In this document: piece after piece, positions 1 through 31,412 of the stretch | Numbering within the stretch: position 1 is the first letter of the stretch | How the letters are laid out: each line of letters opens with the position of its first letter | IMG/VR virus record: IMGVR_UViG_3300027683_000015 | Span: 1-31,412 of that record | Length of the DNA stretch: 31,412 bases | Origin: a virus | Taxonomy: Duplodnaviria; Caudoviricetes | Reading direction: 5' to 3' (one strand) | Position numbers and translations under genes: made by a program | The notes under the pieces: model-generated | Told to the model about the DNA's origin: nothing | Database searches by the model: none | The model's input: the letters and a program-made list of their open reading frames with translations, nothing else

Positions 1-34
1 TCAAAACTGGAAAATCACCGAGGTGCAAAACTAA
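1..34 (+). CDS. 3' end of upstream late (probably tail) gene, partial
   Basis: Frame 2 reads QNWKITEVQN then TAA at 32-34, overlapping the next ATG (TAATG), the same coupling used throughout this operon. Confidence 0.45.
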   Translation, partial: QNWKITEVQN

Positions 35-585
35 TGACCGCAAAACTCTCAGCATCAGCCGACGGCACCAAAGTCACCATCGGCACCGCAGCAGAAGATG
101 CCCTGCAAATCGACGCGACGGCCAAGATCATCAAGGCGCTGGCTCCGTATCTGTTCAATGCAGACAACGGGGTGCCGGTCGGCACGATCATTGACTTCGC
201 CGGCACTCAGCCTCCAACCGGCTATCTGGCCTGTCCATTGGTGGCGACCAACGTCAGCCGGGCGACCTATGCCGCGCTGTTTGCTGCCATCGGGACAACG
301 TGGGGAGCGGGTGACGGCTCCACGACGTTTGGACTACCCTACTTCCCTGCTGACACAGTTGGCGTACAAGCTGATGCCAACGTCGGAACACAGACAAACG
401 GTGTAGTCATCAACCACACGCATTCCCTTGGCGGATCGCTTGCCAACCTGAGCGCCGCCGGGTCTAATTGGGGCAACAATGCACCGCTCAACCAAGGCAT
501 AGCGACCGCTACTGGGAACCCGACAGGCGGCAATACTCGCAACCTTCCCGGCGGTGCGCGGGTCCGCAAGTGCGTGAAAATCTAA
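34..585 (+). CDS. Tail fibre protein with phage tail-collar domain
   Basis: VPVGTIIDFAGTQPPTGYLAC...VSRATYAALFAAIGTTWGAGDGSTTFGLP is the classic tail-collar motif; HTH metal-binding motif (NHTHS) and fibre-like C-terminus. Confidence 0.9.
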   Translation: MTAKLSASADGTKVTIGTAAEDALQIDATAKIIKALAPYLFNADNGVPVGTIIDFAGTQPPTGYLACPLVATNVSRATYAALFAAIGTTWGAGDGSTTFGLPYFPADTVGVQADANVGTQTNGVVINHTHSLGGSLANLSAAGSNWGNNAPLNQGIATATGNPTGGNTRNLPGGARVRKCVKI

Positions 586-812
586 TGCACCGCTCCCTCT
601 CCCTCGCGCTGCTCCTGTCGGCCTGTACGACGACCAACATCAATGCCCCGCAGCCGAACTTGCAGAGCATCAACCTCGGCCAGCCGTCGTGCGTTCAGGA
701 CTGCCACACGACCCAAACCGCGACGCAGGGCGAGGGCAGCACGAGCGGGGCGATCACCAATACCACCAGCAGTTCTTCTACCCGCAGTCCAACCATCGGA
801 GGATCACAATGA
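585..812 (+). CDS. Small lipoprotein, 75 aa
   Basis: ATG at 585 overlaps the previous TAA. MHRSLSLALLLSAC has a short signal and an LSAC lipobox; the mature part is Thr/Ser/Gln-rich with CxxxC. Confidence 0.7.
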   Translation: MHRSLSLALLLSACTTTNINAPQPNLQSINLGQPSCVQDCHTTQTATQGEGSTSGAITNTTSSSSTRSPTIGGSQ

Positions 813-1144
813 TCAACCTCGAACGCATCCGTTCCGCCACCCCAGTCATCATCGCTGTCGTCTGCTTCCTCGTCGTCGGGGTGTCATACGCCTGCACAGC
901 CAGAGCGCAGGACCGCCCGAGCCTGACCCCGGAGCAGAAGGCAACTGTTGTATGGGTGGCTGCCAATGCCATCACCTCGTTCGCTGTCGGCTGGTTCGTC
1001 CTGCCCTATGCGACAATCACCGGCAAGCAGAAGGAACTCTGCGACGCCATGAAAGGCAGGTACGACCCCAAGGCCCGTGACCTCTGCGAAGGTGGTGATT
1101 GGGTCCGCATCATTCCCTACCTTCGCGACATCAAGGAGAATTGA
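809..1144 (+). CDS. Membrane/exported hypothetical protein, 111 aa
   Basis: GGAGG SD and ATGA overlap at 809; N-terminal hydrophobic segment ending in ARA, a second hydrophobic segment, and a Cys pair. Confidence 0.7.
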   Translation: MINLERIRSATPVIIAVVCFLVVGVSYACTARAQDRPSLTPEQKATVVWVAANAITSFAVGWFVLPYATITGKQKELCDAMKGRYDPKARDLCEGGDWVRIIPYLRDIKEN

Positions 1145-1146
1145 CC

Positions 1147-1668
1147 ATGAAATACCTACTCACCCTGCTGTGCCTGTTCGCTTCCTCCGCCTTCGCCATC
1201 GGCCTCGGCAATGACAACCCGCCGGGCGGTGGGGGCGACATCAAGAATACCCAAACGACTGTGGTCGGTGTCAGTAACGAGTCGCGGGCCAACGCCCTGA
1301 ACTACGTGAAGAACATCACCAACGTGGCTCCGGTCGAAGTGACAACCGCCCCGGTGACTGTCTCCTACAACGAGGCACAGCAGCCGGCCAACACCCGCAA
1401 CGAACAAGTAGGAACCGTCAATGTACGCACCGTCCCCAACGTCTTCTCCGGTAATGTCTACCCTACCGCGCCTTGTATGGGTTCTTCCACCGTTGGGGCT
1501 GCTGCCCTCGGCTGGGGTGCCTCCATTGGCTCCTCATGGGCTGACCACGAATGCGGGAAGCGTGAGACTGCCCGTTCATTCCAGAACCTCGGCCTGACTC
1601 AGGATGCCGTGGCCATCCTCTGCACCAGCGAGTACGCCGCAGCCGCCCCGGCCTGCCAGCCGAAATGA
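1147..1668 (+). CDS. Secreted Cys-containing hypothetical protein
   Basis: AAGGAG SD; signal peptide MKYLLTLLCLFASSAFA; C-terminal PCMGSS..G.G.S.G.SW.D.EC..RE.AR...LG...A..ILC motif that I recognise from uncharacterised phage proteins. Confidence 0.8.
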   Translation: MKYLLTLLCLFASSAFAIGLGNDNPPGGGGDIKNTQTTVVGVSNESRANALNYVKNITNVAPVEVTTAPVTVSYNEAQQPANTRNEQVGTVNVRTVPNVFSGNVYPTAPCMGSSTVGAAALGWGASIGSSWADHECGKRETARSFQNLGLTQDAVAILCTSEYAAAAPACQPK

Positions 1669-2006
1669 TCGAGAAGCTCATTGGGCAAGTGTTCGGGGAT
1701 GCAGATGACGCCCACAAGGAACATCTGCTCACCCGGAGCTACGCACAGCACGTGGCTCTTGGGGACTTCTATGGTGGGGTCCGGGATGCTCTGGATGCGG
1801 TCGTGGAAGCCCACATCGCCCTGGTCGGGCCAGATGACATTGCAGACCCTACCGGAAGCCCACTCGAACAGTTGGAGGACGGCTACGTTGCTCTGATGGG
1901 GATGCGGGACAAGGTCTGCGACGGCTGCCCCACCATCGAGGACCTGTATGACACGCTGACGGGGGAATACCTCACAGCGATCTACAAGCTCAAACGGCTG
2001 AAATGA
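1665..2006 (+). CDS. Ferritin/Dps-like four-helix protein (DUF5856-like)
   Basis: AHKEHLLTRSYAQHVALGDFY...D.VVE and terminal YKLKRLK match the phage Dps-like family pattern. Confidence 0.75.
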   Translation: MIEKLIGQVFGDADDAHKEHLLTRSYAQHVALGDFYGGVRDALDAVVEAHIALVGPDDIADPTGSPLEQLEDGYVALMGMRDKVCDGCPTIEDLYDTLTGEYLTAIYKLKRLK

Positions 2007-2036
2007 AGAAAGCCCCCGATTATGGGGGCTTCTTTT
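2006..2036. terminator. Bidirectional rho-independent terminator
   Basis: AAGCCCCC (2010-2017) pairs with GGGGGCTT (2024-2031); A-rich on the left, T-tract on the right; lies between convergent stops at 2006 and 2038. Confidence 0.85.
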
Positions 2037-2037
2037 G

Positions 2038-2349
2038 TCACTTCGCGTTGAACTCCTGTGCCGGTCCAGTTGTGGTGCTACGTTCCGCCTGTCTGATGTA
2101 CCTCAAGGCTGTCTGATGGCGGGTCTCGCCGGGCCACTTGCTTTCGACGGCCATCAACAGTTCGTGGTACAGAGTTTGACTGGTGGCGAGTTGCTGCCGC
2201 AAAGACTCTGCCTCTGTGTGCTTGCCATCGACAATTCCGTGACATGCTTCGCAGGCTTCCCACCCGTCCTTTTTGCCATCCCGAAACTCGGCGAGCAGTT
2301 CGGCGCACAAGTCGCAGGCGTCGAGCGGGTTTCCGTGTTGGCAACTCAT
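2038..2349 (-). CDS. Hypothetical protein with Cys/His clusters
   Basis: ATG at 2349 in an ATGA overlap with the upstream gene; MSCQHGNPLDACDLC...CEAC; C-terminal YHELLMAVESKWPGETRHQTALRYI. Confidence 0.65.
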   Translation of the reverse strand: MSCQHGNPLDACDLCAELLAEFRDGKKDGWEACEACHGIVDGKHTEAESLRQQLATSQTLYHELLMAVESKWPGETRHQTALRYIRQAERSTTTGPAQEFNAK

Positions 2350-2543
2350 TTCCACCCCTCCACCAGACCCCACACGCCGAGTAGCAGCAGGGCAGTCCAG
2401 AGTACAGCCTCGAACAGGTACGGCCATGCCTCGGGGGCTGGCTCGGTGAATGGCAGGTCGGGCCTCGGATCGTGGCTGGCGTAACGCTGCGGGCGAATAG
2501 ATGTACTAGTGCAGCCGATACGGGTACGTGCTGGTTTGGTCAT
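2346..2543 (-). CDS. Small membrane protein
   Basis: ATGA coupling at both ends; C-terminal hydrophobic helix AVLWTALLLLGVWGLV. Confidence 0.6.
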   Translation of the reverse strand: MTKPARTRIGCTSTSIRPQRYASHDPRPDLPFTEPAPEAWPYLFEAVLWTALLLLGVWGLVEGWK

Positions 2544-2887
2544 TTCATCTCCTTTCCAATTTCCGCAGCCGCCCTGACGATGGCGCGACGGGTTGCTGCA
2601 TGAGCGTCGCTGTCATGCGCTTCGCTGGCCCCACGCCCAATGTCTGTCAGCACGTCGGTTACACCATCATCAACACCAACTGTGAGAAACAACTTCACCG
2701 CCAGCCGCAGCGCATCGCCGTCGTCGGTGAGGGGGTTCCACCGTGTGCCGTTGTGCCAATCCAATACAACATCACCCATGCAATTGAACCCGGTGTTCCC
2801 TCTGCCCCTACCGCTTGTTTCAGATTTGTCGATCTTCAACCCTGCTGCCTTCGCAGCCAGTTCCAACAGTTCACGGTCGTTGCTCAT
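2540..2887 (-). CDS. Conserved phage protein (ABA-sandwich/NinX-like)
   Basis: Start MSNDRELLELAAKAAG at 2887; WNPLTDDGDALRLAVKL and ATRRAIVRAAAEIG are characteristic of this widespread phage family. Confidence 0.75.
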   Translation of the reverse strand: MSNDRELLELAAKAAGLKIDKSETSGRGRGNTGFNCMGDVVLDWHNGTRWNPLTDDGDALRLAVKLFLTVGVDDGVTDVLTDIGRGASEAHDSDAHAATRRAIVRAAAEIGKEMK

Positions 2888-3186
2888 TGCTCTACATATC
2901 CTGTAATGTCTCCGGCGGGGAAGCGTACATATGCCTCCGGCTTGCAAGTTGTATTTCCGTGAGACCGCCAAAACAGTCCTCCGTGCTCAGGGTGCCGCCA
3001 GCACTCGCTGATCACGATGGTTTTCTTCGGCTGCGCGGGGCGACCACGATATCTGGTTCCGAAAGTCCAGCCTCGCTGCATCCACAGTATCCAGTCTCCC
3101 ATGTAGAATTCTTCAATCTCCCACTTCTCGATCTGTGCGCGGGCCACGTCCTGCATGGTGGGCAGGTCTCTCCATTCGCTGCTCAT
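2884..3186 (-). CDS. Hypothetical protein, Trp-rich
   Basis: Coupled ORF with GGAGG SD; no recognised domain. Confidence 0.6.
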   Translation of the reverse strand: MSSEWRDLPTMQDVARAQIEKWEIEEFYMGDWILWMQRGWTFGTRYRGRPAQPKKTIVISECWRHPEHGGLFWRSHGNTTCKPEAYVRFPAGDITGYVEQ

Positions 3187-3413
3187 TGTTCACGCCCTCC
3201 TAGTGTAATGATTTGCGTGCCAACAATCCATGACGGAACGGATAGCCCTTTCCAAATCCCTTCCATGGTCCTCCTGGTAACTCCCGCCATCCTCGCCAGT
3301 GCCTCTATCGTGTAGCCCTGGCGCTTGAGGGAGTTGATAAGGTTGGGCCAATCCGGCTCCACTATAATGATTGTCGGCACGTCCTTGGTCTTTCTCTGGT
3401 AATTTCTGCTCAT
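3183..3413 (-). CDS. HTH (XRE/Cro-like) DNA-binding protein
   Basis: LKRQGYTIEALARMAGVTRRTMEGIWKGLSVPS is an XRE-type HTH. Confidence 0.75.
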   Translation of the reverse strand: MSRNYQRKTKDVPTIIIVEPDWPNLINSLKRQGYTIEALARMAGVTRRTMEGIWKGLSVPSWIVGTQIITLGGREQ

Positions 3414-3616
3414 CTCCCATTTCTCATCTTTCTCAGGATACGGTCAGCCTCTGTCTTGTCGGTCATGTAGGTCAAGTCGAGGAGTACCAGAACGGGTTGG
3501 GGGATCGTGCGGCCGGACTCATACCGGGAACCGCATGTTTGGCTTACGCTCACAGCTCCCCAGAATTGCTCCTGGGTAAGCCCTAGTTCCAGCCGTTTTG
3601 CTAATATGTACTTCAT
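3410..3616 (-). CDS. RsaL-like XRE HTH regulator
   Basis: LGLTQEQFWGAVSVSQTCGSRYESGRTIPQPV matches the Q..FW....V.Q..GSRYE.GR..P.PV signature of RsaL-type repressors; AAGGAG SD. Confidence 0.8.
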   Translation of the reverse strand: MKYILAKRLELGLTQEQFWGAVSVSQTCGSRYESGRTIPQPVLVLLDLTYMTDKTEADRILRKMRNGR

Positions 3617-3736
3617 TTCAACTCCTTCAGGTTATACGTAGCTGACTATGCGAAGGGCTACAGGCGATTATTTCGGCGGGGGTAAGGCTAGGGTACCGGC
3701 GACTTACGGTATAGCGCCCTAGCCCCTCCTGGACCC

Positions 3737-4012
3737 CTACGCAGCGCCCTCCCGGCGACGGGAAATCCCTAATTCTAGCTGGAAGCGATCCTCCTCCTGG
3801 TCATACTTGACCTTGGACTGTACTTCGATGTACTTCTCCAAGAAGTGGCGGGCCTTCTCCAAGTCCTGGATGCCGTTCTTGTTCTTCCACCGGGTGACGT
3901 ACTTGGTGATTTGAGCCTGGAAGTAGTCAAGGTCATTAGCCACCACGTAATCCCAGTGTTGAATGGAGGACTTGTAGTGGTTCCCCCCGACTTGTTTGTC
4001 ATTTGCATTCAT
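3737..4012 (-). CDS. DUF3310 (SaV-like) protein
   Basis: QVGGNHYKSSIQHWD...ITKYVTRWKNKNGIQDLEKARHFLE is the DUF3310 signature; start at 4012 behind AAGGAG. Confidence 0.85.
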   Translation of the reverse strand: MNANDKQVGGNHYKSSIQHWDYVVANDLDYFQAQITKYVTRWKNKNGIQDLEKARHFLEKYIEVQSKVKYDQEEDRFQLELGISRRREGAA

Positions 4013-4547
4013 GTTGAATCTCCTTGAGAAGTTGGCGAGTTGCGGGCAGAGGATCGTTGGTACGAAGCCAATCCACCCCTCTGGCCAGGATCGGCTTGAA
4101 CTGCGAGTTACCCATGTTGATCTCTTCCAGCGCCTTGAAGCAAAGATCAAGCATGTCGGCTTGCTTGAGTACCTTGCACCCGTAGGGGGTGAGGGTATGA
4201 ATGTTGAACCACTGATAGTCGAACCGACGCTCCATGGCGGTCAGTGCTGCCTTGAGTTCAGGACTGTCCCACTTGGCCGTGGCCGGAACGTCGCCGGTGT
4301 ATTGCTCAGCCATGTCGTGAGTCAAGGCAGCCATGAGCAAAGTCGCGCTGGGCTTCTCCTCGGTGATCAGAACGCACAGGATGGCTACGTTGGCGGAATG
4401 GTGACCCACGGTCTCCCCCACAATAGTGTCGCAGGTATGGTAACGCTTGACCTTGTTGCCTGAGCGATACCGCTTTATGGTGGACATAGTGGGGTAGGAG
4501 GCAATCACCTCCTCCAGATCCCGCAGCTTGCTGAGGGTATCGCTCAT
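3999..4547 (-). CDS. HD-domain deoxynucleotide phosphohydrolase (YfbR-like)
   Basis: R.H...ETVGHHS...AALTHDMAEQYTGDVPATAK...LKQADMLD matches the YfbR-type HD motifs. Confidence 0.85.
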   Translation of the reverse strand: MSDTLSKLRDLEEVIASYPTMSTIKRYRSGNKVKRYHTCDTIVGETVGHHSANVAILCVLITEEKPSATLLMAALTHDMAEQYTGDVPATAKWDSPELKAALTAMERRFDYQWFNIHTLTPYGCKVLKQADMLDLCFKALEEINMGNSQFKPILARGVDWLRTNDPLPATRQLLKEIQHECK

Positions 4548-5509
4548 TTCTGTTCCCTCCGCTCGATCCACTGAAGGCAGGCAAGCCGCCAGTCGTCGGC
4601 CCGCACATCTTCCAACGCCTTGCGTCCGTCGTTGCGACCCTCCTTGCGATCAAACCACGAATCCCACATAGGGATGGCTACCTCATGGAAGAATGGGTTT
4701 TTGATCTCCGTGAAGTCCCCTTCGTGCATAAAGATGTCCAGGTCGTTGAACCAGTGGTTGGGGTCATACACGAGCGGGTAGGATTGGATTCCCTCAACCT
4801 CATACACGCTCTCCACGTTGGTAGGGATATTACTATACAATTCCCATCCTTGGCCGATTTCGGTGTAGAGGTGGGCGTTGTTAGAGAATTGGCGATATAC
4901 CCCCACTTCCCTATGTAGCATGGATGCAACTATCTCCTGGAGGAACGACATATGGACTGCGTTCGCCCCGAACATCCCCCAGATGACGTCGTTTGAGCGA
5001 TTACAGACCGTCATATTCAGCCGCCCCTTCACGATGTCGAAGTAGATATGGGTGTTACACGGAAGATCCACGGAGTCCACATCCAAATCATCGTTGGGAT
5101 CCCACATGGCGATAACCGCCCGCCTGGTAAATGGTTCGTGCTGGAGAAGATGGACAATATCCATCACTTGGTCAACCCCGAAGTGTCTCCTCCACCGGTG
5201 ACCATAGGCTCCGTGGAAGTTCAACTCGTTGTCACTGAACTCGCGCATCCGCTTGTTAAATTGAGACACCCATAGCACGTCGTTCCTACCGGCCATCATC
5301 CACAGACACTCCATGAGGTGAAAGTAGGGATTCGCATCCCGCTTGGGGTTAAACAGCACCCGCTCGGTGGGGTTGGCATAGGTGACCATAATGGGCTCAG
5401 TAAGCCGAAGCGCCCTTCCATTGCGAGTTTGCTCCAGCTCGCTTGACGACCGGAATCTCCAGAGGATGTCGTTCAGCCCCTGATCCAGACTATGTACAGT
5501 TAGTTCCAT
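4544..5509 (-). CDS. dUMP hydroxymethylase (thymidylate synthase superfamily)
   Basis: GAYGHRWR, TRRAVIAMWDP, catalytic DLPCN, and NRSNDVIWGMFGANAVHMS. Asn at the dUMP-specificity position and the RSND..WG...AN..H pattern of 5-hmdU phages. Confidence 0.85.
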   Translation of the reverse strand: MELTVHSLDQGLNDILWRFRSSSELEQTRNGRALRLTEPIMVTYANPTERVLFNPKRDANPYFHLMECLWMMAGRNDVLWVSQFNKRMREFSDNELNFHGAYGHRWRRHFGVDQVMDIVHLLQHEPFTRRAVIAMWDPNDDLDVDSVDLPCNTHIYFDIVKGRLNMTVCNRSNDVIWGMFGANAVHMSFLQEIVASMLHREVGVYRQFSNNAHLYTEIGQGWELYSNIPTNVESVYEVEGIQSYPLVYDPNHWFNDLDIFMHEGDFTEIKNPFFHEVAIPMWDSWFDRKEGRNDGRKALEDVRADDWRLACLQWIERREQK

Positions 5510-6282
5510 TAGTATTTGCTCCTAGCGTATCCACGCTTCCATTTGAAGAATTCGCACAGGCAGTTCTGCATATCCTGGGCGTCCACATCGACTACATCAG
5601 ACACCTCCAACCGAAGGCGATTGACTTGTATTTGAAACTCCTCCTGATCCCACTTCTTGTCCAGGGGGTAGTTGCGAAGGTAGTTCAGCCCCTTCTGGGA
5701 GCCTGGGCCGGGAGCGCAGAATATGTCCTTATCGGGAGCGTTCTGTAACACCCAGGTGTGTTTGAGATCAGCTACGATCTGGGCGGCGATGAAGCTGCCA
5801 CAGCGTGGAGCGTTTTGGAGCTGACGCCACATACCATAGCAGCGGGTCGTGGGGACCATCTTGTCAATCTCGTCCAGCGTCCGGGCCACGGACTCATACT
5901 TGGGGGAGCCATCATGCTCGGCAGTAATCATGTACGCCCCCGTCCAGACCTTGCCGGGCCTTTCAGAAAGCTGTTTCATGTTGGCGATAAACATGTCCCT
6001 CCTTACCCCCCAATCATCTATGTATCCGATGTTATGGAGAGTGGGAATCCAGTTGATCAACCTGCACATAGCCATATTGAGGATCATAGCTGGGTGGCCG
6101 GGGTAGGGATCGCGGAAATGCTCCTTGATGTAGCGAGTAACCTTGTCATCTTCCCGGTGGACGTTACAGAAGCGGTAGGTGGCCAGCATGGGATCGTCGG
6201 TGAAGGGGCGCTTCTCCCCTGCCTCCTTCTTGACCCGGACCGCCTCACGCTCCGTGATCCAGAACTTGAGATCGTCAATCAT
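5509..6282 (-). CDS. Clade-1 aGPT-Pplase / 5-hmdU DNA kinase helical-domain protein (HhH-glycosylase-like fold)
   Basis: WITEREAVR..KEAG..PFTDDPMLATYRFCNVHREDDKVT, AYMI, GSFIAAQIVADL, GPGSQKGL, D.QNCLCEF.K; probable start MIDDLKFW at 6282. Confidence 0.85.
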   Translation of the reverse strand: MIDDLKFWITEREAVRVKKEAGEKRPFTDDPMLATYRFCNVHREDDKVTRYIKEHFRDPYPGHPAMILNMAMCRLINWIPTLHNIGYIDDWGVRRDMFIANMKQLSERPGKVWTGAYMITAEHDGSPKYESVARTLDEIDKMVPTTRCYGMWRQLQNAPRCGSFIAAQIVADLKHTWVLQNAPDKDIFCAPGPGSQKGLNYLRNYPLDKKWDQEEFQIQVNRLRLEVSDVVDVDAQDMQNCLCEFFKWKRGYARSKY

Positions 6283-6838
6283 GATGGTTCTCGAATAGGT
6301 CAAGAAGTTGGTCGGTAGGGAAGTTGTCCCACTCTAGCACTGCCACGTTCCGGCCTGCCGCAGTGAGCTTCCGCTGGAGAGCGTTGATGGGAATGACCCG
6401 CTTGCGAGTATTGTCCTCATTCAACGGCTTCAACTCCCCACGTTCGGCACGGCGAATCTTGACCCTCCTGATGCACTCATCGATGGGAGTATTGAGGAAA
6501 GCGAAGATGTGGCGATTGCCCCACTTCTCCGTGATGGCCCCGAGCTTGCCGTAGTAGGTGGAGAGCAAAAGCCCCTCGTACAGCACGTGACCTTCGTCAG
6601 CATACTTCTCGATCAACTCGATCTGACGCTCCACAGAGGTCACGCCGTCCATCCCGCCGCACTTGTTCTCATACGGGCCCAGGACGTACAGAGGGCGCTT
6701 GAGAGCGGGGTGCTCAACCTTGTACGCTTCGGGCCGCTTGACGGGACCGATGCGGGTGATCTTGTTGGCGTCGTCAAAGATGTCACGAACAAGGGTGGTC
6801 TTTCCCGCCCCGCTCGTGCCGTGGATCTTGATAATCAT
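6275..6838 (-). CDS. P-loop kinase of the 5-hmdU DNA kinase type
   Basis: Walker A GTSGAGKTT; LGPYENKCGGMDGV and VLYEGLLLS motifs typical of kinases in thymidine-hypermodification clusters. Confidence 0.8.
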   Translation of the reverse strand: MIIKIHGTSGAGKTTLVRDIFDDANKITRIGPVKRPEAYKVEHPALKRPLYVLGPYENKCGGMDGVTSVERQIELIEKYADEGHVLYEGLLLSTYYGKLGAITEKWGNRHIFAFLNTPIDECIRRVKIRRAERGELKPLNEDNTRKRVIPINALQRKLTAAGRNVAVLEWDNFPTDQLLDLFENHHD

Positions 6839-6865
6839 TTCATACTCCTTTCTGTTTAAGAACCC

Positions 6866-6904
6866 CTATTATACCGGAAACTTATCCTGAGAAGGAACAT
6901 TCTT
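6866..6904 (-). promoter_or_regulatory. Class A promoter driving the modification cassette
   Basis: AAGAATGTTCCTTCTCAGGATAAGTTTCCGGTATAATAG, with a perfect TATAAT and 30/39 identity to 14022-14060. Confidence 0.75.
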
Positions 6905-8230
6905 ATTAAATTGTTCGATGGCGTCGAATAGGTCTTGCTGCTCCCGCCCCTTCTGCTCAAGAACCTTCAAGACCTTGGCATCCATTGTTTTCTCGCCGAT
7001 CAGGTAGTGGATCACCACCCGCGACTCCGCCTGACCTTGGCGATAGACCCTAGCGTTGGCTTGGTCGTGGAGGTACAAGTCCCATGGGGGGCAGATCCAG
7101 AGGATATTCGAGCACGCGCCTTGGAGGTTCAGCCCCACCCCGACTGTTCGCGGGTGGCCGATCAATACTGGGATTGTGCCCTCATTAAAGGCGTTGATAA
7201 GAGCGTCCGGGGTCTTAGTCCGCGTTAAGTTGGGAACGCCCCCTAGCGCCTCTTGTAGCCGCTCCTCATCGTGGTTAAACTCGTAAAAGATTAGAAGCGG
7301 CGACCCGTTCAAGTCCTCCACAATCCCCTTCACCGCGTTGATCTTCTCATAGTGGATATGCTCCACCCCAGACTCGGTGTACAGTCCCCCATTCGATATC
7401 TGCCTACAACGCCCCCCAGCCACCGCGGCATTAGGTGAGCTAACTTTGTCCCCACTAGCAAGGATTGCCAGGAACTCCTTTTCCATGGCTTTGTACACTT
7501 TGAACGCTGCCGGGGGGAGGGGGATGGTAATGGGGTTTATGATCAGATCCGGCATGTCGATGTTATCCCTAGCCGACATGCGGAGTACCAGCTTGGCTAT
7601 CCGACGGTACAGGATGTCCTTATATTGGGGGATGACCTTGTAACTATACCCTGATCTATCGGGCATACAGAACTCGTTGCGGAAGTGAGTAATGAAGTGA
7701 CCGAGCGAAGCCCCCTGGTCAAGTATGTAGATCTGACTCCATATGTCCTCCAACCCGTTCGGCGATGGCGTGCCTGTTAGAATCCACCTATATGAGAATT
7801 CACCAAGCCCCTTCTTGAGCGCCTTGAACCGTTGGCTAGCAGGGTTCTTCCACTCCGCTGACTCATCGATCAAAATCAGGTCATAGCCTGAGGTGAATAA
7901 CTTTCTGTTCTTGAGGAGGGGAAGGGCTGATTCCGGGTTGATACCGTTGATGAGGGCATCCCCCAGCTGGCGGGTCTGATGCATGTTGTAGTAGGTCATC
8001 CCCTCGAAGTCATCCCACTTCTTGATCTCATTAGGCCATACCGTGTACAGCGCCCGGATGGGGGCGATGAGGAGCACCTTCTTGATGTACCCCGCCTCGG
8101 CCAACATCTTAATGGCGAACAGGCTAACCGAAGTCTTGCCAAGGCCCATGTCCAAGAACAACCCGGCGTACCTATTCTTCAACAGGAACTCTATGGCCTC
8201 CAATTGGTACTTATGAGGGGTGTAGCGCAT
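6869..8230 (-). CDS. SNF2-family helicase
   Basis: FLDMGLGKT, ILIDES, LTGTPSPN, GVGLNLQ, QANARVYRQGQ. Confidence 0.93.
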   Translation of the reverse strand: MRYTPHKYQLEAIEFLLKNRYAGLFLDMGLGKTSVSLFAIKMLAEAGYIKKVLLIAPIRALYTVWPNEIKKWDDFEGMTYYNMHQTRQLGDALINGINPESALPLLKNRKLFTSGYDLILIDESAEWKNPASQRFKALKKGLGEFSYRWILTGTPSPNGLEDIWSQIYILDQGASLGHFITHFRNEFCMPDRSGYSYKVIPQYKDILYRRIAKLVLRMSARDNIDMPDLIINPITIPLPPAAFKVYKAMEKEFLAILASGDKVSSPNAAVAGGRCRQISNGGLYTESGVEHIHYEKINAVKGIVEDLNGSPLLIFYEFNHDEERLQEALGGVPNLTRTKTPDALINAFNEGTIPVLIGHPRTVGVGLNLQGACSNILWICPPWDLYLHDQANARVYRQGQAESRVVIHYLIGEKTMDAKVLKVLEQKGREQQDLFDAIEQFNKNVPSQDKFPV

Positions 8231-8525
8231 TTTGCTCCTCCTTGAATCTCCAGATTATGTAGCGGGCGTCGATCAGGTTGTCACATACAAAGATGCGGAT
8301 ATTATGCCGCCGTAGCTGGTCATGAATCTCGAGTTGTATGGCTCGGGGCTTTTCCTTGGCTGCTTTGTATTCTATGAATATGACCCCTCCTCGGTACACA
8401 TACAACCTATCAGGCCAGCCTACTTGTCCCTTGACGTTAAGCTTCAAGGTCATCATTCCCAGCTCTTTGGCGTAGTCTGATGCCTTGGTCTCTATGCGGC
8501 TCTCAAGCTCAGAAGTCCCAAGCAC
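8211..8525 (-). CDS. VRR-NUC nuclease
   Basis: ES.IE...GWPDRL...VIFIEYKA..KPRAIQ; the GTG start at 8525 is inferred. Confidence 0.85.
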   Translation of the reverse strand: MLGTSELESRIETKASDYAKELGMMTLKLNVKGQVGWPDRLYVYRGGVIFIEYKAAKEKPRAIQLEIHDQLRRHNIRIFVCDNLIDARYIIWRFKEEQNALHPS

Positions 8526-9174
8526 ACTCGCCACCCTTGGAGGCTTTGTAGGGGCACCACTTACACGCGCTGTTCGACGGCGTGGCCGGGAATTCTGTGG
8601 CGGCATACAGCTTGTCCCACCGCTCCTTCCACGCTGTACGGATGAATGCCTCCAACCCCTTGGGGTAGGATGTTGGGGAAGCCTCTCCCTCAAGATAGAG
8701 GGGCGCTACAACCACTTCCTTGACCTCGGGGTAGCGCGAGAAGCCCAGAAGGGCATATACCTCCAGCTGCTCATAGTGGGAGGGGCTGGGCCGACCCGTC
8801 TTGAGATCACGGATGTGGAGGATGTCGCCTTCGATCCAGTGGATGTCCACGATGGCCTTGAAGGTCGTCTCGGGAGACTCCTCAAGTTGGAACTCCCACG
8901 TATCATCGCGGATGAGCCAAATCTCCTCAGCCCCGGCGCCAAGCTCCTTAGCCCGCTCCAGGATGGGTCTGATCTTCATGAAGTCTACAGTTAGCGACGT
9001 GGCTGGAATCTCCCCCTTCAGGAAGCGTTCGCAACCGGTGTGGAGGCGAGTTCCACGTGCCGCGGCAGCCCCAGAGGGGTATTTGATGTCATCGATGTAG
9101 GACAGCTTGTACTTGTAGGGGCACTCCTCATACTTGGAGAGTGCGGAATAGCTCGTGCGGGGGATGTTATACAT
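8509..9174 (-). CDS. Cas4-like PD-(D/E)XK exonuclease
   Basis: SYSALSKYEECP, RGTRLH, IVD...IRDLKTG, QLEVYAL, C-terminal CKWCPY...C (Fe-S cysteines). Confidence 0.88.
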   Translation of the reverse strand: MYNIPRTSYSALSKYEECPYKYKLSYIDDIKYPSGAAAARGTRLHTGCERFLKGEIPATSLTVDFMKIRPILERAKELGAGAEEIWLIRDDTWEFQLEESPETTFKAIVDIHWIEGDILHIRDLKTGRPSPSHYEQLEVYALLGFSRYPEVKEVVVAPLYLEGEASPTSYPKGLEAFIRTAWKERWDKLYAATEFPATPSNSACKWCPYKASKGGECAWDF

Positions 9175-10990
9175 GGTCTTCCATTTCATACCAGTTGGGG
9201 CCGACTTCGACCGTTGCGCGCATGGGAATATCAAACTTCCCAGCCTCCATAGCAGCCTTCAGGATGGCTACCTCCTCATCTAAGTGCTCCTTGGACACTG
9301 AAATACAGATCTCATCATGGACGGTGGCGAGGAAGCGCCCATACTTTTTGGTCTTGTTGTAGTCTATGATCGCCTGCTTCGTCTGATCGGCAGAGCTACC
9401 TTGGATCAAGTAGTTGAGCAGTACGTAGTCCTTGTTCCAAATCCTACCAGTCCGGCTCATTTCCGGTGGGGGAGCATATAGCAGGCGACCGCCCCACGAG
9501 CGCACCGGCTCTTTCTGTGAGGCACGGAACTCGACTTGGTCCATGAACTCCTGCACCCCTGTAAGTGCCCTCATATATGAGGAGCGGATACGGGCAGCTT
9601 CTGAGGTGGACACCCCCATCCGCTCCGCCATCGTCTTGACCCCCGCCCCGTACAGGATCGAGAATGCAACGATCTTGGTATGCTTACGCTTCAGCGACAG
9701 CCCGGTGTTGTCCGATATGATGTCAGCCGCTACCTGATGGATGTCCGCCGCAGGGTCGTTGTCGTACACGTACTTGATTCCACCCTCCGCGAAGTGGCCA
9801 AGCATACGAATCTCTTGGGAATGGAAGTCAGCCGACACGAACTCCTCCCCCTCATCCGGCAACACGTACCGGCGCATATGGGGTAGCTCAGGCAGCCCCT
9901 CGGGTGCCTTGATACTGAACTCAAGGGGGATATTCTGGAAGTTCGGGTTGGACGACGAGAGCCGCCCGGTCAGCGCCCCATTCTGATCCCCCTTGACCTG
10001 ATTCCACGCCGGGTGGAGGATGCCGCCGGTAAGTAGTCCCTTCTCATACCAGGGTCGCATGAAGGTGCCGAGGAGCGTCTTGAGCGCCCCACGATAGGCC
10101 AGGAGGTGGAACAGCTCGGGGTCAGTTATGACCTGCTCCAGTACATCCCGAGAAGTGCTCAGCCGGCCTGTGGGGGTCTTGGGCCACTCGTCCTCATCGA
10201 CCGTCATATCAGCCGCCTGCGCCGCCTGGGCTAGCTGCACACCGGAGTCAATGTTAAAGCTGGACAACTCATCCTGTCCCAGGAGGTCATAGGCGCGGCT
10301 GGTCACTTCGGCATAGGCCCGCTCATACAGGTCTATGTCGGCCTTGAGGGAGGTCATGTCTATGTGCAGGCCGTCTCTCTCGCTAATGGAGAGGATGGGG
10401 GCCAGCTCCCGCTCGCGGTTGTACGGCTCCAGCATCTCCTGCTCCACGATCTTGGGGTACAGGAGGTCATAGAGCATCTTCGTGCGTAGCGTATCGCCCC
10501 CAGCGTATGTGCCTACCAGCTCCCCCGGAGCGTCAGCGATATGGGCGCCCCACTTCTTCGTGTTGGACGGCACGATCCCAGCGTTGATAAGCCAGTCCCT
10601 CACCGCGGTCTGCTCGTCTGGGGGGAGATTAAGCAGCCGGTCAGCGCTGGGCTTCAAACCCAGAGGAGACAGCGGGTCATTGAGGAACAGGAGGTACATC
10701 GTGTCGTGGATACGGAACGGGTCGCCCCACTCGCTCGTGACCTCTGGGAAGAACCTCATCAGCACCGCCATGTCGAAGCGGGCGTTCTGACACAGAAGCT
10801 CATGGTCAGAGTTCCACATCCACTGGAGGAGGATGCTCGCAGTCTCCTTGGTACAGTTGTTTCCCGTAGGATGGCCCCAGGCGAGGTAGCAGGCCGGGAG
10901 GTCATCGAGCTGGATCGCAACCCCCACCGGCTCAGGTGGGAAGTTGGGATACGGCTCAATGGCCTTGGTCTCGAAGTCAAAGGTGATCAT
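9167..10990 (-). CDS. Family A DNA polymerase with 3'-5' exonuclease
   Basis: Exo DFETK / NARFD / YAGGD; TGRLSSSNPNFQNIP; motif A DFHSQEIR; motif B RKHTKIVAFSILYG; motif C VHDEI. Confidence 0.95.
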   Translation of the reverse strand: MITFDFETKAIEPYPNFPPEPVGVAIQLDDLPACYLAWGHPTGNNCTKETASILLQWMWNSDHELLCQNARFDMAVLMRFFPEVTSEWGDPFRIHDTMYLLFLNDPLSPLGLKPSADRLLNLPPDEQTAVRDWLINAGIVPSNTKKWGAHIADAPGELVGTYAGGDTLRTKMLYDLLYPKIVEQEMLEPYNRERELAPILSISERDGLHIDMTSLKADIDLYERAYAEVTSRAYDLLGQDELSSFNIDSGVQLAQAAQAADMTVDEDEWPKTPTGRLSTSRDVLEQVITDPELFHLLAYRGALKTLLGTFMRPWYEKGLLTGGILHPAWNQVKGDQNGALTGRLSSSNPNFQNIPLEFSIKAPEGLPELPHMRRYVLPDEGEEFVSADFHSQEIRMLGHFAEGGIKYVYDNDPAADIHQVAADIISDNTGLSLKRKHTKIVAFSILYGAGVKTMAERMGVSTSEAARIRSSYMRALTGVQEFMDQVEFRASQKEPVRSWGGRLLYAPPPEMSRTGRIWNKDYVLLNYLIQGSSADQTKQAIIDYNKTKKYGRFLATVHDEICISVSKEHLDEEVAILKAAMEAGKFDIPMRATVEVGPNWYEMEDHV

Positions 10991-11433
10991 TTTCCTGCGT
11001 CGGGATGAGAGAGAAGCTTGATGCCGGAATCGAACAAGTTCTTCATGGCGGCTTGTCTTGCTTCCATACGTGCAATCAAGTCAGAGTTCGCCTTAAGCTG
11101 CTGCACAATCTCCTCGTTGTCGATTTCAAGGGACTCAGCCTTCGCTTTGAAAGTGTTACGCTCAGTAACCACAACCGGCTCCTTCCACTTCCACCTGCGC
11201 TCCTCGATCTTCCACGTTTTCTCCAGCTCATCATATTGGGGAGCTTCGCTGTTTGCATCATAGCGAAGGGCTTGACGAATTCTCATGAGGTTGTAGGCTT
11301 TTCCAAACTTCTGAAAAAGTCCTTCCTGAAGCCCCTCAAGGGAAAAGTGCTCATCGCACCTTTCCTTCAAGAAGATGCTGAGGCGGGTGCGAATATTGTT
11401 ACGGTAGGTAAGGGTATCATGCTTCGGCTTCAT
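10987..11433 (-). CDS. Hypothetical protein (possible wHTH plus coiled coil)
   Basis: ATGA-coupled 148-aa ORF with AAGGAG SD; AT-richer than its neighbours. Confidence 0.65.
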   Translation of the reverse strand: MKPKHDTLTYRNNIRTRLSIFLKERCDEHFSLEGLQEGLFQKFGKAYNLMRIRQALRYDANSEAPQYDELEKTWKIEERRWKWKEPVVVTERNTFKAKAESLEIDNEEIVQQLKANSDLIARMEARQAAMKNLFDSGIKLLSHPDAGK

Positions 11434-12188
11434 TTTGAAAGCTCCTTAATGGTGGTAAATGCAAGGTTAATTTGAGCAAGAAGCTCGGTGTCCGTCCGAA
11501 GTTTCGGTTGGTCGGAATGGTACAGCGATGCGAACATCGCCTTTGCTGCTTTCTGTCCAGCCTCGTTATGGCTGTACATAAGAATTCTGAACTGCTCTAT
11601 GAGGAACTCTTCTGGCCGACGTTTGGGATCTGATCCTATTGCGGGAAGCTCATACTTGGGCTTTACTTCCGGTTCCGGCTCTGGGTCAGGGAACCGCTCC
11701 TTGTCCTCAATCTCTGCTGCTCTCCAATCAGCTATTAACCGCTCTCTGGCTTCCCACGCCTCGTTTTTTAAGCGCCTGTCCTCAGCTTTAGCAGCCGCCC
11801 ACTCTTCAACAGTGTCGAACCCGGCCTTGACCGCTAGGATGTCATCCCTTCTTACCTGCTCCCCAAACTCCTCAACTACATACTCGAAGTCATCATCTGG
11901 AAGGGTGGTGAGTAGGTATAGGCTGTATTGTGCCTTGGGAAGCGAGTTACTAGCGCGGCTAGTAACTCGTTTGTCAGCACCTACGGAAATCATGTTCGAT
12001 ACGGATTGTTGAGACAGTCCGTATCGGTCAGCAATGGATTGTTGGGTGATGTATTCTGGATCGCGCTGATTAACCCCCTCGTTCTTACACAGGAATACCA
12101 TTTCCTTTGCTGCCTCAACAGTAAAGGTGCCGAACAAGGTATCTAGCTTGTCCCATCTGGACTTACTTGTAGTTACAGCGCTCATCAT
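11430..12188 (-). CDS. HTH-containing hypothetical protein with J-domain-like C-terminus
   Basis: HTH TQQSIADRYGLSQQSVSNMI; LP....LY.LT.LP segment; C-terminal LYHSD...LLAQINLAF. Confidence 0.65.
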   Translation of the reverse strand: MMSAVTTSKSRWDKLDTLFGTFTVEAAKEMVFLCKNEGVNQRDPEYITQQSIADRYGLSQQSVSNMISVGADKRVTSRASNSLPKAQYSLYLLTTLPDDDFEYVVEEFGEQVRRDDILAVKAGFDTVEEWAAAKAEDRRLKNEAWEARERLIADWRAAEIEDKERFPDPEPEPEVKPKYELPAIGSDPKRRPEEFLIEQFRILMYSHNEAGQKAAKAMFASLYHSDQPKLRTDTELLAQINLAFTTIKELSK

Positions 12189-12216
12189 TTCTGCCTATGT
12201 ATAGTCGTAGGATCGC

Positions 12217-12251
12217 TCGGGAGGGGCGGGCCTAGGCCGTACCCCTCCCGA
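12217..12251. other. GC-rich intergenic hairpin
   Basis: TCGGGAGGGG (12217-12226) pairs with CCCCTCCCGA (12242-12251) around a CCTAGG core; no U-tract. Confidence 0.55.
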
Positions 12252-12256
12252 CCTTG

Positions 12257-13006
12257 TTAGAACTTCTTAGCGCCCTTCGCAGGGGCCGCAGCGGGCGATT
12301 CGGCGGGGGAATTTACCCCGTTGTCGAAGAGAAGTTCGGTCTCCATCCGCTCAGCCAGGGGCATGACCTGCTCCAGCCAGTGATCATCGAGCAGCTGCAC
12401 GAACTTGAAGTTCACCTTGAACTGGCTCTTCATGTCAGGCACGGTGGACATCTCGGTGATCACCCCGAACGGCGGACGCTTCACAACGTTGCCGATCTGT
12501 TGGACGTACTTGTTCCAGTTCGCCACAGACGTCACCGGAATGCGGGCGAACAGGAAGTCAGCGTTCTCCAGCTCACTCGGGTCGTTGGGGAGGAGAACCA
12601 TGCCGAGGCGGATGGTGTTCTTGCATGCCTTGCCCTTCCCGCCCTTGGGGTCGCTCTCCCACTCGTTCTTGGGGCAGCTGGCACAGCCTGCCGCATTGAC
12701 GATCTGGGTCACCTTGCCCAGTACAGGGCCCATGGTGGCCTCGTCATAGCCCACGGCCCAGCAGTCGGCCGACACGACCTTGTTGGGGTCATAAGCCCCA
12801 GGGAACCACTGGTTCTCGTGAGCGAACCCGAGCACGATGGCGTTGATCTTGTTACCAGGGGCGGCTTGGCCGTTGAAGGCCAGAACGCCGGACTTGAACG
12901 AGATCAGCTTGGCATCGGCCTTGGTCTGGTCCAGCGCCTTCTTTGCAGCAGCCTCCATCATTGCTTTGAAGTCGATGGGGGTAGCGATGTTGGTATTCTC
13001 TTGCAT
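12257..13006 (-). CDS. Putative ssDNA-binding/annealing protein with Cys cluster
   Basis: Position between PolA and the Gp157-like gene; C...CASCPKNEW.S..G.GKACKN motif; low-complexity tail; strongly biased codon use. Confidence 0.6.
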   Translation of the reverse strand: MQENTNIATPIDFKAMMEAAAKKALDQTKADAKLISFKSGVLAFNGQAAPGNKINAIVLGFAHENQWFPGAYDPNKVVSADCWAVGYDEATMGPVLGKVTQIVNAAGCASCPKNEWESDPKGGKGKACKNTIRLGMVLLPNDPSELENADFLFARIPVTSVANWNKYVQQIGNVVKRPPFGVITEMSTVPDMKSQFKVNFKFVQLLDDHWLEQVMPLAERMETELLFDNGVNSPAESPAAAPAKGAKKF

Positions 13007-13046
13007 GATATTGGTCCTTAGTTAGTTAGAGGATTACGCTTTGCCT

Positions 13047-13069
13047 CAACCCCCCTTCGGGGGGGGCTG
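13047..13069 (-). other. Intergenic hairpin
   Basis: Minus-strand CAGCCCCCC-CCGAA-GGGGGGTTG stem-loop between two genes. Confidence 0.5.
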
Positions 13070-13076
13070 GCAAGGA

Positions 13077-13448
13077 CTACGCTTTGCCCAGGGTGCCCTT
13101 CAGCTCCATGACGCGGGCCACGCCAGGAACTTCGTTGCCCTCCTGCCACCGCTCACGCACCCCAGTAAGGGACACGCGGCGCTGGAGGAGGTCAAATGAT
13201 CCAGTCTCCTTGATGTACTGGTACAGATCGGGGTAGCTGGTCACCTCAGCGGTCTCAACCGGCTTGATCGAGATTTTCCCCAGCTCGCCTTGGACCAGGT
13301 CCATGTCGCCGTTCTCCATCTCAGTGATGTAGGCGGCAAGACGTCCATCCTCCTCAGCCTTCATCTTGTCCACATCCTTCTGGAGGGCAATCCGCTCTTG
13401 GCGGAGAAGGAACAGTTGGTCGATGCGATACGAAAGAGAGTCAGTCAT
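13077..13448 (-). CDS. Gp157/Gam-like phage protein
   Basis: N-terminal coiled coil, then V.SY..LY.YI.E.GSFDLLQRRVS...VRE....G.EVPGV. Confidence 0.65.
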   Translation of the reverse strand: MTDSLSYRIDQLFLLRQERIALQKDVDKMKAEEDGRLAAYITEMENGDMDLVQGELGKISIKPVETAEVTSYPDLYQYIKETGSFDLLQRRVSLTGVRERWQEGNEVPGVARVMELKGTLGKA

Positions 13449-13449
13449 G

Positions 13450-13755
13450 CTATTCCCCATATTTCTGATAGATGTCGTCAATGGCAGCGAGGAGCAGCTT
13501 GTAGTTTGTATTCTCCTTTTGAGAGATCAGGAACAGATCGTGGGGGAAGTCCCTGTCCTCGGGGTACATCGCATTCTCCAGGAGCATCTTCCACTTGATG
13601 GGGAAGTCCCTGAGCGGGACTGAGTTCATCTTGAGCATGTAAAGGCATGCATTCAGTCGCCCATAGTCGTTGGCGGTCGGCTTGTCAACATCGATGCCGA
13701 GTTCCTTAATCATCCAGATGGATTGTTCGATGAGGGAAGGGGGAAGGGTGGTCAT
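13450..13755 (-). CDS. Hypothetical protein
   Basis: AGGAG SD and ATGA overlap; 101 aa. Confidence 0.65.
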   Translation of the reverse strand: MTTLPPSLIEQSIWMIKELGIDVDKPTANDYGRLNACLYMLKMNSVPLRDFPIKWKMLLENAMYPEDRDFPHDLFLISQKENTNYKLLLAAIDDIYQKYGE

Positions 13756-13979
13756 GCGATTCTCCTGTTAATTAGGATCATACCGGTGATGGGGAGGATG
13801 TGATGATCCTCGGTGACGGCTTGCCACATGTAGCCGGCGGCGATAAAGGTGGGGGCGTCCAGCGGGTGGGAAGGAAGGCGACCGTACAGAGCGTCATCCT
13901 GCCACTCGGGCTGGAGGGAGGTCGTCATAGGTGACGCCACTCCGGTGGTAGAGAGGGTGGGGCAGTTACAGTGGTACAT
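13752..13979 (-). CDS. Hypothetical protein, first gene of the leftward arm
   Basis: GAGGAG 7 nt before ATG at 13979 (MYHCNCP...), just downstream of the class A promoter. Confidence 0.55.
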   Translation of the reverse strand: MYHCNCPTLSTTGVASPMTTSLQPEWQDDALYGRLPSHPLDAPTFIAAGYMWQAVTEDHHILPITGMILINRRIA

Positions 13980-14021
13980 CGTCAGCTCCTCAGTTAGTCT
14001 AGCACTCACGCTAGGGAAACT

Positions 14022-14060
14022 CTATTATACCGGAGAATTACGATGAGGGGTAACAATCTT
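14022..14060 (-). promoter_or_regulatory. Class A promoter driving the replication arm
   Basis: AAGATTGTTACCCCTCATCGTAATTCTCCGGTATAATAG; second copy of the 6866-6904 motif. Confidence 0.75.
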
Positions 14061-14067
14061 CTACCAA

Positions 14068-14091
14068 ATTACGCGATCGCGTATACGTAAT
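14068..14091. promoter_or_regulatory. Candidate operator (nested palindromes)
   Basis: Perfect 14-bp palindrome TACGCGATCGCGTA (14070-14083) overlapping CGTATACG, inside ATTACG...CGTAAT, between divergent promoters. Confidence 0.45.
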
Positions 14092-14118
14092 ATGCGGACC
14101 TACACGAAATAAAGACGA

Positions 14119-14167
14119 GAAATGCCTTTACTTTCTAAAATGCGACGGTATAATTGAGTCATAGCTA
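14119..14167 (+). promoter_or_regulatory. Class B sigma70-like promoter
   Basis: GAAATGCC-TTTACT-N16-TATAAT-TGAGTCAT; first 16 nt identical to the minus-strand promoter at 18417-18466. Confidence 0.75.
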
Positions 14168-14200
14168 GGGTGGTCCTGGCTACAACTAAGGAGAATTACC

Positions 14201-14593
14201 ATGAAACTGCGTCTTACCAATGAAGCTGGTCTCAACGTTCTGCTCGTCGAACATGTCATGCGCAAGGTCGGCACCGACATCACTGTCACCATCGACGGCG
14301 TGGAAGGCCTGGCCCGTACCAACGAGAAGCGCAACCTGACCTATGTCACCATCGGCGAGACCGCCATGCGGGTGGCCGCGGTGCTGGAGGACGGCGGCGA
14401 ATACACCACCAAGGAGTGGGAGGCCAAGGCCAAGCCGGAACCGGAACTGGATGCCGATGGCAACCCGGTCGTCAAGGTCCGCAAGCCGCGTGTCGCCAAG
14501 GAGCCGGTTGTGGACGCCGAAGGCAACGTGGTCGAGCCGGTCAAGAAGGTCCGCAAGCCCAAGGCCGTCGTGGCAGAAGCCGAAGCAGCCTGA
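14201..14593 (+). CDS. Hypothetical protein with basic repeat tail (paralogue A)
   Basis: AAGGAG SD, own promoter and terminator, biased codons; two DA(D/E)GN.V...KVRKP repeats. Confidence 0.8.
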   Translation: MKLRLTNEAGLNVLLVEHVMRKVGTDITVTIDGVEGLARTNEKRNLTYVTIGETAMRVAAVLEDGGEYTTKEWEAKAKPEPELDADGNPVVKVRKPRVAKEPVVDAEGNVVEPVKKVRKPKAVVAEAEAA

Positions 14594-14610
14594 TCTACCT
14601 GGGTTCAGAG

Positions 14611-14646
14611 AATAGCCGCTACCCACAAGGTAGCGGCTATTTCTTT
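14611..14646 (+). terminator. Rho-independent terminator
   Basis: 13-bp stem AATAGCCGCTACC/GGTAGCGGCTATT followed by TCTTT. Confidence 0.8.
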
Positions 14647-14668
14647 GCCTATCGGAAAGGCGTATACT
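14640..14668 (+). promoter_or_regulatory. Putative primase promoter
   Basis: TTTCTT-N17-TATACT with the AGGCG-TAT element shared with the promoters at 18842-18880 and 24235-24263. Confidence 0.55.
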
Positions 14669-14683
14669 AGCCGTTCGGTAGGT

Positions 14684-14757
14684 AAAAAGAAGCCCCCCAC
14701 AGCGATCAGTCCATGGGGGGCATAGGCGTCAGGGGCAGAGTCCCGACTCATAACACA
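14684..14757 (-). ncRNA. Predicted ~74-nt counter-transcribed RNA antisense to the primase leader
   Basis: Minus-strand promoter at 14764-14792 and minus-strand terminator GCCCCCCA...TGGGGGGC-TTCTTTTT ending near 14684; no ORF with an SD. Confidence 0.6.
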
Positions 14758-14763
14758 GTCATA

Positions 14764-14792
14764 ATTCTACCCTGACTTTCTGTGGAAGTAAA
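14764..14792 (-). promoter_or_regulatory. Antisense promoter
   Basis: TTTACT (14792-14787)-N17-TAGAAT (14769-14764), the same -35 hexamer as the other class B promoters. Confidence 0.65.
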
Positions 14793-14811
14793 GTCAATCG
14801 AGGTATTTATT

Positions 14812-16842
14812 ATGGTTCAAGTATCCCCCCTTAATACTCCAACAAACAACTACAAGCGGTGGACCAATAGCTGCGGCCTTACTGATGATGATCTCCTTCG
14901 TATGGGGATCAAGCATATTACCAAGGAAGATGCCAGCCAATTCATAGGCTTCATTCCCGATAAGGCATGCGCCGTCATCCCCTACCCAGCCACCACCTTT
15001 GTACGGGTCCGCCAGCTATTCGGGCCCAAGGAGGTAGTTGAGAACAAATACCTCTCCCCCAAGAGCAGTGGGTGCTCTCCTGTATATCTCCCGCCCTGGC
15101 CCGGTCTTGAGTGGGCGGACATAATGGCCGACCCCTCCATCCCTGTTAGCATTACTGAGGGGGAGGCCAAGAGCTACACCGGCTGCAAGTATGGGGGTAC
15201 CACTATTGGCATCGCCGGCACCTCCATGATCGCCACGCTCTTTGACGGACAGTGGGCATGGGACGGGCGTGTTGTATCAGTTATCTTTGACCACGACGCC
15301 GGGTGCGAAGCTGGGGAGTACAAGCAAGGCAATCACGATGCTCTTGGCAGGCTGTGCAGCCAGCTTATGGCGGTGGGGGCCAATGTAATCGTCATCGACA
15401 TCGGCAAGGTCTGTAGAGATGTGTCCCGTAAGTGGGGGCTTGACGATTACCTTCTTGATGGGGGAACTTGGGAGACGCTGCTAGGCACGGCCCACGAGCC
15501 GCCTGAGTGGTGCTCTCTTCTGGATGAGCTTATGCGCACTTGCGTCTTTGTCGTCGGCACGGACAAGACCCATATCTACAACCTTGTCGACGGCTCCCGT
15601 AAGCTGGTAGGAGACTTCCACCAAGCCAACATAAGTAAGCGCCGCCTTGACCGCAGTAATCCAGACAAGCCCCCCAAGGTCGTACAGATCAGCAATACCT
15701 GGGTGGAACATAAGAACCGCCCCACCGCGCTGACCTATGAGCTCAACCCACGCTACCCATTCGGCTTGAGGGGCAATATGATCAACCTCTGGCACGGCTA
15801 CCCCGAATTCAAATTAGGTAGCCGTGCCAAGACTGAGCAAGTTCAGGAGGAGTGGAAGCGGTTTGTGGAGGGGCTGTTTGGGGATCAATGGGAGTGGGTC
15901 TGCACGTGGGCGGCTCATATGTTGAATAGGCCTGAGGAGCGCTGTACCCAAGCCGTTATGTTGCTAACTAAGGTTCAAGGCATCGGCAAGTCGCTGTTCG
16001 GCGACGTGCTACGCGACCTCACGGGAGTCCATGGGCTGGAGTGCTCGTCAAGTAGGATGTTTGACAAGTTCAACGCCTCCATGGAGGCCAAGACGCTCGT
16101 CATGGTGAATGAGCTTGACGTTAAGTTCAACGCCCGTGAGGGCCAGCTTAATGATCTGTTGACTGAGGAGGTGGTTACAGTTGAGCCGAAGGGGAAGGAT
16201 GCCTTCAACCTAGCCAACCTGCGCCGATGGTATCTTACCACGAACAGTGCGTCACCGTGTAGATTGAGCGCCGGACAGAGGCGGGTGCTCGTTGTACAGC
16301 CTCCACGTACTCATGTAGACACCAGAGGCGACTGGGGCGACTGGGTCAGGGATGAGATTGCTGGCTTCCGCAGGGATGACGAGGCGTTGGCCGCGATCCG
16401 GCTGTGGTTTGATCAGATCTGGGCAGATTATGGGGAGGGATGGGACAGCACTGCACCCGTCCCGCGCACAGACGCCGCCGACCAACTGGCTGAGGCCTCA
16501 ATGACTACCAACCAAATCATCGCTGAAAGTGTTATCAGAGAGATGGCGGACATGGATGGAGGGTGGGGAGCCATACACCCTGATCTGAAGAAGTTGAACA
16601 ATACCATTTGGGGGGAGGTCATGCAGACGATCAAAGCCACTGGAGGGTATGTAGGTCAGAAGAAGGTCAAGGAGGGAGGGAGGGAGGTGTACCTTACCAT
16701 CTATGACCTTGAGGGTACAATGGAGCGCGTCCGTACTTCCAGCGGGAGCTATAAGATCCACTGCGAGGCTGTGGAAGCCAAAGAAAGGTCAGAAAAGCTA
16801 CATTTGGCCTTGGAATCCCTTGTGGAGCGCCTAAAACACTAG
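14812..16842 (+). CDS. TOPRIM (DUF3854-like) primase fused to SF3 (DUF5906/NrS-1-like) helicase
   Basis: KYLSP, ITEGEAK, IFDHD, KWGLDDYL; Walker A QGIGKS, FNA...LVMVNE, LTTN; GAGGT SD before ATG at 14812. Confidence 0.88.
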   Translation: MVQVSPLNTPTNNYKRWTNSCGLTDDDLLRMGIKHITKEDASQFIGFIPDKACAVIPYPATTFVRVRQLFGPKEVVENKYLSPKSSGCSPVYLPPWPGLEWADIMADPSIPVSITEGEAKSYTGCKYGGTTIGIAGTSMIATLFDGQWAWDGRVVSVIFDHDAGCEAGEYKQGNHDALGRLCSQLMAVGANVIVIDIGKVCRDVSRKWGLDDYLLDGGTWETLLGTAHEPPEWCSLLDELMRTCVFVVGTDKTHIYNLVDGSRKLVGDFHQANISKRRLDRSNPDKPPKVVQISNTWVEHKNRPTALTYELNPRYPFGLRGNMINLWHGYPEFKLGSRAKTEQVQEEWKRFVEGLFGDQWEWVCTWAAHMLNRPEERCTQAVMLLTKVQGIGKSLFGDVLRDLTGVHGLECSSSRMFDKFNASMEAKTLVMVNELDVKFNAREGQLNDLLTEEVVTVEPKGKDAFNLANLRRWYLTTNSASPCRLSAGQRRVLVVQPPRTHVDTRGDWGDWVRDEIAGFRRDDEALAAIRLWFDQIWADYGEGWDSTAPVPRTDAADQLAEASMTTNQIIAESVIREMADMDGGWGAIHPDLKKLNNTIWGEVMQTIKATGGYVGQKKVKEGGREVYLTIYDLEGTMERVRTSSGSYKIHCEAVEAKERSEKLHLALESLVERLKH

Positions 16843-17032
16843 GGGGGCTACCCCCCTACCCCCTCTGGCTACCCCCCTAGAAAAACCCTTTAGAATTAAG
16901 GAGTTGAGTATAAAAGGGGGGTAGGGGGGTAGGGGGGGGTAGTATATAATCAGCGGTAGAAAAAATAGAGACCCTCTTTCATAGGAACGAATTTAGACCC
17001 CCTACCCCCCCGCCCCCCCCTACCCCCCCCCC
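16839..17032. repeat. Putative replication origin: CTACCCCC / GGGGGTAG tract array around AT-rich spacers
   Basis: Five CTAC(n) units on + (16848, 16856, 16869, 17002, 17020) and three on - (16916-16942), separated by AT-rich DNA, directly after the primase stop. Confidence 0.6.
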
Positions 17033-17282
17033 TGCCTGTGATTATGCCTTTTCCACCCCCATTTCCACCCACAAGAGCACGTGGCTGATGTTCCTCACCT
17101 ACCAATCTACACGCCCGAGCATGGCCCTCCACGATCGCTCGCAGACCGCCCCCGCTACCCCTACAGACTCCCCCAGGAGGCCACTACAGGGCACCGTAGC
17201 GGGCTTTCAGGGGTAGGTGGGCATCTACCCCTTCCCGACGCCTAGCGCCTCTCCTGCGAGCACGCATAGGCAATGATGCGCA

Positions 17283-17304
17283 TAGAAATGGCCCCGAAGG
17301 GCCA
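17283..17304 (-). terminator. Terminator of the leftward early cluster
   Basis: Minus strand TGGCCC-TTCG-GGGCCA-TTTCT, a C(UUCG)G tetraloop followed by a U-tract. Confidence 0.7.
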
Positions 17305-17328
17305 AGGAGGATTGCAGGAGTGGATTGG

Positions 17329-17409
17329 CTACCCTATGCCTACCCAGAGGGCGGTAAAGGAGGCAACAGCCCAGAGGATCAGGATGGCGCCCTCTCCCCC
17401 GCGTCTCAT
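17329..17409 (-). CDS. 26-aa hydrophobic peptide
   Basis: MRRGGEGAILILWAVASFTALWVGIG; ATGA overlap with the upstream stop; ends just before the terminator; below the ORF-track cut-off. Confidence 0.5.
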   Translation of the reverse strand: MRRGGEGAILILWAVASFTALWVGIG

Positions 17410-17678
17410 GTTGACCGCCCCCAAGCTGCACGAAGGATGTTACCCAGGGTCATCCGCTGGTGGCCGATGTTCAGGTGGGCATACCGGGCCAGGCTGGTAC
17501 CCTTGGGCAGCCCACGAATCTCATCCACCCACTCGCCCAGGACTTCGTTGGGGACGCCACGCATACGCAGCGCGGCAGCGTCACCGTTGTCCCAGCCGAT
17601 GGTGCCGTTGGGTAGGGTGTACGACTCGTAGCGAGCGGTCTTGGCCATCAAGATGGTCTTGGTCATGGTGCTGGCCAT
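17406..17678 (-). CDS. Conserved early phage protein of unknown function
   Basis: GGAGG SD; DNGD..A..LRG-like and RYAHLNIGHQRMTLGNILR motifs recognised from uncharacterised phage early genes. Confidence 0.7.
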   Translation of the reverse strand: MASTMTKTILMAKTARYESYTLPNGTIGWDNGDAAALRMRGVPNEVLGEWVDEIRGLPKGTSLARYAHLNIGHQRMTLGNILRAAWGRST

Positions 17679-17878
17679 CAGAAGAGCCTCCAGGTGGCCA
17701 CGCGCTCCAGCCAAGAGGTGCGCATCAGGGGCGGCTTGGGCAGCTTGGCCAGCAGGTTCAGCGTGGGGCGCTCAGCCCAGCCCACCAGGGCCAGTAGGCC
17801 TATGTACAGGGGCACTACGATGTTGAGAAAGAGGACGATGGCCACCAGCACGATGGCGATGGAGATGAGAAAGATCAT
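17678..17878 (-). CDS. Small membrane protein
   Basis: AAGGAG SD; about 32 consecutive hydrophobic N-terminal residues. Confidence 0.65.
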   Translation of the reverse strand: MIFLISIAIVLVAIVLFLNIVVPLYIGLLALVGWAERPTLNLLAKLPKPPLMRTSWLERVATWRLF

Positions 17879-17895
17879 AGCAGACTCCTTGGGAG

Positions 17896-17917
17896 ACCGC
17901 CCCCGAAGGGGCGGTGG
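17896..17917 (-). other. UUCG hairpin after paralogue B
   Basis: GC-rich ACCGCCC.../...GGGCGGT stem closing a C(UUCG)G loop on the minus strand; no U-tract. Confidence 0.55.
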
Positions 17918-17923
17918 TTGGGA

Positions 17924-18388
17924 TTAGGCGGCGAGCCAGGATTCAGTGGCGGGGGTGACAGCCTCGATCTCAGGGGCCAGCGTCTTGGGCTTGCGGGCCT
18001 TCTTGGCGGCAGGCTTGGGGGCGGCGATCTCAGCCATCGCGGCCACGAAGTCAGCCGGCACCTCGACGCCCACAGGAGCGTTGATCTCAGCATCGGTTGC
18101 CTTGGCCGCCACGGGGGCAACCTTGCGGGTCTTCACGAAGGAGTCATACGAGCAGTCGGCCACCAACTCGGCAGCGATCCGGCCACCGACCATCTCGCCA
18201 TCGATGTTCAGGTGCAGGTAGGTCAGTTCGCGGTGCGGGTTATAGATCACCCACTGGATCTCACCATCGATCACGACCTGGCGCTGCTCGCCAACCTTGC
18301 GGATGACGTACGGGGTAAAGGTCACTTCCTTGGTACCGATGAGGAGGGCACGGCGGGCAGCAACAACGGGGGCGGTAGTAGCAGTCAT
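17924..18388 (-). CDS. Hypothetical protein with Ala/Lys-rich tail (paralogue B)
   Basis: GGAG SD before ATG at 18388; biased codons; homologous to 14201-14593. Confidence 0.8.
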   Translation of the reverse strand: MTATTAPVVAARRALLIGTKEVTFTPYVIRKVGEQRQVVIDGEIQWVIYNPHRELTYLHLNIDGEMVGGRIAAELVADCSYDSFVKTRKVAPVAAKATDAEINAPVGVEVPADFVAAMAEIAAPKPAAKKARKPKTLAPEIEAVTPATESWLAA

Positions 18389-18416
18389 TTCAATCTCCAG
18401 TAGCACCGGCCAGAAT

Positions 18417-18466
18417 TAGCCGATGAATCAAGTGTACTCCGACGGTATGAAAAGTAAAGGCATTTC
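18417..18466 (-). promoter_or_regulatory. Class B sigma70-like promoter
   Basis: GAAATGCC-TTTACT-N16-TACACT-TGATTCAT..GCTA. Confidence 0.72.
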
Positions 18467-18729
18467 GGGGTAAAAGGGTACATTTATAGCTAAGACTTTC
18501 GCCCCCATCTGGGGGATGAGGTAAGTGATTCCTTATGTGAGGCCGATGGCTTTCATGACTATGGCGGTGGGCAGGGTTGATAGGCCAACGCTATGCTAGT
18601 CAATAGCTATGGTTCGGGGCAGTAGTGATAGGCAGCAGCTATGGCGGCAGGCATGCTGCCTGGTTGGATGACCCCCCCAGCACCAGCGTGGTGGCCCCGG
18701 TCTGGTATCGTATAGCACCCCCTCATATA

Positions 18730-18817
18730 TTGATCAGTTTCTATGGACATACCGACGGTATATATAGGCCTCATATTAGCCCACCCTCGTGAGTTGATCA
18801 ATTTCTATGGACATACC
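18730..18817. repeat. 24-bp direct repeat (2 copies, 64-bp period)
   Basis: TTGATCAGTTTCTATGGACATACC (18730-18753) and TTGATCAATTTCTATGGACATACC (18794-18817), 23/24 identical. Confidence 0.85.
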
Positions 18818-18841
18818 ATTAGTATACAGAAGCCCGCGCGC

Positions 18842-18880
18842 GAGATGCCCCTTTACTTTCCAATAAAACAGGCGTATCCT
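18842..18880 (+). promoter_or_regulatory. Promoter of the packaging/late operon
   Basis: GAGATGCCCC-TTTACT-N17-TATCCT with the AGGCG-TAT element. Confidence 0.6.
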
Positions 18881-18887
18881 ATGGGGT

Positions 18888-19340
18888 ATGGAGCTACTAC
18901 AGCAACAGGAGTGCGAAGAGATTGAGGTTATACCCTCATCGGGAAGCGAAGCGACCCAATATGAGGAGGGTCCAGACCTCATGGAGCAGTTCGCCCCCAG
19001 GGATCAGCTCTCCCAAGAGGTCATTCAGCTCGCCCAATACGCCATCCGCAAGCGGCAGTCTCGCTCCCAATCTGTAAAGCAGAACATCATAGAGCAGTTC
19101 AATACCACCTTCACACTGATAGGGGGTGTCCCCCGATTGGCGCTGTGGGCTGACAAGAACCCAACGGCATTCTATGCCTTGTACTCCAAGATGATCCCTG
19201 CCGCGGTGAAGATTGACTCCTCATCGCTTGATCCTAATGCTCTCCACGAGGATGACTTGAAGGACATCAGCACTGACAAGCTGAAGCTGATGCTGTTCAA
19301 ACAAGCAGCTGCCTTGGAACCCAACTACGATGGCAGTTGA
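18888..19340 (+). CDS. terS: Terminase small subunit
   Basis: Directly upstream of terL; IGGVPRLALWADKNPTAFYALYSKMIP motif. The start may instead be the ATG at 18981. Confidence 0.75.
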   Translation: MELLQQQECEEIEVIPSSGSEATQYEEGPDLMEQFAPRDQLSQEVIQLAQYAIRKRQSRSQSVKQNIIEQFNTTFTLIGGVPRLALWADKNPTAFYALYSKMIPAAVKIDSSSLDPNALHEDDLKDISTDKLKLMLFKQAAALEPNYDGS

Positions 19341-20805
19341 CGCAAGACAGCTCCTCCACCAGCTGGAACAGAGGGACCAAGCAAGAACGTCCCTTGCCCA
19401 CTATGCCAGCTACATGGACATCGGTATCCCCGCTGCCCACCACCACCTGATCTGTGACGCCATTGACGAGCTTCTGGATGACCTCTGGGATGAGTTGATC
19501 ATATTGGCTCCCCCAGGCTCGGCTAAGTCAACATACACCTCCATTGCCTTGCCCTCATACTTCATGGGCAGGTTCCCCAAGGGTCACATATTGACTGCCT
19601 CCTACAGCACTGAGCTGGCGGAGAAGTGGGGCCGACGGGTGAGGAATATTGTTGATACCCCCACCTTCAAAGCCTTGTTTAGCGTGTCTCTGTCCAAGGA
19701 CGCGACTGCTGCGACCCGCTGGGCTACCAATGAGGGTGGGGAGTTCTATGGTGCCGGTGTGGGCTCAGGCATCTTGGGCTTCCGTGCGGACTTGGCGGTG
19801 ATCGATGACCCCATCTCAGGTTTTGAGCAAGCTCAGAGTATCACGCAACTGTCCAAGATTCACAACTGGTACGAGACAGACTTCATCACCCGCCTGAAGC
19901 CCCAAGGCAAGGTTGTACTGATCTGCCAACGGCTGGCCAGGAATGACTTGGCTGGCTACCTGATCGACCGGAACATCACCTCCCCCACAAGACGCCAGCG
20001 GATATTGACACTGCCAATGATTGCCACAGCCAATGACCCTCTTGGGCGGCAACCGGGGGAGCGGCTGTGGCCTGAGTGGTACACCCAAGAGATGGTCATT
20101 GACGCCCAACGGGACGACTACAAGTGGAAGACCCTGTACCAGCAGGAGCCGCCGGCTGATGAGGGGAGCTGGGTCAGTACTGAGGAGGTGCAATTCCGTG
20201 AGTCACCAATCAACCCCTCCACCACATATGGCATGTCAGACTTGGCTCTGTCAGTCAATACAGGGGACTACACTGTACACATCGTTGTGGCAGTTGACGC
20301 TGACGGAGACTGGGACATCCTTGAGGCTAGGCGGGCACGAACAGATCCTGACTCGTCCGCCACCACGCTCGTGGCCCTTTGCCAGGCCCATCGACCTCAA
20401 GAATGGTTGATTGACGATGACAACGCCTCAAAAGTGTTCGGGCCGCTGGTGGCGACGAAGGCGCGGCAAGTTGGTACCAATGTACCTTGGAAGCCCATGC
20501 CGATGCGGGGGCAGGACAAGGAGACCCGCGCTGCCCCGCTGCGTGGTCAGTTCAAAAGACGCAAGGTGTATATGCCCCCCAACGCTCCCTGGACTTCATG
20601 GCTCACCAAGGAGCTGCTGCAATTCCCGAACGCACTGGGCCAGGGAGTGGATGACGGCGTTGATGCCCTCGGCCTGATGGGTCGCCGCCTGCTCCAGATC
20701 TCCCGCCCACAACTAACCGTGGTAAAGTCCCTCCCCACCACTGCTGATATGACCCTCGATGAGTTGTTCGAGGATATGCCCAAAGTTTCCAATGTGAGGT
20801 TGTAA
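19330..20805 (+). CDS. terL: Terminase large subunit
   Basis: APPGSAKST Walker A, AVIDDP Walker B, LYQQEP, nuclease SDLA...GDYT and DDGVDAL. Confidence 0.95.
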   Translation: MAVDARQLLHQLEQRDQARTSLAHYASYMDIGIPAAHHHLICDAIDELLDDLWDELIILAPPGSAKSTYTSIALPSYFMGRFPKGHILTASYSTELAEKWGRRVRNIVDTPTFKALFSVSLSKDATAATRWATNEGGEFYGAGVGSGILGFRADLAVIDDPISGFEQAQSITQLSKIHNWYETDFITRLKPQGKVVLICQRLARNDLAGYLIDRNITSPTRRQRILTLPMIATANDPLGRQPGERLWPEWYTQEMVIDAQRDDYKWKTLYQQEPPADEGSWVSTEEVQFRESPINPSTTYGMSDLALSVNTGDYTVHIVVAVDADGDWDILEARRARTDPDSSATTLVALCQAHRPQEWLIDDDNASKVFGPLVATKARQVGTNVPWKPMPMRGQDKETRAAPLRGQFKRRKVYMPPNAPWTSWLTKELLQFPNALGQGVDDGVDALGLMGRRLLQISRPQLTVVKSLPTTADMTLDELFEDMPKVSNVRL

Positions 20806-22901
20806 TGTCAACTGAATCCGCATACGCATCATCCCGCATCAAGTCTGTCGAAGAGGCAGACAAGACCCTTGACTCCCGCTATCGCCGTTGGAACGACGAG
20901 ATCACCATGGCGGAAAAGGAATTTGACAACTTCCGCAAGCAGGGGCGCACAACTGTTCGGCGTTACAAGGACGAGCGGGACTCGGTTGATGGCAGCGAGC
21001 GCAAGTTCAACATCTTCACCGCCAACGTCAGCATCCTGGAAGCCTCGCTGTACGCCAAGATTCCCAAGGTGAGTGTCAGCCGGCGCTTTGGACAGTCGAT
21101 GGACGACCCCGCCCGCGTGGCCGGCCTGATGCTCCAGAACGCCATCATGCAGGACATTGACGAGCCGGAATGCGACTTCGATCAAGTCATGAAGGATGCC
21201 GTGCAGGACCGCCTGGTGCCCGGCCTGGGCGTTGCGTGGCTGCGCCTGGAGACAGACACCGAGGAGGAGACACTGGAGGAACAGTGGGACGACCTCAGTG
21301 GCGAACTGATCCAAGAGGCTGCCACATTCGAGCGCGTGAAGCGGCAAGAGGTCATGATCGAGCACGTGTTCTGGGAGGACTTCCTGTACTCCCCTTGCCG
21401 GACGTGGAAAGAGCGCCGTTGGGTGGCTCGCCGGGTCTATATGGACAGGGATGCCCTGGAAAAACGGTTCCCCGAGGCAGGCGATCAAATCCCGCTGGAC
21501 TTCAACCCGCGCAGCACCATGTCGGGTGGTCAGTCCAATGAGCCAAAGAACGACATCCTCCAGAAAGCCATGATCTATGAGATCTGGGATCGCCAGAAGC
21601 GCAAGGTCATCTGGATCTCAAAAGCCTGGCCGGAAATCCTCGATGAAGTGGATGACCCGCTCAAGCTGGAGGATTTCGAGCCATGTCCCAAGCCGCTGTT
21701 CGCCCTGACGACCACCTCGAACTGTATCCCCACCAACGATTTCGTCATCTTCCAGGACCAGTACAACGAACTGGACCTGGTGAACAACCGCATCTCGCTG
21801 CTGGTCCAGGCATGCAAGGTCGTCGGGGTCTATGACTCGGCTGCCACCGGCATTCAGCGCATGCTCCAGCAGGGCAGCGAGAACACCATGATCCCTGTGG
21901 ATAACTGGGCGATGTTTGCCGAGAAGGGTGGTGTCAAGGGTGCTGTCGACTGGCTGCCGCTGGACACAGTCATTCAGGCTATGGAGCGGCTGCGTCAGGC
22001 CCGTGAGGACATCAAGGGGCAAATCTACGAACTCACCGGCATCAGTGACATCGTGCGGGGCAACACCAAGGCCAGCGAGACCCTCGGCGCGCAGAACCTC
22101 AAGGCACAGTTCGCCTCGATGCAGATTCAGACCCGTCAGGACCAGGTGGCACGCTTCGCGCAGGACATCCTCCGCATCAAGGGCGAGATCATCTGCCGCC
22201 ACTTCGTCCCTGAACAGATTCTCAAGCTGGCCAACATGGAGTTTTACCTCGAAGGTCAGAACGCCCCACTGGTCCATGCCGCTGTCAAGCTGCTCAAGGG
22301 CGACCACGAGGAGTTCGAGTGGCGGGTGAATGTCCAGGCTGACAGCCTCGCCATGGCCGACCATGCCATCGAGAAGCAGGAGAAGGTGGAATTCACCAAC
22401 GCTGTTGCCACGTTCCTCCAGTCGGCTGCGACCACCATGAAGGCGATGCCCGACACGGCACCCATCCTGTTCGAGACTCTCAAATTCGCCATCAGCGGCT
22501 TCCGGGGCAGTCAGGAACTGGAGGGCGTCATCGATCAGAACCTTCAACAGATCATGCAGAAGATTCAGAACCCGCCCCCGCCCCCGCCTGACCCGGCTGT
22601 TGAGAAGGCGAAGATGGACATGCAAATGGCGCAACAGACGCACCAACTGGACATGCAGGCGAAACAGGCCGACATGCAGATGGCGCGTGAGAAGATGCAG
22701 ATGGACACGCAAATGAAGCAGCAGGAGCTTGCCTTCAAGCAAGCCATGCACCAGATGGATTTGGATCAAGCGGAAGTAATCAACCATCAGAAGATGGTGC
22801 AGGACCGGGAGAAGTTCGACCAGCAGATTGCCCAGGACAGCGCCAAGGGCATGATCGAGATCACCAAGGCGGCGCGTGAAGATAAGGAGAAATCGGAATG
22901 A
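20805..22901 (+). CDS. Portal protein
   Basis: 698 aa directly after terL; YELTGISDIVRG; Gln/Met-rich C-terminal coiled coil like the P22 portal barrel. Confidence 0.88.
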   Translation: MSTESAYASSRIKSVEEADKTLDSRYRRWNDEITMAEKEFDNFRKQGRTTVRRYKDERDSVDGSERKFNIFTANVSILEASLYAKIPKVSVSRRFGQSMDDPARVAGLMLQNAIMQDIDEPECDFDQVMKDAVQDRLVPGLGVAWLRLETDTEEETLEEQWDDLSGELIQEAATFERVKRQEVMIEHVFWEDFLYSPCRTWKERRWVARRVYMDRDALEKRFPEAGDQIPLDFNPRSTMSGGQSNEPKNDILQKAMIYEIWDRQKRKVIWISKAWPEILDEVDDPLKLEDFEPCPKPLFALTTTSNCIPTNDFVIFQDQYNELDLVNNRISLLVQACKVVGVYDSAATGIQRMLQQGSENTMIPVDNWAMFAEKGGVKGAVDWLPLDTVIQAMERLRQAREDIKGQIYELTGISDIVRGNTKASETLGAQNLKAQFASMQIQTRQDQVARFAQDILRIKGEIICRHFVPEQILKLANMEFYLEGQNAPLVHAAVKLLKGDHEEFEWRVNVQADSLAMADHAIEKQEKVEFTNAVATFLQSAATTMKAMPDTAPILFETLKFAISGFRGSQELEGVIDQNLQQIMQKIQNPPPPPPDPAVEKAKMDMQMAQQTHQLDMQAKQADMQMAREKMQMDTQMKQQELAFKQAMHQMDLDQAEVINHQKMVQDREKFDQQIAQDSAKGMIEITKAAREDKEKSE

Positions 22902-23092
22902 GCATCTGGCAAGACGTGAGCTACAAGCACAAGTCGGGGGTGTGGGAGCGGAACCTCCACACAGGCGAGGAGCGGCGGGTGGATAAGCCGATGGCGGTTC
23001 TCCCCGAGGAGGCAATTGTTCCCCTTGAGGAGCACGTGGTCATCAAGCCCAAGCCGGCCCCCAAGAAGAACTGGAAGAACAATGCCGCGTAG
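22898..23092 (+). CDS. Hypothetical protein
   Basis: ATGA overlap with the portal stop; 64 aa. Confidence 0.55.
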   Translation: MSIWQDVSYKHKSGVWERNLHTGEERRVDKPMAVLPEEAIVPLEEHVVIKPKPAPKKNWKNNAA

Positions 23093-23378
23093 GTCGTTCG
23101 TCCAAATCAACGGCAAGCTCTATGAAAGGGGCGTGGATGTTATTCCCGAAGAAGAAACCAGTCGTCAGGCCGGTCCGCGTGTCATGGCCGACCTCCCGGA
23201 CTTTGTATCGCCGATTGATGGCAAGGTCTATTCTGGTCGTGCTGGCATGCGCGATCATTGCGCTCGCCACGATGTGGTTCCTACGCGAGACCTTGCAGGG
23301 CTACCAGTAGGTCCGCAGCAAATTCAACCTGACCGGAACGCTATCCGGCAGGAACTCAAAAAACTGTACTACAAATAA
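23082..23378 (+). CDS. Conserved head-module hypothetical protein
   Basis: MPRRSFVQ... with D...FVSPIDG..YSGR...RDH..RH motif, commonly found between portal and scaffold. Confidence 0.7.
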   Translation: MPRRSFVQINGKLYERGVDVIPEEETSRQAGPRVMADLPDFVSPIDGKVYSGRAGMRDHCARHDVVPTRDLAGLPVGPQQIQPDRNAIRQELKKLYYK

Positions 23379-23390
23379 AAGGAAAATGTC

Positions 23391-24491
23391 ATGGATGATC
23401 TGCGCTCTGCCCTAGAATCGGCTGTCGAGGAACACTCGGAACCTGAGACCCCCTCTGCTCCGGTCGAGACTGTTGCCGCCCCTGAAACTGCCTCTCCTGC
23501 TCCCTCTCAGGATGACGGCGGTGCAGAGGCACCCACCGAAACGACGGCGGAGCGCGGATCACCAGACGCTCACAAGTCCATCGAGGAGGTTGCCAATGAA
23601 CCCGTTGTGGATAAGCCAGCAGACAAGCCTGGCCCTGACCCTCGCGTTGATCGCGCCCCCCAGTCCTGGAAGGGTGACGCCAAGCGGGTCTGGGCTGAAC
23701 TCCCCCTCAACGTCAGACAAGAAGTCATCCGGCGCGAGCGCGACACCACCAAAATCCTCCAGGAGTCTGCCGAAATAAGGCAGCGGGGGGATGCTGTACG
23801 GGACGTGCTAACCCCCCACATGGACCGCATCAACGCCATGTACCAGGGCAACCCGATCACGGCCATCAACAACCTGCTCGGCGTTGAGCGGGTGCTGGTC
23901 AGTGGCGACCCGGCGGCGAAGGTCAATCTGGTTGCCAACATGATCAAGCACTTTGGCATCGACCTCGTGTCGTTGGACCGGGCGCTGGTCGGTCAGCCGA
24001 TGACCCCGGAGGTGGAGCAACAGTCAAGCATCGAGAAGATGCTGGAGCAGAAGCTCGCCCCCTTCCAACAGTTCATCCAGAGCCAACAGCAACGGGAGCA
24101 AGAGCAGCGGGTCAAGCAAGAGCAGGAGGTTGCTCACACAGTCGAGTCCATGGCTTCTGATCCCAACTTCCCCTACTTCAGCGAAGTCAGATCTGATATG
24201 GCCGATTTAATCGACCTCGCAGCGAAAAAAGGGCTTTACTTATCATTAGAGCAGGCGTATAATAAGGCTGTAAGGATTAATGACGACACCTACCAGGCGT
24301 CGTCGGGACGTGAATCCTCACAGGCAGCTACCCAAGCCGCCCTGCAAGCCCACCAAGCGGCGCAACGCGCCAAAGGAGCCGCAGTCTCAGTGAGCGGTTC
24401 GCCCTCGATGCCCGGTGGCAACTCAGGAAATCCAAGTGATCTGCGCGGAACCATCGCCGGACTTTTGGGTGAGACAGGGAACAGGATATGA
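23391..24491 (+). CDS. Scaffolding protein
   Basis: Acidic low-complexity N-terminus, APQSWK...WAELP, helical Gln-rich body, upstream of the capsid gene. Confidence 0.8.
   Translation: MDDLRSALESAVEEHSEPETPSAPVETVAAPETASPAPSQDDGGAEAPTETTAERGSPDAHKSIEEVANEPVVDKPADKPGPDPRVDRAPQSWKGDAKRVWAELPLNVRQEVIRRERDTTKILQESAEIRQRGDAVRDVLTPHMDRINAMYQGNPITAINNLLGVERVLVSGDPAAKVNLVANMIKHFGIDLVSLDRALVGQPMTPEVEQQSSIEKMLEQKLAPFQQFIQSQQQREQEQRVKQEQEVAHTVESMASDPNFPYFSEVRSDMADLIDLAAKKGLYLSLEQAYNKAVRINDDTYQASSGRESSQAATQAALQAHQAAQRAKGAAVSVSGSPSMPGGNSGNPSDLRGTIAGLLGETGNRI
24235..24263 (+). promoter_or_regulatory. Internal promoter for capsid genes
   Basis: TTTACT-N17-TATAAT in an AT-rich patch of an otherwise GC-rich gene. 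Confidence 0.7.
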
Positions 24492-24676
24492 GCGACTACG
24501 TTAGCATGATAGTCAAGCAAATCCTCGGCCCCGGTCATGTGACCGAGGACGCGAACCCCACACCCAAAGCGTTCAGGGGAATTCCTATGCCAGTTGGAGG
24601 TGTCCCGCCTGCGACACCCGCCGGAACCAGAGTGTTCACCGGAAGTCCCGCAAGCACTATCCCTCAACCCAAATAG
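24488..24676 (+). CDS. Small Pro-rich hypothetical protein
   Basis: ATGA overlap with the scaffold stop; fills the gap before the capsid gene. Confidence 0.45.
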   Translation: MSDYVSMIVKQILGPGHVTEDANPTPKAFRGIPMPVGGVPPATPAGTRVFTGSPASTIPQPK

Positions 24677-24685
24677 GAGATTCAA

Positions 24686-25666
24686 ATGGCCTTCGCCAAT
24701 CCCTCGATCAGTGATGTCATCGCGACCACGATCCAGAACCGTTCCGGCATCATTGCCGACAACGTGACCAAGAACAACGCTCTGCTCTCCCGCCTGAAGC
24801 AGCGTGGCAACATCAAGAAGTTCTCCGGCGGTAACGTCATCCTCCAAGAACTGTCGTTCGCCGAGAACGCCAACGCTGGCTACTACAGCGGCTACGAGAC
24901 CCTGCCGGTCGCCGCGCAGGATGTCATCTCCGCTGCCCAGTACGACATCAAGCAGGCTGCCTGCCCCGTCACCATCAGTGGCTTGGAGCAACTCCAGAAC
25001 GCTGGCAAGGAACAGATCATCGACCTGCTGGAAGGCCGCATCGCTGTCGCCGAATCCACCATGGCCAACCTGATCTCGTCCGGCCTGTACTCGGATGGCA
25101 CCGGCTTCGGCGGCAAGGAAATCACTGGCCTGAACCTGCAAGTGCCGATCAACCCCGCTACCGGCTCACCGGGCGGCATCGACCGTGGCACGTGGAACTT
25201 CTGGCGCTCCAAGTTCTTCGACTTCACCACCGATGGTGGCGCTGTCGTGTCGTCCTCGAACATCCAGACGTACATGAACAAGCTCTGGGCACAGTTGGTT
25301 CGCGGCAATGACCGTCCTGACCTGGTGATCGTTGACAGCGTCCTGTGGGGCTTCTACATGAACTCCCTGCAAGCCATCCAGCGTTTCACCTCCAGCGAGT
25401 CGGCCACTCTTGGCTTCGTCACCACGAAGTTCATGGACGCTGACGTGGTGCTCGACGGCGGTATCGGCGGGTTCTGCCCGGCGAACACCGGCTTCATGCT
25501 GAACACCAAGTACCTGTTCTATCGCCCGCACGCTCAACGCGACATGGTGGCGCTGTCTCCGGGCAAGCGTTACTCGGTCAACCAGGACGCCGAAGTGCAA
25601 ATCCTGGCTTGGGCTGGCAACCTGACGGCTTCCGGTCTGCAATTCCAAGGCCGCATGAGCGACTAA
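24686..25666 (+). CDS. Major capsid protein
   Basis: AGGAG SD, strongest codon bias; IATTIQNRSG.IADNVTKNNALL and LYSDGTG..GKEITGL match a podovirus capsid family. Confidence 0.9.
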   Translation: MAFANPSISDVIATTIQNRSGIIADNVTKNNALLSRLKQRGNIKKFSGGNVILQELSFAENANAGYYSGYETLPVAAQDVISAAQYDIKQAACPVTISGLEQLQNAGKEQIIDLLEGRIAVAESTMANLISSGLYSDGTGFGGKEITGLNLQVPINPATGSPGGIDRGTWNFWRSKFFDFTTDGGAVVSSSNIQTYMNKLWAQLVRGNDRPDLVIVDSVLWGFYMNSLQAIQRFTSSESATLGFVTTKFMDADVVLDGGIGGFCPANTGFMLNTKYLFYRPHAQRDMVALSPGKRYSVNQDAEVQILAWAGNLTASGLQFQGRMSD

Positions 25667-25671
25667 GGCTT

Positions 25672-25732
25672 TGGTCTCCCCCGTTACCTTCCTGTGTGGT
25701 TGGTGTTCGGGCGGGGGAGACCATCTTCTCTT
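25672..25732 (+). terminator. Long-loop hairpin/terminator after the capsid gene
   Basis: 12-bp stem TGGTCTCCCCCG/CGGGGGAGACCA followed by TCTTCTCTT. Confidence 0.6.
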
Positions 25733-25746
25733 GAAAGGAGAACAGC

Positions 25747-26040
25747 ATGGCAGGAGTAGCAGGAGCAGTAATCGGCCTTGCATCGGGCGCACAAGCCAAC
25801 CTCGCGGGGGCGCAAGCCTTGCTCGATGCTGGCACGGTCGGTCGTGGTTGCACGACTAACTTCATCGGGTTCGGTCTGGGCAAGACCTCGCAGGAACCGC
25901 TGCCGGAGGACTTCAACGCCACGGATGATACCGTGACGCTGGCGATCACGGGCGGTGCGGACTACGAGCCGACCTACACGGCCATCCCAGGTAACACGAC
26001 GGCTGAAACGCTGTCGTGGGTTGATACGACGCCCCCGTAA
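25747..26040 (+). CDS. Putative virion (decoration) protein
   Basis: AAGGAG SD; small Gly/Ala/Thr-rich protein after the capsid gene. Confidence 0.65.
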   Translation: MAGVAGAVIGLASGAQANLAGAQALLDAGTVGRGCTTNFIGFGLGKTSQEPLPEDFNATDDTVTLAITGGADYEPTYTAIPGNTTAETLSWVDTTPP

Positions 26041-26438
26041 TGCTGCCGGGACTTCGCACCGCGCAAGGGGTGCTATACGTCACCACAGTCGCCCCTGTCG
26101 CGAGTGATCCTCGCGTTGGGGGCGTAGCTGTGACTGCCGCTGGCTCCATCCGGGCAGCCGTGAATGGAATCCCACAAGCATTCGCTAACGCACATGGAGT
26201 GCGGAACAATGGTGCGCTGTGTGTCAATACCGCAGGCACACAGGTTAGCAACCACGTGAATGGCCTGCCGGTCAATTCTGTGGGGCAGCTTGTTTGCCAG
26301 TTGAACCAGACCCCCGCACCGTCTGACCCGTATGTTGGTGGCATCCGTGTGGGGCCGCTTGGAGGGGTGTACATCACAGACGCCGCCCCCACGCCCCCTT
26401 TTAGCTTTTCCACTGGTTTCAATGACGGGTACTTCTGA
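26040..26438 (+). CDS. Putative virion protein
   Basis: TAATG coupling; repeated V.G..V...G.L/I beta units; ends FSTGFNDGYF. Confidence 0.65.
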   Translation: MLPGLRTAQGVLYVTTVAPVASDPRVGGVAVTAAGSIRAAVNGIPQAFANAHGVRNNGALCVNTAGTQVSNHVNGLPVNSVGQLVCQLNQTPAPSDPYVGGIRVGPLGGVYITDAAPTPPFSFSTGFNDGYF

Positions 26439-26995
26439 TGGCTCGCAAATCAATCGTTGAACTGATCGCTCAGGCGACTGCCGACTTCCCCGACAACGTG
26501 ACCGGGCTGATCACGCCCGCCAAGCTGCGGACGTGGGCCATCGACTTCCTGAATGCAATCGCCCCGGCCTACGGGTATCTGACCCTCACCGGCCCGCTGA
26601 CGCAGACGTTCGGCCTGTCCCCGGCGCTGGTCGTGTTCCAGGCAGCGTTTAACAGCGACCCGTCCCAGACGACTGCGGCTGTCCCGGCCTCGACTGTGAT
26701 CAAGGTGGAGCGCGGCAACGTTACTGTCAACTTCACGATGGACTTCGAGGCAACCAATGGGCGCTTCATCTCCTTCCAACTGTTCAAGGATGGGGCTGCG
26801 ACCGGCTGGCGCACTACGGGCAACGGGGCTGGCGCGGGCAACCCTGTGGGTGTCGCCCTGACCGCTGTCGACTACTCCTCCACCCCCGGTGCGGTCTATG
26901 ATATTCGCGCCACGGCTGAGATTGCTGGAGTCAGCACCGTCATGAGCAACGGGGCACTGGTCGTTCAGGTCGATCCGGTCCGCAACTTCACGTAA
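26438..26995 (+). CDS. Putative virion fibre/decoration protein
   Basis: TGATG coupling; FPDNVTGLITPAKLR N-terminal motif and beta-rich C-terminus. Confidence 0.7.
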   Translation: MARKSIVELIAQATADFPDNVTGLITPAKLRTWAIDFLNAIAPAYGYLTLTGPLTQTFGLSPALVVFQAAFNSDPSQTTAAVPASTVIKVERGNVTVNFTMDFEATNGRFISFQLFKDGAATGWRTTGNGAGAGNPVGVALTAVDYSSTPGAVYDIRATAEIAGVSTVMSNGALVVQVDPVRNFT

Positions 26996-27004
26996 GGAAC
27001 AGTC

Positions 27005-27457
27005 ATGATTAGCAGAAACAGTTGGGGACCGGGCGGCATGCAATGGTTCAATGGTGAGCCTTTGACAAAGGGGAAGCGGCTTGGGCTTGGAGACCCCAAC
27101 TGGTTGTCAGGGGGTCAGCCGAATGAAAGCTACCAGCCAACGGTTACTCCGGGCATCAACACTCCGCCGCCGATGCCTGGTCCTGCTCCCACGCAACAGA
27201 CCGCGCCCGCGCCGGCAGCAACGCCTGTCGCCACGCCCGACCAGTCGCCGTCCCTGAACCAGACCATCACGCAGGCGATGCAACCGACCAATAGTGCTGT
27301 GGGTCAGAACCCGGCTCCACTTTCCGGCTTTCCGGGACAGTTGCCACAGCAAGCCGGCCTCACGCAGCCTCAACAGTCGCAGTCGCAGTACGGGTTCCAA
27401 CCGCAACAGACCCAGACAGTGCTTGATACGCTCCGTCAGGGGGCACAAATTCAGTAA
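27005..27457 (+). CDS. Pro/Gln-rich hypothetical protein
   Basis: AAGGA SD; low-complexity, probably disordered. Confidence 0.55.
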   Translation: MISRNSWGPGGMQWFNGEPLTKGKRLGLGDPNWLSGGQPNESYQPTVTPGINTPPPMPGPAPTQQTAPAPAATPVATPDQSPSLNQTITQAMQPTNSAVGQNPAPLSGFPGQLPQQAGLTQPQQSQSQYGFQPQQTQTVLDTLRQGAQIQ

Positions 27458-27508
27458 CGGGCTGGCATGCCCCGTTTCCCTGCATTGCCAACTACAAGGA
27501 GAATAGCC

Positions 27509-28108
27509 ATGAACCAAATGATGCAAGGTGGTCTGCCCACCTACGATGACGCCGCGAACCTCGCCAACCAGGCACGGTTCGCAATGGACCACAAGCTGTA
27601 CGTCCAGTTCTACATCCGTCCCGTGATGAACAACTTTCGCTCAAGTGAGGAAGGTCGCCCCATCTACGAGGAACAGGAGTACATTCGCATCATCGTTCCT
27701 GGCGACTCCAAGACGACTGTCGATTGCCCGGTGGATGACATCTTCCGCATGCGGTTCGAGAAGCAGTACAGCAAGTTCAAGAAGGGGCTGGAGCAGGCTG
27801 TCGACGGCACCCCGCTGGAGATGTGGCCCCAGATGACTGTTGGTCTCTGCGCCGAACTCAAGGCCATGAATGTCTCGACCGTGGAACAGTTGGCTTCCCT
27901 CGACGACGGCAAGGCCCAGAAGATCATGGGCAGCTATGACCTCCGGCGCAAGGCCCAGGCGTTCCTCGATGCCGCGCAGGGCGAAGCCGCCAACAACAAG
28001 ATGGTGGCCGAACTGACCAAGCGCGACGACGAAATCACCCTGCTCAAAAACCAGATGGCAGAACTGATGAAGTCTGCGGCATCCGCAAAAGCAACCGCGA
28101 AGGCATAA
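27509..28108 (+). CDS. Conserved morphogenesis-region protein with HhH-like segment
   Basis: AAGGAG SD; S.EEGRPIY..EYIRI.VPGD, GTPLEMWP, ELKAMNVSTVEQLA. Confidence 0.75.
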   Translation: MNQMMQGGLPTYDDAANLANQARFAMDHKLYVQFYIRPVMNNFRSSEEGRPIYEEQEYIRIIVPGDSKTTVDCPVDDIFRMRFEKQYSKFKKGLEQAVDGTPLEMWPQMTVGLCAELKAMNVSTVEQLASLDDGKAQKIMGSYDLRRKAQAFLDAAQGEAANNKMVAELTKRDDEITLLKNQMAELMKSAASAKATAKA

Positions 28109-28111
28109 CCC

Positions 28112-28837
28112 ATGCAAGGTAACGCGCTCCAGATCGCACAACAGGCAGCAATGGAACTGGGCCTTCCGGCTCCGACTGAGCTTGTTACCTCCAAAGAGCA
28201 GACCAGCATTCAGTTGCTCGGTCTGCTCAACGCTGCTGGCAACGAACTGCTCAACGCCTTCGAGTGGCAGTTCCTCAACAAGACGTTCATCCTGACGACC
28301 GAGGCGGACAAGGGCAAATACCCGATCCCTGCCGACGTGTCGCGGATCATCAATCAAACCTTGTGGGACTACGGCAACCGTCGTCCTGCATACGGCCCTG
28401 TCAGCTCACAAGGCTGGCAGGTGCTGACCAATGCCCTGATCTCTGTTGGCCCGTTCGCCCGCTACCGGGTGGTGGACAACAGCATCGAAATCCTGCCGGT
28501 GCCCAAGAACCCCGGCCACGTGTTCGACTACCAGTACATCAGCAACGGGTGGGTGCAGACCTTCCTCGACCCGGCTATCTTTGGCCCGTTCATCACCAAC
28601 GACAAGGACACCATCCTGTACGACTTCTGGCTGACGGTCAAGCTGCTCAAGCTCAAGATGTGGCAAGCTAAGGGGTTGGAGACCACGAACCTGGTGGCCG
28701 ACTTCGCCCGCACGTTCGATGCCCTCACCGGCATGGATCATGGCGCTCCGGTGCTCGGCCTGGCCAACTCGTTCAAGACCCCGTGGCTGACCATGTACAA
28801 CGTGCCAGACGGCAACTGGAACACAGGCGCTCTCTGA
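28112..28837 (+). CDS. Head-tail adaptor (P22 gp4 / tail tubular A-like)
   Basis: Position; ALQIAQQA..ELGL, WQFL, Y.IPAD..R; size. Confidence 0.7.
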   Translation: MQGNALQIAQQAAMELGLPAPTELVTSKEQTSIQLLGLLNAAGNELLNAFEWQFLNKTFILTTEADKGKYPIPADVSRIINQTLWDYGNRRPAYGPVSSQGWQVLTNALISVGPFARYRVVDNSIEILPVPKNPGHVFDYQYISNGWVQTFLDPAIFGPFITNDKDTILYDFWLTVKLLKLKMWQAKGLETTNLVADFARTFDALTGMDHGAPVLGLANSFKTPWLTMYNVPDGNWNTGAL

Positions 28838-30426
28838 TGCCGCGTCCCCCGACCCGTCCCGCCATGCGCCAGATCAGCGGCAGCACGACAGTCCCGGCCC
28901 CAACCGGCGGGCTGAATGCTATCTCGCCCATCTCCAACATGGCCGAGACCGACGCGATCATCATGCGGAACTTCTTCCCTGAGCCGTTTGGCTGCCGGGT
29001 GAGGAAGGGCTACAAGCAACACGCCACCGGGCTGGATGGCGCGGTTGCCTCGATCCTGACCTATCTCAGTCAGACCGGCACCAACATCATCTTCGCTGTC
29101 GACCAGTCCAAGGTGTACGACGTGACGGCACCGGGCGATTACTCGGCAGCAATAGAGGTCTGCGACTCCACAAACCCATGGTGGCAGCACACCAACTTCG
29201 CCACCCCGTCCGGCACCCACATGATTGCCTTCAACGGGGCAGATGACGGTATCCTCTGGTCCTCGGATGGGCTGCACCGGCTGGTGGCTGGCGACGGCAC
29301 GACTGCCGACACGTGGAAGAACATCGACCCCAAGAAGCTCGTCGTGCCGGTCATTCACCAGCGCCGGCTGTGGGCGGTCGAGACTGCAAGCACAAAGGCG
29401 TGGTATCTCCCCGCCGAACAGGTTTGGGGCGATGCCAAGTTCTTTGACTTCGGCCCCGTTTTCTCTCGTGGCGGCTTCCTCCAGACGCTTGTGGTCTACA
29501 CCCAGGACAGCGGTTACGGCCCAGATGACTATCTGGTGGCCATCTCGTCGGCTGGCGAGTGCGCCATCTACAAGGGCACCGATCCCGACAGCCTTGAGAC
29601 ATGGGGCTTGGTCGGCATCTTCTACATCGGCTCCACCTTCACCCGCCGTTGTGCTGTCCGCTTCGGCGGTGACGTTGCCATCCTGACCCAGTACGGCCTC
29701 ATCACAGTTGGCTCCATCGCCAAGCCGACCGAGTACAGCGTGCTCGACAACGCCCTGTCGCAGAAAGTCCAGTACCTCATCAGTGAGGTCATCAGCGAGG
29801 GCAGCTACCGCTCAGGCTGGTCGCTCGTGTTCCACCCCGGCATCAACATGATGCTCATCAACGTCCCCGGCGTCGTGCCGAGTCAGACGTTCCAGCTTGC
29901 CTACAACACGCTGACGAAGGCATGGAGCATCTTTGAGGGGCAGGTTGCATATACCTGGTACTCGGTGTTCGACTCCCTCCTGTTCGGGGGCGAGAACACG
30001 CTGTACCGCGCTTGGGAAGGCAACCTGGACAACGTGCCGCTGGACGGTGAAGGGGGAGACCTCATCACCGCCCAGGTGCAACAGGCGTTCAGCTACTTCA
30101 AGCTGCCGGGCGAACTCAAGCACTACAAGATGTTCCGCCCCACGTTCTTGTACGCGGGCAAGTTCGACTTCCAGGCCGGGGCGAACATGAACTTCGACTT
30201 CGCCACCCTGCCCCCGCCCGCCAGTTTCAGCTTGGCCAACTTCGGTGTGTGGAACGAGTCCCTGTGGGGAGATGATGTGTGGGCTGGCGGTTCGCAGAGC
30301 GACAAGCAATGGATCAGCATCATCGGCATCGGCTACGCTGCCGCCATTCGTATGATCGTCAAGACCGGCAGCGACCTGACCTGGGTCAGCACCGACTGGC
30401 TCATGGAGAAGGGAGGCGTGGTATGA
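28837..30426 (+). CDS. Tail hub / packaged-DNA stabilisation protein (P22 gp10-like)
   Basis: VPAPTGGLNA...NFFP...VRKGY N-terminus, beta-propeller-like body, W..SLW...W C-terminus; TGATG coupling. Confidence 0.78.
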   Translation: MPRPPTRPAMRQISGSTTVPAPTGGLNAISPISNMAETDAIIMRNFFPEPFGCRVRKGYKQHATGLDGAVASILTYLSQTGTNIIFAVDQSKVYDVTAPGDYSAAIEVCDSTNPWWQHTNFATPSGTHMIAFNGADDGILWSSDGLHRLVAGDGTTADTWKNIDPKKLVVPVIHQRRLWAVETASTKAWYLPAEQVWGDAKFFDFGPVFSRGGFLQTLVVYTQDSGYGPDDYLVAISSAGECAIYKGTDPDSLETWGLVGIFYIGSTFTRRCAVRFGGDVAILTQYGLITVGSIAKPTEYSVLDNALSQKVQYLISEVISEGSYRSGWSLVFHPGINMMLINVPGVVPSQTFQLAYNTLTKAWSIFEGQVAYTWYSVFDSLLFGGENTLYRAWEGNLDNVPLDGEGGDLITAQVQQAFSYFKLPGELKHYKMFRPTFLYAGKFDFQAGANMNFDFATLPPPASFSLANFGVWNESLWGDDVWAGGSQSDKQWISIIGIGYAAAIRMIVKTGSDLTWVSTDWLMEKGGVV

Positions 30427-30899
30427 ACGATCTTACTACATTTGCTAATCTACTCCCCGCCCTGCCGGAAGGCATAAACCTAGCCAGCCGCGAAGGCATC
30501 ATGGCTATGGAGCATGCGCTCTGTGCGGTGTTTGAACCGGGCGAGAACGAGGACGTGTTCCCCCTCACCCACCGCTTTGCTGACAACGTGTATGCTCGGG
30601 AGATTCTGCTCCCCGCCGGCACAATCGTCATCGGCAAGATTCACCGTTACGGGCATCTGAACATCATCACCAAAGGCCATGTGTCGGTGCTGACTGAGGA
30701 TGGAGTTGAGGAGCTACGCGCCCCACTTACGTTCATCAGCAAGCCCGGCACGAAGCGGGTGGTGTATGCCCACGAAGATACCGTCTGGACCACCATTCAC
30801 GGCACCCGCCATACTGACGTGAAAAAGGTTGAGGACGACATTATCTGCAAGACGTTCGCTGAATACGACCGCTTGCTGCAACTTGAGGAGAAACCATAA
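30423..30899 (+). CDS. Cupin-fold protein
   Basis: HRFADNVYAREILLPAGTIVIGKIH...HLNII.KG...PGTKRVVYAHEDTVWTTIH. Confidence 0.75.
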   Translation: MNDLTTFANLLPALPEGINLASREGIMAMEHALCAVFEPGENEDVFPLTHRFADNVYAREILLPAGTIVIGKIHRYGHLNIITKGHVSVLTEDGVEELRAPLTFISKPGTKRVVYAHEDTVWTTIHGTRHTDVKKVEDDIICKTFAEYDRLLQLEEKP

Positions 30900-31412
30900 T
30901 GGCATGGGCAGCAATCGGCGGGGCAGTAATCGGCACAGCAGGCTCGATTTATTCGGCCAACCAACAGAAGAAGGCAGCCAAGAACGCGGCGAACCAACCA
31001 TCTGCCGGCGAAGCGGCTCAGGCTGCCAATCAACAGTCGTGGACTGACATCGACCGGGTGAATGCGCTCAACCGCGAGAACGCCCTGTGGACGCAGCAGC
31101 AGAACATGGCTGCTCAAGACAAAAACATGATCGACTCCAGCAACCAGTGGGGTTCGACCAGCCGTGAGCGCGACCCGGTTACTGGTGAGTTGAAACAGAC
31201 CTCCTCGCTGGCAGGCCCGTGGAAAGACATTGCTGACCAGGGTGCGACGCAGTATGGTCAGATGCAGGGTGCCCTCGGCAGCGGCTTCAACGTCAACAGC
31301 GACTACATGAACGCCCTCCGCGCCCAACTGCAACCGGGCTATGACCAGATGGCTGCCGCCCAACGCAATCGGGCTGCTGCCATGGGAACCGGCTTCAACT
31401 CCGGGGCGGCGA
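30899..31412 (+). CDS. DNA ejection / internal virion protein (P22 gp7-like), partial
   Basis: GAGGAG SD, TAATG coupling; MAWAAIGGAVIGTAGSIYSANQQKKAAK; Ala/Gln-rich and open to the window end. Confidence 0.75.
   Translation, partial: MAWAAIGGAVIGTAGSIYSANQQKKAAKNAANQPSAGEAAQAANQQSWTDIDRVNALNRENALWTQQQNMAAQDKNMIDSSNQWGSTSRERDPVTGELKQTSSLAGPWKDIADQGATQYGQMQGALGSGFNVNSDYMNALRAQLQPGYDQMAAAQRNRAAAMGTGFNSGAA

Follow-up and report, generated by a model that had tools for sequence, protein, structure and literature searches.

That antisense RNAs control replication initiators is textbook knowledge for plasmids, and in the satellite P4 an operon containing the alpha primase-helicase is controlled by the CI RNA, which is processed out of the same strand and acts by termination. 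RNAI of the staphylococcal multiresistance plasmid pSK41 is a counter-transcript of about 80 nt that, once bound, makes the leader form a stem-loop in which the ribosome-binding site is hidden, and in pT181 (RNAI) and pIP501 (RNAIII) a pre-emptor, a shared arm and an induced stem-loop just before the start codon act mainly by termination (both as outlined in PMC5703833). For the repABC plasmid p42d of Alphaproteobacteria, PMC3155836 describes an SD and start codon that are single-stranded without the ctRNA and a leader that refolds in its presence. In Synechocystis, the 153-nt asRNA1 of pSYSA overlaps the small ORF ssr7036 and is placed in a ColE1-like priming model (PMC9978351 and PMC10079941). 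Among phages, lambda OOP, a small RNA that pairs with phage transcripts, adjoins the lambda replication genes, according to the accessible text of a 2025 review of phage small RNAs (PMC12197685), in which the word primase does not occur. We found no literature case of an antisense RNA directed at the leader of a primase gene in a tailed phage that does not integrate; the search was made mostly without subscription papers, and such an absence is not proof.

The locus described here lies in a window of 31,412 nucleotides, by which we mean the whole stretch of DNA analysed: one entire contig, a linear virus record estimated to be 80% complete. Within its primase-helicase leader, a promoter of the host-polymerase type probably makes an antisense RNA of about 74 nt. 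The reading that we consider rather likely, from the conservation and modelled folding of the leader, is that this RNA acts indirectly, as a switch on translation of the gene that opens the primase operon, in a phage that is probably lytic.

The phage, its relatives and the primase leader

The window has genes for a terminase, a portal, capsid and tail components, a DNA polymerase of family A (PolA), nucleases, an SNF2 helicase and a nucleotide module of the hmU type, and the nearest matches of its capsid are in Stenotrophomonas phage BUCT555 and Myxococcus phage Mx8. The phage is probably a lytic podophage. Sequencing runs containing window DNA are freshwater-sediment and soil metagenomes, and contigs from four runs showed no variants of the leader. 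Relatives were collected by primase-based scans, which reached phages with 42-53% identity, and through a homolog of the gene upstream of the leader, which led to the closer phages L096-L098. Between the window and L097 or L098, PolA, terminase and capsid are 81-93% identical and the primase 29-30%; the primases of L097 and L098 share 45% identity, although their leaders are nearly identical. Features were tallied over ten sequences, the window and nine relatives (L097, L098, L023, L018, L005, L007, L021, L022 and L006), leaving out near-identical copies of the window, three phages near-identical to L005 (L019, L020 and L024) and L096, whose contig stops before the leader. A profile search with the upstream gene, made on protein sequences only, returned 26 proteins. 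In GenBank phages the leader DNA had no match, and primases showed only 22-29% identity among the matches listed (30 of 132 records). The leaders of phages PW916 and AXL3 were unmatched by a covariance model, and pattern scans of viral contigs (2, 11, 47 and 22 loci) returned only copies of the window phage and chance matches, two of the 22 loci in the last scan being L097 and L098 again.

The elements of the locus are collected in Table 1, and a check of the sequence placed every motif where the first-pass annotation had put it. The upstream gene had no Pfam or PHROG match; a hairpin with a T-run occupies the place equivalent to its terminator in relatives, and in the window the sense -35, TTTCTT, sits within this T-run. 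The sense promoter originally proposed was retained with its -10 at 14663, the context of which recurs in L023, L018, L005, L007, L019, L021, L022, L097 and L098, and was refined in that its -35 is weak. Placed from the respective -10 positions, the predicted leader of about 137 nt and antisense RNA of about 74 nt agree with the 135 and 74 nt first suggested, and the two predicted promoters converge about 80 nt apart. The ATG of the primase-helicase at 14812 agrees with the N-terminus of an 85%-identical homolog (P0002).

Two other roles for the leader were considered and rejected. A leader peptide was set aside, as the 20-codon uORF at 14713 lacks an SD and neither its start nor its stop is kept in L097, L098 or L023; the two GGAC motifs that might form a CsrA sponge are present in the window and L023 but absent from L097 and L098. 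A 48-codon ORF on the minus strand (14751-14605) has the antisense terminator running across it.

Table 1. Features of the primase-helicase locus, in window coordinates
Feature	Positions	Strand	Remarks
130-aa gene, function unassigned	14201..14593	+	Directly 5' of the leader in most relatives; family marker
Predicted intrinsic terminator of upstream gene	14615..14646	+	9-bp stem, T-rich tail; z -5.19
Predicted sense promoter	14640..14668	+	-35 TTTCTT (weak), 17 nt, -10 TATACT at 14663-14668
Predicted untranslated leader, bistable	14675..14811	+	About 137 nt; start placed from the -10
Arm 1 (anti-anti-SD)	14722..14744	+	Core GTCAGGG 14728-14734; covered by the predicted antisense RNA
Arm 2 (shared switching strand)	14764..14783	+	CCCTGAC 14770-14776, TGACTTT 14773-14779
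Arm 3 and SD	14790..14804	+	AAAGTCA 14790-14796, GAGGT 14800-14804; partner of arm 2 in the OFF fold
Antisense promoter TTTACT-17-TAGAAT	14764..14792	-	Phage's own promoter class; both hexamers identical in L097 and L098
Predicted intrinsic terminator of antisense RNA	14684..14721	-	11-bp stem (14721-14692), 8-nt loop, U-tract on minus strand only
Predicted antisense RNA	14684..14757	-	About 74 nt; 5' part complementary to arm 1; start placed from the -10
676-aa primase-helicase	14812..16842	+	DUF3854 (Toprim-related) and DUF5906
Iteron-like array, putative origin	16840..17035	.	Short G-rich repeats in facing triplets that flank an A/T-rich spacer

The predicted antisense transcription unit

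A generic promoter scan alone says little, since it found four promoter-like sites between 13500 and 17500, the antisense promoter among them, against 2.4 expected from shuffles. Judged by its recurrence in the genome, TTTACT is the phage's own -35: five of the nine TTTAC[T/A] sites have a -10 at 16-17 nt, and these five, four of them intergenic and one inside the gene preceding the capsid, are all matched at corresponding places in a close relative (G004). A promoter of this class arose on the minus strand in 87 of 20,000 shuffled leaders. The pairing of this promoter with a minus-strand terminator, as first annotated, was confirmed, and three of the nine relatives carry both as well. A strong antisense promoter and the terminator thus occur together in the same four of the ten sequences (window, L097, L098 and L023), and the other six (L018, L005, L007, L021, L022 and L006) are without both; in all four carriers the antisense promoter scores at least as high as the sense promoter. 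L018 was tried as a further carrier and rejected, having a -35 only, a degraded -10, no terminator and inconsistent energetics (-3.3 to +9.2). The leaders of L097 and L098 are homologous to that of the window, and L023 shares the layout only, its leader going undetected by a covariance model built from the other three. Because the L097 and L098 leaders are nearly identical, these carriers amount to about three independent versions of the cassette, which the six relatives without it show to be dispensable within the family.

These counts bear on the possibility that the arrangement is accidental, an A-rich stretch before the SD mimicking an opposite-strand -35 next to an incidental hairpin. Such mimicry is illustrated by L018, where AGTAAA precedes the SD without a good -10 or terminator, and we hold it to be exceedingly unlikely as an account of the window, given the rarity of the promoter in shuffles, its joint presence or absence with the terminator over ten sequences and the two-sided helix changes described below.

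Folding of the antisense strand beats 200 of 200 shuffles (z -3.25), mostly owing to the terminator. The internal hairpin is better on the minus than on the plus strand in the window (-21.0 vs -17.1 kcal/mol) and in L097 (-24.9 vs -23.5), the plus strand being slightly better in L023 (-14.0 minus vs -16.1 plus); the U-tract of the antisense terminator lies on the minus strand in all three. The loop of this 3' terminator hairpin carries a YUNR motif in the four carriers, the chance being 23-28% per random loop, and motifs of this kind accelerate sense-antisense pairing in hok/Sok and pIP501 (PMC6562991). At the sequence level, then, the counter-oriented promoter and terminator bound a predicted RNA that falls within 50-110 nt and is wholly complementary to the leader. 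In Rfam nothing reached the gathering score for the window (the best match, NsiR1, had an E of 0.13 and 21.8 bits where 39 are required), the ctRNA families gave no match to the window at E up to 10, and the leaders of L097, L098 and L023 had no matches.

Conservation and energetics of the predicted switch

The leader has mutually exclusive predicted folds, and the predicted antisense RNA covers the upstream arm, not the SD. In the ON helix between arms 1 and 2, all 7 pairs form in the window, all 8 in L097 and 7 of 8 in L098, its letters differing on both strands between the window and L097/L098 with pairing kept, and crossed arms reach only about half the pairing energy (-7.4 and -5.5 vs -14.3 and -12.6 kcal/mol). 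Three two-sided changes are seen in this helix when it is aligned ungapped on arm 2; a shift by one base gives instead a single two-sided substitution, a paired insertion and a change from G-C to G-U. The check by co-folding and covariation across related leaders that the first-pass annotation had suggested thereby yielded two-sided changes in the ON helix and also in the antisense terminator stem, with the RNAalifold count on the raw alignment standing at just one in the ON core, owing to a 1-nt register shift. Between the window and L097 the antisense hexamers are identical at 12 of 12 positions, the spacer at 10 of 17, arm 1 at 9 of 23 and the terminator loop at 6 of 12; as the -10 and -35 overlap the helices, the conservation of the hexamers has two possible causes.

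In the folding model, arms 1 and 2 are fully paired in the ON helix before transcription reaches arm 3 (P 0.99-1.0 at 14777-14793). The ON and OFF folds of the full-length window leader are isoenergetic (-45.2 vs -45.4), separated by a barrier of about 13-14 kcal/mol, and the OFF hairpin remains when the antisense-covered bases are forced unpaired. The free full-length leader of L098 is already OFF once its SD has been made, so that an ON period in this phage would be kinetic; for both reasons the switch model leans on approximated folding kinetics. The SD-proximal stem abuts the GAGGT SD as originally claimed, with the refinement that this 7-bp stem merely abuts it and that occlusion needs a predicted outer extension.

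The effect of antisense binding was approximated by blocking the antisense-covered part and computing the cost of opening the ribosome footprint from -20 to +10. Masking raises this cost by 4.4 kcal/mol in the window, 3.0 in L023, 6.6 in L097 and 8.5 in L098. Effects of this size were reached by whole-leader shuffles in 0/150 cases for the window, 1/150 for L023, 0/60 for L097 and 0/60 for L098, and by arm-only shuffles in 3/150, 11/150, 0/60 and 1/60, respectively. The effect is positive in all 15 settings for L023 and in all 12 each for L097 and L098; in the window it depends on the footprint, being -0.5 to +0.6 kcal/mol for the SD only or for -15 to +3 (6 settings) and +2.8 to +6.6 kcal/mol with wider footprints (9 settings).

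On the reading that we prefer, a translational switch, the nascent leader is predicted to pair arm 1 with arm 2 first, keeping the SD open; the antisense RNA would bind through its YUNR loop and 5' part, occupying arm 1; and the freed arm 2 would pair with arm 3 and the SD region, so that ribosome loading falls. The cassette is conserved, and the layout of the switch, including the earlier proposal that antisense binding favours the SD hairpin over its alternative, is well supported computationally by conservation, two-sided changes and modelled folding energetics.

Control might instead act on transcription, either because the OFF hairpin followed by UUUAUUAU is a weak terminator in the manner of pT181 or because convergent transcription damps the sense promoter. 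This we judge to have little probability: in the window and L097 the OFF hairpin is indeed followed by a U run (6/8), but L098 and L023 are without one, yet keep or strengthen the pairing of the SD, and a terminator scan called no plus-strand terminator at this hairpin. The facing promoters would suit interference, which by itself would not explain the two-sided changes in the helix of arms 1 and 2. A point in favour of control at this level is that it would also reach the primase behind the small ORF of L097 and L098 (see below). It is less probable again, indeed very unlikely, that the RNA is real and works chiefly in trans, on targets of the host or on further phage targets, with the leader hairpins as a separate, constitutive damper of translation. 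Phage RNAs such as PreS and VpdS do act in trans and affect replication (PMC12197685), and relatives without the antisense cassette still have an SD-hiding hairpin, a comparison that is not clean because L018, which lacks the RNA, has an upstream alternative helix. Against this, the best second site in the window reaches -42.6 kcal/mol, near the background tail, vs -77.1 for the cis target, and conservation along the RNA is lowest in its 5' part, a pattern to be expected if it acts in cis.

Lifestyle, replication module and known systems

As first noted, there is no visible integrase: no tyrosine integrase was found in any of seven records. No match to ParA, a resolvase, an S24 repressor or ParB appeared in five of five records, of which only G004 is near complete, and the repABC partition genes were sought as AAA_31 and ParB_N with no match. 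Integrase, partition system and CI-type repressor were thus not found in genomes of which the window is 80% and G004 98% complete, and the genes of G004 in the part missing from the window have only structural or unassigned matches. Two small HTH genes are present. An own PolA and an hmU-type nucleotide module are typical of lytic phages.

The iteron-like array lies directly 3' of the primase stop, and in every relative examined an array of equivalent layout, built from different repeat units, stands behind the primase; the change of repeat units with the primase allele suggests a protein-specific origin. The leader cassette stayed while primase and repeats were exchanged among the window, L097 and L098, which makes it unlike a plasmid replicon. 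In L097 and L098 the leader opens an unrelated, variable small ORF whose end overlaps or abuts the start of the primase, and the primases there have an SD-like motif of their own; control of the primase would in these phages need coupling or polarity, and this intervening ORF is the main weak point for a purpose in primase dosage.

The first-pass annotation had seen in the locus a hint of a plasmid-like or carrier state. Copy-number control in such a state, with the antisense RNA blocking sister phages in trans as an RNA immunity that needs no repressor, would fit an anatomy that matches plasmid devices, a DUF3854 primase-helicase with adjoining iteron-like array that resembles a rep-ori unit, the lack of an integrase and the two HTH genes; moreover, an antisense RNA lies close to the gene of CyRepA1, a DUF3854 protein that serves a plasmid as its initiator (PMC9978351 and PMC10079941). 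We nevertheless find it quite unlikely, in view of the partition and repressor searches, the PolA and nucleotide module, the near-identity of the L097 and L098 leaders despite 45%-identical primases, and plasmid primase matches that at best cover no more than 30% of the protein. The cassette is not tied to one primase-origin module, and the evidence lends no support to a life as a plasmid-like element or in a carrier state.

The best reading is a feedback on the primase operon that serves dosage or timing; of the two options originally offered, timed or dosage-limited replication fares better. The antisense level may climb with genome number or with time after infection, and less primase-helicase per genome would then cap or time initiation at the downstream iteron-like origin. 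A bolder version, to our mind unlikely, is a repressor-free sensor of genome dosage, in which a diffusible antisense RNA throttles the primase-helicase with copy number or MOI, silences incoming sister phages and could allow a carrier state, the cassette being a portable part of the backbone over swapped primase-origin modules and small ORFs. If the switch is real, apparently lytic phages can meter their own replication through RNA feedback, which would give a testable handle on how a phage that has no repressor senses co-infection or the dosage of its genome, and would supply a new, compact family of RNAs whose natural sequence variants could serve for synthetic antisense switches.

Among phage RNAs that pair with phage transcripts, lambda OOP targets cII and P22 sar the antirepressor; like P4 CI, they belong to temperate elements. 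The nearest protein context is that of pSYSA, where an antisense RNA likewise lies upstream of a DUF3854 primase-helicase initiator, CyRepA1, which has a DEXDc helicase in place of the DUF5906 found here. With pT181 and pIP501 the leader shares the three-part logic; those systems terminate at a U-tailed hairpin, whereas the U run of the present cassette, which two of four carriers have (window and L097), is imperfect, and there is no rolling-circle Rep_trans initiator as in pT181. The repABC ctRNA gene is also located in the leader, but its induced structure is an intrinsic terminator, and the present locus has no repA, repB, parS or RepC, its gene combining DUF3854 and DUF5906. As in pSK41, a leader-complementary counter-transcript arises upstream of the initiation region and a stem-loop hides the ribosome-binding site, both being predictions here; the target differs, being a Toprim-type primase-helicase of a phage and not the RepA_N initiator of a plasmid, as does the origin candidate, which lies downstream of the gene and not inside it, and there is no sequence likeness in Rfam. 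The cassette would work in the manner of pSK41 RNAI, of the ctRNA of repABC plasmids and of the pre-emptor logic of pT181 and, having no RepA_N, RepC, Rep_trans, partition genes or Rfam match, is a member of none of these classes. The switch logic is like that of the repABC and pT181-type plasmids named at the outset; pT181 itself acts mainly by termination, and with pSK41 RNAI and the repABC ctRNA as the closest systems, the translational mode of pSK41 fits better.

Apparent exchange of the primase and its iteron-like array

By sequence comparison, the window primase shares 29–30% identity with those of L097 and L098, close relatives carrying the predicted antisense cassette; outside the primase, identity to these phages is 83% for PolA, 81% for TerL and 93% for the capsid. 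The repeat units of the iteron-like array are not alike (GGGGTAG in the window versus GTTACGG in L097/L098), and primase and array appear, from these sequences, to have been swapped together as one unit.

Features of the window and of related phages
Feature	Genome	Position	Strand
Primase and iteron-like array behind it	window	14812-17035	
	L097	10821-13060	
	L098	10831-13050	
Small ORF between conserved leader and primase	L097	10603-10824	
	L098	10625-10828	
SD-hiding hairpin	L005, L007, L019, L021, L022	50-65 nt before primase start	
Stretch without clear ORF	L021	1015-1400	
CGG + near-consensus -10 sites	window	14032, 13785, 6876	minus
Candidate ~75-nt RNA locus	L071, L072	2501-2612 in each	
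252-aa gene, weak HTH match	window	11430-12188	minus
Nucleotide-modification module	window	3999-6838	minus

The region before the primase

The small ORFs of L097 and L098 (73 and 67 aa), which overlap or abut the primase start, are unrelated and have no PHROG match; the site under the switch is possibly an insertion hotspot in these phages. Five relatives lacking the antisense cassette keep a predicted SD-hiding hairpin, accompanied by tandem GCCCCT-like repeats. In one of them, L021, a ~400-nt stretch from the upstream gene to that gene's terminator contains a repeated 12-mer; it holds neither a tRNA nor an Rfam hit that reaches the gathering score.

Promoter-like sites and other genes

A second promoter-like class in the window, in which CGG is followed directly by a near-consensus -10 without the TTTACT -35, precedes leftward replication and nucleotide genes. 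In L071 and L072, two unrelated lambdoid-like phages, a possible small RNA just past a cro-like gene, co-directional with its operon, is delimited by a promoter of the TTTACT type at one end and a strong terminator at the other.

The 252-aa gene, whose C-terminal stretch looks J-domain-like by eye, is found in L098 and in L006 (a relative without the cassette) and is missing in L097. The nucleotide-modification module, encoding an HD nucleotidase, a thymidylate-synthase homolog, a 5-hmdU DNA kinase helical domain and a nucleotide kinase, suggests hmU-containing DNA in this podophage, the capsid of which is Mx8/BUCT555-like.
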